Shown here: piece after piece, positions 1 through 64,000 of the stretch | How the letters are laid out: each line of letters opens with the position of its first letter | How positions within the stretch are numbered: position 1 is the first letter of the stretch | Source of the DNA: an uncultured Eubacteriales bacterium | GTDB lineage: Bacteria; Bacillota; Clostridia; Oscillospirales; Acutalibacteraceae | Assembly: GCA_934457115.1 (NCBI GenBank) | Contig: CAKSHI010000006.1 | Coordinates: forward strand, 23,556-87,555 | Direction: 5' to 3' | DNA: 64,000 bases | Position numbers and translations under genes: made by a program | The notes under the pieces: generated by a model | What the model was told of the DNA's origin: nothing | What the model saw: the letters and a program-made list of their open reading frames with translations, nothing else | Database searches by the model: none

Positions 1-1020
1 ATCTAATCTATTTTCCAGTTCTTTTCCTGTGATACCTGTATTTCTTAGATCAAGTAACATTAAATGATTATCTGTCCCACCGCTTACTATTTTGTGTCCT
101 CTTTTTATAAGACCCTGCGATAAGGCCTTGGCATTTAGTACAACATTTTTTCCATATTCTTTAAACTTAGGGTCAAGTGCTTCTTTAAAGCAAACGGCCT
201 TTGCTGCTATTATATGCATTAGCGGTCCGCCTTGAGTTCCCGGGAAGATAGCCTTATCTATTTGTTTAGCATACTTTTCTTTGCATAGAATCATGCCGCC
301 TCTGGGACCTCTTAAGGTTTTGTGAGTGGTTGTTGTGACAAAGTCGGCAAAGGGTACAGGACTTGGATGAACACCTGCTGCGACAAGGCCTGCCACATGA
401 GCCATGTCTACCATAAGATAGGCATTACATTCATCTGCAATTTCTCTAAATTTTTTAAAATCTATTATTCTTGAATAAGCGCTTGCGCCACATACTATCA
501 TTTTAGGTTTTTCTTTTAATGCTAAATCCCTTACTTGTTCATAGTTTATTGTATGGGTTTTGGGGTCAACACCATAGGAAATAAAATTAAAATACTTTCC
601 TGAAATGTTTACAGGAGAACCATGGGTTAAGTGACCACCTTCTGATAAATTCATACCCATGATTTTGTCGCCGGGTTGGAGCATTGCAAAATATATGGCA
701 ATATTGGCTTGTGCCCCGGAATGAGGCTGAACATTTGCGTGTTCCGCCGAGAAAAGCTTACAAGCTCTTTTTCTTGCAATTTCTTCTATTACGTCGACGT
801 GTTCACATCCGCCATAATATCTCTTTGATGGATAACCTTCTGCATACTTGTTTGTTAGTATGCTTCCCATAGCGGCTAAAACTGCACTTGAGACGATGTT
901 TTCCGAAGCGATAAGCTCGAGGTTTTCTGATTGGCGCTTAAGCTCTGCATTGATCGCTTGAGCAATTTCAGCATCGTTTTCATTTAAAAGCTCCAGGCTT
1001 TCTTTAATTAACGTACTCAT
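1..1020 (-). CDS. glyA: Serine hydroxymethyltransferase (N-terminal ~340 codons; gene runs off the left edge)
   Basis: Reverse-strand translation from the ATG at complement 1018-1020 reads [41 protein letters not shown]. Complement of ~300-345 encodes [15 protein letters not shown], the PLP-lysine motif of SHMT. It is absent from the ORF track because it is open at the window edge. Confidence 0.93.
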
Positions 1021-1145
1021 AAAAATGTTATTCTCCTTCGATATTTTATATTTAGAATAAGTATATTATTTTTAATAGAAAATATCAACCACGAAATTAT
1101 TATTTTACATTAAAAATGGAGTTGTTCAAAAGTAAAATCAATTAA

Positions 1146-1179
1146 ATAAGCAGCAGAAATCAACTGCTGCTTATTTTTG
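1146..1179. terminator. Rho-independent-type hairpin between glyA start region and the GH25 gene 3' end
   Basis: ataagcagcag-aaatcaa-ctgctgcttat is a perfect 11-bp stem. It is flanked by A-run/T-run and lies 17 nt downstream of the GH25 stop on the minus strand. Confidence 0.6.
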
Positions 1180-1195
1180 AAAGTACATTGATATT

Positions 1196-2320
1196 TTAAG
1201 GAATGATTAAGGTTTGGCCGGGGTATATTGTATCATTTAAAAGGTTATTGGCATCTTTTATTTCTGCATATCTTGAACCGGAACCGAGGAATTTTTCAGC
1301 AATGCCCCATAAGGTATCCCCGGATACTACGGTATACGTGAACTGTTGAGAAGATGATGAATTAGTCGGTATAATTAATGCCTGACCCGGGTAGATTATA
1401 TCGCTTGAAAGACCGTTAGCAGCCTTTATTTCTGCATATCTTGAGCCGGAACCAAGGAATTTTTCGGCAATGCTCCATAGCGTGTCGCCGGACATGACAG
1501 TATAGGTAAATACTTCGGATGAAGAGCCTGCGGATGGTATAATCAAGACTTGACCCGGATATATTGTGTCGCTTGAGAGACCGTTAGCAACCTTTATTTC
1601 TGCATATCTTGAACCGGAACCTAGAAACTTCTCGGCAATATCCCATAGAGTATCTCCGGGAACCACTGTATAGGTGGTAGAAACAGGGATTACGGGTTTT
1701 AGAGATGAAGAGGCTTTATTAAGGCCTAAGTTAGAAATTATAGAGGGGTAATCCTTGTATGATTTATCGAGATCCACATCTCCGGATATACCATTAACGG
1801 AACCCGTTGAGGTGTATTGCCACATTCCAAAGTTGCCGGTATATGTTGGTGATTGTGCCCATTGAGCAAGCCATATATCAAATGTTGAAAGTCTGCTCAT
1901 ATCGAGGTAATTGTTTATAAAATTTAAGTTTGAATAAATACTTACATAGTAACCGGCCTTTTCTAAAATGTTGCAGAATGTTAAGGCTATGTCCGTTATA
2001 GTTTGGCGTCCAAGGGGGTACAATGAACTGTCTTCTATATCCAATACAACAGGATAACTGAATTCATATGGAGAAATTACATTTAAAAAGTGATTAGCCT
2101 CACTGATTGCTCCGGGAGAGGAAAGAGCGTAAGTATAATGGTAGGCTCCCGTCTTAATGTTTGTTTTAGCAATATTGGTCATGTTGTTGACAAACTGATT
2201 ATCTATTCCTGAGGAACCATAACTTGATCGTATGATTGCAAACTCTATATTGTCTGCTGATACATCATTCCAATTAATATATCCCTGCCATTGGGAAACG
2301 TCAATTCCTGAATATTCCAT
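1196..2320 (-). CDS. GH25 (Chalaropsis-type) muramidase with three C-terminal LysM domains; no signal peptide
   Basis: 374-aa ORF. The N-terminus (MEYSGIDVSQWQGYINWNDV..FAIIRSSYG..GAYHY..VLDIEDS) fits the GH25 lysozyme signature. The C-terminal half is 3x TYTV-x-GDTLW-x-IAEKFLGSGSRYAEIK-x-AN-x-L..IYPGQ-x-LIIP (LysM). Confidence 0.88.
   Translation of the reverse strand: MEYSGIDVSQWQGYINWNDVSADNIEFAIIRSSYGSSGIDNQFVNNMTNIAKTNIKTGAYHYTYALSSPGAISEANHFLNVISPYEFSYPVVLDIEDSSLYPLGRQTITDIALTFCNILEKAGYYVSIYSNLNFINNYLDMSRLSTFDIWLAQWAQSPTYTGNFGMWQYTSTGSVNGISGDVDLDKSYKDYPSIISNLGLNKASSSLKPVIPVSTTYTVVPGDTLWDIAEKFLGSGSRYAEIKVANGLSSDTIYPGQVLIIPSAGSSSEVFTYTVMSGDTLWSIAEKFLGSGSRYAEIKAANGLSSDIIYPGQALIIPTNSSSSQQFTYTVVSGDTLWGIAEKFLGSGSRYAEIKDANNLLNDTIYPGQTLIIP
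1199..1675 (-). repeat. 168-nt (56-codon) tandem coding repeat x3 (LysM modules)
   Basis: The string tttatttctgcata recurs at 1257, 1425 and 1593, exactly 168 nt apart. The flanks are highly similar. Confidence 0.85.
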
Positions 2321-2478
2321 AAATCAACCTCCACTTATTATTTGCTGCACTAATATTTATATTATTCTATATCATATATATGTGTGAATTAATGATAATG
2401 CAGTCGATACTGATTATTTATGATTTTGCCTGCTCAGACGCAAAACACTATGAAACTAAAAAATTGGTGTAATAAGTG

Positions 2479-2507
2479 TTGACATTTGGTATGGTTAGTG
2501 TTAAAAT
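2479..2507 (+). promoter_or_regulatory. Sigma-A-type promoter of the infC-rpmI-rplT operon
   Basis: TTGACA (2479-2484), 17-nt spacer, TAAAAT (2502-2507). Confidence 0.55.
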
Positions 2508-2653
2508 AGAAAAAGTAAAAGTGAAGTAGAGCGAGCAGACTCTCACCTATGGGGTATCGTCCGGCATGGGTCAATATGTTTAAAACTCTTAGTTTTGGGT
2601 TTTTATCTATTGATGATTATGTACGGGCGCTTTAGTGCCCGTACTTTATTTTT
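2508..2653 (+). promoter_or_regulatory. L20-leader-like 5' leader ending in an intrinsic terminator (attenuator) upstream of infC
   Basis: This is a relatively GC-rich ~145-nt leader between the promoter and the infC RBS. It ends in gtacgggc-gctttagt-gcccgtac followed by tttattttt (2621-2653). Position and architecture match the Firmicutes L20 autoregulatory leader. Conserved leader helices were not verified. Confidence 0.5.
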
Positions 2654-2679
2654 AACAATATTTTTGGAGGTGCTTAATC

Positions 2680-3198
2680 ATTAGCAATAAGGAACTACAG
2701 ATTAACGAAGAAATTCGAGACAAAGAAGTGCGATTAATCGATTCAGATTCTTCTCAACTTGGCATAATGCCATTAAATTTAGCTATGGAAAAAGCTATTA
2801 GTAAGAATTTAGACTTAGTAAAAATTGCAGCTCATGCTAATCCGCCTGTATGCAAAATAATGGATTACGGTAAGTACCGATTTGAGCAGGCTAAAAAAGA
2901 AAAAGAAGCTAAAAAGAATCAACACGTGACAGCTATTAAGGAGATAAGATTATCTCTTAATATTGATGTGCATGATTTTAATACTAAATTAAACCAGGCA
3001 GCTAAATTTATAAAGCAAGGAAACAAAGTAAAACTTTCTATAAGATTCAGAGGAAGAGAAATGGGTCACCCTGAACAGGGATATGACATTATGGAAAGAT
3101 TTTCAAAGGAAGCTTCGGAATTTTCTCAAATAGAAAAGCCGGCAAAGTTAGAAGGACGCACTATGCTTATGTTCCTGGCACCTAAAACAAATAAGTAA
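2680..3198 (+). CDS. infC: Translation initiation factor IF-3, probable ATT (AUU) start
   Basis: The ORF-track protein (RLIDSDSSQLGIMPLNLAMEKA...) is IF-3. The frame stays open upstream to ATT at 2680 (ISNKELQINEEIRDKEV), 9 nt after GGAGG (2666-2670). AUU initiation is the classic infC autoregulatory feature. Confidence 0.9.
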   Translation: MSNKELQINEEIRDKEVRLIDSDSSQLGIMPLNLAMEKAISKNLDLVKIAAHANPPVCKIMDYGKYRFEQAKKEKEAKKNQHVTAIKEIRLSLNIDVHDFNTKLNQAAKFIKQGNKVKLSIRFRGREMGHPEQGYDIMERFSKEASEFSQIEKPAKLEGRTMLMFLAPKTNK

Positions 3199-3225
3199 TA
3201 CATTTTTTCAAGGAGGAGCATTAAT

Positions 3226-3423
3226 ATGCCTAAAATTAAAACTCACAGCGGTGCAAAAAAGCGCTTTAAACTTTCAAAGAATGGTAAAGTAATCCGTGCG
3301 CACGCTAATAAATCACACATACTTAACAAAAAAACAACTAAGCGTAAAAGAGGTCTTAGAAAGACAGTAGTAGCTGATAAAACCAATGTGGCTCAAGTAA
3401 AGAGACTTATACCATATAAATAA
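3226..3423 (+). CDS. rpmI: 50S ribosomal protein L35
   Basis: [22 protein letters not shown]... 65 aa, basic, in the canonical position after infC. Confidence 0.95.
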
Positions 3424-3472
3424 GTTTTATTATGCATTAATAAAAATATAACCGTTAATTGGAGGAATATAA

Positions 3473-3826
3473 ATGGCACGTGTAAAAGGTGCGTTAGCAA
3501 CACGCAAAAGAAGAAAAAAGACTTTAAAATTAGCTAAAGGATATTATGGAGCAAAGAGTAAGCATTTTAAAATGGCTAAAGAAGCTGTTATGAAATCAGG
3601 CAACTATGCTTATATTGGCCGTAGACATAGAAAACGTGATTTCCGTCGTTTATGGATCACACGTATTTCTGCAGCTTGTAAAATGAATGATACTAACTAC
3701 TCAACTTTCATGAATGGTCTAAAAAAAGCTAACATCAACTTAAACCGTAAAATGCTAGCTGAAATAGCAGTATCCGACTCTCAAGCTTTTGCAAATCTTG
3801 TAGAACAAGCAAAGGCTGCTATATAA
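3473..3826 (+). CDS. rplT: 50S ribosomal protein L20
   Basis: [29 protein letters not shown]... 117 aa. Confidence 0.95.
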
Positions 3827-3837
3827 AATTTGCTTTT

Positions 3838-3874
3838 GCGCCCGGAAATATTAGCCCCGGGCGCTAATTTTATT
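3838..3874 (+). terminator. Intrinsic terminator after rplT
   Basis: gcgcccgg (3838-3845) pairs with ccgggcgc (3857-3864), followed by taattttatt. Confidence 0.75.
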
Positions 3875-4218
3875 AGTAAAATAAGTATAAGGTGATGGTA
3901 GTTAATGGAAACAACATCATTTTTTGGCACTTCAAAAGTCGCAGGGATAAAATCTGCAGCAATTTTTGGGGTTTCCGATAATGCCATATCAAGAAAGTCT
4001 CTATACAACGGAAGAACAGCCGGGGATATAAAAGTGAAAAACACAACAAAGAAAGAAGTTATTCCCTTAATTGTTTTGAAGACACTTGGTGCCATACAAT
4101 CTTAATAAATTGTTTTTATATTTGTAGCAGATAGATTAGAGCTTTGTTGTATATAGTCAACTTATCTAGTATGCCTTTAGACAAGCTGACTATATACCAT
4201 ATCAAAGAAAGGGTTAGG

Positions 4219-5019
4219 ATGGAAAACACAGTAACAAGTCGTGAAAATAAGATTATAAAGAGTGCAATTAAGGTTTCTTCCTCTTCAAAAGAAAGAAAAG
4301 AAAAAAGGTTGTTTTTTATAGAGGGTTTACGACTTTCTTTAGACGCACTTCAAAGTAATATATATATAGAAAAATTTTTTTATACAAAAAAAGCAAGAGA
4401 AAAATGGCAGGAATCTATAGCACTTTTAAAGGATAGTGCTTGTCAATCGTACATAATAGATGAAGGTATTTCTTCGTATTTGTCAGATACGAAGACACCT
4501 CAAGGGGTATTTTGTATTTGTAGAGTGCTTGACAAACAGTTTGATTTAGATAAAATAGGAAATAGAAGACTGATAATTGCTCTTGAAAATATTCAGGATC
4601 CTTCAAATATGGGATCCATTATAAGAACAGCCGAGGCATTAGGAATAAATGCGTTGATGCTTTCAAATGATTGCTGCGATATATATAGCCCTAAGGTACT
4701 AAGAGGAAGTATGGGCGGAGTTTTTAGGATGGACTTTTTTAAAGTCGATTCCTTTAAAGATACAATATGTAAGTTAAATCATATGGGGATAAAAACTTAT
4801 GCATCCGTACCTAGTGACAGTGCTGAAAAAATCACAAAAATCTCTTTTTCAAGTTCGCCAAGTTTAGTGGCTATTGGAAATGAGGGGAATGGTCTTAAAA
4901 AGGAGACAATAGATGTTTGCAGCCAAAGGGTAACTATTCCAATGTTAGGCAGAGCGGAATCTTTAAATGCATCAGTTGCGGCATCTATTATTATGTGGGA
5001 AATGACTCGAAATCGATAG
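4219..5019 (+). CDS. TrmH/SpoU-family RNA 2'-O-methyltransferase
   Basis: Motifs ALENIQDPSNMGSIIRTAEALG, IGNEGNGL and IPMLGRAESLNASVAASIIMWE. The start is moved to the ATG at 4219 (MENTVTSRENKII), preceded by gaaagggttagg. The ORF track starts at 4144. Confidence 0.85.
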   Translation: MENTVTSRENKIIKSAIKVSSSSKERKEKRLFFIEGLRLSLDALQSNIYIEKFFYTKKAREKWQESIALLKDSACQSYIIDEGISSYLSDTKTPQGVFCICRVLDKQFDLDKIGNRRLIIALENIQDPSNMGSIIRTAEALGINALMLSNDCCDIYSPKVLRGSMGGVFRMDFFKVDSFKDTICKLNHMGIKTYASVPSDSAEKITKISFSSSPSLVAIGNEGNGLKKETIDVCSQRVTIPMLGRAESLNASVAASIIMWEMTRNR

Positions 5020-5032
5020 GAGGCATTTTTAT

Positions 5033-6220
5033 TTGGATAGTAAAAAACTTTATTGGATTTGGGCCCAAATGGCACTGGGTATTGCAAGCAAAAAGGCAAG
5101 AGATGTTCTTGAGTGTTATAACAATGATATTGAGGCCTTCTATAAAGACGGTGAGAGAGGCTGGCGGCTTTGTGGCTTTCTCACAAATAAAAATATAGAT
5201 AATCTTAAAGATGAGAAGTTTATGGATTCGGCCAAGCAAGTTATATCTAAATGCGAGAAACTTGGACATGATATACTTACGCTTGATGAAGATAGATATC
5301 CTAAAAAGTTAAAGAATATATATAATCCGCCACTTGTTTTATATGTAAGCGGGAGCTTGAATGGTATAGACGATAGTATTTCGATAGCTATTGTAGGAAC
5401 GAGGACAGCCACTCAAAGTGGGCTTGATATTACTTTTAATTTTGCTTATGATTTAGCTAAGAATAATTGTATTGTAATAAGTGGTGGTGCACTTGGCATA
5501 GATTCAGCTTCGCACAAAGGAGCCTTGCAAGCTAATGGAGAGACTATATCCGTATTGGGTTGCGGATTAAACTATCCCTATTTGCCAAAGCTTCTTTCAA
5601 TGAGAAATGCGATTGCTAAAAATGGTGCCCTTGTTTCTGAATATCCGCCGGATTATCCACCACTTCCCGGAAATTTTCCCAAAAGGAATAGAATAATTTC
5701 CGGCTTATCAAACGGAGTATTGGTAGTAGAAGCAGGAAAAAGAAGCGGTTCATTGATTACTGCAAATCTAGCACTTGAGCAAAATAGAGATGTCTTTGCA
5801 GTTCCTGGTGATATTAGAACTGCTACGGCGGACGGGACCAACGCATTGATAAAAGAAGGTGCTAAGCCTGTTACTTGTGTAAAGGATATCTTAGATGAGT
5901 ATATAAATATTGATAGATACATAGAGAGCAGTAAGGTACAGCACGAAGAAATTCCGTTTAAAAAGGACACAAATGATAATACAAAAAGTAATAAGGTTAA
6001 GGATAAGGTTAAAGAAGAAATAAAAGAAAAAATTTTACCTGACAAAATTTCTGAAAACGCTAAAGTAATTTATAATATACTTTCTAAGGAGCCTATTTAT
6101 ATAGATGAAATAGCAATGAAATGCAATTTGAGTTTAAAATCTGTTCTCCAGGCAATTACAGAGCTTGAGCTTTATGGCTTAATAAATTCTCATTCAGGAA
6201 AAAGATATACTAAGGATTAA
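5033..6220 (+). CDS. dprA: DNA processing protein DprA (Smf)
   Basis: IAIVGTRTATQSGLDITFNFAYDLAKNNCIVISGGALGIDSASHKGAL...RNRIISGLS. Conserved dprA-topA neighbourhood. Confidence 0.9.
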   Translation: MDSKKLYWIWAQMALGIASKKARDVLECYNNDIEAFYKDGERGWRLCGFLTNKNIDNLKDEKFMDSAKQVISKCEKLGHDILTLDEDRYPKKLKNIYNPPLVLYVSGSLNGIDDSISIAIVGTRTATQSGLDITFNFAYDLAKNNCIVISGGALGIDSASHKGALQANGETISVLGCGLNYPYLPKLLSMRNAIAKNGALVSEYPPDYPPLPGNFPKRNRIISGLSNGVLVVEAGKRSGSLITANLALEQNRDVFAVPGDIRTATADGTNALIKEGAKPVTCVKDILDEYINIDRYIESSKVQHEEIPFKKDTNDNTKSNKVKDKVKEEIKEKILPDKISENAKVIYNILSKEPIYIDEIAMKCNLSLKSVLQAITELELYGLINSHSGKRYTKD

Positions 6221-6246
6221 AGATACTACAATTTGGAGGATGAAGG

Positions 6247-8337
6247 TTGATGTCTAAATTAATAATTGTTGAGTCACCTGCAAAAGCAAAGACAATAAAA
6301 AAGTATCTAGGCGACGGTTATGAGGTCATAGCATCGATGGGCCATGTTAGAGATTTGGCCAAAAGTAAACTAAGTGTAGATGTTGAAAACAATTTTGAGC
6401 CTAAATACAGTATAATAAGAGGAAAAAGTCAACTCGTAAAGGAACTAAAAAAAGCTGCCCAAAAAAGCGAAAAAGTTTTCTTGGCAACTGACCCTGATAG
6501 AGAGGGTGAAGCGATATCATGGCATTTGGCGTATGTCCTAAATCTTGATACTGCAGAAAAAAACAGGGTTACCTTTAACGAGATTACAAAAACAGGAGTT
6601 ACGACAGGTATGTCTAACCCTAAAAAGATAGATATTGATTTAGTAAATGCTCAGCAGGCAAGAAGAGTTTTAGACAGGTTAGTTGGATATAAATTAAGCC
6701 CTTTCCTATCACAAAAGATTAGAAAAGGCCTATCGGCCGGACGTGTACAGTCCGTCGCAATGAGGATAATAGTAGACAGAGAAGAAGAAATTAGGGCATT
6801 TGTTCCCGAAGAATACTGGACTATAGACTGCAAGTTTATACCAAAGGGTCAAAGGAAGTCCTTTGACGCATATCTTCACAGCAAAAACGGCGAAAAAATA
6901 AAAATATCATCAGAGCAAGAAGCTAATGCTATATTAAAAGACTTAGACGGAAGTAATTATGTAGTTGATAAGGTAAAAAAGGGGAAAAAGCAAATTTCTC
7001 CTGCACCTCCTTTTATAACATCGACTTTGCAACAGGATGCTTCGAGGAAATTGGGCTTTACGGCGAAAAAAACCATGAAAATTGCGCAGGAATTATATGA
7101 AGGCGTAGAAGTCCTTAATATAGGTGCAGTAGGTTTAATTACTTATATGAGAACTGACTCTTTAAGAATATCAGACGATGCGCTCAATTCGGCTCACGAC
7201 TTTATTTTGGGTAAATGGGGAGATGAATATTTGCCCGCAAAACCCAGAAGATTCAAAACAAAGGCCTCAGCTCAAGACGGGCACGAAGCAATAAGACCAA
7301 CAATGCCGGATTTGCCGCCGGAGAAAGTTCAGGGTTCACTCTCTGCGGATCAGTATAAATTATACAAATTGATTTGGGAAAGATTTATAGCATCTCAAAT
7401 GGCCAATTGTATTCATGACACAGTAAGTATAGATATAGAGGCTAACGGCTATATATTTAAAGCTTCCGGGTATACGGTTAGATTTGATGGATTTACAGTA
7501 CTTTACCAAGAGTCAAAGGATCAAAAAGAGGGCAAGGATGAAAAAGCCAAGGAGCTACCCAATCTTAATGAGGGCGATAGTTTGAAACTCAAAGAGATAG
7601 TACCCAATCAACACTTTACACAGCCACCACCGAGATATACTGAAGCAAGCCTTATCAAGACATTGGAAGGTAACGGCATAGGAAGGCCTTCGACATATGC
7701 TACAGTTATATCAACTATAACGTCTAGGGAGTATGTTACAAAAGAGGCCAAGACTTTAAAGCCTACGGAACTTGGTGAGGTTACAACAAATTTGATAAAA
7801 GAGCGTTTCCCAAAGATTGTGAATGTTAAGTTTACTGCACAAATGGAAAAGGATTTGGATACTATAGCTGAGGGTAAAGAAGGCTGGACTGATGTACTGG
7901 ATAATTTTTACGGCGATTTTTCCAAAACCTTAGAAAAAGCAAAACAGGAAATGGAAGGCGTAAAAATTCAGCTTAAAGAGTATGAGACTGATATAGTTTG
8001 CGAAAAATGCGGCAAGAAAATGGTTATAAAATACGGCAGGTATGGAAAATTTATTGGTTGCTCCGGATATCCTGAATGTACTAATATAAAAAAGATTGTT
8101 AATGAGACAGGTGCTAAATGTCCTAAGTGTGGTGGAAAAATTATTGAAAAGAAGTCCAAAAGAGGAAGAATTTTTTACGGATGCGAAAACTATCCTAAAT
8201 GTGACTTCGCTTCATGGGATCAGCCGACTAAGGAAGTATGCCCTAAATGCGGCAAAGCTTTATTCAAAAAGAAGGGCAAAAATAAAAAGCTATTCTGCAT
8301 CACTGAAGGATGCGGTTACGAGAAAGAGGAATCATGA
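6247..8337 (+). CDS. topA: DNA topoisomerase I
   Basis: [20 protein letters not shown] (TOPRIM), ITYMRTDS (active-site Tyr region), and C-terminal CxxC zinc ribbons. 696 aa. The ATG at 6250 is an alternative start. Confidence 0.95.
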
Positions 8338-9653
8338 ATATAAATGTTATTGGTGCAGGACTTGCAGGCTGTGAAGCGGCATTCTATATAGCTAAGAAAG
8401 GGGTACCCGTCACCCTTTATGAGATGAAGCCCAAAAAGTTTAGCCCTGCACATAAAAATAAAAATTTTGCAGAGCTTGTATGCTCGAATTCATTAAAGGC
8501 TAAAAGATTAGAAAGTGCAGCAGGGCTTTTAAAAGAAGAAATGAGAATGTTTGGGTCACTTCTTATGGAGTGTGCCGATTTATGTGAGGTCCCTGCGGGA
8601 GGGGCTTTGGCTGTCGATCGAGAGAAATTTTCTCAAGAGGTCACTAAAAGGATAAGGGAAAATCCCTATATAACAGTAGTTGAAGAGGAAATATGTGAGC
8701 TCCCTCAAGACAGCATAAATATAATAGCAACAGGTCCTCTTACATCTGATAAGTTTGCTGAGAATATATCAAAACTTTGTGGCGGTTTTCTAAGTTTTTT
8801 TGATGCGGCCGCTCCAATAGTTACTGCTCAAAGTATAGATTTCAATAATGCCTTCTTTGCATCCAGGTACGATAAAGGTGATACGGACGACTATATTAAT
8901 TGCCCAATGAACAAGGAAGAATATGAGAAGTTTTATAATGAGATTCTAAATGCAGAGCGTGCAGAGGTACACGAGTTTGATAAGGCAAATCCAAAGGTAT
9001 ATGAAGGCTGTATGCCTGTCGAAGTTATGGCCGGCAGAGGGATAGATACTTTAAGATTTGGCCCCTTAAAACCGGTAGGTCTAAGGGATCCCAAGACGGG
9101 TCACAGACCTTGGGCTGTAGTGCAGCTTAGGAAAGAAAACAAAGAAGCTTCCCTTTACAATTTGGTTGGTTTTCAAACTAACTTAAAGTTTGGTGAACAA
9201 AAGAGGGTCTTTAGCATGATTCCGGCACTTTCCAATGCGGAGTTTATGCGCTATGGAGTTATGCATAGAAATACGTTTATCGACTCTCCAAGGCTTTTAA
9301 ATAAGAATTTAAGCTTAAAAAGCAATAATGATATATTTTTTGCAGGTCAAATTACCGGAGTAGAAGGTTATATGGAATCAGCGTCTTCCGGGATTTTGGC
9401 AGCCATTAATGCTCTTAACAGGCTTTTTAATAGAGAGTATTTTGTGTTGCCAAGGGAAACTATGATGGGGGCCCTCACTGATTATATAACAGATGATACC
9501 GTATCAAGATTTCAGCCCATGGGTGCTAATTTCGGTATATTGCCGTCGCTTGAAAATAATATAAGAGATAAAAAGCAAAGATATCTTGCTTTAGCAAATA
9601 GAAGTATAGAAAGATTAAGAGAGATACTCATAAATCAAAAGGAGCAAATATGA
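8334..9653 (+). CDS. trmFO: Methylenetetrahydrofolate--tRNA-(uracil54-C5)-methyltransferase TrmFO
   Basis: [33 protein letters not shown]... The ATG at 8334 overlaps the topA stop (ATGA). Confidence 0.92.
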
Positions 9654-10666
9654 AAATAATAGTTGACGCATTTGGTGGGGACAATGCACCTCTTGAGATA
9701 ATAAAGGGTGCTGCCATGGCAGTGGAAGAGTATGGTTTTGAAATAATGCTCGTAGGCAATGAAAAGGAAATAAGGGATATATCAAAAAGAGAGAGTATAT
9801 CGCTTAAAAACATTGAAATAGTTCATGCAGATGATGTAATAACGATGGAAGATGCAGCCGGGGACATAATGAAATCTAAGAAAAACTCTTCTATGGCAGA
9901 AGGTTTGAGAAGACTTAAAAATAACGAGGGTGATGCATTTATTTCAGCCGGTAACAGTGGTGCTTTAGTTGTAGGAGCTACAATGATAGTAAAAAGGATT
10001 AAAGGAATCAAAAGGCCGGCCTTTGCACCTGTTATGCCTAAAGAAAATGGTTTCCTTATGCTTATAGACAGTGGGGCTAACATAGACTGCAGACCCGAAA
10101 TGTTAAGGCAATTTGGAATCATGGGATCTATATACATGAAAGATGTTATGGGAGTGGAAAATCCAAGAGTAGGCCTTGCTAATGTAGGAGTTGAAGAACA
10201 TAAGGGTTCAGAACTTCAACAAAAAGCGTATAGCTTGCTAAAGGACACTAACGTCAATTTTGTGGGCAATGTTGAAGCAAGAGAAATACCTCAAGATGCT
10301 TGCGATGTTGTTGTAGCAGACGGATTTACCGGCAATATTATTTTAAAAATGTATGAGGGTGTTGCTATAACATTAATGAATAAAATAAAAGGTGTATTTA
10401 CCCAAAATATAAAAACTAAATTGGCAGCAGCCTTGGTCCTTCCTGAGATGAAAGAACTTAAAAAACAAACAGACTACAATGAGTTCGGCGGGGCACCCAT
10501 TATGGGGATTTCAAAGCCGGTATTCAAGGCCCACGGTAGTTCAAAGGCTAAGACGATTAAAAATGCTTTAAGGCTTACAGCGCTATATGTACAAGGGGAT
10601 GTAGTTGGCAAAATAGAAAGAGAAGTTAGTAGACTTGAAAATGTAAATCAACAAGGAGAGTTATAA
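9650..10666 (+). CDS. plsX: Phosphate acyltransferase PlsX
   Basis: [14 protein letters not shown]...[11 protein letters not shown]. The start overlaps the trmFO stop. Confidence 0.93.
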
Positions 10667-11341
10667 ATGAAAGATTTAGAAGATAAGTTAAATTATCATT
10701 TTAAGAATCGCAAGTACTTACAAAATGCACTTACTCATTCTTCATATGCAAACGAGAGAAGGAATCATATAAAAAGCAATGAAAGGCTGGAGTTTTTGGG
10801 TGACTCTGTTTTAAGTATAATTGTATCGGATTATATATATAGACATTGTCCGAATTTTCCCGAGGGTGACCTTACAAAGTTAAGATCTTCTTTGGTTTGT
10901 GAACAAACCCTTTGTCGTTTTTCAAGGTCATTGGGAGTAGGGGATCATTTGCTTTTAAGTAAGGGTGAACATCATTCAAGGGGAAACGAAAGACCTTCGA
11001 TTTTGGCTGATGCATTTGAGGCAATTATAGCTGCTATATATCTTGATGGAGGAATGGCTGCGGCCAAGGATTTTGTATTAAGTTTTGTTATTCCTGAGAT
11101 TCAAAGCCCTAAACCAAAGCTATTTAAAGACCATAAGACATTTCTTCAAGAAATTGTTCAAAAAAATCACGAGGAATCACTTAAATATGTGCTTGTATCA
11201 GAAACCGGACCAGATCATGATAAACATTTTGTTATGGAAGTACACCTTAACAGCAATGTTTTAGGCAAGGGCGGCGGAAGAAGCAAGAAAGAAGCAGAAC
11301 AAAATGCAGCAAAACAGGCTTTGGAGATGATGGGATATTGA
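10667..11341 (+). CDS. rnc: Ribonuclease III
   Basis: NERLEFLGDSVL signature, C-terminal dsRBD (GGGRSKKEAEQNAAKQAL). Confidence 0.95.
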   Translation: MKDLEDKLNYHFKNRKYLQNALTHSSYANERRNHIKSNERLEFLGDSVLSIIVSDYIYRHCPNFPEGDLTKLRSSLVCEQTLCRFSRSLGVGDHLLLSKGEHHSRGNERPSILADAFEAIIAAIYLDGGMAAAKDFVLSFVIPEIQSPKPKLFKDHKTFLQEIVQKNHEESLKYVLVSETGPDHDKHFVMEVHLNSNVLGKGGGRSKKEAEQNAAKQALEMMGY

Positions 11342-12345
11342 GGCATGCTAATGTAGCTATGTTTATACCTCATAATGGTTGTCCAAATCAATGCAGCTTT
11401 TGTGACCAACGATACATTACGGGTTCAAAAAATCAGGTTTCGCCAAACCAAGTATATGATGTTTTGCTTGATGCTAAAAACAATTTAGGCGGAAAAGATA
11501 TTGAGTCTGAAATAGCCTTTTTTGGCGGAAGTTTCACTGCTATAGACAAAGAGTATATGATGAGCCTTTTAGACACTGCATATGAATTTGTAAAGGATGG
11601 ATGTTTCAAGGGTATAAGGATATCGACGAGACCTGATGCTATAGATGAAGAAATTCTTAATATTTTAAAGGAAAGAGGAGTTTCATCTATAGAATTGGGC
11701 GCTCAAAGTATGGACGATGAGGTTTTGAAAGTGAACCGTAGAGGTCATAGCAGCCTTGATGTAATAAAGTCTTCCGAGTTAATTAAAAAATATGGCTTTT
11801 CCTTGGGACTTCAAATGATGACAGGCCTTTATAAAAGCAATATATTGAAGGATATAGAAACAGCAGAGAAATTTATAAACATAAGGCCTGAGACTGTCAG
11901 GATTTATCCTACGATTATAATGAAGAATACTCTTCTTGCAGATCTTTATTATAAGGGCGAATATGCTACATATTCTTTGGAGGATACAATCGGTCTTTGC
12001 TCAAAACTTTTACGTATGTTTGAAAAAGAAAATATAGAAGTAATAAGGCTTGGCCTTCACGACACTGAAAGTATGAAAGAAAATATGGTTTCAGGGCCGT
12101 GGCATCCTGCTTTAAGCGAACTTTGTCAAAGTTATAATTTTTATAAGGACATTGTTTCGTTTATAGAGGAAAATAATATATCGTATAAAAATATAGATAT
12201 ATTTGTTAATCCAAGCTGTATTTCAAAGTTTATAGGTCAAAAACGTGAAAATATAAAGAAATTTAAAAATATCGGCTTAGTTGTTAAGGTTAAGCCCGAT
12301 AAAAGTATAAAAGTAAACGATTTTAGGATTGAAAAGGGTAGGTGA
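11338..12345 (+). CDS. Radical SAM protein (ELP3/histone-acetyltransferase-like family commonly found between rnc and smc)
   Basis: CPNQCSFC (CxxxCxxC) near the N-terminus, 335 aa. The TTG start overlaps the rnc stop. An ATG at 11359 is an alternative. Confidence 0.8.
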   Translation: MRHANVAMFIPHNGCPNQCSFCDQRYITGSKNQVSPNQVYDVLLDAKNNLGGKDIESEIAFFGGSFTAIDKEYMMSLLDTAYEFVKDGCFKGIRISTRPDAIDEEILNILKERGVSSIELGAQSMDDEVLKVNRRGHSSLDVIKSSELIKKYGFSLGLQMMTGLYKSNILKDIETAEKFINIRPETVRIYPTIIMKNTLLADLYYKGEYATYSLEDTIGLCSKLLRMFEKENIEVIRLGLHDTESMKENMVSGPWHPALSELCQSYNFYKDIVSFIEENNISYKNIDIFVNPSCISKFIGQKRENIKKFKNIGLVVKVKPDKSIKVNDFRIEKGR

Positions 12346-12349
12346 AACA

Positions 12350-15300
12350 GTGCTACTTAAATCACTTGAACTTCATGGATTTAAAACATTTCCGGATAAA
12401 ACCAAGCTTTCATTTAATGAAGGAATAACTGCTGTAGTAGGTCCAAACGGAAGCGGTAAGAGTAATATAAGTGACGCCATAAGGTGGGTTCTTGGGGAGC
12501 AATCTGTTAAAGCACTTCGTTGTTCTAAGATGGAAGACGTAATATTTGGCGGGACCCCTACGAGGAAGTCTCAAGGATTTTCAGAGGTTACTCTTACTAT
12601 AGATAATAAAAGCAGAAGACTGCCTTTTGATAATGATGATGTCGCTATTTCAAGGAGATATTATAGATCAGGTGAGAGTGAGTATCTAATAAACAAGGCT
12701 GTGGTAAGGCTTAAAGATATTAATGAGCTGTTTATGGATACAGGGCTTGGTAAAGACGGATACTCTATGATTAGTCAAGGTAAGATAGACAGCATCGTTT
12801 CTTCCAGGTCTGAGGACAGGCGTGAAATATTTGAAGAAGCAGCAGGAATATCAAGGTTTAAATATAGAAAGCTCGAGGCTCAAAAAAAGCTTGCACAGGC
12901 CGAAGAAAACCTTTTAAGATTAAAAGATATTTTAAAGGAACTTGAAGAACGAGTGGGTCCCTTAAAAGAGCAAGCATCTAAGGCGAAAGAATATATAGAC
13001 CTTGCAAATGAGAAACGTTCTTTAGAAATAGGTATATGGTTAGATGTACTCAATAAATCAGGTGCGATATTAAATGATCATCAGGCGAAAATAGCCGTTG
13101 CATCGGGTCAGCACCAAGAAATCGAAGACGACATAGAAAAAATCCAAAAAGAAACGGAAGAAATATTCTTAAAGTCAAACTCCATTTCTGCAATTATTGA
13201 AGAGTCGAGAAAACAAATCTCAATTTTAGAAGAGCAGGCAAATCAAAAGATATCAAAGGCCTCAGTACTTGAAAATGATATACTCCATAATGATGAAAAT
13301 ATCAAAAGAATAGAAAATGAAATTTGCGAAATAAGAGATTCGTTTGAAAATATAGATAGTAAAATACTAGAGAGAAAAGAACGCATAGATAAAACGAATT
13401 CATTTATAAATGAAAAACAATCATCTTTAGAAGAAGCTAATATTAGGTACCAAAACTTAAAAAGCAATCTTGAGGAATTTTCCAGTAACTTGGATAGCCT
13501 TTCAAAGGAACTTTCGGATTTAAAGCTTAGTGCTTCCAATAAAAAGGTAAGTATTCTAACTTTGGAGTCTTCTATAGAAGACTTGAAATTAAGATATTCT
13601 AGATTTGACACAGTTGTGGACGATTATAAGACAAGGATATCAAAACTTGAAAAGGCTCTTTTAGACTATAATGAAATGGCTAATGAATCTAAAAGTAAAA
13701 TTGATTACATAGAAAACTCTATTAAGGGTTATGAAATTAAGCTTAGCAACAAAAAACAAAAGTCAACTGAACTTAAAAAGGAATCTGACAAGCTGTCATT
13801 AGATGCAGAGAGTAAAATTAGGAGAATACGTATTTTAGAGGACCTTGAAAGGAACTTAGAGGGTTTTGCGCAAAGTGTTAAGTCTGTGATGAAAGAAGCA
13901 AAAAACGGTGCAATTAGCGGCGTACATGGCCCAATATCTAAGATTATAAAGGTTGAGTCTAAGTTTTCTATAGCTCTCGAAATAGCTTTGGGAGCTTCTA
14001 TGCAAAATATAGTAGTGGAGACGGAAGCTGATGCTAAAAATGCCATTGCAGTTTTAAAACGAAAAAATCTAGGTAGGGCAACATTTCTTCCAATATCAAC
14101 TATAAAGGGAAAATTTATTGATAAAAAAGATTTTGAAAATCTAGATGGATATGTAGGAATAGCATATGAGCTTTGCAGTTATGATAAGCAGTATGATGAG
14201 ATAGTAAAATCTTTGCTTGGAAGGATAATAGTTGCCGAGAATCTAAATTGTGCGACCGAAATTGCCAAAAGGTTTAATTATCGATTTAAAGTAGTTACAT
14301 TAGACGGCCAAGTTGTAAATGCAGGGGGTTCATTAACCGGAGGTTCGATGTCTAAAAATGCCGGTATTTTAAGCCGCACATCTGAAATTGAAAGGCTTAA
14401 AACAGAGGCAGAAGATCTAAAACAAAGGGCAAATAAGTCATATATGGCTTATAAGGAAACTGAAGCAGCTATATATAATTTAGAGTCCATTATTTTAGGA
14501 AGCAAAGGAGATCTATCAAGAGCCAAAGAGGACCACATAAGGATATTGGCAGAGTGTAGAAACGTGAACTCTGAAAAGGAGAGCGTTAGTAAGCTGCTTT
14601 TGAATAATGAAAATGAGAAAACTGAAACCTTTGAAAAAATAGAACAGTCTAAGTGTTCATTTCAAAGGGCTAAGGATGATTATAGGATTTATTTAACCAA
14701 GATAGATGAAGTCGAAGAAAAGATATCAGGTATATCCGGTGATAAAGACAGCATAAGTAAAGATCGTGAAGAGCTTATAGAACAAATACAACAATTGAAA
14801 CTTGCTATACTTACAGCTCAAAAAGATAATGAGGCCTTAAATTATGAAATAAGATCTATGGAGGACTCTAAACTTCATCAAAATCAAAGAATAAATTCGC
14901 TTGAAAATCAGATAACATACTTTAAAAACAAAAGCAAAAAAATTGTAAGTGATATTGCCACTTTAAACAAAGAATCTCAAGAGTTAAAGAAAATGGCAAA
15001 GGCAGAAAATAAAAAAATCACTGATAATGCCTCAAAAAAAATAGGTTTCGAGAAACGCTCGGCTGAGCTTAGACAAGTCGAAAGAGATAGGTCCTTAGAC
15101 AAAGAGAAGATTTCTAAAGAACTTGCAAGGCTTGAGGAACAAAAAAGCGGTATTCAAAAGGAATATGACGCTATTATAGCAAAGCTTTGGGAAGAATATG
15201 AACTTACAAGAAGAGAAGCTGAGGAAACCGTAAAAAGAATAAGTGATATTCATGAGGCAAAGAGAATTTTAAATGAAATAAAGTTAAAGATTAAAAAATT

Positions 15301-15934
15301 AGGCTCTATAAATATTGCTGCAATAGAAGAATATAAAGAAGTATCGTCAAGATATGAATTTATGAAGGAGCAAATTGATGATATTGAAAAATCGAAGACG
15401 GAGCTTACCAAGCTTACATTAGATCTTACAAAACAAATGAGAGAGCTTTTTGAAGAACGCTTTAAAGAAATTAATACTAATTTCATGTCGACATTTAAAG
15501 AGTTGTTTGGTGGAGGAAGGGCGGAGCTTATGTTAACCGACCCTTCTGACGTCTTGAGCTCCGGCATAGAAATAAGCGTAGAACCTCCGGGAAAAATAGT
15601 AGCACACTTGGAGGCACTTTCAGGCGGAGAAAAAGCATTAGTTGCTATTGCTCTATACTTTGCTATAATGAAAGTAAGTCCTGCACCGTTTTGTGTACTT
15701 GATGAAATCGAAGCGGCACTTGACGATGTAAATGTCTATAGATATGCTGCATATTTAAGAAAAATGAATGCAAATACTCAGTTTATTGTTATAACTCATA
15801 GAAGAGGTACAATGGAGGAAGCAGATGTCCTATATGGCGTTACAATGCAGGATGAGGGAGTTTCAAGGTTGTTGGAGCTTAAGGTATCCGAACTGGAACA
15901 AAACCGCGAGTTAAATAATATAAATAAGGGGTGA
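12350..15934 (+). CDS. smc: Chromosome segregation protein SMC
   Basis: LKSLELHGFKTFPDKTKLSFNEGITAVVGPNGSGKSNI (Walker A), long coiled coils, hinge, LSGGEKAL...LDEIEAALD. The GTG at 12350 is preferred over the track start at 12329, because it lies after the upstream stop at 12343-12345. Confidence 0.93.
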   Translation: MLLKSLELHGFKTFPDKTKLSFNEGITAVVGPNGSGKSNISDAIRWVLGEQSVKALRCSKMEDVIFGGTPTRKSQGFSEVTLTIDNKSRRLPFDNDDVAISRRYYRSGESEYLINKAVVRLKDINELFMDTGLGKDGYSMISQGKIDSIVSSRSEDRREIFEEAAGISRFKYRKLEAQKKLAQAEENLLRLKDILKELEERVGPLKEQASKAKEYIDLANEKRSLEIGIWLDVLNKSGAILNDHQAKIAVASGQHQEIEDDIEKIQKETEEIFLKSNSISAIIEESRKQISILEEQANQKISKASVLENDILHNDENIKRIENEICEIRDSFENIDSKILERKERIDKTNSFINEKQSSLEEANIRYQNLKSNLEEFSSNLDSLSKELSDLKLSASNKKVSILTLESSIEDLKLRYSRFDTVVDDYKTRISKLEKALLDYNEMANESKSKIDYIENSIKGYEIKLSNKKQKSTELKKESDKLSLDAESKIRRIRILEDLERNLEGFAQSVKSVMKEAKNGAISGVHGPISKIIKVESKFSIALEIALGASMQNIVVETEADAKNAIAVLKRKNLGRATFLPISTIKGKFIDKKDFENLDGYVGIAYELCSYDKQYDEIVKSLLGRIIVAENLNCATEIAKRFNYRFKVVTLDGQVVNAGGSLTGGSMSKNAGILSRTSEIERLKTEAEDLKQRANKSYMAYKETEAAIYNLESIILGSKGDLSRAKEDHIRILAECRNVNSEKESVSKLLLNNENEKTETFEKIEQSKCSFQRAKDDYRIYLTKIDEVEEKISGISGDKDSISKDREELIEQIQQLKLAILTAQKDNEALNYEIRSMEDSKLHQNQRINSLENQITYFKNKSKKIVSDIATLNKESQELKKMAKAENKKITDNASKKIGFEKRSAELRQVERDRSLDKEKISKELARLEEQKSGIQKEYDAIIAKLWEEYELTRREAEETVKRISDIHEAKRILNEIKLKIKKLGSINIAAIEEYKEVSSRYEFMKEQIDDIEKSKTELTKLTLDLTKQMRELFEERFKEINTNFMSTFKELFGGGRAELMLTDPSDVLSSGIEISVEPPGKIVAHLEALSGGEKALVAIALYFAIMKVSPAPFCVLDEIEAALDDVNVYRYAAYLRKMNANTQFIVITHRRGTMEEADVLYGVTMQDEGVSRLLELKVSELEQNRELNNINKG

Positions 15935-15940
15935 ATTATT

Positions 15941-16861
15941 ATGGGACTTTTTAGTAAAATAAAGAATGGATTAAAGAAAACAAGATCCGGGGTTTTTGGG
16001 CAAATAAATTCGATGATTAAGACTTTTAGCAAAATCGATGAAGAACTTTTCGAAGAGTTGGAAGAAATATTAATCATGGGTGATGTGGGGATTAAGACCT
16101 CATCCCATATTTGCGAAAAATTAAGGGAAAAAGTAAAGAAAGAAAAAGTTAAGGATCCGCAGGAAATAAATAGGCTTCTTTTAGAAATAATTTCTGAAAT
16201 GTTGAGTGGAGGTCAGGAATTAAATATAGAAACAAAACCCTCCATAATATTGGTTATAGGTGTTAATGGTGTAGGAAAAACCACAACAATAGGTAAACTT
16301 GCATCTAAATTAAAAAAAGACGGAAAAAAGGTAATCTTAGGTGCTGCAGATACTTTTCGTGCTGCGGCGATAGATCAGCTTCAAGTTTGGGCGGATCGAT
16401 CTAAGGTGGATATAATAAAGCAATCTGAGGGTTCTGACCCGGCGGCGGTAGTGTTTGATTCTATTTCAGCGGCTAAAGCGAGAAATGCCGATGTAATTAT
16501 TTGCGATACGGCAGGAAGATTGCATAATAAGAAAAACCTTATGGCGGAGCTTAATAAAATCAATAGAATAATAGATAGAGAATTGCCGGATGCATCTAAG
16601 GAAATTTTACTTGTTGTCGATGCGACCACAGGGCAAAATGCGATAAATCAAGCTAAAGAATTTAAGGATGCTGCAGGAATTACGGGCATAGTACTTACAA
16701 AACTTGACGGTACTGCAAAGGGCGGAGTTGTTTTGGCGATTAAAGATGAACTAGGACTTCCGGTCAAATTTGTTGGGGTTGGAGAACAAATAGATGATTT
16801 ACAGGAGTTTGTCCCCGATGAGTTTGCAAAGGCTCTATTTTCTAAGGAGGATGAAGAATGA
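15941..16861 (+). CDS. ftsY: Signal recognition particle receptor FtsY
   Basis: [32 protein letters not shown]. Confidence 0.95.
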
Positions 16862-17469
16862 CTTTTATAATAGCAACAAATAATGAACATAAGCTTTTCG
16901 AGTTAAAGAAGATTTTAATTCCTTTAGGAATAGATGCACTTTCGGCCAAAGAAGCAAATGTAAATCTTTTAGATGTAGAAGAAACCGGGACGACATTCGA
17001 GGAAAATGCAAAGCTTAAGGCGGAAGCAGCATTTAAGCTTACGGGTATGCCGTCTATTGCGGATGATTCCGGGCTTGAGGTAGACGCTTTAAACGGGGAA
17101 CCCGGAATTTATTCATCAAGATATTCAGGCAAGGATGCAACTGATCAAAGGAATATTGACAAGCTTTTAGAAAAGCTTAAGGATGTACCTGATGAGAAGA
17201 GAACAGCAAGGTTTGTATGCACTATTTGTTGTATACTTCCAAGCAAAGAATACATTTTTGTCAGAGGAACTGTTGAGGGCAAGATAGCTTTTTCTAAAAA
17301 GGGAGAGTCCGGGTTTGGATATGACCCGATTTTTATAACTGAGAGCGGGAAGTCTTTTGCGGAACTTTCACCGGAAGAAAAAAATAGTATAAGCCATAGA
17401 GGCAATGCCCTAAGGATACTATCGCAAAAATTAAAAGATAAATTAAAGAAAGACAATGAGGAAATTTAA
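16858..17469 (+). CDS. rdgB: dITP/XTP pyrophosphatase (RdgB/HAM1 family)
   Basis: [17 protein letters not shown]...[22 protein letters not shown]...FGYDPIF. Confidence 0.9.
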
Positions 17470-17771
17470 TGTTAAACAGTAAACAAAGAGCATTTTTAAA
17501 ATCTCTTGCAAGCAATATAGATACAATACTTATGGTTGGAAAAGGCGGGATCAGCAGTGAGTTAATAAAACAAGCTGATGATGCACTAAGAAAAAGAGAA
17601 TTAATAAAGGGAAAAGTACTTGAAACAGCAGAGGATAGTCCTATGGATATAGCATTAGAAATAGCTAAGAACACCAATTCAGAGGTAGTGCAGGTTATAG
17701 GTTCTAAATTTGTTTTATTTAGGATAAACCCTAAAGAACCTAAAATAGAGCTACCCAAGAAGAGAAGATAG
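17469..17771 (+). CDS. yhbY: YhbY/CRS1-type RNA-binding ribosome assembly protein
   Basis: LNSKQRAFLKSLASNIDTILMVGKGGISSELIKQADDALRKRELIKGKV, 100 aa. Confidence 0.85.
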   Translation: MLNSKQRAFLKSLASNIDTILMVGKGGISSELIKQADDALRKRELIKGKVLETAEDSPMDIALEIAKNTNSEVVQVIGSKFVLFRINPKEPKIELPKKRR

Positions 17772-17782
17772 GAAAGACATCG

Positions 17783-18382
17783 ATGCAAAAGATTGCAATG
17801 TTTGGCGGGACATTTAATCCTATCCATAAAGGACATATCCAAACGGCGCTCTACTTCAAGGATAAGCTTTCTCTTGATAAGGTTATATTTATACCAACGT
17901 CTATTCCACCCCATAAGGAATTTAAAAGTGACGTCCCTGCGTATGTTAGATACGATATGTGTAAGATGGTCACCGATAAATATAGTTTTTTTGATACTTT
18001 GGATATAGAAATAAAACGTAAGGGCAAAAGCTACACGATAGACACTCTAAAAGAACTTAAGGATATATATGATGTACCAAAGTTTTATGTTATTATGGGT
18101 GCAGATATGTTCTTAACCATTGAAGAGTGGAAGGACTATGAGGAAATTTTTAAGCTTTCTATTATTTGTGCTGTCCCTAGAAATCATGACAGTTATGATA
18201 AAATTTTAAAGCAAAAGGAGAAGCTTTCAAACAAAGTCTCGTGTGTAGTGGGAGATATGCCACTTGTCAATATATCTTCTTCTAAAATAAGAGAAATGAT
18301 ATCAAATAAAGAAAGTATAAAAGGCTTGGTTCCAACAGAGGTAGAGGAATATATATATCAAAACAATTTGTATTGTGAGTGA
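17783..18382 (+). CDS. nadD: Nicotinate-nucleotide adenylyltransferase
   Basis: GGTFNPIHKGH motif, ISSSKIR near the C-terminus. Confidence 0.92.
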   Translation: MQKIAMFGGTFNPIHKGHIQTALYFKDKLSLDKVIFIPTSIPPHKEFKSDVPAYVRYDMCKMVTDKYSFFDTLDIEIKRKGKSYTIDTLKELKDIYDVPKFYVIMGADMFLTIEEWKDYEEIFKLSIICAVPRNHDSYDKILKQKEKLSNKVSCVVGDMPLVNISSSKIREMISNKESIKGLVPTEVEEYIYQNNLYCE

Positions 18383-18963
18383 AAAATATGACTATAGATA
18401 ATTATAAAAAAATAATGCGTGAAAGACTCTCAGAAAAACGATTTTTACACTGCCTAAATGTTTCTAAGGAAGCTGTCTTTTTGGCAAAAAAGTATGGTGC
18501 TGATGAAAAAAAAGCGGAGCTTGCGGGTCTTTTACATGATATAATGAAGGAAGAAGAGACTAATCGTCAATTTGAAATATTTGATAAATATGGCGTTGAA
18601 CTTAATGATATAGAAAAGATTACTCCAAAATTATGGCATGCCATGTCCGGGGCGTATTATATAAAAAATGTGCTAAAGATAGATGATGGCGATATTTTTA
18701 ATGCAGTTAGGTATCATACTACGGGAAGAAAAAATATGTCACTTTTAGAAAAGATAATATTTGTGGCGGACTTTACTTCCTTTGAGAGGGATTATGATGG
18801 TGTTGAAGAGATAAGAAAAGTTGCATATAAGGACTTGGATTTAGGGGTAATCGAAGGCTTAGCCTTTTCGTTAAAATCGTTGGCTTTAGATAAAAAAGCT
18901 ATCCATAATGATACGATAGAGGGCTATAACTATATGATACTAAAACAAAAGGAGAATGTTTAA
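18379..18963 (+). CDS. yqeK: HD-domain protein YqeK (bis(5'-nucleosyl)-tetraphosphatase type)
   Basis: RFLHCLNVSKEA...LLHDIMKE (HD motif). Conserved nadD-yqeK-rsfS order. Confidence 0.85.
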   Translation: MKNMTIDNYKKIMRERLSEKRFLHCLNVSKEAVFLAKKYGADEKKAELAGLLHDIMKEEETNRQFEIFDKYGVELNDIEKITPKLWHAMSGAYYIKNVLKIDDGDIFNAVRYHTTGRKNMSLLEKIIFVADFTSFERDYDGVEEIRKVAYKDLDLGVIEGLAFSLKSLALDKKAIHNDTIEGYNYMILKQKENV

Positions 18964-19307
18964 TGACAATATTAGAACTTGCTAAGGAAGCTGCTAAAAT
19001 ATTAGACAATAAAAAAGGAATAGAAGTAAAAGTAATAGATATAGAAGATGTAAGCTCTTTGGCGGATTATATGGTATTGGCAACGGGTACAAGCAGTACT
19101 CATGTAAAGGCTCTTGCAGATGAGGTTGAATTTGAGCTTAAACAAATAGGAATCACTCCCCATAATATAGAGGGACATAGGTCTAACTCTTGGATATTAC
19201 TTGATTATAGAGATGTAATTGTGCATGTATTTTCTAAAGAAGCAAGAGAGTTTTACGATTTAGACAGGCTTTGGAAAGATGGCAAAGAAATAGAGTTATC
19301 TCATTAA
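18963..19307 (+). CDS. rsfS: Ribosome silencing factor RsfS
   Basis: 114 aa. DYMVLATGTSSTHVKALADEV...WILLDYRDVIVHVF...YDLDRLW. Confidence 0.9.
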   Translation: MTILELAKEAAKILDNKKGIEVKVIDIEDVSSLADYMVLATGTSSTHVKALADEVEFELKQIGITPHNIEGHRSNSWILLDYRDVIVHVFSKEAREFYDLDRLWKDGKEIELSH

Positions 19308-19325
19308 TTATTTGGAGGAATAAAC

Positions 19326-21734
19326 TTGAATTATAATCATAAAAATATAGAACCAAAGTGGCAGAAAATTTGGGAAGAAAAAAAGGCATTTAAAGCTTTC
19401 AATAAATCAACTAAACCTAAGTTTTATTCTCTTATAGAGTTTCCTTATCCGTCGGGTCAAGGGCTTCATGTAGGGCATCCAAGATCATACACGGCTCTTG
19501 ACATTATATCAAGGAAAAAGAGGCTTGAAGGCTATAATGTTCTTTATCCTATGGGTTGGGATGCTTTTGGTCTTCCTACTGAAAATTTTGCCATTAAAAA
19601 TCATATTCATCCTGAAATAGTTACCAAAAAAAATGTAGCAAGGTTTAAAAGCCAACTTAAATCTTTGGGATTATCCTTTGATTGGGATAGAGAAATTAAT
19701 ACAACTGACCCTAAGTACTATAAATGGACTCAATGGATATTTATACAACTATTTAAACATGGTCTTGCTTACAAAGATGAGGCAACCGTAAACTGGTGTA
19801 CTTCTTGTAAATGTGTACTCGCTAACGAGGAAGTTGTTAACGGGGTATGTGAAAGATGTTCAAGCGAGGTTGTAAGAAAGGTAAAGTCCCAATGGATGCT
19901 AAGGATAACAAAATATGCTCAAAGGCTTATAGATGACCTTGAATTAGTGGATTATCCTGATAGAGTAAAGGCTCAACAAAAAAATTGGATAGGCAGGTCT
20001 GAAGGGGCCGAGGTAAACTTTAAAACTACTGCAGGGGATACCCTAACAATATATACTACAAGGCCGGATACCCTTTTTGGTGCAACCTATATGGTTATTT
20101 CCCCTGAACATAAGTTGATAGAGACATGGAAGGACAAGCTTTCAAACTTTGATGAAGTAAAGGAATATCAATACCAAGCTTCTAAGAAGACAGACTTTGA
20201 AAGGACAGAGCTTTCTAAAGAAAAGACAGGTGTTAAGCTTGAGGGCGTTAGTGCTATCAATCCTGTAAACGGAAGGGAAATACCGATATTTATTTCGGAT
20301 TATGTATTGGTTTCATATGGTACCGGTGCTATTATGGCAGTTCCGGCTCACGATACAAGAGACTGGGAATTTGCAAAGAAGTTTAACTTACCTATAATAG
20401 AAGTAGTTGCCGGCGGAAATGTTCAAGATGAAGCATTTACTGACTGCTCACAAGGTACTATGGTAAATTCCGATTTTCTAGATGGACTTTGTGTAGAAGA
20501 TGCAAAGGCTAAAATCATTAAATATTTAGAAGATAATAAGTTAGGACATAAAAAGGTAAACTTTAAGTTGCGTGATTGGGTATTTTCACGTCAAAGGTAC
20601 TGGGGTGAGCCTATACCGATAGTTCACTGTGATAAGTGCGGTATGGTGCCCGTACCGGAATCCGAGTTACCTCTTACACTTCCTATGGTAGACTCATACG
20701 AACCCACTGAAAACGGTGAATCTCCTTTAGCAAATATTACAGACTGGGTAGAAACTACTTGTCCGGTTTGCGGAGGAAAGGCTAAGAGGGAAACTGACAC
20801 AATGCCTCAATGGGCTGGGTCATCTTGGTACTTCCTAAGATATATTGATCCTGATAATGACAAGGAATTAGCAAGCAAAGAGGCTATAGATTATTGGATG
20901 CCCGTCAATTGGTATAATGGTGGTATGGAACATACTACACTTCACTTGCTATATAGTAGGTTCTGGTATAAGTTCTTATATGATATAGGAGTAGTACCAA
21001 ATCCCGAACCATACGCTAAACGAACAAGTCATGGTATGATACTTGGTGAAAACGGGGAAAAAATGAGCAAATCAAGGGGAAATGTTGTAAACCCGGATGA
21101 AATAGTAGCTGAATACGGCGCAGATACCATGAGACTTTACGAGATGTTTATAGGCGATTTTGAAAAGTCGGCACCATGGAGCTCTTCAAGTATAAAGGGC
21201 TCTAGAAGATTTATAGAACGCTATTGGAATTTCCAAACGATGTTAAGTGATGAGGAAGGCATTAGAAGTAATTTAGAAGTTTCTTTCCATAAGACAATTA
21301 AAAAGGTCGGCGAAGACATAGAAAATCTAAAGTTTAATACTGCTATAGCAAGTTTGATGGCTCTTTTGAACGAAATATATGCAACAAGCAAAATAACAAA
21401 AAAAGAATTAAAAGTATTCACTATACTTTTAAATCCATTTGCACCCCATGTTACTGAAGAAGTATGGCAAAATATGAAGTTTAGCGATAATGCGCTTTAT
21501 ATGCAAAAGTGGCCGACTTATGATGAAGAAAAATGTGAGGACAAGGAAATAGAAATTGCTGTCCAAATCAATGGAAAGATTAAAACAAGGATAATGGTTA
21601 AGGCGGACATAGAGCAGCAAGAAGCCATTGAAATTGCAAAATCAAATGACAGCATAAAGCCTTTACTAGACGGCAAGAATATAATAAAAGAAATATATGT
21701 CAAAGGAAAATTAATAAATATCGTTGCAAAGTAA
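19326..21734 (+). CDS. leuS: Leucyl-tRNA synthetase
   Basis: [14 protein letters not shown] (HIGH), KMSKSRGN (KMSKS), 802 aa, TTG start. Confidence 0.96.
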
Positions 21735-21775
21735 ACTTTGAATTTTTAATATTAAAATATATGGGGGAACTTACA

Positions 21776-22933
21776 ATGAAAAACAATTTTACTTATTTCA
21801 TTCCTACAAGGATATTATTTGGAAAAGGCGAGCTTAATAATTTACACAAGCAGTGTTTGCCGGGCAAAAAAGCACTTATAGTTATAACAAGTGGTAAATC
21901 AATGAAGGCTAACGGTTACCTTGAAAGAGTAGAAGAACAACTTTCAAAAGCGGGAGTAGAATATGCTTTGTTTAATGAGGTTCTTCCTAACCCGGTATTA
22001 AAAAATGTTATTGACGGCGCTCAAATGTGCAGGCAAGAAAACTGTGACTTTATTGTAGGCTTAGGCGGCGGGTCAAGTATAGACTGCGCTAAATCAATAG
22101 CAATTATGGCTTCTAACCCTGAGGGAGATTATTGGGAGTATGTATTAGAAAAAGATTTTCCTAAAAATGATCCACTTCCGCTTGTAGCGATAACAACTAC
22201 AGCGGGAACAGGAACTGAGGCTGATCCATGGACTGTCGTTACAAATGAGGAAACAAATGAGAAAATAGGTTATGGTTATGATAAGACTTATCCTGTTTTG
22301 TCTGTGGTGGATCCGGAGCTTATGCTTACTGTCCCGGCAAAGTTAACAGCGTATCAAGGGTTTGATACGTTATTCCATGCGACTGAGAGTATTATAAATA
22401 AAAACGAAAATCCTATAGGTGAGATATTTGCATTAAAGGCTATAGAGCTTATGTCTAAATATTTACCAAGGGCAGTAAAAGACGGCTTTGATGAAGAGGC
22501 AAGAGAAAATTGTGCACTTGCCAATACCCTTGCAGGATTTGTTATGCTTTGTACTTCAGAACATAGCCTAGAGCATGCAATGTCCGGCTATCATCCTGAG
22601 TTGCCTCATGGAGCGGGATTGATTATGATAAGTCTTGCATATTACAAGCACTTTGAATCTATACATGCTTGTGATGATGAATTGGTAAAAATGGCTAAAG
22701 CTATGGGTGTAGAAAATGCTAAGGAACCGGCCGACTTCATAAATGCACTTCATAAGCTTCAAATTGCTTGCGGGGTTGATGGCCTTAAAATGTCAGACTA
22801 TGGAATAGAAAAATCTGAGTTTAGGGCTCTTGCCAAAAACGCTATGACAGCTATGGGAGGATTATTCGAAAGAGATCCGGCTAGACTTAGTGAAGATGAC
22901 TGTGTTTCAATATTTGAGGAGTCATATAAATAA
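21776..22933 (+). CDS. Iron-containing (group III) alcohol dehydrogenase
   Basis: GLGGGSSIDCAK, TTAGTGTEA, and His-rich metal site (HAMSGYHPELPHG). The ATG at 21776 lies 7 nt after GGGGGA. Confidence 0.88.
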   Translation: MKNNFTYFIPTRILFGKGELNNLHKQCLPGKKALIVITSGKSMKANGYLERVEEQLSKAGVEYALFNEVLPNPVLKNVIDGAQMCRQENCDFIVGLGGGSSIDCAKSIAIMASNPEGDYWEYVLEKDFPKNDPLPLVAITTTAGTGTEADPWTVVTNEETNEKIGYGYDKTYPVLSVVDPELMLTVPAKLTAYQGFDTLFHATESIINKNENPIGEIFALKAIELMSKYLPRAVKDGFDEEARENCALANTLAGFVMLCTSEHSLEHAMSGYHPELPHGAGLIMISLAYYKHFESIHACDDELVKMAKAMGVENAKEPADFINALHKLQIACGVDGLKMSDYGIEKSEFRALAKNAMTAMGGLFERDPARLSEDDCVSIFEESYK

Positions 22934-22960
22934 GATTTAATTAATAAAGGTTTATTTTAG

Positions 22961-22994
22961 AAAGTCGCAGGCATTTTATGTTTGCGACTTTTTC
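22961..22994 (+). terminator. Intrinsic terminator after the alcohol dehydrogenase gene
   Basis: agtcgca...tgcgact stem followed by ttttc. Confidence 0.6.
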
Positions 22995-23306
22995 TATAGT
23001 AAAAAACAACCTTTTTATGAAATTAAGTTGGTTCATATTAATATAATTGATTTTTATCAATTGAAAGTAATATACTTATTTAAGTGATAAAATGATGCTT
23101 CCTAATAAGGATAAAGTGCATTATTATAACTCAACAAAAATTGTTATTAAATGGATAGAACATTAGGAAATATACAGTATTTTTCAAAATATCTTTATTA
23201 TTGCGGCTGTTTATAGTATAATATTAGGATGACTAGTTAATAGTTAAAAATGATAAATATAGAAATTAAGATAATAGTATATATAATATATGGAGGTTAT
23301 TATTCT

Positions 23307-25133
23307 ATGTGTGGAATAGTTGGTTATGTAGGCTATGATGAAGCGACACCTATGTTACTTCATGGCCTTGAAAAATTAGAATATAGAGGATATGATTCTG
23401 CGGGAGTTGCCGTATACAGTGAAGGAAAATTAGAGGTTGTCAAGAAAAAGGGAAGACTTAAAAATTTAAGTGACATCCTAGACGGTGGAAAAAAACTTTT
23501 AGGAAATACCGGAATCGGCCATACAAGATGGGCAACACACGGTAAACCGTCTGATATTAATTCGCATCCTCATATGAGTGATTCAGGAAAATTTGCTGTA
23601 GTGCATAATGGAATTATAGAAAATTATTTAAGGCTTAGAAATGACTTAATACAAAAGGGCAAGAAGTTTGTTTCAGAAACTGATACAGAAGTAGTTGCGC
23701 AATTAATAGACTATCTTTATGAAGGAAACTTTTTAGATGCTGTCATGAAAGCAACGTCAATGCTTGAAGGTTCTTATGCTCTCGGAATAGTGTGTGCTGA
23801 TTTTCCGGAAGAGGTTATAGCAGTTAGAAAGGATAACCCTTTAATTATAGGCTATGGTCCTAAGGAAAATTATATAGCTTCGGATATACCTGCAGTTTTG
23901 TCAAGAACAAGGGATATTTGCAGATTGAATGACGGTGAATTTGCAGTTTTAACTAAGGATGATGTTAAGATATATGATGCAAATAAGAATCCTATAGATA
24001 AAAAGATTACTCATATTGATTGGGATATATCATCAGCCGAAAAAGGCGGATATGACCACTTTATGCTAAAGGAAATTATGGAGCAGCCCAAGGCTATAAG
24101 AGATACTATTCATCCTAGAATTAAGGATGGCAAGGTAGTATTAGACCAAATTAATCTTTCTAAAGAGGATTTGGAAAAGATAAGTAAAATTTGTATTCTA
24201 GCTTGCGGCTCGGCTTATCATGTAGGTTGTGCGGCTAAGTATGTTTTAGAAAAACTTACAAGAAAACCGGTTGAGATTGATCTTGCGTCTGAATTTAGAT
24301 ACCGTGATCCTATTATTGATGAAAGTGTTTTGGTTATAGTTATAAGCCAATCCGGAGAAACTGCAGATACTCTTGCAGCTTTAAGAGAGGCTAAAAAGCT
24401 TGGGGCCAGAATTCTATCTATAGTCAATGTGGTTGGAAGCTCAATTGCAAACGATTCTGACGATGTAATATATACATGGGCAGGGCCTGAAATAGCTGTT
24501 GCGACTACTAAGGCATACAGTACTCAACTTACGGTTATTTATTTGATTGCTCTTTATATGGCAGAAAAACTAAATACTATAACTCAAAGTGAGTATGATT
24601 TATATATAGAAAGTCTCTTAAAATTGCCGGATCAAATAGAAGAAATTTTTGAAAATATTGATGACATAAAAGCATTTGCTAAAAAATATTTTGAAACTGA
24701 CGATGTTTTCTTTATTGGACGTAATGTTGACTATGCATTAGCTCTTGAGGGGTCTTTAAAGTTAAAGGAAATATCCTATATACATTCAGAAGCTTATGCT
24801 GCAGGTGAATTAAAACATGGAACTATCTCTCTTATAGAGGACGGAACTTTGGTCGTAACTCTTGCAAACTATGATAAGCTTTTCGATAAGATAGTAAGCA
24901 ATGTTAAAGAGGTTAAATCGAGGGGTGCGGAAGTATTTTCAATCACAACTCGTGACCATAAAGATATTGAACAGGTTTCAGATGCTCAATTCTATATTCC
25001 AAAGACTTGCGACATAATGTCACCTTCGTTAGCAGTTATACCTCTTCAATTATTCTCATATTACATTGCTCTTAATAAGGGTTGTGATATTGATAAGCCA
25101 AGAAACCTGGCAAAATCCGTAACAGTTGAATAA
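23307..25133 (+). CDS. glmS: Glutamine--fructose-6-phosphate aminotransferase
   Basis: MCGIVGYVGY (N-terminal nucleophile Cys right after Met), two SIS domains, C-terminal KSVTVE. GGAGG lies 10 nt upstream of the ATG at 23307. Confidence 0.96.
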   Translation: MCGIVGYVGYDEATPMLLHGLEKLEYRGYDSAGVAVYSEGKLEVVKKKGRLKNLSDILDGGKKLLGNTGIGHTRWATHGKPSDINSHPHMSDSGKFAVVHNGIIENYLRLRNDLIQKGKKFVSETDTEVVAQLIDYLYEGNFLDAVMKATSMLEGSYALGIVCADFPEEVIAVRKDNPLIIGYGPKENYIASDIPAVLSRTRDICRLNDGEFAVLTKDDVKIYDANKNPIDKKITHIDWDISSAEKGGYDHFMLKEIMEQPKAIRDTIHPRIKDGKVVLDQINLSKEDLEKISKICILACGSAYHVGCAAKYVLEKLTRKPVEIDLASEFRYRDPIIDESVLVIVISQSGETADTLAALREAKKLGARILSIVNVVGSSIANDSDDVIYTWAGPEIAVATTKAYSTQLTVIYLIALYMAEKLNTITQSEYDLYIESLLKLPDQIEEIFENIDDIKAFAKKYFETDDVFFIGRNVDYALALEGSLKLKEISYIHSEAYAAGELKHGTISLIEDGTLVVTLANYDKLFDKIVSNVKEVKSRGAEVFSITTRDHKDIEQVSDAQFYIPKTCDIMSPSLAVIPLQLFSYYIALNKGCDIDKPRNLAKSVTVE

Positions 25134-25152
25134 TATTTTTAGTGTATAAATA

Positions 25153-25183
25153 AAAAGCTCGTCGTTTCGATCGAGCTTTTTTC
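25153..25183 (+). terminator. Intrinsic terminator after glmS
   Basis: aaaagctcg..cgagctttttt hairpin plus T-run. Confidence 0.7.
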
Positions 25184-25304
25184 TTATGCTAATATAAGTC
25201 TATAACTTTACTAATAATAAATTAATGGTTACATCTTGTTTATAGCCTTAGTTTATGTTATGTTGTTATATATAAATTTTATTTAAATTTTAGAGGAGAT
25301 AAAA

Positions 25305-26501
25305 ATGCACATCACTGCTATAGTTTGCGAATATAATCCAATGCATAACGGACATGTATATCATATAGAACGAACAAGGGAATTAGGATCAACTCATATA
25401 GTAGCCATTATGAGCAGTAACTTTGTACAAAGGGGAGAGCCGGCTATTATTTCTAAAGAAGCTCGCACAAAAATGGCTCTTAGTTGTGGAGTGGATTTAG
25501 TTTTAGAGCTTCCAAGCGTGTGGTCAATGTCGACAGCGGAGCGGTTTGCATATTCATCCATTTATATACTAGACAAGTTAAATGTAATAGACTCGCTTAG
25601 TTTTGGTAGCGAAGAAGGTAACATCGATAATCTAGTTGAAATAGCGGATTTTCTTAATTTAGATTCTTGCTTGGATAAAATTAAAAATTTTATGAAATTG
25701 GGCATTAGTTTTGCAAGTTCAAGAGAAATGGTAATAAAAGAGGTTATGGGAGAGGAATATTCAACGTTAATTTCAAAGCCCAATAATATTTTAGCAATAG
25801 AATATATAAAAGCGTTAAAAAAACTTGATTCAAACATTAAGCCAATGGCAATTAAGCGCCAAGGTGCGGAACATGACAGTGATTTAGAGATTAATTCATT
25901 TTTGTCCGCTAAACAAATACGGCAATATATAAATGATAAGAATTATAGCCTGGAAAGGTTTTTACCTAAAGCTGTTTTAGATATAATTAATCAAGAAGTT
26001 TGCGATGGGAAAGCACCGTCTTCTATATATAATTTAGAAAGAGCTATACTATACAAACTAAGATCAGCTTCTAAAGATGAAATTAGAAATATTTTTGATG
26101 TAAGTGAGGGTCTGGAAAATAGGATTTTAAGTGCCGCAGCCAGGTCTAAATCATTGGATGAGTTATACGAAAACATAAAATCCAAAAGATATTCATTAGC
26201 AAGAATTAGAAGAGTAGTAATGTCATCACTTTTAGGGATTAATAAACAATTAGTGAATTTAAAACCTCAATACGTAAGAGTTTTAGGATTCAATTCAAAG
26301 GGACTTGAAATTCTAAAATTAGCTAAGGATAAAAGTAAAATACCTATAGTTACAAAGGCTTCTGACATGAAATCCCTCAATAAAGATGCAAATTTAGTTT
26401 TTAGAAGTGAAATGTTGGCAGGCGATATATATAATCTTACATTGCCAAAGGTTTTCCCATGTTCATATGAGGCTACGAGAAAAATTATAAAATTTGATTA
26501 A
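25305..26501 (+). CDS. tmcAL: tRNA(Met) cytidine acetate ligase (UPF0348/YlbM family nucleotidyltransferase)
   Basis: ITAIVCEYNPMHNGHVYHI (HxGH-like nucleotidyltransferase motif), 398 aa, family-typical length. Confidence 0.8.
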   Translation: MHITAIVCEYNPMHNGHVYHIERTRELGSTHIVAIMSSNFVQRGEPAIISKEARTKMALSCGVDLVLELPSVWSMSTAERFAYSSIYILDKLNVIDSLSFGSEEGNIDNLVEIADFLNLDSCLDKIKNFMKLGISFASSREMVIKEVMGEEYSTLISKPNNILAIEYIKALKKLDSNIKPMAIKRQGAEHDSDLEINSFLSAKQIRQYINDKNYSLERFLPKAVLDIINQEVCDGKAPSSIYNLERAILYKLRSASKDEIRNIFDVSEGLENRILSAAARSKSLDELYENIKSKRYSLARIRRVVMSSLLGINKQLVNLKPQYVRVLGFNSKGLEILKLAKDKSKIPIVTKASDMKSLNKDANLVFRSEMLAGDIYNLTLPKVFPCSYEATRKIIKFD

Positions 26502-26970
26502 GCATATCAATTGCAGCGTTTGCTAAGTAAATCTTATTCTCATCTCTGTTTTTAAAGACGGCGGTCAATTTTTTGGTGTAAAATTTATCATTTGTTTTAT
26601 CGTATAAACTTATGTATACAATATTATTTTCCCCAAAAGGATTGTTAGGGTCTTGGGCATTTAATTTGCCGGTAGTGCCGATACCGTAATCGGAATTTGT
26701 AAATAGGGCAATTTTATAGCTCATTTCCTTTGCGACTTCCATACTATATACGGTGTATTTTTCTATGAGTTCACTGCTAACTCCAAATTTTATTTTATAT
26801 TCGTTTGAATAAGTGACTGCGCCAAAGTTAAATATTAGAGAAGAACCCTCTATAGATGTAATAAGGTTTGCGATTTCTCCACCCGTGCATGATTCCATTG
26901 TGGATACTGTCTTTTTTGCGTTTGTTAATTTTTCTACTAATAATTTTGATGTAGATTTATTTTCTTGCAT
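26485..26970 (-). CDS. CinA C-terminal-domain protein (PncC-like nicotinamide-nucleotide amidase family)
   Basis: TMESCTGGEIANLITSIEGSS motif, 161 aa. Confidence 0.8.
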   Translation of the reverse strand: MQENKSTSKLLVEKLTNAKKTVSTMESCTGGEIANLITSIEGSSLIFNFGAVTYSNEYKIKFGVSSELIEKYTVYSMEVAKEMSYKIALFTNSDYGIGTTGKLNAQDPNNPFGENNIVYISLYDKTNDKFYTKKLTAVFKNRDENKIYLANAAIDMLNQIL

Positions 26971-27887
26971 TAATGATTAACATCCTTTTCGAGATAGTTT
27001 AGGATATCTTGGTATACGATATCCTTGCCCTTTTCATTTATAAGTTCATGGCGCATATTATCGTATAGCTTACTTTCTACGTTGGAATATCCTATTTCTT
27101 TTAAGAAATCTTTGGTTTTATAGAATGCATGCTCTGTCATGATAACAGGGTCATCTTTGCCTGCTATCATTAAAATTGGCATATTTAAATTTTCCTTATT
27201 CCAATTTTCTTTTGAGTATACATCTATAAGCATTGTGAATAGGCATTTAAACCCGTTTAAAGTGAATGTAAATCCACAATTTTCATCTTTGTTGTAGGCA
27301 TCTACTACATTTTCATCTGAACATATCCAACTGTTTTCTACTTTGAAGTTCTTGTTATATGCACCTAGAACTAGGTTGTTGACAAGCTCACATCTATATT
27401 TTTGTCCATGAAAAAGCCTTATAGCGTCACATAACTTCAAGCCCAATTTGGCCGAGTTGTTTTCAGTTGGGACACCGCAAAGTATTAACTTATCTATGTC
27501 GCCGTATTGCTTTATATATTCACGAGCGACTATTGATCCCATACTATGTCCCAACAAGGTTATTGGTAAATTTGGATATAATCCTTTTACATAGTTTCTT
27601 ATTTGGTGAATGTCCTTGACGATACCTATATGTCCATTTTTATAGAAGTACCCCAAATCTTGTGGCGATAATACGCTTTCGCCATGGCCTCGATGGTCAT
27701 TTATTATGGTTACATAGCCATGCTTTGCGAGAAATTTCATAAATCCAATATAGCGCCGTCTATGCTCTGACATACCATGGGATATTTGTACTATTCCCTT
27801 GGCTTTTTCTTTAGGAGAAATTAACGTTACTCCAAGATTTAGGCCGTCGAAATCTGATTTTATTTTAAAGTCTTTAATATTGTACAT
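26970..27887 (-). CDS. Alpha/beta hydrolase (lysophospholipase/monoacylglycerol-lipase-like)
   Basis: HGMSEH..., nucleophile elbow GHSMGS, 305 aa. TAATG junction with the downstream CinA-like gene. Confidence 0.8.
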   Translation of the reverse strand: MYNIKDFKIKSDFDGLNLGVTLISPKEKAKGIVQISHGMSEHRRRYIGFMKFLAKHGYVTIINDHRGHGESVLSPQDLGYFYKNGHIGIVKDIHQIRNYVKGLYPNLPITLLGHSMGSIVAREYIKQYGDIDKLILCGVPTENNSAKLGLKLCDAIRLFHGQKYRCELVNNLVLGAYNKNFKVENSWICSDENVVDAYNKDENCGFTFTLNGFKCLFTMLIDVYSKENWNKENLNMPILMIAGKDDPVIMTEHAFYKTKDFLKEIGYSNVESKLYDNMRHELINEKGKDIVYQDILNYLEKDVNH

Positions 27888-28380
27888 TGAGAAAATACCT
27901 CCAAGTTAAAGCTTATAGATATATTATAATTCAAAAGTTTAGAGTATGCTAGAAAAAGTGAGAGGAAATTTGGGTAAGGGTGTCCCTTTAATTAAATATG
28001 CCATATAAAAAATATTGGTATATAGTAAAAGTAATATACAACTTGAAATAGGTAATTTGTAATTTTTAAGTGTAAAAATTTCTAATTTCATGAATATATG
28101 GTAGTTAAATTTACTCTTTATTAATTTCCTTAAAAAAGGGTTTACTAATAGTGTTGAATAATGTATTATAATAGTATAATATAATCTAGAATATAATATT
28201 TTAAATGTATATTTATGGAAAAATTATGAAATCGGTGGAGGATAATTAAAAATATCTATATTACAATTAAATAATCTATATGGCTTGTACGAGAATCATG
28301 TATCTATTTGAAAGAATTAAATTGTTTTTATTTATTGAGTGAAATTGTATTAACAATCTTTTGTATTAGGAGATGCTTTT

Positions 28381-30309
28381 ATGGGACATTATAAAGCTAA
28401 ACGAGAAAAGGGAATACAAACTAAAGGAGTAAGTAACTATAATTTTAAAGGAGTAAATAACTATGATTATGTTTTAAGAAACTTTAAAGTAAAAGCTTTT
28501 ATATGGGATGATGACGAAGAATTAATTGATGATGAAGAAAATAAGCCCGATTATATTAAGATTGTGAAGAAACAAATAAAGGAGGCTAAAGCTAAGAAAA
28601 GAGAAGCTGAAGCTAAGAAAAAAGAAGAAGAAAATGATATTGTATTTGATTTTGAAAATGATGATCTGGAACCTGAAGAAGACGAAGAAAAAAATCTAAA
28701 TGAAGGAGGTTCTCAAGCAGAGATTGGAGTTAAAGAGAATAATAAGGAAGAAACCCCAACTCCAACACCTGAAAATGACTCAAAAGAGGAAAATCTAAAT
28801 GAAAAAGGTTCCCAAGCAGAGATTGAAGTTAATGAGAATAATAAGGAAGAAACCCCAACTTTAACACCTGAAAATGACTTAAAAGAGGAAAATCTAAATG
28901 AAAAAGGTTCCCAAACAGAGATTGAAGTTAATGAGAATAATAAGGGAGAAACCCCAACTCCTGAAAATAGAGAAAAAAAGATAGTAAATCCGGATGAAGA
29001 AATAAAAGTGTTGCATGTAGCAAATGATCGTGAGCTTGACATAAGAGGAAATGATGGGGATCAAAGTAATATAGAAGAATGCCCGGAAAGCATAAATAAG
29101 CCGCCTGTATTTGAAGCATATGTTAAAGTTAGTGCCATGAACAATTCGGATAATGGTCACTCATTTTTAGGCTTTAGGTTTACGTCGAAAGAAAAAGGAG
29201 CCGATGGACGAATTGTGTACCAAAGAAAACATATTTGTGTTGGATATGCACCGGATGGTGGAATGCTATTACAAATATTAGCTCTTACTCCTGCTGTAAT
29301 GCTACGCGATACAACCCATAGTGCAACTATAGGTTATCAAAAAGAGATCAGCTATGACAAGTTGCAATTATTAACCAGAAATATACCGGAATATTTTAAT
29401 CAATATCCAAAATACTCACTCCTAAAGAACAACTGTAATAGATTTGTTAGGTGTATGGCTAAGGGCATAGGTTTACCGGATATACATAGTATGTATAGTC
29501 ATCTTAATGTATTTAACGCACCAAAGAGATCTTTGAAGAATATGACAAAGAAATTTTATGAAGAACTTAAAAATGATGAAGATTCAGGTTCATCAAATTT
29601 TATGTTTAACTGGGCATCTAATCAGGTTAAGGGTGATGGAGATCCGGATTTATCAAATTTTGTGTTTAACTGGGCACCTAATAATGAGAAAAAATATACA
29701 ACGGGTATGGGTGGATTTAGAAACGTGAGAGATTTAGACATTTCAAGAGAAAAGTTCTTTGATAAGGCATTTGTAGGTTCAGAAAAGGATATGAGCTACT
29801 TTACAAAATTTTTGGTTATGCCTGGATTAGATGGCAATCTTGATAGGGCTACCAAATTGAGTGATGATGATAAATCTAAAAAGACTTTATTAAAAGAAAG
29901 TAGATTAAATAGATTACAAAGACTTTTTGGATCTGATGAAATATTAGATGAAATGTCAGAACTATTGCATTTATTAAAGTCTGATGAGGAAGATGAAGAT
30001 TCTAATAAGAATTATGGAACTACTGCAGACTTAAAAGTATTGCTTGACAAGGTTCCTGGTGCTATCGATTTTTATGATATAGATCTGCAACAAGATGGAG
30101 ATCTAGAAAAGAAGAAAGCACAAAGAGATAAAAGATATAGGAGGATCATATCACATCTAAGGAATATAGTTAAATTATCCGGAAAAAAACACAAACAATT
30201 TGTTTATTTTTGTATGCAAACAATTGACAGATATAAAATATTACTGGATCTTGAAAGCGCATCCGAATCTTCAAAGACATTTAATATTAATGAAACAGAA
30301 CATAAATAA
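28381..30309 (+). CDS. Orphan 642-aa protein: acidic tandem-repeat N-terminal region plus central permuted-papain (PPPDE/LRAT-like) Cys-His motif pair
   Basis: AGGAG RBS and a long AT-rich upstream region. NGHSFLGFRF (~29150-29173) is followed ~90 aa later by YSLLKNNCNRFVRCMAKGIGL (~29410-29470). This resembles the H ... Y-x-LL-x-x-NCN-x-F arrangement of PPPDE (peptidase C97) and the NCEHF motif of LRAT proteins. No signal peptide or TM segment. Confidence 0.6.
   Translation: MGHYKAKREKGIQTKGVSNYNFKGVNNYDYVLRNFKVKAFIWDDDEELIDDEENKPDYIKIVKKQIKEAKAKKREAEAKKKEEENDIVFDFENDDLEPEEDEEKNLNEGGSQAEIGVKENNKEETPTPTPENDSKEENLNEKGSQAEIEVNENNKEETPTLTPENDLKEENLNEKGSQTEIEVNENNKGETPTPENREKKIVNPDEEIKVLHVANDRELDIRGNDGDQSNIEECPESINKPPVFEAYVKVSAMNNSDNGHSFLGFRFTSKEKGADGRIVYQRKHICVGYAPDGGMLLQILALTPAVMLRDTTHSATIGYQKEISYDKLQLLTRNIPEYFNQYPKYSLLKNNCNRFVRCMAKGIGLPDIHSMYSHLNVFNAPKRSLKNMTKKFYEELKNDEDSGSSNFMFNWASNQVKGDGDPDLSNFVFNWAPNNEKKYTTGMGGFRNVRDLDISREKFFDKAFVGSEKDMSYFTKFLVMPGLDGNLDRATKLSDDDKSKKTLLKESRLNRLQRLFGSDEILDEMSELLHLLKSDEEDEDSNKNYGTTADLKVLLDKVPGAIDFYDIDLQQDGDLEKKKAQRDKRYRRIISHLRNIVKLSGKKHKQFVYFCMQTIDRYKILLDLESASESSKTFNINETEHK
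28690..28968 (+). repeat. 99-nt (33-codon) tandem repeat, about 2.8 copies
   Basis: Units start at 28690, 28789 and 28888. They encode ENLNEKGSQAEIEVNENNKEETPTPTPENDSKE variants. Confidence 0.9.
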
Positions 30310-30331
30310 TTTTATGCCGATAAACTACTTA

Positions 30332-30868
30332 TTATAGTGACATCCCATAACTTCCTTTGGTGTAATCTAAGAATAAATTGATTTTTGGAGGTACAAAACT
30401 AAAAGTCAAATACATAGATAAAAATAATACAAGCATTAGAAGTGAAATAACGAATAACTCTTCCGAATGATACTTGGAGGTAACCAGTTTATACGATACC
30501 ACATATGCGATAAATATGAATATAAAGCTAACTGCAATATCTAATATAAAGCTATGATTGCCAATAAGTCCTAGGTATATAGAAAGAGAAAGTATTACAC
30601 CTATTACAAGACTATATAGTCCTATTATTTTAGAAACTACAAATTTTTTAAACGGAAGTCGTATTATGCAAAGTTCTATAAGTGACCATATAATATAAGG
30701 CATTGAGAATGATTTTGCATGTTCCCAAATACTTTGATTTACCGACCCAAAGACTATTGCCCAAATTGACATATTAGATATACTAATACTGTAATGTAGA
30801 AAAAGTCCAAGTATAAATGTAACGATGACTCCGATTATTTCAAGCTTTAACCATAACTTTAATTTCAT
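30332..30868 (-). CDS. Polytopic membrane protein of unknown function
   Basis: About 5-6 hydrophobic segments. The start is set at MKLKLWLK (ATG complement of 30866-30868), preceded by GGAGAGAG. The track start at 30889 lies inside a hairpin. Confidence 0.65.
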   Translation of the reverse strand: MKLKLWLKLEIIGVIVTFILGLFLHYSISISNMSIWAIVFGSVNQSIWEHAKSFSMPYIIWSLIELCIIRLPFKKFVVSKIIGLYSLVIGVILSLSIYLGLIGNHSFILDIAVSFIFIFIAYVVSYKLVTSKYHSEELFVISLLMLVLFLSMYLTFSFVPPKINLFLDYTKGSYGMSL

Positions 30869-30870
30869 TT

Positions 30871-30923
30871 TTCTCTCTCCTTTAACCATATCATTAATTT
30901 ATATGGTTAAAAAGGGGAGAGAA
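30871..30923 (-). promoter_or_regulatory. Intercistronic hairpin that pairs the SD of the downstream membrane-protein gene
   Basis: The + strand has tttaaccatat (30881-30891), a 9-nt loop, and atatggttaaa (30901-30911), a perfect 11-bp inverted repeat. It is extended imperfectly by ttctctctcc (30871-30880) against ggggagagaa (30914-30923). On the mRNA the 3' arm contains GGAGAGAG. Confidence 0.5.
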
Positions 30924-30926
30924 TTC

Positions 30927-31190
30927 TTATGCTAGGTAATAAAATAGTGCAGTTATGAGTGAACCTGTAATTGCGGCTGTGCCAAATTTCAAAACACTTA
31001 AGGCAAAGTTATGCTTGTTCTTAATCGATGATGGGGCGTTAATATCCTTTAATATTTTCTTTGCCTCTTTTTCAAGAAATACTTCATTTGATTGAGAGTA
31101 TTCGGGTTTAACTATAAGTAAGGCTTTTTCGTAATATTTATTTCCTGTTTGAGTTAATTCTATAACATGATGATTTATTCCTTTTACCAT
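30927..31190 (-). CDS. Small (87 aa) protein with C-terminal hydrophobic anchor, unknown function
   Basis: MVKGINHHVIELTQTGNKYYEKALLIVKPEY...; C-terminal FGTAAITGSLITALFYYLA. Co-oriented with the downstream membrane protein. Confidence 0.55.
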   Translation of the reverse strand: MVKGINHHVIELTQTGNKYYEKALLIVKPEYSQSNEVFLEKEAKKILKDINAPSSIKNKHNFALSVLKFGTAAITGSLITALFYYLA

Positions 31191-31371
31191 AATTGATTCC
31201 CCTTTTTTTAGATAAAAGTATTTTTATCACAATTTTAATTCAATATACAAATCTCACTATTAAAAATTATGGTTAAAATTAATACGGCTAAAAGGATTAA
31301 CAATGATAAATATATATTATGTTTAATGTGGAATGTTTTTTATATTATGTATGATTTTGGTTATAATTTAC

Positions 31372-31400
31372 TTGACAGTAATGAAAACTAATTATACAAT
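31372..31400 (+). promoter_or_regulatory. Sigma-A-type promoter upstream of rnj
   Basis: TTGACA (31372-31377), 17-nt spacer, TACAAT (31395-31400). It implies a ~140-nt leader with two hairpins (31426-31451, 31473-31494). Confidence 0.5.
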
Positions 31401-31545
31401 ATAATAGTATTAATATGTTCGGACCAAAGTTTATATAGAAATATAAACTTTAATATTAAGCTTAGAAAAAATCTGTTCGTATCGTTTGGAACAGGCTTAC
31501 TTTTAAATATATTAGAATACTAAAAAATAAAATGGAGGTCGCGTT

Positions 31546-33405
31546 GTGGAGAAAAAACAACAATATAAAAAAGAAAATAAAGTAAATGCTAAACGCAGTG
31601 ATCAAATTCTTAGTACAAGCATTGCAGAATCAAAAGATGATTCATCTAAGGAGAGTAATAAATCTACAAGGGTAAAGCAGGAGAAAAGACCCAAAAACAG
31701 AGGTAGAAGACCAACTAAGTCCTTGAAAAATAAAAAGCAAAAAGAGGCTCCTTCTATAAAAGTTATGTTTTTGGGAGGTCTTAATGAGATAGGTAAAAAT
31801 ATGACATTGTTTGAATGTCAAGATGATATGTTTTTGCTTGACTGCGGTATGACTTTCCCTGATGGTGATATGCTTGGAGTAGATTTGGTTATTCCTGATT
31901 TTACCTATGTTGAGAAGAATATAGATAAAATCAAAGGTGTAGTTATAACCCATGGGCACGAGGACCATATAGGAGCAATCCCTTACCTTTTGAAAAAGGT
32001 TTCAATCCCGATATACGGCACACCGCTTTCAATAGGCCTTATTGGGGGAAAACTTAAGGAGCATGGACTATTAAAAAAAGCCAAGCTTAACACAATTAAA
32101 CCCGGTGACAGAATAAAACTCGGCTGTATGGAAGTAGAGCCCATTCATGTAAATCACTCTATACCAGATGCAGTGGGCGTAGCTATATATTCTCCTGCGG
32201 GTACATTGGTTCATACTGGTGACTTTAAAATAGACAGTACTCCAACCCAGGGTGAAATGATAGATATAGCAAGATTTGCCGAAGTTGGAAAAGAAGGTGT
32301 ACTCGCTTTATTTGCCGATTCAACTAATGCAGAACGTCAAGGCTATACAATGACAGAAAAGAAGATAAGTCAATCTTTTGATAAACTGTTTAACATGGCA
32401 GAATCAAAAAGAATAATAATAGCTACATTTTCTTCTAATATCAGCAGGATACAACAAATAGTAAATTGTGCGCACAAGTATGGAAGAAAGGTTTCCTTCT
32501 CCGGAAGAAGCATGATAAATTATATAAATATAGCAAGTGAATTGGGATATATAGATATACCTTCGGATGTTATGTTGGATATTAATTTGTTAAACAAGTA
32601 TCCTAAGGATAAGGTAGTATTAGTGACAACGGGAAGCCAAGGCGAACCTATGTCAGCCCTTTCAAGAATGGCGTCTTCAGATCATAAAAAGGTTTCCGTA
32701 GGCCCTGAAGATTTTATCATAATTTCAGCAAATCCGATACCCGGCAATGAAAAAACAGTTGGAGATGTGATTAACGAGCTAATGAAACTTGGCTGCGAGG
32801 TTGTTTATGAATCAATGTATGAGGTTCATGTTTCAGGACATGCTTGCCAAGAAGAGTTAAAGCTTATGTTGGGCATAGTAAAACCTAAATATTTCATACC
32901 CGTACACGGCGAACAAAAGCATCTTGTGAAACATGCAGGACTTGCTAAGATGATGGGTATGGATGACAGCAATATTTTTATAGGCGATGTTGGTAATGCT
33001 ATTGAAATTAATAGGGATTATATTAAGCAAATAGCAGATGTACCTGCAGGAAAGACTCTAGTTGACGGTTTAGGCGTAGGCGATGTTGGTAATATAGTAT
33101 TGAGGGATAGAAAACGTTTGTCCGAAGATGGTCTTATAGTTGTTGTAGCAACTATTGACCCTGAAAACGGCAACACAGTGTCCGGCCCGGATATAGTATC
33201 AAGAGGATTTGTCTATGTAAGAGAATCAGAAGAGCTTATTGCAAGTGCCGAAAAGGCCGCAGCTGCTGTACTTAATAAATGTGCAAAGGAAAATATACAC
33301 GAGTGGGGCATTATAAAAAATAATATTAGAGATGCTTTATCTGCATTGTTCTATGAAAGAACAAGAAGAAGCCCGATGATATTGCCTATTTTAATGGAAA
33401 TATAG
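31546..33405 (+). CDS. rnj: Ribonuclease J with ~70-aa Lys/Arg-rich N-terminal extension
   Basis: GGLNEIGKN, HGHEDHIGAIPYLL (metallo-beta-lactamase HxHxDH), beta-CASP region. GTG start 8 nt after GGAGG. Confidence 0.92.
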   Translation: MEKKQQYKKENKVNAKRSDQILSTSIAESKDDSSKESNKSTRVKQEKRPKNRGRRPTKSLKNKKQKEAPSIKVMFLGGLNEIGKNMTLFECQDDMFLLDCGMTFPDGDMLGVDLVIPDFTYVEKNIDKIKGVVITHGHEDHIGAIPYLLKKVSIPIYGTPLSIGLIGGKLKEHGLLKKAKLNTIKPGDRIKLGCMEVEPIHVNHSIPDAVGVAIYSPAGTLVHTGDFKIDSTPTQGEMIDIARFAEVGKEGVLALFADSTNAERQGYTMTEKKISQSFDKLFNMAESKRIIIATFSSNISRIQQIVNCAHKYGRKVSFSGRSMINYINIASELGYIDIPSDVMLDINLLNKYPKDKVVLVTTGSQGEPMSALSRMASSDHKKVSVGPEDFIIISANPIPGNEKTVGDVINELMKLGCEVVYESMYEVHVSGHACQEELKLMLGIVKPKYFIPVHGEQKHLVKHAGLAKMMGMDDSNIFIGDVGNAIEINRDYIKQIADVPAGKTLVDGLGVGDVGNIVLRDRKRLSEDGLIVVVATIDPENGNTVSGPDIVSRGFVYVRESEELIASAEKAAAAVLNKCAKENIHEWGIIKNNIRDALSALFYERTRRSPMILPILMEI

Positions 33406-33457
33406 TTATTTTATATACATTTGGTGTGTATTAATAAAATAGGAGGCGATTTGTTTT

Positions 33458-35416
33458 ATGAAAAAAAGTTATAACACGATATTTGTTGATGCTTTATTGA
33501 TATTTACAATATTAACAATGACTATAATAAGCTGCTTTTATAATAAAGTCGTCTTTTATTTTGAGATACCATTTGCTTTTTTGTGTATTGGGATATTAAT
33601 ATACAATATTTTTAGGGACTTTAAAAATGTTAATGTTCTCCATCAAAAAGACGGGGTAATTGATAATCTTGACAAGCATACGCTTGAAAGACTTAAGGCT
33701 CCTGTTGCTTTGCTTGATAAAAAGTACAATGTTATTTGGAAAAATCATAGCTTTCAAAAGATTTTTGGAAAGGAACAATTAAATCTCGAGAATCTTATAA
33801 AAACTGAGCCAATTAGTTCATTATTGAACAAAGGTATTGAGACTATAGAAATCCTTGATATTAGGTATAGTGTTTTATCTATAGAGTTTAAGGAATATAT
33901 AGAATTATATTTCGTTGAGGATAAGTATTATCATCAAATAGAAAGTGAATACCTTAAAAGTCGTCCCGTAGTGGCTATGGTGATGTTTGACAATAAAGAG
34001 GAATTTGAAGCTGATGCGATAGACAATGAAGATGATCAAATAATTGCTAAAGTAGAGGGAATCATTCAAAAATGGGCAGCAGGTACAACAGGATTTTATA
34101 AGAAATTAAATAATTCAAGATATCTTGTTGTGTTTGAAGAGAGAAGTCTTGATGTATTTATAAAAGAAAAATTTAAGATTTTAGAGGAAGTAAGAAGTGT
34201 AAAGTCTGAGGATAAACGTTGGGCTACAGTATCTATAGGTATTGGGGCTGACGGGAAATCCTTGAAAGAATGTGAACATTGGGCACGAAATGCTCTCGAT
34301 ATGGCATTGGGTCGAGGCGGAGACCAAGTTGTTGTCAAAAAAGGAAAAAGTTATAGCTTCTTTGGAGGAGTTTCAAAGGAAACTGAAAAAAGGAGCAAGG
34401 TTAGAGCAAGGGTTATATCGATGGCATTGTCAGACCAAATAGATAACAGTGATAAGGTACTTATAATGGGTCATAGGTTTTCAGACCTTGATTGTGTTGG
34501 TGCCGCTATAGGTATGTATAGTGCAGCAGCAAAGGGAAAAAGGAAAGAAGCCTATATAGTTTTAAATAAAGATGAGACTCTTGCCTTGCCTCTTGTAAAA
34601 AATATAGAAGCAATGAGCAGTAAGGAAATATTTATTTCTCCTGAAAAGGCTATAGGATTAATAACTGAAAAAACTCTTCTTATAATAGTTGACACTCATT
34701 CAATGGACTTTTTGGAAAGCAAACTTTTATATGAGAAATCGCATAAAACGGTTGTTATAGATCACCATAGAATGATGGTAAATCATATTTCTAATGCTGT
34801 AGTATTTTACCATGAACCTTACGCTTCTTCGGCATCTGAAATGGTAACGGAACTTGTCCAGTACTTAGATGACGAATTTTTAAATAGAATTGAAGCGGAA
34901 TCCCTTTTAGCAGGCATTATGCTTGACAGTAAGAATTTCGTCCTAAAAACAGGAGTTAGAACTTTTGAAGCAGCTGCTTATTTAAGAAGAAAAGGTGCAG
35001 ATACGGTAGAAGTAAAAAGGCTATTCTCAAATTCCATGAATACTTATAAGGTAAAATATCAGCTTATCTCAGGGGCTGAAATATTTAATAGCTGCGCTAT
35101 AGCCTGCGCAGATGAAAAGGAAGGAAGCTATGAGGATATAAGAATAGCTTCGGCTCAAGCAGCTGATGAACTCCTTGGAATTGAAGGAGTTAGAGCTTCG
35201 TTTGTTATATATTCTTCCGGGAATAATTCAGTGAGTATATCCGCAAGGTCGTTTGGAGATGTTAACGTGCAGCTCATCATGGAAGCTATGGGCGGCGGAG
35301 GACACCAAACTATGGCAGGAGCTCAAATTAATGATACAAGTATAAAAGAAGTAGCTCAAAGGTTAATAGAACTTATTAGCCCTATTGAAATATCTAATAC
35401 AAAAAATGAGGTGTAA
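33458..35416 (+). CDS. gdpP: Cyclic-di-AMP phosphodiesterase GdpP (2 TM, PAS-like, degenerate GGDEF, DHH/DHHA1)
   Basis: Two N-terminal TM helices, [14 protein letters not shown] (DHH region), [16 protein letters not shown] (DHHA1). Conserved gdpP-rplI-dnaB order. Confidence 0.9.
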
Positions 35417-35418
35417 TT

Positions 35419-35868
35419 ATGAAAGTAATATTATTGCAGGATGTTAAAAGCAAAGGCAAGAAGGGTGATCTGATAAATGTATCGGATGGATATGCAAGAA
35501 ACTGCTTGCTTCCTCAAAAACTCGCTAAGGAAGCTGATAACCAAGCTATGAACGAGCTTAAAAATGCAAAAGCTTCGGAAGCTCATAAAATAGAAGTTCA
35601 AAAAGCAGAAGCAAATGCGATTTATAAAAAAATATCCGGAAAAACTTTAAAGTTTTCAGCTAAATCCGGTAAATCTGGTAAACTTTTCGGGTCTATTACA
35701 TCTAAAGAAATCGCTTTGGAACTTGAAAAGGTTTACGATGTTTCTATTGATAAAAGAAAAATACATTTAAGCAGTGATATCAAAAACTTTGGCACATATG
35801 AGTGTGAGATAAAACTTTATGCAGGAATTGTAGCCAAGGTATTTGTTCAGGTTACAGAGCTAAATTAA
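35419..35868 (+). CDS. rplI: 50S ribosomal protein L9
   Basis: [36 protein letters not shown]. Confidence 0.95.
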
Positions 35869-35968
35869 TTAAATATACTACATTTAATCATGGTAAATTA
35901 TGTTTGCCATGATTTCTGATTTTGTTATAATAATATATAAGTTTTGCAGATTTAGGAGGTGATGTGCA

Positions 35969-37342
35969 GTGGATGATTTTAAAATAACATCGGGTTATGA
36001 TAATATAAAATTGCCTTATAGTTTAGAGGCAGAGCAATCTGTTTTAGGAGCAATTTTACTTGATTCAGATTGTATGGATAAAGTTGCGGAGATATTGCCT
36101 ATACCGGATTATTTTCATTTGGTTAACCATCAACTTATATATTCCGCTATGCTTGAAATGTTTACATTTGGTAAACCTGTGGACTTTATTACGGTTTTAG
36201 AGAAACTTAAACAAGATAAAAGTTTCGACGAGGCAACGGGTAAGACATATCTAATGCAATTAGCCCAAATTGTACCGTCAATATCAAATGTAGAAGTATA
36301 TGCAAATATTGTAAGAGAAAAATATGACACAAGAAAATTAATTATTACTGCACGTGAAATAATGGAGGATGCAACGGAGGACACTGCGGACTCTGCGGAC
36401 CTCCTTGACTCGGCAGAACAGAAAATATTTGATATACGGCGTGGAAAAAATATGCAGGGTCTTCAAAAGATTGACGAGATCGTTGTCCAAACTTTTGACA
36501 GACTTGATATGTTAAACTCTGAAGAGGGTAAACTTTATAGAGGTATACCTACAGGTATATCTGCTTTGGATGAGACAATAACGGGACTTAATAGGTCAGA
36601 CCTAATACTTTTAGCTGCAAGACCCGGTATGGGTAAAACGAGTTTTGCCTTAAATATAGCAAGGCATGTCGCAGTTAAAGAATTCAGAAAGGTTGCATTT
36701 TTCTCGCTTGAAATGACAAAGGAGCAGTTGGCTTCAAGATTACTTTCGACTGAAGCATTAGTTGGAGGAGTAAAACTCAGGACAGGTAAATTGGCTGAGG
36801 ATGAGTGGATACGTCTTATAGAAGCCGGAGATATTCTTTCAAAGACACAAATGTACTTTGACGATACTCCGGGAATTACCGTGCCCGAGATGAAGGCAAA
36901 ACTTAGAAGACTTAAAGATGTAGACTTAGTAATTATAGACTATTTGCAGCTTATGTCGGGCGGCAAGAACATAAATAACAGAGTGCAGGAGATTTCCGAG
37001 ATAACAAGAAACCTAAAGATTATGGCAAAGGAAATAAATGTTCCCGTAATAACGCTGTCTCAGCTTTCGCGTGCTTCCGAACAAAGAGCAGAGCATAGAC
37101 CGGTATTATCAGACTTAAGGGATTCAGGTTCAATCGAGCAGGATGCCGACATAGTTATGTTTTTGTATAGGCCGGATTATTACACAGATCAAGATGATGA
37201 TAATCAAGACAACAACGGGAAGAACAGCGGCGAGTGTATAGTAGCTAAAAACCGTCATGGAGAGGCTAGAACAGTTTACTTGCATTGGCAGGGCGAATTT
37301 ATGCGTTTTACAGGCCAGGAGATGTTTAGAAATGATCAATAA
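35969..37342 (+). CDS. dnaB: Replicative DNA helicase
   Basis: PYSLEAEQSVLGAILLD, Walker A ARPGMGKTSFALN, LSQLSR, SGSIEQDAD. 457 aa, no intein-sized insertion. Confidence 0.95.
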   Translation: MDDFKITSGYDNIKLPYSLEAEQSVLGAILLDSDCMDKVAEILPIPDYFHLVNHQLIYSAMLEMFTFGKPVDFITVLEKLKQDKSFDEATGKTYLMQLAQIVPSISNVEVYANIVREKYDTRKLIITAREIMEDATEDTADSADLLDSAEQKIFDIRRGKNMQGLQKIDEIVVQTFDRLDMLNSEEGKLYRGIPTGISALDETITGLNRSDLILLAARPGMGKTSFALNIARHVAVKEFRKVAFFSLEMTKEQLASRLLSTEALVGGVKLRTGKLAEDEWIRLIEAGDILSKTQMYFDDTPGITVPEMKAKLRRLKDVDLVIIDYLQLMSGGKNINNRVQEISEITRNLKIMAKEINVPVITLSQLSRASEQRAEHRPVLSDLRDSGSIEQDADIVMFLYRPDYYTDQDDDNQDNNGKNSGECIVAKNRHGEARTVYLHWQGEFMRFTGQEMFRNDQ

Positions 37343-38687
37343 GGTAAAAAAGGCTATTGAAGATTTTGATATGCTGCATTGTGGTGACAAGGTTTTGGTT
37401 GGCCTTTCAGGTGGGGCGGATTCAATTTCGCTTTTACACGCACTCTACTCTTTAAAAGGAGAATTAAACTTAGAAATTTTTGCTGCACATGTTAATCATG
37501 GATTAAGAGGAAAAGATGCACTTGATGATGAAAATTTTGCAAGAGAGACTTGTGAAAAACTAGGTATTCCTATATATGTTTTAAGAGCAGACATAAAAAA
37601 AGAGGCGCTCGAAAAGGGCATGGGTATAGAAGAATGCGGCAGGAGCGTAAGATATAGATTTTTTAAAGAGATAAGCCAAAAATTAGGTTCTAAAACCGCT
37701 ACAGCACATACTCTTTCGGATAATCTAGAAACTCTTATTTTGAATTTTACCAGGGGTGCAGGACTTAATGGAATGTGTGGGATAAAACCCGTAAGAAACA
37801 ATATAATAAGACCCCTTATCTATCTTACAAGGCAAGAGATAGAAGATTATTGCAAAGAAAATAATTTGAAGTTTATTATAGATAAATCTAATTATGATAG
37901 ATGTTATTCAAGAAATAAAATAAGGCTCGATGTTATACCTATTTTAAAGGAGATAAATCCCTCTGTAGAAAAATCTGCCTTAAGAATGATAAGTCAATTT
38001 AAGGATGTAGACAATTATATTGAAAATCAAGCTAAAAAGGTTTTAGAATCATCAAAGCTTTCCGATGGATATGATGTAAAAAATCTATTAGAATTAGATA
38101 AAGCAGTGCTGTCGAGGTGTATTTCGATTATAGCCGGCGGAAATTTAGAAAATATTCATATTGACCTGGTTATAGAAAGTCTAAACAATGGTTTTGGTAC
38201 CGTTACATTGCCGGGCAAGAGATATATTGAGATCAATTCCGGTGTAATTAGATTAAAAAAGGAACAAAATAAGCAAGTAGAATTGTGGGAATATAAAATT
38301 AATAGCACAAATATCTTGACATATAATAAAAGAGAGTTCATAATTAGATCTATAGATATAATGGAGTATAATATTCTATTGGATAAAAATAAGGAATTAG
38401 GATTATTTGCTCTTGATTATGATCTGGTTACCGAAAATACAGTGGTAAGGAACAGAAGAAGTTCAGATAGGTTTAAAATTCCTAAAAGAGGGATTACCAA
38501 ATCGTTAAAAAAACTTTTTAACGAAGAGAAGATCCCGATTTATGTTAGAAATAATTTGCCGATAATAGCAGACGGAGACAAAGTTTTGTGGATTTACGGC
38601 TTTGGCGCTTCTGAGTTTGCTAAAATTAATAAAGACACTAGAAAAGTGTTAACCATATTTCCTAAGGAGTGTTATCATGATAAATGA
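37332..38687 (+). CDS. tilS: tRNA(Ile)-lysidine synthase
   Basis: VLVGLSGGADS PP-loop. The ATG at 37332 overlaps the dnaB 3' end. The track start at 37257 lies inside dnaB. Confidence 0.92.
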   Translation: MINKVKKAIEDFDMLHCGDKVLVGLSGGADSISLLHALYSLKGELNLEIFAAHVNHGLRGKDALDDENFARETCEKLGIPIYVLRADIKKEALEKGMGIEECGRSVRYRFFKEISQKLGSKTATAHTLSDNLETLILNFTRGAGLNGMCGIKPVRNNIIRPLIYLTRQEIEDYCKENNLKFIIDKSNYDRCYSRNKIRLDVIPILKEINPSVEKSALRMISQFKDVDNYIENQAKKVLESSKLSDGYDVKNLLELDKAVLSRCISIIAGGNLENIHIDLVIESLNNGFGTVTLPGKRYIEINSGVIRLKKEQNKQVELWEYKINSTNILTYNKREFIIRSIDIMEYNILLDKNKELGLFALDYDLVTENTVVRNRRSSDRFKIPKRGITKSLKKLFNEEKIPIYVRNNLPIIADGDKVLWIYGFGASEFAKINKDTRKVLTIFPKECYHDK

Positions 38688-39222
38688 TGTTGAAAAAATT
38701 CTTTTAAGTAGCGAAGAAATCCAAGAAATTACCAAAAAATTAGGTAAAAAAATCAGTGAAGATTATAAAGACAAAAACTTATTAATGGTAAGTGTATTAA
38801 AAGGTTCTATTTTGTTTATGGCAGATTTAATGAGGGCAATTGATATACACTGTAGGATTGACTTTATGGCCGTCTCTACATATGCAGGCGGAGTAGCAAG
38901 CAGTGGAGTAGCAAAAATAATCAAAGATTTAGATATGCCGATAGAAGGCTACGATGTTTTGATTGTAGAGGATATTTTAGACAGTGGTTTAACTTTGAGT
39001 AATATAATTGACCTTTTGGAGTCAAGAAATCCTAAGAGTATAAAAATATGCACTCTATTAGATAAACCTGAAAGACGTAAAAGTAAAATAAAAGCAGATT
39101 ATGCAGGGGCAGTTATTCCCGATGAATTTGTAGTCGGCTATGGCCTCGACTATGATGAAAAATATAGAAACTTACCATTTGTAGGTGTATTAAAAGAGAG
39201 TGTTTACAGCGAAAATGTATAA
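38677..39222 (+). CDS. hpt: Hypoxanthine phosphoribosyltransferase
   Basis: VLIVEDILDSGLTL PRPP motif. tilS-hpt-ftsH order. Confidence 0.93.
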   Translation: MINDVEKILLSSEEIQEITKKLGKKISEDYKDKNLLMVSVLKGSILFMADLMRAIDIHCRIDFMAVSTYAGGVASSGVAKIIKDLDMPIEGYDVLIVEDILDSGLTLSNIIDLLESRNPKSIKICTLLDKPERRKSKIKADYAGAVIPDEFVVGYGLDYDEKYRNLPFVGVLKESVYSENV

Positions 39223-39255
39223 CACTAATTATACTACTATAAAGGAGAAACAAAC

Positions 39256-41160
39256 TTGAATAATAATAAAAAATCTTTTAAAAGTCTGTTGTTGTATATA
39301 GGGATTCCAATTATCATTATTCTTATAATAGCAGCTGTTTGGAATTCAGGTCCTAAGGATAACCATAAATATTCAGACATTGTTGGCTTTTTTAGAGATG
39401 AAAAGGTATCAAGCTATACTATTAATTTAGGTACGGGGGAAATGCAAATATCCCTTAAAGACAGCGGTGAAGTTATTAACTATACTGCACCCAGCGTTGG
39501 TCTTATGTATGAAGATATCAAAGATTATGTAGCAAAATATAATCAAGATAATCCCTCAAGTCCTATGGAATATGATCTTATAAAAGCTGCAGACACTTCT
39601 TGGATAATGGATATATTGCCAACACTTATATTACTTGTTTTGATGGGACTTTTCTGGTGGTTCCTAATGAGACGTATGTCTATGGGAATAGGCGACGGCG
39701 GCAAGCAAATGAGCTTTGGTAAAGCTAAAATTAAAAATATAAACGATGAAAAAAGAAAAACGACGTTTAAAGATGTGGCCGGAGCCGATGAGGAGAAAGA
39801 GGAACTTTGCGAAATAGTAGAGTTTTTGAAAAATCCTAAGAGATACAATGAATTGGGTGCAAGAATACCTAAGGGTGTTTTATTGGTGGGCCCTCCGGGT
39901 ACAGGTAAAACATTATTGGCAAGGGCTGTAGCAGGTGAAGCTGGTGTACCATTTTTCTCGATTTCAGGGTCTGATTTTGTCGAAATGTTTGTTGGTGTAG
40001 GTGCTTCAAGAGTAAGAGATTTATTTGATCAAGCCAAAAGAAATTCACCGTGTATTATATTCATAGATGAAATTGATGCAGTAGGTCGTCATCGTGGTGC
40101 AGGACTTGGCGGCGGGCATGACGAAAGAGAACAAACTCTTAATCAGCTTCTTGTAGAGATGGATGGTTTTGGAGCAAATGAGGGCGTCATTATGATAGCC
40201 GCTACCAATAGACCTGATATATTGGATCCTGCTTTGATGAGACCCGGACGTTTTGACCGTCAAGTCATAGTAAGCTATCCGGATATAAAGGGCAGAGAAG
40301 AAATTTTAAAGGTTCATTCAAGAGGTAAGCCTTTGGCTCCTGATGTAGATCTTAAGGTTATAGCTAAATCTACAGCGGGATTTACGGGTGCAGATCTTGA
40401 AAATCTAATAAACGAAGCAGCTTTGTTATCAGCAAGAAAACATTTAAAAGCTATTACTATGGATGAGATCGAAGAGGCTACTATTAAGGTTGTAGTCGGT
40501 GCTGAAAAAAGATCTAAGGTTATGACTGAAAAGGAAAAGAAAATTACTGCATATCACGAGAGTGGTCATGCGATTGCAACCTATTTTTGTGAAACTCAAG
40601 ATCCGGTTCATCAGATCTCTATCATTCCAAGAGGCATGGCCGGTGGATATACTATGTCTTTACCGTCAGAAGATCGTTCTTACCGTTCAAAAAGAGAGAT
40701 GGAAGAAGATATTGTTGTACTTTTAGGCGGTCGTGTTGCAGAATCTATTGTGCTTGGAGATATATCAACAGGAGCTTCCAATGATATTGAAAGAGCAACT
40801 AAGCTTGCTAATGCAATGGTTACTAAATATGGTATGAGTGATAAGTTAGGGCCGATTAATTACGGTGCTGACAATACGGAAGTATTTATTGGAAAAGATA
40901 TGGGTCATACCAAAAACTATTCTGAAAAGATAGCAGCTGAAATAGATACTGAAATGAGATCAATAATTACCAATGCCTATAATAGGACAGAGAAAATATT
41001 ACTTGATAATAGAGATAAACTTGAAGAGCTTGCTATGTACTTATTTACAAAAGAAAAGGTAAGTGCTGAAGAGTTTGAAGATATCATGAAAGGAAAACTT
41101 CCTAAGGAAGATTCTCAAGACAATGAATTGTCCAACGAGGATTCTAATAATATTAAATAG
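39256..41160 (+). CDS. ftsH: ATP-dependent zinc metalloprotease FtsH
   Basis: [22 protein letters not shown] zinc site, two N-terminal TM helices. Confidence 0.96.
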
Positions 41161-41219
41161 TTAATTAAAAAGGGGGCGTTAGCGCTCCTTTTTTAGATAT
41201 CAATAAGGGAGGAATAGTA

Positions 41220-41897
41220 ATGAGAAGAAATTCAGGTGTACTTTTGTTTGGATTAGCCCTAATAGGGGTATCAATTGTAATGATAGGTAATTTTTGTGGA
41301 TTATGGAAAATTGAAAATTTTGACGGTTGGTGGACATTGTTTTTGATTATACCGGGCTTTGCAGGAATTATAAAATCTGGATTTTCGTTTTGGAATTGCG
41401 CACTTATTTTAGTAGGTGCATGGTTTTTGGTTGATGCACAAAGTGAAAATTGGGGAATTACAAATGAGATGATGTTTGCTGTTCTATTATTGATGTTTGG
41501 TATAATGTTTATAGGCATCGCTGTAAAAAGAAGCAAAGCATCAAAAAATCCACTTGAGAATAACGAATACAGTGATGTGGTGACATATACTGCATTTTTT
41601 GGGGGCGCAGAGGCTGCCAATAGGTCTAAAGAGCTAAAACAAATTAGTTTATCTGCAGCGTTTGGAGGAATCAAGCTGGATTTGAGTGAGGCACAATTTG
41701 TTGATGGTGCAATTATAGGAGCAGATGCTATATTTGGCGGGATAGACATAATACTTCCAAAGGGATGTAGGGTTAAGGCTACGGGTCTACCCATTTTTGG
41801 AGGATTAAAAAATACATATGATGAAAGCATTGTGGACGGAAGTCCTTTGATAATTGTAGAATACAATGCGATTTTTGGTGGAATAGATATTAAATAA
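41220..41897 (+). CDS. LiaF-like (DUF2154-type) membrane protein
   Basis: Three to four N-terminal TM helices. The C-terminal region has recurring FGG motifs (FFGGAEA, AFGGIKLDL, AIFGGIDIIL, PIFGGLKN, AIFGGIDIK), typical of the LiaF C-terminal domain. Confidence 0.7.
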   Translation: MRRNSGVLLFGLALIGVSIVMIGNFCGLWKIENFDGWWTLFLIIPGFAGIIKSGFSFWNCALILVGAWFLVDAQSENWGITNEMMFAVLLLMFGIMFIGIAVKRSKASKNPLENNEYSDVVTYTAFFGGAEAANRSKELKQISLSAAFGGIKLDLSEAQFVDGAIIGADAIFGGIDIILPKGCRVKATGLPIFGGLKNTYDESIVDGSPLIIVEYNAIFGGIDIK

Positions 41898-41923
41898 ACC
41901 CTATAAAGGATGACAACGCATAA

Positions 41924-43906
41924 ATGAATACTAAAAAAACTAATTATGGCAATGAAAGTATTTCATCACTAAAAGGAGCTGACAGGGTAAGAAAAAGACC
42001 CGCAGTTATTTTTGGATCGGATGGTATAGAAGGATGTACTCATTCTATCTTTGAAATACTCTCTAATTCTATAGATGAGGCCAGAGAAGGACATGGAAGT
42101 TTAATAAATGTTACTTATTTTGAGGATCACTCTGTTGAGATAGAGGATTTTGGAAGAGGAATACCAGTCGACTTTAATAATAACGAACAAAAATATAATT
42201 GGGAACTTGTCTTTTGCGAATTATATGCGGGTGGAAAGTATAATAATCAAGAAGCTCAAAGTTATGAATACTCTTTGGGCCTTAATGGATTAGGCCTTTG
42301 CTCTACTCAATATGCGTCTGAATATATGGATGTTGAGATAAAAAGGGATGGATTTAAATATTCTCTACATTTTGAACACGGTGAGAATATTGGGGGTCTA
42401 AAGAAAGAGCCATATAAAAAGAAGGATACCGGTACTAAAATTCGATGGAAGCCCGATTTACAAGTTTTTACTGATATAGCAGTTCCTTTGGAATCTTTCT
42501 TTGATATTATAAAGCGCCAGGCAATAGTAAACAAAGGCGTACATTTTATATTTAAATATCAAGAAAACGGTAAATTTGAGAAAAAAGAATTCTTTTATGA
42601 AAATGGTATAGTGGATCATGCAAAAGAGATAGCAGGGGAAGACAGTCTTACCCCTGTTCAATTTTGGCAACTTGAGAAAAAGGTCAGGGATAGAGCCGAT
42701 AAACCTGAGTATAAGACTAAAATTAATGCAGCAGTAGCATTTTCAAATAAGAATAGATCAATTGAATACTATCACAATTCAAGCTTTTTGGAACATGGTG
42801 GGGCTCCTGAAAAGGCTGTTAGAAATGCATTTGTTTCTCAAATAGATTCGTATCTAAAGCAAAATGGAAAGTACAATAAGAATGAGAGTAAGATTAATTT
42901 TGCAGATGTAGAGGATTGCCTTATAATTGTTATATCTTCATTTTCAAATGTTACTTCGTATGAAAACCAAACCAAAAAGGCTATTACCAATAAGGGTATA
43001 CAAGAAGCTATGACTGAGATGTTTAAGCATCATTTAGAAGTGTATTTTATAGAAAACCCTATGGATGCGGATAAAATCGCAAATCAAGTATTGATAAACA
43101 AACGAAGTAGAGAAGATGCCGAAAAGACCAGGCTTAATATAAAGAAAAAGCTTACAAGCAATATGGATATTACCAGCAGGGTTGCAAAGTTTGTGGACTG
43201 TAGGAGCAAGGACAAAGAAATAAAAGAACTTTTTATAGTGGAAGGTGACTCGGCTCTTGGTGCTTGTAAGCAAGCAAGAGACCCGGATTTCCAAGCTATA
43301 ATACCCATAAGAGGTAAAATATTAAACTGCCTTAAAGCAGACTTTAACCGCATATTTAAAAGTGAAATTATTACGGATTTAATTAAAGTCTTGGGCTGCG
43401 GGGTTGAGGTTAAGTCTAAATCGAATAAAGACCTGGCTTCTTTTGATTTAAACCTTTTAAGGTGGAATAAGGTTATAATTTGTACTGATGCCGATGTTGA
43501 CGGATTTCAAATAAGGACTCTTATACTCACTATGATATATAGGCTTACCCCAACTCTTATAAATGAGGGTAAGGTTTTTATTGCAGAGTCACCTCTTTAT
43601 GAAATTAATACGAAGTCTAATACCTATTTTGCATATACTGAAAAAGAAAAGGACGAGTTTATTAATCAAATAGGCAATGATAAGTATACTATTCAACGTT
43701 CAAAAGGGTTAGGTGAAAATGAACCTGAAATGATGAATATGACAACAATGAATCCTAAAACTCGCAGGCTCATTAAGGTTATGCCGACTGATATAGAGCA
43801 AACTGCAAATATGTTTGATATCTTGTTGGGTGATAATTTAAGCGGAAGAAAAGAGTACATTACTGAAAATGGACATCTTTATATCGATGCCGCTGATGTA
43901 AGCTAA
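41924..43906 (+). CDS. parE: Type IIA topoisomerase subunit B (ParE-like)
   Basis: GHKL ATPase N-terminus (LKGADRVRKRPAVIFGS), TOPRIM EGDSA, PIRGKILN, DADVDG. 660 aa. ParE versus GyrB was decided only by size and context. Confidence 0.8.
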   Translation: MNTKKTNYGNESISSLKGADRVRKRPAVIFGSDGIEGCTHSIFEILSNSIDEAREGHGSLINVTYFEDHSVEIEDFGRGIPVDFNNNEQKYNWELVFCELYAGGKYNNQEAQSYEYSLGLNGLGLCSTQYASEYMDVEIKRDGFKYSLHFEHGENIGGLKKEPYKKKDTGTKIRWKPDLQVFTDIAVPLESFFDIIKRQAIVNKGVHFIFKYQENGKFEKKEFFYENGIVDHAKEIAGEDSLTPVQFWQLEKKVRDRADKPEYKTKINAAVAFSNKNRSIEYYHNSSFLEHGGAPEKAVRNAFVSQIDSYLKQNGKYNKNESKINFADVEDCLIIVISSFSNVTSYENQTKKAITNKGIQEAMTEMFKHHLEVYFIENPMDADKIANQVLINKRSREDAEKTRLNIKKKLTSNMDITSRVAKFVDCRSKDKEIKELFIVEGDSALGACKQARDPDFQAIIPIRGKILNCLKADFNRIFKSEIITDLIKVLGCGVEVKSKSNKDLASFDLNLLRWNKVIICTDADVDGFQIRTLILTMIYRLTPTLINEGKVFIAESPLYEINTKSNTYFAYTEKEKDEFINQIGNDKYTIQRSKGLGENEPEMMNMTTMNPKTRRLIKVMPTDIEQTANMFDILLGDNLSGRKEYITENGHLYIDAADVS

Positions 43907-43994
43907 AGGACAATTAATTTCGTGAGGGTTAATTATAAATATGAATTAATTTATATTATGTAGGCAAAACTTGTTTTTGCTTACATAATAATTT

Positions 43995-46244
43995 TTGGAT
44001 GTGATAAATTTGGCTTCTAAGCGAAGAAATACAAATAAAAATAATAATCAAAAAATTGTGGGTGTAATAAACGGAGCCGGAAAAGTAGTTGAGCAAAAAA
44101 TTGTTACTACAATAAAAGAAAACTATATGCCGTATGCTATGAGCGTAATAATGTCCAGAGCTATACCTGAAATAGATGGGTTTAAACCTTCTCATAGAAA
44201 ATTGCTATACACTATGTATAAAATGGGTCTATTAAACGCACCAAGGACTAAATCTGCAAATATAGTAGGTCAAACGATGAAGCTTAATCCTCATGGAGAC
44301 AGTGCTATTTATGATACGATGGTAAGGTTAAGTAGAGGGTATGAGGCATTGTTGCACCCCTATGTGGATTCTAAGGGTAACTTTGGTAAGTACTATTCAA
44401 GGGATATGGCTTGGGCTGCTTCTAGATATACTGAGGCTAAGCTTGATGATATTTGCAATGAATTGTTTAAGGATATTGATAGGGATACGGTAGACTTTGT
44501 GGATAATTATGATAACACATTAAAAGAGCCTACTCTTTTACCTGCTACTTATCCTTCGATATTAGTCAATGCCAATACGGGAATTGCAGTTGGTATGGCA
44601 AGCTCTATTTGTCCGTTTAACTTGAGAGAGGTTTGCGATACTACAATTGAGCTTATAAAAAATCCCGAGCACAACATAATTTCAACCTTAATAGCCCCTG
44701 ATTTTCCGGGTGGAGGAAATATAATATATGATACTAAGGCTATAGAAAATATATACAAAACGGGAAAGGGTTCTATAAAGGTACGTGGAAGGTATGCTTA
44801 TGATAAGTTGGCTAATTGCATAGATATTACAAGTATCCCGCCGACTACAACGTCAGAAGCTATAATAGAAAAGGTTATAGAGCTTGTTAAACAAAATAAG
44901 GTAAAAGAAATTTCAGACATTAGGGATGAAACAGGTTTAGACGGATTAAAGATTACCATAGATTTAAAACGTAATACCAACCCTGATAAACTAATGCAAA
45001 AATTATTTAGATACACACCTTTAGAGGACAGTTTTTCCTGCAATTTTAATGTACTTATTTCAGGAACTCCAAGAGTGCTTGGGGTGAGAGAACTCCTAGA
45101 AGAATGGATAGCATTTAGAGTTGAATGTGTAAAAAGGCGAACTCATTTTGATCTAAAGAAAAAAGAGGATAAACTTCATCTTTTAGAGGGCCTTGAGAAA
45201 ATACTTTTAGATATAGATAGAGCTATAGAGATAATTAGAAAGACTGAAGAGGAAACAGAAGTAATCCCAAATCTTATGATAGGTTTTGGAATAGATGATA
45301 TCCAAGCCGAATATGTTGCAGAGATAAAACTTCGTCATTTGAATAGGGAGTATATTTTAAAGAGGACTAACGAAATAGACAGTCTAAAGAAAGACATAGA
45401 AGAACTAAAAAGTATATTATCCAATAATATTAAGATTAGGTCTATTATTATAAAAGAACTTATGGAAGTATCCAAGAAGTATTCTCAACCAAGAAAATCA
45501 ATGCTTATATACCCTGAGGATATCAATAAAGATGACATAGATGAGGTTGCAGATTATAATGTAAATTTATTTTTTACAAAAGAAGGCTATTTAAAGAAAA
45601 TCACTCCTCAATCGTTAAGAATGAGCAGTGAACAAAAACTAAAGTCAAATGATGAGATTACTCAAGTTATAGAAACTTCAAACAATACGGATCTTATTTT
45701 CTTTACTAATAAATTTGTGGCATATAAGGCTAAGTTATCAGATTTTTCAGATACTAAGGCAAGTGTGTTAGGTGAATATGTACCTGCTAAAATTTCCCTA
45801 GATGAAGACGAGTATATTATATATATGGTAAATACCAAGGATTATGATGGTAACATTTTGTTCTTCTTTGAAAACGGTAAAGTAGCTAAGGTTCCATTAA
45901 AATCATATGAGACCAAGACTAATAGAAAAAGACTTTTAAATGCATATTCGGATAAATCACCAATATCAAGCATTATATTCTCTAAGGAAGATAAAGAATA
46001 TCTTTTAACTTCAACTTCGGGAAGACAGCTTCTAATACATTCCGGAATGATTCAACCAAAAACAACAAAAAGTACTCAAGGTATATCGGTTATGAATTTA
46101 AAAAAAGGGCATAGACTAATAAAGGCGGAAGAATTTATAGAGGGAAAATTAATAAACCCTAATAGATACCGTACTAAAAATATTCCGGCTTTAGGAGCTT
46201 TACCTAAAAAAGAGGATCCTATTGGAGAGCAACTAAAGCTATAA
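43995..46244 (+). CDS. parC: Type IIA topoisomerase subunit A (ParC-like)
   Basis: YMPYAMSVIMSRAIPEIDGFKPSHRKLLYTM, AASRYTE (active-site Tyr). 749 aa. No GyrA-box (QRRGGKG-like) seen in the C-terminal domain. Confidence 0.8.
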   Translation: MDVINLASKRRNTNKNNNQKIVGVINGAGKVVEQKIVTTIKENYMPYAMSVIMSRAIPEIDGFKPSHRKLLYTMYKMGLLNAPRTKSANIVGQTMKLNPHGDSAIYDTMVRLSRGYEALLHPYVDSKGNFGKYYSRDMAWAASRYTEAKLDDICNELFKDIDRDTVDFVDNYDNTLKEPTLLPATYPSILVNANTGIAVGMASSICPFNLREVCDTTIELIKNPEHNIISTLIAPDFPGGGNIIYDTKAIENIYKTGKGSIKVRGRYAYDKLANCIDITSIPPTTTSEAIIEKVIELVKQNKVKEISDIRDETGLDGLKITIDLKRNTNPDKLMQKLFRYTPLEDSFSCNFNVLISGTPRVLGVRELLEEWIAFRVECVKRRTHFDLKKKEDKLHLLEGLEKILLDIDRAIEIIRKTEEETEVIPNLMIGFGIDDIQAEYVAEIKLRHLNREYILKRTNEIDSLKKDIEELKSILSNNIKIRSIIIKELMEVSKKYSQPRKSMLIYPEDINKDDIDEVADYNVNLFFTKEGYLKKITPQSLRMSSEQKLKSNDEITQVIETSNNTDLIFFTNKFVAYKAKLSDFSDTKASVLGEYVPAKISLDEDEYIIYMVNTKDYDGNILFFFENGKVAKVPLKSYETKTNRKRLLNAYSDKSPISSIIFSKEDKEYLLTSTSGRQLLIHSGMIQPKTTKSTQGISVMNLKKGHRLIKAEEFIEGKLINPNRYRTKNIPALGALPKKEDPIGEQLKL

Positions 46245-46260
46245 AGATAGGTGATATCCG

Positions 46261-47073
46261 ATGGAGAAGAAAAATGCTGCGAGTAATATACTAAAAGGTC
46301 TTGTTATTGGTTCTGCAATGCTTATACCAGGTGTAAGCGGTGGAACCACTGCTATAATTTTGGATGTATATGATGATCTTATATCGTCTATAAGTTCGTT
46401 TTTTAAGGAGACTAAAAAGAGTTTATATACCCTTATTACGGTTGGAATAGGTGCTGTTTTGGGCATACTCCTTTTTTCAAGAGCGATACTTTATGTTACA
46501 AACAAATTTTATGTACCAATGATGTTTTTGTTTTTAGGGGCGGTATTGGGCAGTGTTCCAATGCTTTACAAAAAGGCTGACATCAAAAAGTTTAATGCGG
46601 GATTAATAATATATCCCTTAATAGGGGCAGCGTGTGTGTACTTATTGGAGCTTATACCTAAGGATTCACTCAAGATACCCGTAGGGGCCGGATTTTACTC
46701 ATATTTGATTGTAATTTTAGCGGGCATTGTTCTATCTATAGGTCTGGTTTTGCCGGGAATTAGTGTATCTTATATGCTTTTAATTTTAGGAATTTATGAG
46801 ACAACACTTTCATCAATAGAAAATATGCAGTATATGTTTTTGTTATCGCTACTTTTTGGAGTAGCATTGGGTGTAGTGCTTACGACAAAATTATTAGAAT
46901 ACACAATGAAGATGTATCCTTCACAAACATATCTCTTGATAATAGGATTTGTATTGGCATCGCTAAAAGAGGTATTCCCGGGGATTCCTTACGGTATGGA
47001 TATTGTTAGCAGCCTTATTACACTAATTGCAGGCTTTAGCGCAGTGTTTTACCTATCTAAAATATCGGATTAA
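46261..47073 (+). CDS. DUF368-family membrane protein (polyprenyl-phosphate translocase family)
   Basis: GLVIGSAMLIPGVSGGTTAIIL and a second LVLPGISVSYMLLILG half, the duplicated PG(V/I)SG motif characteristic of DUF368. Confidence 0.8.
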   Translation: MEKKNAASNILKGLVIGSAMLIPGVSGGTTAIILDVYDDLISSISSFFKETKKSLYTLITVGIGAVLGILLFSRAILYVTNKFYVPMMFLFLGAVLGSVPMLYKKADIKKFNAGLIIYPLIGAACVYLLELIPKDSLKIPVGAGFYSYLIVILAGIVLSIGLVLPGISVSYMLLILGIYETTLSSIENMQYMFLLSLLFGVALGVVLTTKLLEYTMKMYPSQTYLLIIGFVLASLKEVFPGIPYGMDIVSSLITLIAGFSAVFYLSKISD

Positions 47074-47142
47074 TAATATGTTTAAAAATTATGGTAAATA
47101 AGTTATAATATATACTATCAAATATTGAATAGGTGTATTATT

Positions 47143-47646
47143 ATGGATAATAAATTATCTCATGAAAGAATTTTAATATGTGTGGCATTGATAGCTTGTG
47201 CGTGTGTTATTGGTTATAATGCATTTTTCACACCAAAGGTCAGTGTGCCAACAGTAATTTACACAGACCAAGACAATCTAACTTCCGAAGATGAAGAGTA
47301 TAGTCCTCAGGCTGTGCCGGCCATGGCTGAGGAAGACTCATCTGCAGCTTCTGTCGATGCTGATACTTCATCATCTGAGGCTTCTGTCAATGATGATGCT
47401 TCTTCTGCAGTTAGCAGTGTACCAAGCAGTTCTGCGACAAACTCGTCAGGGCTAATTAATATAAATACCGCGAGTGCTGAAGAGCTAGAAGAAAACTTAC
47501 CTAGAGTTGGCAATGTAATTGCAGCAAGAATCATTGATTATAGAGAATTTCATGGTGGATTTAAATCGATAGATGAGATTACGGAAGTTTCAGGCATAGG
47601 TGACAAGATCTTTGAAGAAATTAAGGATAAAATTTGTGTTAATTAA
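47143..47646 (+). CDS. comEA: ComEA-type helix-hairpin-helix DNA-binding protein with Ser/Asp/Ala-rich linker
   Basis: N-terminal TM helix. C-terminal ININTASAEELEENLPRVGNVIAARIIDYREFHGGFKSIDEITEVSGIGDKIFEEIKD. The ATG at 47143 lies 7 nt after AGGTG. Confidence 0.85.
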   Translation: MDNKLSHERILICVALIACACVIGYNAFFTPKVSVPTVIYTDQDNLTSEDEEYSPQAVPAMAEEDSSAASVDADTSSSEASVNDDASSAVSSVPSSSATNSSGLININTASAEELEENLPRVGNVIAARIIDYREFHGGFKSIDEITEVSGIGDKIFEEIKDKICVN

Positions 47647-47716
47647 TTTAAAATAACTTTTGTTATAAGGTTATATAAAAAGGTGTAAATTCCTTTTTAT
47701 AACTTGAAAGACTGAT

Positions 47717-47750
47717 AAAAAGCCCCCGACTAATATCGGGGGCTAATTTT
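47717..47750. terminator. Bidirectional intrinsic terminator between convergent comEA and tdk
   Basis: agcccccga (47721-47729) pairs with tcgggggct (47736-47744), flanked by aaaa and aatttta. Confidence 0.8.
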
Positions 47751-48312
47751 ATTGTTTTTTATAATCTTTAATATAACATTTATAGCACATTGCGGTGTAT
47801 TTATCATTGCCGCCTATATCTATTTGGTTACCGCTATAAACGATTTTACCGTTTTGAATCCTAGCGTTCATAATAGCTTTTTTACCACAATGGCACATAG
47901 ATGGGATTTCTCTTATTGTATCTGCAAGCTCTATAATTCGCTTGCTTCCTTCAAATAACTTACCCATATAGTCTGTTTTTAATCCATAACACATTACCAT
48001 TATGCCTTCAAGTGTTAGATTTCTAAGTTCGTTTACTTGAGAAACACTTAAAAATTGGGCCTCGTCGACTATTATTATATCTATGTTTTCATGACCCTTT
48101 AGAAGGTCATTTATTGATTCTTCAGGATTTATTAGTAAGGCATCGCAAGAGATTCCCACCCTTGATTTAAGTAGGGTTTTACCGTCTCTTGTATCTATAC
48201 TTGGTTTAATAAGGATAACTTTTTTACCGTGTTCTTCAAAACTAAATTTTTTCATTAGTGCATTTGCGGTTTTGCTTGAGCCCATTACCCCATAATAATA
48301 ATACATTTTCAT
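47749..48312 (-). CDS. tdk: Thymidine kinase
   Basis: YYYGVMGSSKTANALM (P-loop), IIVDEAQF, C-terminal CHCGKKA...MCYKC zinc ribbon. Confidence 0.9.
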   Translation of the reverse strand: MKMYYYYGVMGSSKTANALMKKFSFEEHGKKVILIKPSIDTRDGKTLLKSRVGISCDALLINPEESINDLLKGHENIDIIIVDEAQFLSVSQVNELRNLTLEGIMVMCYGLKTDYMGKLFEGSKRIIELADTIREIPSMCHCGKKAIMNARIQNGKIVYSGNQIDIGGNDKYTAMCYKCYIKDYKKQ

Positions 48313-48326
48313 TTTTAATTCCTACT

Positions 48327-48782
48327 TTATATAGCTTTTTTTATTGCGTTAATTACCTCTGATTCCGAGGCGGTATCTACGAGGATTGATATTTGTACTT
48401 CAGACGTTGTTATAAGTCTTAAATCCGTATTTACTAAGGAGATTGCCTTAAAAACTTTAGATGCAAATCCCGGAGAATTTTCCATAGATCCATCAAGTAT
48501 AGAAATTTTACAATTGCCACTGCAAACGGTAAATTTTATATCTCCTTGTTTTTTCAATTTAGAAGCATATTTTAGTATACCCGGCAGATCTTCATCCTTT
48601 ATCGTAAATGAAATACAAGTGGACTCTTGTTGAGAAGGGGATAATGATATCATATCGACATCTATGCCTAATGCTCCTATTTCTTCAAACATACTCGATA
48701 GTATGCTTAGATCATATTCAATATTTTTAAATGTGACCAAAGTTATATCTTCAACTATATTTATAGATTGTTTATTCTCCAT
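48327..48782 (-). CDS. Stand-alone ACT-domain protein (aspartokinase regulatory-domain-like)
   Basis: 151 aa with a two-ACT-like beta-alpha-beta-beta-alpha-beta pattern. Located in the dap operon directly after dapB. Confidence 0.6.
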   Translation of the reverse strand: MENKQSINIVEDITLVTFKNIEYDLSILSSMFEEIGALGIDVDMISLSPSQQESTCISFTIKDEDLPGILKYASKLKKQGDIKFTVCSGNCKISILDGSMENSPGFASKVFKAISLVNTDLRLITTSEVQISILVDTASESEVINAIKKAI

Positions 48783-48794
48783 AGAAAAAACTCC

Positions 48795-49553
48795 TTATTT
48801 ACCGGAAAGTAAATCAGACATATCATAAAGGCCGGGAGCCTTAGAAACCATGTATTTTGCGGCGTTTATGGAGCCGACAGCAAATATTTCTTTAGATTGA
48901 GCGGAGTGTGATATAGTAAAAAGTTCATCGTGGGAAGCAAAAATAACTTCGTGTTCACCAACGATGGTTCCGCCCCTGACAGAATGGATACCTATCTCAT
49001 TTTTACTTCTTGGTTTTCTATATGAATGGCGGTCGTATACATATTGAATATTATCATCTAAAACTGATGAGATAGCGTCTGCTATCATGAGTGCAGTACC
49101 GCTTGGAGCATCAATTTTTTGATTGTGATGTTTTTCTATTATTTCAATATCGGCAGACTTGCCAAAGACTTTTGTAGCTTGTTTTGCAAGTTCTATAATT
49201 AAGTTTATTCCTAAAGACATATTACCTGAATAGAAAATAGGAAATTTGCGTGATGCGTTATGTATATTTTCTATTTCTTGTTTTGAAAATCCTGTTGTAC
49301 ATAAGACAAGAGGCATATTTTTTAATGAGCAGTACTCAATGAGTCCGGGCAACGCCGAAGGATTTGAAAAATCTATAATTACATCTGCAGCTACATCTAT
49401 GTCTAATGCTGTTTTGTATATAGGAAATTCAGCATTTGAGTCTTGATAAACATCAATTCCTCCAACGACTTTACATTCAGGCATATCTTTTATACATTCT
49501 ATTATTATACGGCCCATTTTTCCAAAGCAGCCGCTTACTATTATTCTTGTCAT
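48795..49553 (-). CDS. dapB: 4-hydroxy-tetrahydrodipicolinate reductase
   Basis: IIVSGCFGKMGR..., EKHHNQKIDAPSGTAL, HSVRGG. Confidence 0.93.
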   Translation of the reverse strand: MTRIIVSGCFGKMGRIIIECIKDMPECKVVGGIDVYQDSNAEFPIYKTALDIDVAADVIIDFSNPSALPGLIEYCSLKNMPLVLCTTGFSKQEIENIHNASRKFPIFYSGNMSLGINLIIELAKQATKVFGKSADIEIIEKHHNQKIDAPSGTALMIADAISSVLDDNIQYVYDRHSYRKPRSKNEIGIHSVRGGTIVGEHEVIFASHDELFTISHSAQSKEIFAVGSINAAKYMVSKAPGLYDMSDLLSGK

Positions 49554-49573
49554 TTTATTTCCTTCTTTTTAGT

Positions 49574-50464
49574 TTATCCAATAAGTTTATATTCTTTTAA
49601 AACTTCCTTTAGTTTTAATATTTTATCTTGAGGCATTTTATCGAGAGGTAGTCGGCACTCACCGCAATTAAAACCTAATAGATTCATAGTTTCTTTTACG
49701 GGTATAGGGTTTACATCGCAAAACATGATATTCATGAGTTTTAGATATTTAAGTTGTAGTTGAGAGCCTTTCTTAAAGTTACCATCTAAACAGCTTTGTG
49801 TAAGCTCGTGAGATTCATTGGGGCATATATTTGCAAATACTGAAATTACTCCTATTCCTCCCAAGGCCATAATAGCGGCAGTTTGGTCATCGTTACCTGA
49901 ATAGATATTAAGATTATCACCGCATAGAGAGATAGTTTCAGCGACAGAGCTTATATCACCATTTGCCTCTTTGGCTGCGACTATGTTTGGATGCTTAGAA
50001 AGTTCAAGATAAGTTTGAGGTTTAATATTAACCCCTGTTCTTGATGGCACATTATATAATATTATTGGTATATCTACGGCGTCTGCAATAGCATTGTAAT
50101 GGCGAATTAGGCCGTTTTGAGATGTTTTGTTATAATAGGGTGTTACAGCTAGGAGCCCGTCTACACCAAACCTTTGAGCTTCTTTGGATAATTCTATGGC
50201 ATATTTAGTATCGTTACTGCCGGTCCCTGCTATTACCGGTATTCTCTTATTTACCTTTTCTACTGCAAATTTAATGACTTCACAATGTTCTTCATGGGAA
50301 AGCGTAGCTGATTCACCCGTTGTCCCGCAGATTATTAGTGCGTTTGTATTATTTTTAATTTGGTATTCTATAAGATTTCCAAGAGCTTCGTAATTAACAG
50401 ACCCGTCTTCATTCATAGGTGTAACCAATGCAACACCCGAACCTTTAAATATAGTTTTTTTCAT
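49574..50464 (-). CDS. dapA: 4-hydroxy-tetrahydrodipicolinate synthase
   Basis: GSGVALVTPM, ICGTTGES, YNVPSRTG, AAKEA (Schiff-base Lys). Start at MKKTIFKG, with GGAGG upstream. Confidence 0.93.
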   Translation of the reverse strand: MKKTIFKGSGVALVTPMNEDGSVNYEALGNLIEYQIKNNTNALIICGTTGESATLSHEEHCEVIKFAVEKVNKRIPVIAGTGSNDTKYAIELSKEAQRFGVDGLLAVTPYYNKTSQNGLIRHYNAIADAVDIPIILYNVPSRTGVNIKPQTYLELSKHPNIVAAKEANGDISSVAETISLCGDNLNIYSGNDDQTAAIMALGGIGVISVFANICPNESHELTQSCLDGNFKKGSQLQLKYLKLMNIMFCDVNPIPVKETMNLLGFNCGECRLPLDKMPQDKILKLKEVLKEYKLIG

Positions 50465-50482
50465 AAAATCCTCCAATAATTA

Positions 50483-51562
50483 TTATTTAATATAGCCTTC
50501 GGCACAAAGTAATTCTGCCATTAGCACAGCACCGCCTGCGGCACCTCTTATGGTGTTGTGTGACATACATACAAATTTATAGTCGTATTGAGAATCCTCT
50601 CTAAGTCTTCCTATCGAGATAGCCATGCCATTTTCAAGATTTCTTTGAGATTTTATTTGAGGCATATTATCCTCTCTAAAATAATGTAAAAATTGTTTTG
50701 GTGCACTTGGTAAATTTAACTCTTGGGGTCTGCCCTTGTAACTTTCCCATCTGCTTATAATTTCATCTTTAGAAATTTTTTGTCCTAAGGACATAAATAC
50801 CGCCGCAGTATGGCCATTGCTTACAGGAACCCTGAAACATTGAGCGGTTATATTTGGAGAAGAAGCATTTACAATCTTGTTTCCTTCTATATGTCCCCAG
50901 ATTTTAAGAGGTTCTTTTTCAGACTTTTCTTCCTCTCCACCTATATAAGGGATAAGATTATCACACATTTCAGGCCAAGTTTTAAAGGTTTTTCCTGCCC
51001 CTGAAATTGCTTGATATGTGCAAGTTAATACTGATTGTATTGAAAGATCTATAAGAGGGTGAAGCGCAGGCACATAGCTTTGAAGCGAACAGTTTGATTT
51101 TACTGCTATGAAGCCCTTTGTAGTGTTAAGTCTTTTTCTTTGAGCATCGATTATTCTCATGTGTTCCCAGTTAATTTCAGGGATTATCATTGGGACATCG
51201 TCAGTAAATCTATGTGCACTGTTGTTGGACATAACAGGACATTCTTTTTTAGCATAGCTTTCTTCAAGATCTTTTATTTGTTGCTTTTCCATATCCAATG
51301 CCGAAAAAACAAAGTCAACATTGGAAACTATAGTATCTATATCGTTTACGGCGTCATATACCTGCATATTCTTTATTTTTTCTGGAATAGGAGTATCCAT
51401 AGCCCATCTATTGTTTAGGGCTTCGTTATAGGTTTTACCTTTAGACCTAAAGCTTGCAGCCAATACTGTTATTTCAAACCAAGGATGATTTGAAAGTAAG
51501 GTTATAAACCTTTGACCAACCATTCCTGTCGCACCTAATATACCTACGTTATACTTTTTCAA
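50483..51562 (-). CDS. asd: Aspartate-semialdehyde dehydrogenase
   Basis: VGILGATGMVGQRF, SNCSLQ (active-site Cys), 359 aa. Confidence 0.92.
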   Translation of the reverse strand: MKKYNVGILGATGMVGQRFITLLSNHPWFEITVLAASFRSKGKTYNEALNNRWAMDTPIPEKIKNMQVYDAVNDIDTIVSNVDFVFSALDMEKQQIKDLEESYAKKECPVMSNNSAHRFTDDVPMIIPEINWEHMRIIDAQRKRLNTTKGFIAVKSNCSLQSYVPALHPLIDLSIQSVLTCTYQAISGAGKTFKTWPEMCDNLIPYIGGEEEKSEKEPLKIWGHIEGNKIVNASSPNITAQCFRVPVSNGHTAAVFMSLGQKISKDEIISRWESYKGRPQELNLPSAPKQFLHYFREDNMPQIKSQRNLENGMAISIGRLREDSQYDYKFVCMSHNTIRGAAGGAVLMAELLCAEGYIK

Positions 51563-51738
51563 ATGTAATCGCCCCCAAAAAGTTGAAAATATATATCAAA
51601 TAAAATATAATAAAAAGAGTATGATAAAGGTAAATCTCTATATTATATGTATTTTCATTTAACTTTAAATATATCATCATTTAAAAGCTATGTCAATTTA
51701 AATATATACTATAGATATTAATAACTAGGAGATATAAT

Positions 51739-53909
<2,171 letters not shown>

Positions 53910-54018
53910 GTTTATTTGTATAAAGTTATTGATTTTAATGTTTTAATATAGCAGCTTGAATAATATCCTAATTTTTGGCAAAACTACTATATATACGGGT
54001 GAAAATACCTCACGTATG

Positions 54019-54047
54019 TTGAATTGTTCAAATTTTTAACTTATAAT
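54019..54047 (+). promoter_or_regulatory. Sigma-A-type promoter of the XRE regulator gene, with a small palindrome over the -35
   Basis: TTGAAT (54019-54024), 17-nt spacer, TATAAT (54042-54047). TTGAA-TTG-TTCAA palindrome at 54019-54031. Confidence 0.55.
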
Positions 54048-54082
54048 TTATATAGTACAATTTTTGTAAAGAAGGTGTGGAC

Positions 54083-54493
54083 ATGCTATCAATAACCCTA
54101 AAAAAGCTTCGAGAAAATTGTGGCTATACTCAGCAACAAATTGCAGAAGCCTTAAATATCGACAGATCAACTTATGCATACTATGAATCGGGAAAGACAA
54201 CTCCTGATATTAATACAATAATCAAACTATCAAAGATTTTTAATGTCCCATACACTGAAATATTCGAAAATGAGGAAAATTGCACAATTTCTAGTGTGAG
54301 CGATGTCCAATCTGAAGAAGATGAGTTTTCGAGTCAATTTGGAAGAAAACAAAATACGCATATTTACGAACTTTCTAAGAAAGAGCAGCAAATTATAATA
54401 GGATTTAGATTATTATCAAAGCCATTACAAGATGAAGTTCTTGATGTGATTTATTGTAAGGCAAAAAATCTGTCTAAGAAAAAGAAACAATAA
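54083..54493 (+). CDS. XRE-family helix-turn-helix transcriptional regulator
   Basis: LKKLRENCGYTQQQIAEALNIDRSTYAYYESGKTTPDINTIIKLSKIF is a canonical Cro/C1 HTH. The ATG at 54083 lies 7 nt after GAAGG. The track GTG at 54077 is too close to the SD. Confidence 0.88.
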   Translation: MLSITLKKLRENCGYTQQQIAEALNIDRSTYAYYESGKTTPDINTIIKLSKIFNVPYTEIFENEENCTISSVSDVQSEEDEFSSQFGRKQNTHIYELSKKEQQIIIGFRLLSKPLQDEVLDVIYCKAKNLSKKKKQ

Positions 54494-54499
54494 AAATTC

Positions 54500-54538
54500 A
54501 AACTGCATTATCTATTTTAAAGGTAATGCAGTTTTTTT
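54500..54538 (+). terminator. Intrinsic terminator after the XRE gene
   Basis: aaactgcatta (54500-54510) pairs with taatgcagttt (54524-54534), followed by ttttat. Confidence 0.75.
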
Positions 54539-54598
54539 ATTTTAGTTTATTTGAAAAATTTAAAATAATGAGATGATTTTTTGTTATGTTGCAAAATT

Positions 54599-54607
54599 TG
54601 ATATAAT
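54599..54607 (+). promoter_or_regulatory. Extended -10 promoter element (TGaTATAAT) upstream of the small repeat-protein gene
   Basis: tgatataat at 54599-54607. It is immediately followed by a perfect 9-bp inverted repeat ATTGTATAT-N6-ATATACAAT (54608-54631). Confidence 0.45.
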
Positions 54608-54666
54608 ATTGTATATTATTATATATACAATTGTTTTCATATTAATATTTTTAAGGGGTGTTACAT

Positions 54667-55029
54667 ATGTTTGGTCTTTTGAAAAGTAAGGAGAAAGCAG
54701 GAAATAAGAAGAGTGATACATTTGGTGGTATACCGGTTAAAAGAACCGGTGTCAAGGCAGTGGATATTACTACGGGTACGGATGATAATAAGATTAACAA
54801 AGGTGGAACTTTTGGAGGAATACCAATTAAAAGAGGAGGGGTCCCGTCGATAGGAATGAACGCAGTAGAAGGAGATAACCATGTACATAAAGGCGGAACC
54901 TTTGGGGGAATACCAATTAAAAGAGGAGGAGTCCCGTCGATAGGAATGAACGCAGTGGAAGGAGATAGCCATGTACATAAAGGCGGAACCTTTGGAGGAA
55001 TACCAATTAAAAGAGGAGGAGTAAAATAA
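54667..55029 (+). CDS. Small (120 aa) Gly/Lys-rich tandem-repeat protein with four TFGGIP(V/I)KRxGV units; no recognisable family
   Basis: The ATG at 54667 lies 8 nt after AAGGGG. Own promoter-like element and downstream terminator. Protein: MFGLLKSKEKAGNKKSDTFGGIPVKRTGVKAVDITTGTDDNKIN then 2.5x KGGTFGGIPIKRGGVPSIGMNAVEGD(N/S)HVH. The antisense ORFs lack an SD. Confidence 0.6.
   Translation: MFGLLKSKEKAGNKKSDTFGGIPVKRTGVKAVDITTGTDDNKINKGGTFGGIPIKRGGVPSIGMNAVEGDNHVHKGGTFGGIPIKRGGVPSIGMNAVEGDSHVHKGGTFGGIPIKRGGVK
54799..55026 (+). repeat. 90-nt (30-codon) tandem repeat, about 2.5 copies
   Basis: Units at 54799-54888, 54889-54978 and 54979-55026 are nearly identical at the nucleotide level. The region is open in three of six frames. 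Confidence 0.9.
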
Positions 55030-55078
55030 ATAGTCATTAATTATTAAAATTCAAAATGGCCCCCATGCTTATAACTAT

Positions 55079-55122
55079 AAAAAGGAATCAGCTACTCCAA
55101 ATAGTGTCTGATTCCTTTTTAT
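55079..55122. terminator. Bidirectional hairpin between the small repeat gene (+) and tRNA-Ser (-)
   Basis: aaaggaatcag (55081-55091) pairs with ctgattccttt (55108-55118), with an A-run before and a T-run after. Confidence 0.65.
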
Positions 55123-55152
55123 AGTTACGTGGTATTTAGCTAAACTAAAATT

Positions 55153-55241
55153 TGGCGGAGAGTTAGGGATTCGAACCCTAGGTCCCTTTTGGGGACACAG
55201 CATTTCGAGTGCTGCACCTTCGACCACTCGGACAACTCTCC
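55153..55241 (-). tRNA. tRNA-Ser (anticodon CGA), CCA encoded
   Basis: The reverse complement is GGAGAGTTGTCCGAGTGGTCGAAGGTGCAGCACTCGAAATGCTGTGTCCCCAAAAGGGACCTAGGGTTCGAATCCCTAACTCTCCGCCA. Acceptor GGAGAGT/ACTCTCC. Anticodon stem CAGCA/TGCTG with loop CTCGAAA. Long variable arm GTCCC-CAAAA-GGGAC. T arm TAGGG-TTCGAAT-CCCTA. Confidence 0.93.
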
Positions 55242-55267
55242 AAACAATTAAAATCACAATATATAAT

Positions 55268-55296
55268 ATTCTAAAGCTTTTTTCTATAATTGTCAA
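55268..55296 (-). promoter_or_regulatory. Sigma-A-type promoter of tRNA-Ser
   Basis: On the minus strand: TTGACA (complement of 55291-55296), 17-nt spacer, TAGAAT (complement of 55268-55273), about 27 nt upstream of the tRNA 5' end. Confidence 0.6.
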
Positions 55297-55688
55297 GGAA
55301 AGAAAATAGTTTTTATATATTGCAAAATTTAGCATAATGTTGTATACTGTAACATATATAAAATGATTGTTTGATTTGATATTTTTAGGACTTAATAATA
55401 TATGTTTTTTAAGACATAGGAAAGAATCAAGGGGTAATTAGAATTATAAATTAGTATTTTTTAGGTGAGAAGTCTAGAAGAATAGTGGATTTATAAATAG
55501 ATATAGATACAGTTAAATTATCATCCAAATTATATAACTGATTAAAAAGGTGATTTAAGTTTGCTAAAGATATAATAGAATAAGTTGCACAAGAAAAGTA
55601 TTTTTAGCAATTTGAATAGTATATTCATGGACATTGTTAAGGATATTTTGATTCTGATCGGGTTAATAAAACATTTTTAGAGGGTGAG

Positions 55689-58214
55689 ATGAAGACTATG
55701 TACGGCTCCTTAAAAAAAGATGAACTTATACAAAAGCAGGATATTCATGTAAATGGGTTAGATAAAGTCATGAATGCTAAGGCTAATTTACCGAAAAAAA
55801 GTTATTATGATGTATCTAAAGTAGATAAGGTTCAAGATTCATCATTGGATAAGAGCACGGAAGAATTTGTAATAGGTGTTGACGGACAAACCATTACTTC
55901 TAAAGAGTATAAGGATTCATGTGAGGCTAAGAAGATAATCATACAAAATGGGGTTAAGGAAATAAAAAAAGAAGCCTTTATTTGTAATCAAAATTTGGAG
56001 GAGATAGAACTTCCGGACAGTATTAAAGAAATACCGGAACGTGCGTTTTTAGGATGTGTAAAGTTAAAGAATATCAAATTATCTGAAAATATAAAAATAA
56101 TAGGGGAAAGTTCCTTTTATAGTTGTGGGAGTATTGAAAAAATAAGTATTCCAAATGGTGTAGAAGAAATATTATGCCAAGCTTTTGGTGGCTGTGGCAA
56201 ACTAAATAATATAGTTTTACCTAAAAGTATAAAGAAACTAGGGAATGAAGTTTTTCTATTTTGCACAAATCTTGAAAATGTGGAGCTTCCAAATAATATA
56301 GATAAAATACCGGATAGGGCCTTTTGCTGTTGCTCAAACTTAAAATCTATACAGTTACACGAGGGTATAGAAACGATAGGACAAAATGCCTTTTCTAATT
56401 GCAAAAATTTGGAGAAAATAGATATCCCGGAGAGTGTAACAGCAATATCTGATGGTGTTTTTTCGAATTGTTCCAGTTTAAAGTCTATAAAATTACCCAG
56501 TAAAATAGAATCAATAGGACAAAATGCCTTTTCTGATTGTAAGAATCTGGAGAAAATAGATATCCCGGAGAGTGTAACAGCAATATTTAACAGTACTTTT
56601 TCGAATTGTTCCGGTTTAAAGTCTATAAAATTGCCTAATGGAATTAAAACGATAGGACAAGATACCTTTTGTAATTGTAAAAGCCTAGAGGAAATAGATA
56701 TCCCTGATAGTATAACCGAAATACCGCCGGGAATCTTTAAAGGATGCCAAAATTTAAAATTTATAAAATTACCTAAAGGCATGAAAAAAATAGAGAGATT
56801 TACTTTTGATAATTGTGAAGGTATTGAAAGAATAGAACTTCCAAGTGAAATAACCGAAATACCGGAGGGGGCCTTTAGAAGTTGCAAAAATTTGAAGTCT
56901 ATAGAGATACCTAAGAACGTAAATAAAATAGGTACAAATGCCTTTATATGTTGTGAAGGTCTTATTGAGATAAGTTTCCATGAAAATTTAAACGAGATAA
57001 TGCCTAGAGCATTTGTAGGATGTAAAAGTTTAAAGTCTGTAAAATTGCCTAAAAATTTAGAAAGGATAGGGGAACTTGCATTTGCAAAATGCGATAAACT
57101 TGAGAAAATAGAACTTTCAGATAAGATAACCGAAATACCTGCCGGGGCATTTGGAGAATGTAAAAGTTTAGAGTCTATAATAATACCTAAAAGTGTAAAA
57201 AAAATAGAGAGGTTTGCTTTTGTCGGTTGCAAGAATTTAACAAGTGTAGATACTGATTTAAAACCGGAAGATTGTGACTTTGATGCTTTTGTGGGTTGTG
57301 ATCAGTTAGATTTTACAAAGGTATTTAAGTCCGGTCTTGAGGATTATTATGAAACAGTTTTAGACAAAAGATTTATTTATAAACAAGATGGTAAGGAACA
57401 TCATATAGAAAAAGAAAAAGGAAGGCAATTGCCGCTATTTTCTGAGGGTGGACCTAAAATAAAGGATATTAGGCAAGGATACATTGGTGACTGTTGGTTA
57501 TTAGCAAGCATTGCTTCTATAATTGATTGTAGGCCTGATGCTATAAAAAATATTGTGAAGGAAAATATTGAAGATGGTACTGTTGATGTGACACTTCAAA
57601 GGGAACTACTGCCGGGTTTGTTTAAAAAGGAAGTTTATAAGGTTCAAAAGTCTATATTTGAAGTCAATATAGGTAGAAAAGATAGGCCCATTATGTCAAA
57701 ATCAGATGAAAATATTTGGGTCCAAATGATAGAAAAAGCGTTTTCGGCATATTTGTCAAAAGGTGAAGAGAAAGTCGATTTCAATAATATTAGTGGATTT
57801 TGTGTGGATACCACAAATAATATTGAATACAAAAGGCAGAATGAGAAGGATGCATTTAAAATAATCCTTGGAAAGGAGGTAGACGGAGGGTATTTATTTT
57901 CTAAGGGGTTATGTATTGACCTCAAGAGATTGTTTGAAAGAATAAAACTGGCATTAAGTAATGGTATACCACTTTCCTATGCTTTGACTAATAGTGGAGA
58001 TACTGTACTTGATACAGACGGGGACAAACTTATTACTATTCATATGTATAGTATTGTTAGAACTGAGGAAAAGAATGGTAAATATTACATAAAGCTACGG
58101 AATCCATGGGGCTATAATCGTAAAGGTGAAAAGGAGACAAAGGGAGATATTATAACTGTTAATCTATTAGATGCTACTAGAGTTGCCTTTACAATACCAA
58201 ATTTAAGGTTATAA
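55689..58214 (+). CDS. BspA-type leucine-rich-repeat protein with C-terminal calpain-like (peptidase C2) cysteine protease domain, paralog 1 (841 aa)
   Basis: About 19 repeats of the pattern (L/I)xxIx(L/I)PxxIxxIxxxAFxxCxxL from ~55930 to 57250. The C-terminal domain has LFSEGGPKIKDIRQGYIGDCWLLASIASI (Cys codon 57492-57494), IHMYSIV (His 58041-58043) and KLRNPWGYN (Asn 58101-58103). No signal peptide, TM segment or cell-wall anchor seen. Confidence 0.8.
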   Translation: MKTMYGSLKKDELIQKQDIHVNGLDKVMNAKANLPKKSYYDVSKVDKVQDSSLDKSTEEFVIGVDGQTITSKEYKDSCEAKKIIIQNGVKEIKKEAFICNQNLEEIELPDSIKEIPERAFLGCVKLKNIKLSENIKIIGESSFYSCGSIEKISIPNGVEEILCQAFGGCGKLNNIVLPKSIKKLGNEVFLFCTNLENVELPNNIDKIPDRAFCCCSNLKSIQLHEGIETIGQNAFSNCKNLEKIDIPESVTAISDGVFSNCSSLKSIKLPSKIESIGQNAFSDCKNLEKIDIPESVTAIFNSTFSNCSGLKSIKLPNGIKTIGQDTFCNCKSLEEIDIPDSITEIPPGIFKGCQNLKFIKLPKGMKKIERFTFDNCEGIERIELPSEITEIPEGAFRSCKNLKSIEIPKNVNKIGTNAFICCEGLIEISFHENLNEIMPRAFVGCKSLKSVKLPKNLERIGELAFAKCDKLEKIELSDKITEIPAGAFGECKSLESIIIPKSVKKIERFAFVGCKNLTSVDTDLKPEDCDFDAFVGCDQLDFTKVFKSGLEDYYETVLDKRFIYKQDGKEHHIEKEKGRQLPLFSEGGPKIKDIRQGYIGDCWLLASIASIIDCRPDAIKNIVKENIEDGTVDVTLQRELLPGLFKKEVYKVQKSIFEVNIGRKDRPIMSKSDENIWVQMIEKAFSAYLSKGEEKVDFNNISGFCVDTTNNIEYKRQNEKDAFKIILGKEVDGGYLFSKGLCIDLKRLFERIKLALSNGIPLSYALTNSGDTVLDTDGDKLITIHMYSIVRTEEKNGKYYIKLRNPWGYNRKGEKETKGDIITVNLLDATRVAFTIPNLRL
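56376..56651 (+). repeat. 138-nt (46-codon, double-LRR) tandem duplication inside paralog 1
   Basis: ataggacaaaatgccttttct... begins at 56376 and again at 56514. The first ~120 nt of the two copies differ only at scattered positions (IETIGQNAFSNCKNLEKIDIPESVTAISDGVFSNCSSLKSIKLP versus IESIGQNAFSDCKNLEKIDIPESVTAIFNSTFSNCSGLKSIKLP). Confidence 0.9.
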
Positions 58215-58291
58215 AATGGATATAAGTATAGTGTTTTTAAGTGGGAATTGATTATGCATTGTAATTTTTCAGGACATGAAAAAAGAAACAA

Positions 58292-58553
58292 ATTCCTATA
58301 GTATAGGTGGTCCTAAACAAACGTGGAGTTTTACGCAGGGCTTGATTCTGGCGAATTAAATGATTTAAACGGAAATAAACTTAAAGATCATCGTGCTTAT
58401 AGATTGGTTGGTGTGGAAGAAAAGGAATGTGGATATTACATACAATTGTGAAATCCTTGGGGATATAATTGAGATAAAAATGATGCAGTTATAACAGTAG
58501 ATTTGAAAGAGGCCATTAGTGATAGATCACATATGTTAAATTTGCATGAATAA
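58292..58553 (+). pseudogene. Decayed, internally deleted remnant of a calpain-like domain (fourth paralog relic)
   Basis: Frame from 58320 reads NVEFYAGLDSGELNDLNGNKLKDHRAYRLVGVEEKECGYYIQL*NPWGYN*DKNDAVITVDLKEAISDRSHMLNLHE*. It is colinear with the C-terminus of paralog 2 (HHSYSLVGAEEREGRYYINLRNPWGYNWDKNHNKKDAVITVDLEEAI), with in-frame TGA at 58449-58451 and 58470-58472. Upstream, attcctatagtataggtggtcctaaa resembles the IPLFSEGGPK start of the domain. Confidence 0.75.
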
Positions 58554-58575
58554 GAGGAATGATAGGAGACTAGTT

Positions 58576-61500
58576 ATGTTTTTTAATTTTAATTTTTTAG
58601 GATCTGGAAAGGGCAAAACAGGTTTTAATATGGATAATTCCGACCAAGTGCCATATTTTGATCAGACTCCGGATTTAGGTGGAATTAGGGTTACTGCGGC
58701 ACAAGATTTTAATGATAATATACTAGAAAATGCACCCAGAATAGGACAAGAAGGAGAGACTATTGGCAGGAATCATATTTTAGGTTTAGAAAATGCCAGT
58801 GCGATATACATAAATGACGGAGTTATTGGTATAGATAAGTGGGCTTTTTCTAATTATAAAAATTTAAGAGAAATAAGGTTGCCGGAAAGCCTACGGGTAA
58901 TAGAAGATTGTGCTTTTTATGGATGTGAACAATTAAATGGAATAAGCTTACCGAAATCATTAGAAAAGTTGGGAACATATGTATTTTATGATAGTGGTTT
59001 GTGGAGCGTATGTTTTTGTGGTGATATACGAGAAATACCCGAGAGTACATTTGCAGAATGCAGGCAATTAAATTTAGTAATGCATAATAGTGGGGTTATA
59101 GAAAAGATAGGGAAAAATGCTTTTAGCAATTGTACAAACTTAACGGATACACACTTTATTATGAATGTAAACGAGTTAGGAGAGAATGCATTTCAAGGTT
59201 GTGAAAATATTGGAAACATAGAGTTTGAGGGCAATATAACCGAAATACCTGACGGAGCATTTAAAGATTGTAAATGTTTATCGATGGAATTGCCGTGTGG
59301 GATTAAAAGAGTAGGAAAAGAAGCATTTGCAGGGTGCACCGGTTTGATAGACTTAAGTTTACCATCGACTATAACAGAATTTGGGCAGCGAGCCTTTTCT
59401 GGTTGTACAGGATTGTGGGAGGTAGACTTTCATGGGGAAATGCCGGCAATAGATGGTTTTATTTTTGAAGGATGTACAAAGTTATATGAAGTAAAATTAC
59501 CAAGGAAACTAAAAAGGATAGGACATGGAGTTTTTGCCGATTGTAAAAACTTAACGAAAGTAGAATTTCCGGAAACCTTAGAAGAAATAGGACAAGGTGC
59601 ATTTTCAGGATGTGTGTACTTGAGAGATATAAATCTGCCAACAGGTATGAGAGGAGTTGGATCCAGCGCTTTTTACGGTTGTGAGGGTCTAAAAAAAATA
59701 GTATTGCCGAAAAGTATAGAAACAATAGGAGCGGATGCTTTTAAAGACTGTAAGCAACTTGAGGATATAAAATTTGAAGACGGTATAACCATGATACCTG
59801 ATTTTGCTTTGAGAGAGCTAGATTGTGTGAAACAAATAGAATTACCTCAAAGCGTAAAAGTAATAGGAATAAGCTCATTTAGACAATGTAAAAGTCTAGA
59901 GAAGGTAATATTAAATGAGGGTATAGAAAGAATAGGGGCAAATGCTTTTTGTGAATGTCAAAATTTAAGGGAGATAGTATTTCCTGAAAGCATGAGAGAA
60001 ATAGGAAAGGATGCTTTTAAGAATTGTGAAAATTTAACCAGAGTAGTACTCCCGAAAAGTATACAAGTAATGGAGCCCGGTATTTTTAGGGATTGTAAAA
60101 GTCTCGAGAAAGTAGAGATTGAAGAAGGAATCACCAAAATACCTGATATTACCTTTTGGGGATGTAGTGGTTTAAAGCAAATAAAATTGCCTGAGTCCTT
60201 AGAAGTAATAGGACAGTGTGCTTTTTCAGATTGTGAAAATTTAAGAGAGATAGTATTTCCTAAAAGTATGAAAGAAATAGGAATGGGTGCTTTTCAAAAG
60301 TGTTTAAGATTAGATAAAATAGTATTTCAGGGAGATATAGAAAGGATAGGGAAATCAGCCTTTATCGTTTGTGGAGAATTACTATCGAATGAAACGGAAA
60401 ATAGTGTAAAAAAATCAAGGAATAATAGTAAAAATCCTGATGGAGATGCAGTGCCTTTAAATGTACAAGAATTAGGGAAAAGTGCTTTTAATAATTGCAA
60501 AAGTTTATTAAACAGACCGATTAAGGTTATAAAAAAGATAGAGGAGAATGCATTTGTTAGCTGCGAAGACATAAGAGAAATAGAGTTGGGAGATGATATA
60601 ACCGAAGTACCTGAGGGTGCATTTAAGGGATGTAAAAATTTATCTAAAGTAAAAGTATCTGAAAATGTAAGGACAATAGGAAAAGAAGCTTTCTTCGGTT
60701 GCAAAAAATTAAGTGAGGCGGAATTACCGAAGGAAATAGATAAAATAGACGATTATGCCTTTGCCGGTTGCAAGAAATTGTCTTCTATAGGAAAAAATGC
60801 AGATGATAATGGGAAAAGTGTAAGAGAAGTAGGAGAAGGTGCATTTTTTAGATGCCTTGAGTTACATACAGGCTTTAAAGATATAGAGAAATTAGGAAAG
60901 GATTCCTTTTTTGGTTGCTTTTCTATGAGAAAGGTATCTTTTAATGATGGCATAGAAGAGATACCTGTCCGTGCTTTTAGTGATTGTGCATCTTTAACTA
61001 AGGTAGTATTCCCGAAAAGTGTAAGGAAAATAGGAATGCTTGCTTTTGATAACTGTAGTAAATTAACATCAATAACATTTGGAAATAAGAATAATATAGA
61101 AAGAATAGAAAATTATGCTTTTGCTGGGTGTAGGAATTTAAGGCATGTAAAACCGGAATTAAAGCCTGATATTTATGCCACTGATGCTTTCAAAGGTTGT
61201 TATAAAACAGATCTTGATAAATCTACTGAATCTAATCATTTTAATATATTAGATGAACAATTCTTCCTTGACGATAGGGAGGATAAGATGGTAGATGCAG
61301 GTCCCATAATAATAGAAGACAAGAGTGAGATTCCGCTATTTTCTGAAGGCGGACCTAAAATAGAGGATATTGCACAAAGAGAGATGGGTGACTGCTGGCT
61401 ATTAGCGGCACTGGGATCTATTGTTAATTTCAAACCGGGGTTTATAAAACATATAATGACTGATAATCCTGAAAACGGTACTGTAAGTGTGAAATTTCAA

Positions 61501-62076
61501 AGAGAGATACAAGGGCAATTTAGAACAGAAGTATATACAGTTAAAAAATCCATATTTAAAGCAAAAGTTATAGATAGGAATCAGACAATAATGTCGGAAT
61601 TGCAAGGGTGCCTCTGGCCACAAATGATGGAAAAGGCGTTTGCAGCATATTTGGATAATTACAGAGATTTAAGAAATTTTAATAGTATTTATAGTAGTAG
61701 AGACAACTTTTTTGGAGACAAAAGACCATTTAAAGTTATACTTGGAAGATTTGCAGAGAGTTCGGGAGAAGATGTTAGACTAGGTGGGGATCCAAAGACA
61801 CTATTTGAAAGAATACAAAGAAATTTACAAAATGGAATGCCTATGACATTTTCGACTAATTATAAATTAAACGACTTTGATGTAGATGAGGTTCAAAATC
61901 ATCATTCCTATAGCCTGGTTGGTGCGGAGGAAAGAGAAGGAAGATACTACATAAATTTGCGAAACCCTTGGGGATATAACTGGGATAAAAATCATAATAA
62001 AAAGGATGCGGTAATAACAGTAGATTTGGAAGAAGCAATTAGGGCCGGATCGTGGATATCAAATTTTTATAAATAG
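58576..62076 (+). CDS. BspA-type leucine-rich-repeat protein with C-terminal calpain-like cysteine protease domain, paralog 2 (~1166 aa)
   Basis: The ATG at 58576 lies 7 nt after AGGAG (track start 58546 has no SD). Long LRR array. C-terminal IPLFSEGGPKIEDIAQREMGDCWLLAALGSIV (Cys 61393-61395), NHHSYSLVG (His 61903-61905), NLRNPWGYNW. Confidence 0.8.
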   Translation: MFFNFNFLGSGKGKTGFNMDNSDQVPYFDQTPDLGGIRVTAAQDFNDNILENAPRIGQEGETIGRNHILGLENASAIYINDGVIGIDKWAFSNYKNLREIRLPESLRVIEDCAFYGCEQLNGISLPKSLEKLGTYVFYDSGLWSVCFCGDIREIPESTFAECRQLNLVMHNSGVIEKIGKNAFSNCTNLTDTHFIMNVNELGENAFQGCENIGNIEFEGNITEIPDGAFKDCKCLSMELPCGIKRVGKEAFAGCTGLIDLSLPSTITEFGQRAFSGCTGLWEVDFHGEMPAIDGFIFEGCTKLYEVKLPRKLKRIGHGVFADCKNLTKVEFPETLEEIGQGAFSGCVYLRDINLPTGMRGVGSSAFYGCEGLKKIVLPKSIETIGADAFKDCKQLEDIKFEDGITMIPDFALRELDCVKQIELPQSVKVIGISSFRQCKSLEKVILNEGIERIGANAFCECQNLREIVFPESMREIGKDAFKNCENLTRVVLPKSIQVMEPGIFRDCKSLEKVEIEEGITKIPDITFWGCSGLKQIKLPESLEVIGQCAFSDCENLREIVFPKSMKEIGMGAFQKCLRLDKIVFQGDIERIGKSAFIVCGELLSNETENSVKKSRNNSKNPDGDAVPLNVQELGKSAFNNCKSLLNRPIKVIKKIEENAFVSCEDIREIELGDDITEVPEGAFKGCKNLSKVKVSENVRTIGKEAFFGCKKLSEAELPKEIDKIDDYAFAGCKKLSSIGKNADDNGKSVREVGEGAFFRCLELHTGFKDIEKLGKDSFFGCFSMRKVSFNDGIEEIPVRAFSDCASLTKVVFPKSVRKIGMLAFDNCSKLTSITFGNKNNIERIENYAFAGCRNLRHVKPELKPDIYATDAFKGCYKTDLDKSTESNHFNILDEQFFLDDREDKMVDAGPIIIEDKSEIPLFSEGGPKIEDIAQREMGDCWLLAALGSIVNFKPGFIKHIMTDNPENGTVSVKFQREIQGQFRTEVYTVKKSIFKAKVIDRNQTIMSELQGCLWPQMMEKAFAAYLDNYRDLRNFNSIYSSRDNFFGDKRPFKVILGRFAESSGEDVRLGGDPKTLFERIQRNLQNGMPMTFSTNYKLNDFDVDEVQNHHSYSLVGAEEREGRYYINLRNPWGYNWDKNHNKKDAVITVDLEEAIRAGSWISNFYK

Positions 62077-62114
62077 GAGAAATAATAGTTTTTTTAAATT
62101 GTAGGAGATTGATT

Positions 62115-64000: not shown

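What the first reader, a model, noticed from the sequence alone, without database searches (positions are those of the whole stretch)
54667..55029. Small glycine-rich protein made of four TFGGIP(V/I)KRxGV units, encoded next to the LRR-calpain genes
Seen: a 120-aa ORF has its own extended -10 element, an SD and flanking terminators. Its product is MFGLLKSKEKAGNKKSD-TFGGIPVKRTGV-(16 aa)-[KGGTFGGIPIKRGGVPSIGMNAVEGD(N/S)HVH]x2-KGGTFGGIPIKRGGVK. The 90-nt units are almost identical at the DNA level. The locus is stop-free in three of six frames, which is why the track shows three overlapping ORFs. There is no signal peptide and no hydrophobic core, and each unit contains GG and KR dipeptides. Inference: a polyprotein-like arrangement of identical short units beside proteases is what a multi-copy peptide precursor or a dedicated protease substrate/decoy would look like. 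It could equally be a low-complexity structural or RNA/DNA-binding protein. I know of no characterised family with this repeat.
Basis: partly seen in the sequence, partly recalled or inferred. Interest (0 to 1): 0.7.

Follow-up and report, generated by a model that had tools for sequence, protein, structure and literature searches.

The report
Orphan glycine-rich tandem-repeat protein gene
This is a real small gene, found so far in one uncultured gut Clostridia species, that encodes a floppy glycine- and lysine-rich protein built from 2-6 copies of a short motif; it sits at the edge of a fast-evolving island of LRR-calpain protease genes, and a link to those proteases is plausible but unproven.

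Summary
The ORF at 54667-55029 (+) encodes the stated 120-aa protein. It has four TFGGIP(V/I)KR motifs, 2.5 near-identical 90-nt units, a promoter, an SD and flanking terminators.

The + frame is the coding frame. Its codon-usage score matches real genes, substitutions are mostly synonymous, and all alleles stay in frame.

It is an orphan. It has no Pfam or NCBIfam hit and no true homolog among 1.84 billion representative proteins. Motif scans of species genomes, JGI metagenomes and viral contigs found nothing.

Within its own species (an uncultured Oscillospirales-like gut MAG) the locus is highly polymorphic:
- alleles of 60, 120 (two types), 150 and 180 aa;
- a haplotype with a Cys-rich paralog built on TFCG(V/I)P(V/I)xR units;
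- a haplotype with no small gene.

Sister species lack the small gene, the tRNA-Ser and the LRR-calpain genes together, so all three belong to one species-specific, hypervariable island. A decayed copy of the small gene's promoter, 5'UTR and first 18 codons sits directly upstream of LRR-calpain 1.

My best inference, at low confidence, is a disordered multivalent linear-motif partner (pseudo-substrate or substrate) of the island's calpain-type proteases. The peptide-precursor reading lacks support. Interest is moderate.

The parts
54500..54534 (+). Intrinsic terminator of the upstream XRE-family regulator gene (54077-54493). It isolates the small gene from upstream transcription.
   Evidence: 14-bp stem followed by a T-run., I15.
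54544..54666 (+). P1, the promoter and 5'UTR of the small gene. It contains TTGCAA (54589-54594), the extended -10 TGATATAAT (54599-54607), an alternative -10 TATATT (54612-54617) and the SD AAGGGGTG (54653-54660).
   Evidence: The 27-nt core TTGCAAAATTTNNNATAATNTTGTATA occurs exactly twice in the window against 0.00 expected, and twice per strain in related loci.
54667..55029 (+). Coding sequence of the 120-aa Gly/Lys-rich repeat protein. Leader MFGLLKSKEKAGNKKSD is at 54667-54717. The motif TFGGIP(V/I)KR is at 54718-54744, 54808-54834, 54898-54924 and 54988-55014.
   Evidence: Codon-usage LLR is +0.46 bits/codon, against 0.40±0.08 for real genes and -0.79±0.34 for off-frames. dN/dS is 0.25 against allele L013.
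54799..55026 (+). Tandem array of 90-nt (30-aa) units, KGGTFGGIPIKRGGVPSIGMNAVEGD(N/S)HVH. There are two full units plus a 48-nt partial unit. Copy number varies between strains.
   Evidence: TRF. Alleles of 60, 120, 150 and 180 aa. Across eight full units there are 14 synonymous and 8 nonsynonymous segregating sites.
55072..55127 (.). Bidirectional terminator hairpin shared by the small gene (+) and the tRNA-Ser (-).
   Evidence: I1: 25-nt arms, 92% complementary, 6-nt loop, T-runs on both sides.
55153..55241 (-). tRNA-Ser(CGA). It belongs to the same species-specific block and is absent from this locus in sister species.
55275..55452 (+). P2, a decayed paralogous copy of the small gene's promoter, 5'UTR and first ~18 codons. 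The relic start reads MFFKT*. It lies upstream of LRR-calpain 1 and is probably that gene's promoter, giving a leader of about 300 nt.
   Evidence: blastn: 65% identity over 184 nt, E = 4.7e-12. (D4).
55689..58214 (+). LRR-calpain 1: BspA-type LRR_5 repeats plus a Peptidase_C2 domain with the Cys/His/Asn motifs present (GDCWLLA, HMYS, RNPWG). It has no signal peptide.
58576..62076 (+). LRR-calpain 2. The SD-supported start is the MFFNFNFLGSGKGK methionine at 58576; the longest ORF starts at 58546.
62115..64000 (+). Third BspA-type LRR_5 gene of the array, which runs off the window end.

Best explanation
**Shown.** 54667-55029 (+) is a genuine protein-coding gene. I found it only in one uncultured gut Oscillospirales-like species.
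- It encodes a basic protein with 23% glycine that is probably intrinsically disordered. A 17-aa leader is followed by 2-6 units, each presenting the short linear motif T-F-(G/C)-G-x-P-(I/V)-x-R.
- It evolves by unequal recombination of 90-nt units, concerted evolution, and gain or loss of a Cys-rich paralog.
- It lies at the left edge of a species-specific, hypervariable island made of the small gene, tRNA-Ser(CGA) and an array of LRR-calpain paralogs that have no signal peptide.

**Inferred.** The protein acts in the cytoplasm as a multivalent linear-motif partner of the island's calpain-type proteases.
- Each unit would dock in a protease cleft (or on an LRR surface) as a pseudo-substrate inhibitor or buffer, in the manner of calpastatin, or as a cleaved substrate.
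- It would be co-expressed with LRR-calpain 1 from paralogous promoters.

The mechanistic part is inference. The high confidence attaches only to 'real, orphan, repeat-variable, island-linked gene'.
For: **Coding on the + strand**
- It has a promoter, SD and terminators.
- The codon-usage LLR is +0.46 bits/codon, which equals real genes. The two stop-free antisense frames score -0.10 and -0.52.
- dN/dS is 0.25 against a divergent allele. Across repeat units there are 14 synonymous and 8 nonsynonymous segregating sites.
- An AGA-to-CGA change is synonymous only in the + frame.
- Every allele keeps the frame: 60, 120, 150 and 180 aa.

**Orphan status**
- Searches were all negative apart from the same species' 60-aa allele (P0001).

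**Disorder**
- AF2 gives mean pLDDT 48 and pTM 0.13. There is no hydrophobic segment and pI is 10.2.

**Island membership**
- Sister species (TGT 91% and 85% identical) go straight from XRE to a FUSC-like gene. They have no small gene, no tRNA-Ser and no LRR-calpain.
- Every contig that carries the small gene and is long enough also carries LRR-calpains downstream: the window, L003 and L013-L017.

**Link to LRR-calpain 1**
- P2 at 55275-55452 is a 65%-identical copy of P1 plus the 5'UTR and first 18 codons, E = 5e-12. It is present upstream of LRR1 in all strains.

**Shared evolutionary tempo**
- The small gene diverges 11% in nucleotides between strains. XRE diverges 1.4% and TGT 3.2%.
- LRR1 is only 64-86% and LRR2 43-56% aa-identical between the same strains.

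**Proteases look active**
- The catalytic Cys/His/Asn motifs are present.

**Precedent for the mechanism**
[quoted passage not shown] Its short TIPPxYR-type motif binds as a substrate analogue (PMC4057710).
Against: - No direct evidence of expression, interaction, cleavage or inhibition exists.
- The small gene is separated from the proteases by a terminator and an opposite-strand tRNA.
- Strain L007 keeps the LRR-calpain array but has no small gene, so it is dispensable for them.
- All co-occurrence comes from one species. It is therefore not phylogenetically independent and could be simple hitch-hiking.
- BLASTP finds no similarity between the small protein and the LRR2 N-terminus. hhalign finds none to LRR units. 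Pfam finds none to the calpastatin family.
- Calpastatin subdomains A and C bind EF-hand domains. The Pfam scan detected only LRR families and Peptidase_C2 in these proteins.
- The motif's fifth residue switches between I and K across alleles. That is a large change for a cleft-binding residue.
- The disorder call rests on a single-sequence AF2 model.
Confidence: 0.35

Rival explanations
1. The gene is a lineage-restricted disordered protein whose function has nothing to do with the proteases. Candidates include a basic KGG/RGG-like nucleic-acid-binding or condensate-forming protein, a stress protein, or a structural protein assembled without export (for example spore-associated). It only hitch-hikes in a recombination-prone slot beside tRNA-Ser.
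For: - The protein is basic (pI 10.2), Gly-rich, has repeated KGG / (K/R)RGG dipeptide contexts and is predicted disordered.
- It has its own promoter and terminators and is separated from the proteases.
- The slot between XRE and tRNA-Ser also takes an unrelated 579-aa HTH gene cassette.
- L007 has the proteases but not the small gene.
- In-frame copy-number variation is typical of structural repeat proteins (general knowledge).
Against: - The duplicated promoter and 5' end in front of LRR-calpain 1 and the joint presence/absence with the island in sister species would then be coincidence.
- There is no Pfam match to KGG-repeat or any nucleic-acid-binding family.
- No sporulation context appears in the window.
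Confidence: 0.3
2. The ORF is young and has little or no selected function. It arose when the promoter, leader and short 'MF...' upstream ORF of an LRR-calpain gene were duplicated. It was then extended and inflated by replication slippage of a 90-nt unit. It may be transcribed and translated but is evolutionarily transient.
For: - It was found only in one species.
- It shows presence/absence and gross structural polymorphism.
- P2 relic copies carry premature stops, MFFKT* and MFDFLERK*.
- In the L001/L002 haplotype a stop codon truncates the Cys-rich paralog just before a remnant of the terminal unit (EIPIKRGGVK).
- dN is about 12 times that of TGT.
- In the unique N-terminal 47 codons the pN/pS ratio is 0.3-0.8, based on very few changes.
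Against: - Codon usage is indistinguishable from established genes.
- dN/dS is 0.25 overall. Within K-type units there are 10 synonymous and 2 nonsynonymous segregating sites, and both nonsynonymous sites fall in one codon.
- The motif T-F-(G/C)-G-x-P-(I/V)-x-R is kept in a paralog that is otherwise only 40% identical.
- All five allele forms are in frame with an intact start, SD and stop.
Confidence: 0.2
3. It is a multi-copy peptide precursor, either a RiPP or a pheromone polyprotein. The leader is removed and the repeated units are released as about 30-aa or shorter peptides, possibly by the adjacent proteases, and are then exported.
For: - It has a leader-plus-repeated-unit architecture with conserved blocks flanking a hypervariable position.
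- A conserved Arg, often in a KR or RR pair, is present in each unit.
- A Cys-containing paralog is translationally coupled to it, with a 1-nt gap between stop and ATG.
- Proteases are encoded nearby.
Against: - It has no signal peptide or double-glycine leader consensus.
- There is no radical-SAM, YcaO, lanthipeptide or graspetide enzyme, no C39/ABC exporter and no receptor in the locus or in the allelic and sister loci.
- The LRR-calpains themselves lack signal peptides.
- The upstream XRE protein is 138 aa, matched only HTH families in Pfam with no TPR hit, and is conserved in sister species that lack the small gene.
Confidence: 0.07
4. The + frame is not the product. Either the real gene is the 128-aa antisense ORF (54651-55037, -) or the locus is non-coding repeat DNA.
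For: - The antisense frame is open.
- Because it shares third-codon positions with the + frame, it shows a similarly low dN/dS of 0.27.
Against: - The antisense frame scores -0.10 bits/codon, about 6 SD below real genes.
- It has no SD before its ATG and sits downstream of a terminator on its own strand.
- The open antisense frames are explained by the 67% purine sense strand.
- The AGA-to-CGA change is synonymous only in the + frame.
- GC and AT skew match + strand genes.
- No Rfam family matches within the ORF itself (54667-55029); the scan's only hits in the region were the tRNA-Ser and sub-threshold matches in the flanks.
Confidence: 0.03

Closest known systems
Calpastatin (endogenous inhibitor of animal calpains; Pfam Calpain_inhibitor)
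   Same: - Both are intrinsically disordered.
- Both are built of tandem repeated units (four in calpastatin; 2-6 here).
- In calpastatin each unit inhibits one protease through a short linear motif (TIPPxYR plus an upstream Leu-Gly) that lies in the active-site cleft as a substrate analogue (PMC5358782, PMC4057710).
- Here each unit has a T-F-G-G-x-P-I-x-R motif, and calpain-type protease genes are the only recurrent neighbours.
   Different: - There is no sequence homology (no Pfam hit).
- Units are 30 aa here against about 140 aa in calpastatin.
- There is no counterpart of subdomains A and C, which bind EF-hand domains; Pfam found only LRR families and Peptidase_C2 in these bacterial proteins.
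- Inhibition is untested.
- One strain has the proteases without the small gene.
- The resemblance is an analogy, not membership.
Co-encoded bacterial protease inhibitors (staphostatins with staphopains; potempins with Tannerella KLIKK proteases) - from general knowledge
   Same: A small protein encoded beside a cysteine or metallo-protease gene protects the producer or tunes protease activity. These inhibitors are lineage-restricted and fast-evolving.
   Different: Those inhibitors are folded beta-barrel proteins, usually in the same operon and without tandem repeats. This protein is predicted disordered, repetitive, and separately transcribed across a tRNA gene.
Multi-core peptide precursors (cyanobactin PatE-type RiPP precursors; fungal KEX2-processed repeat proteins) - from general knowledge
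   Same: A leader is followed by a variable number of near-identical units with conserved flanking blocks and a basic residue in each unit. Unit number differs between strains.
   Different: There is no maturation enzyme, no exporter and no signal sequence in any of the allelic contexts.
Strain-variable tandem-repeat structural proteins made without a signal peptide (e.g. Bacillus CotG, BclA collagen-like region) - from general knowledge
   Same: They are species-restricted and low-complexity, with in-frame copy-number polymorphism between strains and no secretion signal.
   Different: There is no sequence similarity, no evidence that this organism sporulates, no sporulation-type context and no recognisable mother-cell promoter.

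Membership tests
Calpastatin / Calpain_inhibitor | Sequence match to the family profile, including the subdomain B TIPPxYR motif with the upstream Leu-Gly | tested here: not met
   There is no Pfam family at E <= 0.01. The motif here is TFGGxP(I/V)xR, not TIPPxYR (motif definition from PMC4057710).
Calpastatin / Calpain_inhibitor | Intrinsically disordered protein made of several tandem inhibitory units | tested here: inconclusive
   There are 2-6 tandem units. AF2 gives pLDDT 48 and pTM 0.13, which is compatible with disorder, but the model is single-sequence.
Calpastatin / Calpain_inhibitor | Binds and inhibits a calpain-type protease without being cleaved | not testable with these tools
   This needs biochemistry or a multimer structure prediction. 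Only single-chain prediction of window sequences is available.
Multi-core RiPP / processed peptide precursor | A dedicated modification enzyme, leader protease and/or exporter encoded in the same locus | tested here: not met
   The neighbours are an XRE regulator, tRNA-Ser, LRR-calpains and housekeeping genes. The same holds in allelic loci.
Multi-core RiPP / processed peptide precursor | A leader followed by repeated core units with conserved recognition flanks | tested here: met
   The leader MF...K.N.K.D is shared by both paralogs and is followed by repeated motif units. This is architecture only.
RRNPP-type pheromone / XRE-receptor pair | An adjacent HTH receptor with a TPR peptide-binding domain, and a pro-peptide that is exported | tested here: not met
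   The XRE protein is 138 aa and matched only HTH families in Pfam. It is conserved in sister species that lack the small gene. The small protein has no hydrophobic segment.
KGG-repeat / GsiB-type stress proteins | Match to the KGG repeat profile | tested here: not met
   There is no Pfam or NCBIfam hit.
BspA-type LRR_5 repeat (derived fragment of the neighbouring genes) | Profile similarity between the 30-aa unit and the 23-aa LRR unit | tested here: not met
   hhalign gives probability 0.2% and E = 0.3. There is no LRR_5 hit in Pfam. The tblastn similarity to LRR1 units has E = 14.
LiaF-like C-terminal (FGG-repeat) domain | Match to PF09922 | tested here: not met
   The window's own LiaF-like gene (41220-41897) gives only E = 0.36 by tblastn. 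Pfam shows no PF09922 hit for the small protein.
Known anti-phage defence components (PADLOC) | Significant domain-level match to a PADLOC model | tested here: not met
   The only hit is a 21-bit summed score to PDC-M18A with no individual stretch passing. The LRR-calpains have no hits.

The most novel reading that the evidence does not exclude
The protein is a bacterial, convergently evolved counterpart of calpastatin. It would be a disordered, multivalent pseudo-substrate whose 2-6 TF(G/C)GxP(I/V)xR units each occupy the cleft of a cytoplasmic LRR-calpain protease. It would co-evolve with a hypervariable array of those proteases in a strain-specific island, possibly a sensor (LRR) plus effector (protease) conflict system held in check or read out by this protein.
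Probability: 0.15. Interest if true: 0.75.

Novelty: new variant of a known kind. Interest (0 to 1): 0.42.

Why it matters
If the inferred link holds, this would be the first bacterial example I know of in which a disordered tandem-repeat protein regulates, or is the target of, calpain-family proteases. It would also give a handle on the function of the widespread but uncharacterised BspA-LRR + Peptidase_C2 proteins of gut Clostridia.

Even without that link, the locus is a clean natural series for studying how small orphan repeat genes are born, expand and die inside one species. The series comprises absence, 60, 120, 150 and 180 aa, a Cys-rich paralog, and a decayed copy.

As it stands, it is a species-restricted gene of unknown function, so the practical impact is modest.

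Tried and rejected
**1. Homology searches**
- Pfam, NCBIfam and PHROGs gave nothing for the small protein.
- PADLOC gave only a 21-bit summed low-complexity score, which I disregard.
- The word-indexed protein search found nothing for the small protein or for the Cys-rich paralog. That tool did not even recover the proteins themselves, so it is insensitive to this composition.
- phmmer against 1.84 billion representatives returned the 60-aa allele plus three unrelated long repeat proteins (P0002-P0004). On inspection these are compositional matches.

**2. DNA-level family scans**
- A back-translated profile scan of GTDB species genomes gave 80 pattern matches, none confirmed.
- My own 'MF + two motif units' pattern gave 0 hits in the viral, genome and JGI metagenome collections. 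A relaxed version gave 0 in the metagenome and viral collections.
- Caveat: the genome-collection scans used the stricter patterns. Those would miss alleles with GGKP in unit 2 or NKNSD in the leader.

**3. tblastn against phage and plasmid records**
- Nothing meaningful was found.

**4. Derivation from, or a shared N-terminal module with, the LRR-calpains**
- A relaxed motif [FLIVM][GC]G[IV][PR][VI] occurs outside the ORF only in the N-termini of LRR2 and LRR3, as 'LGGIRV'. Several LRR paralogs start with 'MF'.
- However, BLASTP finds no alignment, other strains' LRR N-termini lack the motif, and about 0.4 chance hits are expected by my rough estimate. I keep this only as a lead.

**5. The unit as a degenerate LRR_5 repeat**
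- hhalign was negative.

**6. Relation to the LiaF-like FGGI repeats at 41220-41897**
- The similarity is not significant.

**7. Structured RNA**
- Rfam at permissive thresholds gave only the tRNA.

**8. Substitution patterns as a strand test**
- This is not decisive. The 128-aa antisense frame shares third-codon positions with the + frame.
- The strand was settled instead by codon usage, the SD, skew and one Arg-codon change.

**9. Fold search**
- I did not run it. The AF2 model is too poor (pLDDT 48).

**10. Literature search on bacterial LRR-calpain proteins**
- It returned nothing relevant.
Full report
**1.

The ORF at 54667-55029 (+) encodes MFGLLKSKEKAGNKKSD-TFGGIPVKRTGV-KAVDITTGTDDNKIN-[KGGTFGGIPIKRGGVPSIGMNAVEGD(N/S)HVH]x2-KGGTFGGIPIKRGGVK.
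- Tandem Repeats Finder gives period 90, 2.5 copies and 94% matches.
- A degenerate pattern for the motif hits four times, against 0.01 expected.
- The SD AAGGGGTG ends 6 nt before ATG 54667. TGATATAAT (54599-54607) and a TTGCAA-17-TATATT arrangement are both present.
- A terminator precedes the promoter at 54500-54534. A 25-bp-arm hairpin follows the stop at 55072-55127.
- Three frames are open. This follows from a sense strand that is 67% purine.
- The protein is basic (pI 10.2), 23% Gly, and has no hydrophobic segment.

**2. The + frame is the coding frame**
- I trained a codon-usage log-odds score on 28 Pfam-confirmed genes of the window. The + frame scores +0.46 bits/codon. Real frames score 0.40±0.08 and off-frames -0.79±0.34. 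The two open antisense frames score -0.10 and -0.52.
- GC and AT skew match + strand genes.
- Between the window allele and the L013 allele there are 41 differences in 360 nt, with dN/dS = 0.25.
- Across eight full repeat units from different alleles there are 14 synonymous and 8 nonsynonymous segregating sites. Among the K-type units it is 10 against 2, and both nonsynonymous sites fall in codon 27.
- The 128-aa antisense ORF shares third-codon positions and so shows a similar ratio of 0.27. Substitutions alone therefore do not settle the strand.
- Codon usage, the SD, the terminator layout and an AGA-to-CGA change that is silent only in the + frame do settle it.
- Rfam finds nothing within the ORF itself; its only hits in the scanned region are the tRNA and sub-threshold matches in the flanks.

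**3. It is an orphan**
- There is no Pfam, NCBIfam or PHROGs family.
- phmmer against 1.84 billion cluster representatives finds one true relative, P0001. This is a 60-aa form of the same protein without the two full units. The other hits are unrelated long repeat proteins.
- Profile-derived and hand-made degenerate DNA scans found nothing in 185,579 species genomes, the JGI metagenomes or IMG/VR. Phage and plasmid records gave nothing.
- The organism is an uncultured gut Eubacteriales/Oscillospirales-like MAG. Its TGT is 82-84% identical to Ruminococcaceae and Caproiciproducens entries.

**4. Within that species the locus is extraordinarily polymorphic**

I used exact-protein look-ups and TGT orthologs as anchors. 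These gave the following haplotypes.
- (a) XRE, 120-aa gene, tRNA-Ser, LRR-calpains. This is the window, L003-L006.
- (b) The same layout with a divergent 120-aa allele whose units read TFGGKPIRRGGISSVGMNAVEGDxHVH (L013-L015).
- (c) 150-aa and 180-aa alleles with one I-type unit and then three or four K-type units (L016-L019).
- (d) A 60-aa allele followed 1 nt later by a 113-aa Cys-rich paralog, MFAFSGCMGGSRKKKNKND-[TFCG(I/V)P(V/I)xR(S/N)LGKK...]x4. After it comes a remnant of the ancestral last unit (L001, L002).
- (e) No small gene at all. A 579-aa HTH protein lies between XRE and tRNA-Ser instead, with the LRR-calpains intact (L007).

The two paralogs share the leader and the motif T-F-(G/C)-G-x-P-(I/V)-x-R but little else, at 40% identity. 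Unit counts from short-read assemblies could be under-estimates.

**5. Relation to the LRR-calpain genes**
- The neighbours are confirmed as BspA-type LRR_5 + Peptidase_C2 proteins. Their catalytic Cys/His/Asn motifs are present and they have no signal peptide.
- The small gene is not in their operon, because a bidirectional terminator and a minus-strand tRNA-Ser(CGA) intervene.

Three observations tie them together.
- (i) In sister species (TGT 91% and 85% identical) XRE is followed directly by a FUSC-like gene. The small gene, tRNA-Ser and LRR-calpains are all missing together. They therefore form one species-specific block.
- (ii) 55275-55452 is a decayed copy of 54544-54722, which spans the promoter, 5'UTR and first 18 codons. 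Identity is 65% over 184 nt with E = 4.7e-12. Its 27-nt core occurs exactly twice per strain, before the small gene and before LRR-calpain 1. The second copy is followed at the same spacing by the relics MFFKT* or MFDFLERK*. The two genes thus probably use paralogous promoters, and a small-gene copy once sat directly upstream of LRR-calpain 1.
- (iii) Both evolve much faster than their surroundings. The small gene diverges 11% in nucleotides, against 1.4% for XRE and 3.2% for TGT. LRR1 is 64-86% and LRR2 43-56% aa-identical between strains whose TGT is 97-99% identical.

Two points count against an obligate partnership. Haplotype (e) has the proteases without the small gene. All the evidence comes from a single species.

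**6. Mechanism**

Nothing here shows function directly. The anatomy is a disordered basic chain (AF2 pLDDT 48) that displays 2-6 copies of a conserved nine-residue motif separated by less constrained spacers. That is the anatomy of a multivalent short-linear-motif protein.

The only recurrent, co-inherited and probably co-regulated genes are cytoplasmic calpain-type proteases fused to peptide-binding LRR domains. The closest working precedent is calpastatin. It is a disordered protein with four inhibitory units, each of which places a short motif (Leu-Gly ... TIPPxYR) across the calpain cleft as a substrate analogue (PMC5358782, PMC4057710).

I therefore rank the readings as follows.
- Pseudo-substrate inhibitor or substrate of the island's calpain-type proteases: about 0.35.
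- An unrelated disordered protein that merely hitch-hikes: about 0.30.
- A young ORF with little selected function: about 0.20.
- A secreted multi-core peptide precursor: about 0.07. There is no signal peptide, maturation enzyme, exporter or receptor in any haplotype.
- An antisense or non-coding reading: about 0.03.

It is not a member of the calpastatin family. There is no sequence match, the unit size differs, and there are no A/C subdomains. The resemblance is functional analogy only.

**7. Leads tested and dropped**
- The N-termini of LRR2 and LRR3 contain 'LGGIRV', and many LRR paralogs begin with 'MF'. BLASTP finds no alignment and other strains lack the motif.
- The unit loosely resembles a BspA LRR unit (IP..V..IG.NA.), but hhalign gives 0.2% probability.
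- The window's LiaF-like gene has FGGI repeats, but the similarity is not significant.
- The PADLOC hit is a summed low-complexity score.

**8. Verdict**
The protease link is plausible and now has circumstantial support. The peptide-precursor idea does not.
- The gene is a previously undescribed, species-restricted repeat-protein family. It is a new variant of the known kind 'fast-evolving tandem-repeat disordered protein', possibly protease-associated.
- Interest is moderate (0.42). The natural allelic series and the island context are attractive, but without expression or interaction data the function remains inference.

Noticed in passing
window 58323-58451: A 42-aa ORF (MEFYAGLDSGELNDLNGNKLKDHRAYRLVGVEEKECGYYIQL) resembles the C-terminal end of the calpain domain of LRR-calpain 2 (...HHSYSLVGAEEREGRYYINLRNPWG). 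It is probably a pseudogene relic between LRR-calpain 1 and 2, which points to recombination within the array.
   Followed up: partly
window 55689-64000; L007, L013, L016: The LRR-calpain paralogs are hypervariable between strains whose TGT is 97-99% identical. LRR1 is 64-86% and LRR2 43-56% aa-identical, with differing lengths (841, 856 and 911 aa) and fused or fragmented forms (1428-aa and 1382-aa genes carrying two Peptidase_C2 hits in L016 and L017). None has a signal peptide.
   Followed up: partly
L001 1248-1589; L002 422-763: A 113-aa Cys-rich, Lys-rich paralog has four TFCG(I/V)P(V/I)xR(S/N)LGKK units with a period of 24 aa. It starts 1 nt after the stop of the 60-aa allele, and its SD lies inside the upstream gene. 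It ends at a stop codon that truncates what looks like an ancestral terminal TFGGIPIKRGGVK unit.
   Followed up: partly
L007 11882-13621; L001 6-887: A 579-aa protein with an N-terminal Cro/C1-type HTH and a large unassigned C-terminal region is present or absent as a cassette between XRE and tRNA-Ser. In L001 it lies directly upstream of the small genes; in L007 it replaces them.
   Followed up: partly
window 54490-54505 and 55043-55058: Imperfect 16-nt direct repeats, ATAAAAATTCAAACTG and ATTAAAATTCAAAATG, flank the small-gene cassette just after the XRE stop and just after the small-gene stop. A similar ATTATTAAAATT string sits at the junction in the strain lacking the gene (L007 ~13680). 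This could mark the recombination points for cassette gain or loss, or could be chance in AT-rich DNA.
   Followed up: no
window 55362-55688: About 300 nt of apparently non-coding leader lies between the P2 promoter-like element and the LRR-calpain 1 start. No Rfam family matches it, and a 5-codon relic ORF (MFFKT*) sits at its 5' end. It could be a regulatory 5'UTR.
   Followed up: partly
window 58576-58700 and 62115-62230: The N-termini of LRR-calpain 2 and the third LRR gene are 40% identical low-complexity Gly/Lys/Asn-rich segments that contain (D/N)LGGIRV(T/N)AA(Q/H)DFN. Most LRR paralogs in related strains start with 'MF', as do the small proteins. The similarity to the small protein is not statistically supported.
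   Followed up: yes
unit codon 27 (window 54877-54879 and 54967-54969): The residue between GD and HVH is the one hypervariable position of the 30-aa unit, taking D, G, N or S across units and alleles. The rest of the unit is held constant through many synonymous changes.
   Followed up: partly
window 41220-41897: This is a LiaF-like membrane protein (PF22570 + PF09922) whose C-terminal domain carries repeated (A/I)FGGI motifs and ends in ...AIFGGIDIK. It is locally reminiscent of TFGGIPIK, but the similarity is not significant.
   Followed up: yes
window 28381-30309: A 642-aa ORF among housekeeping genes has no Pfam family at E <= 0.001.
   Followed up: no
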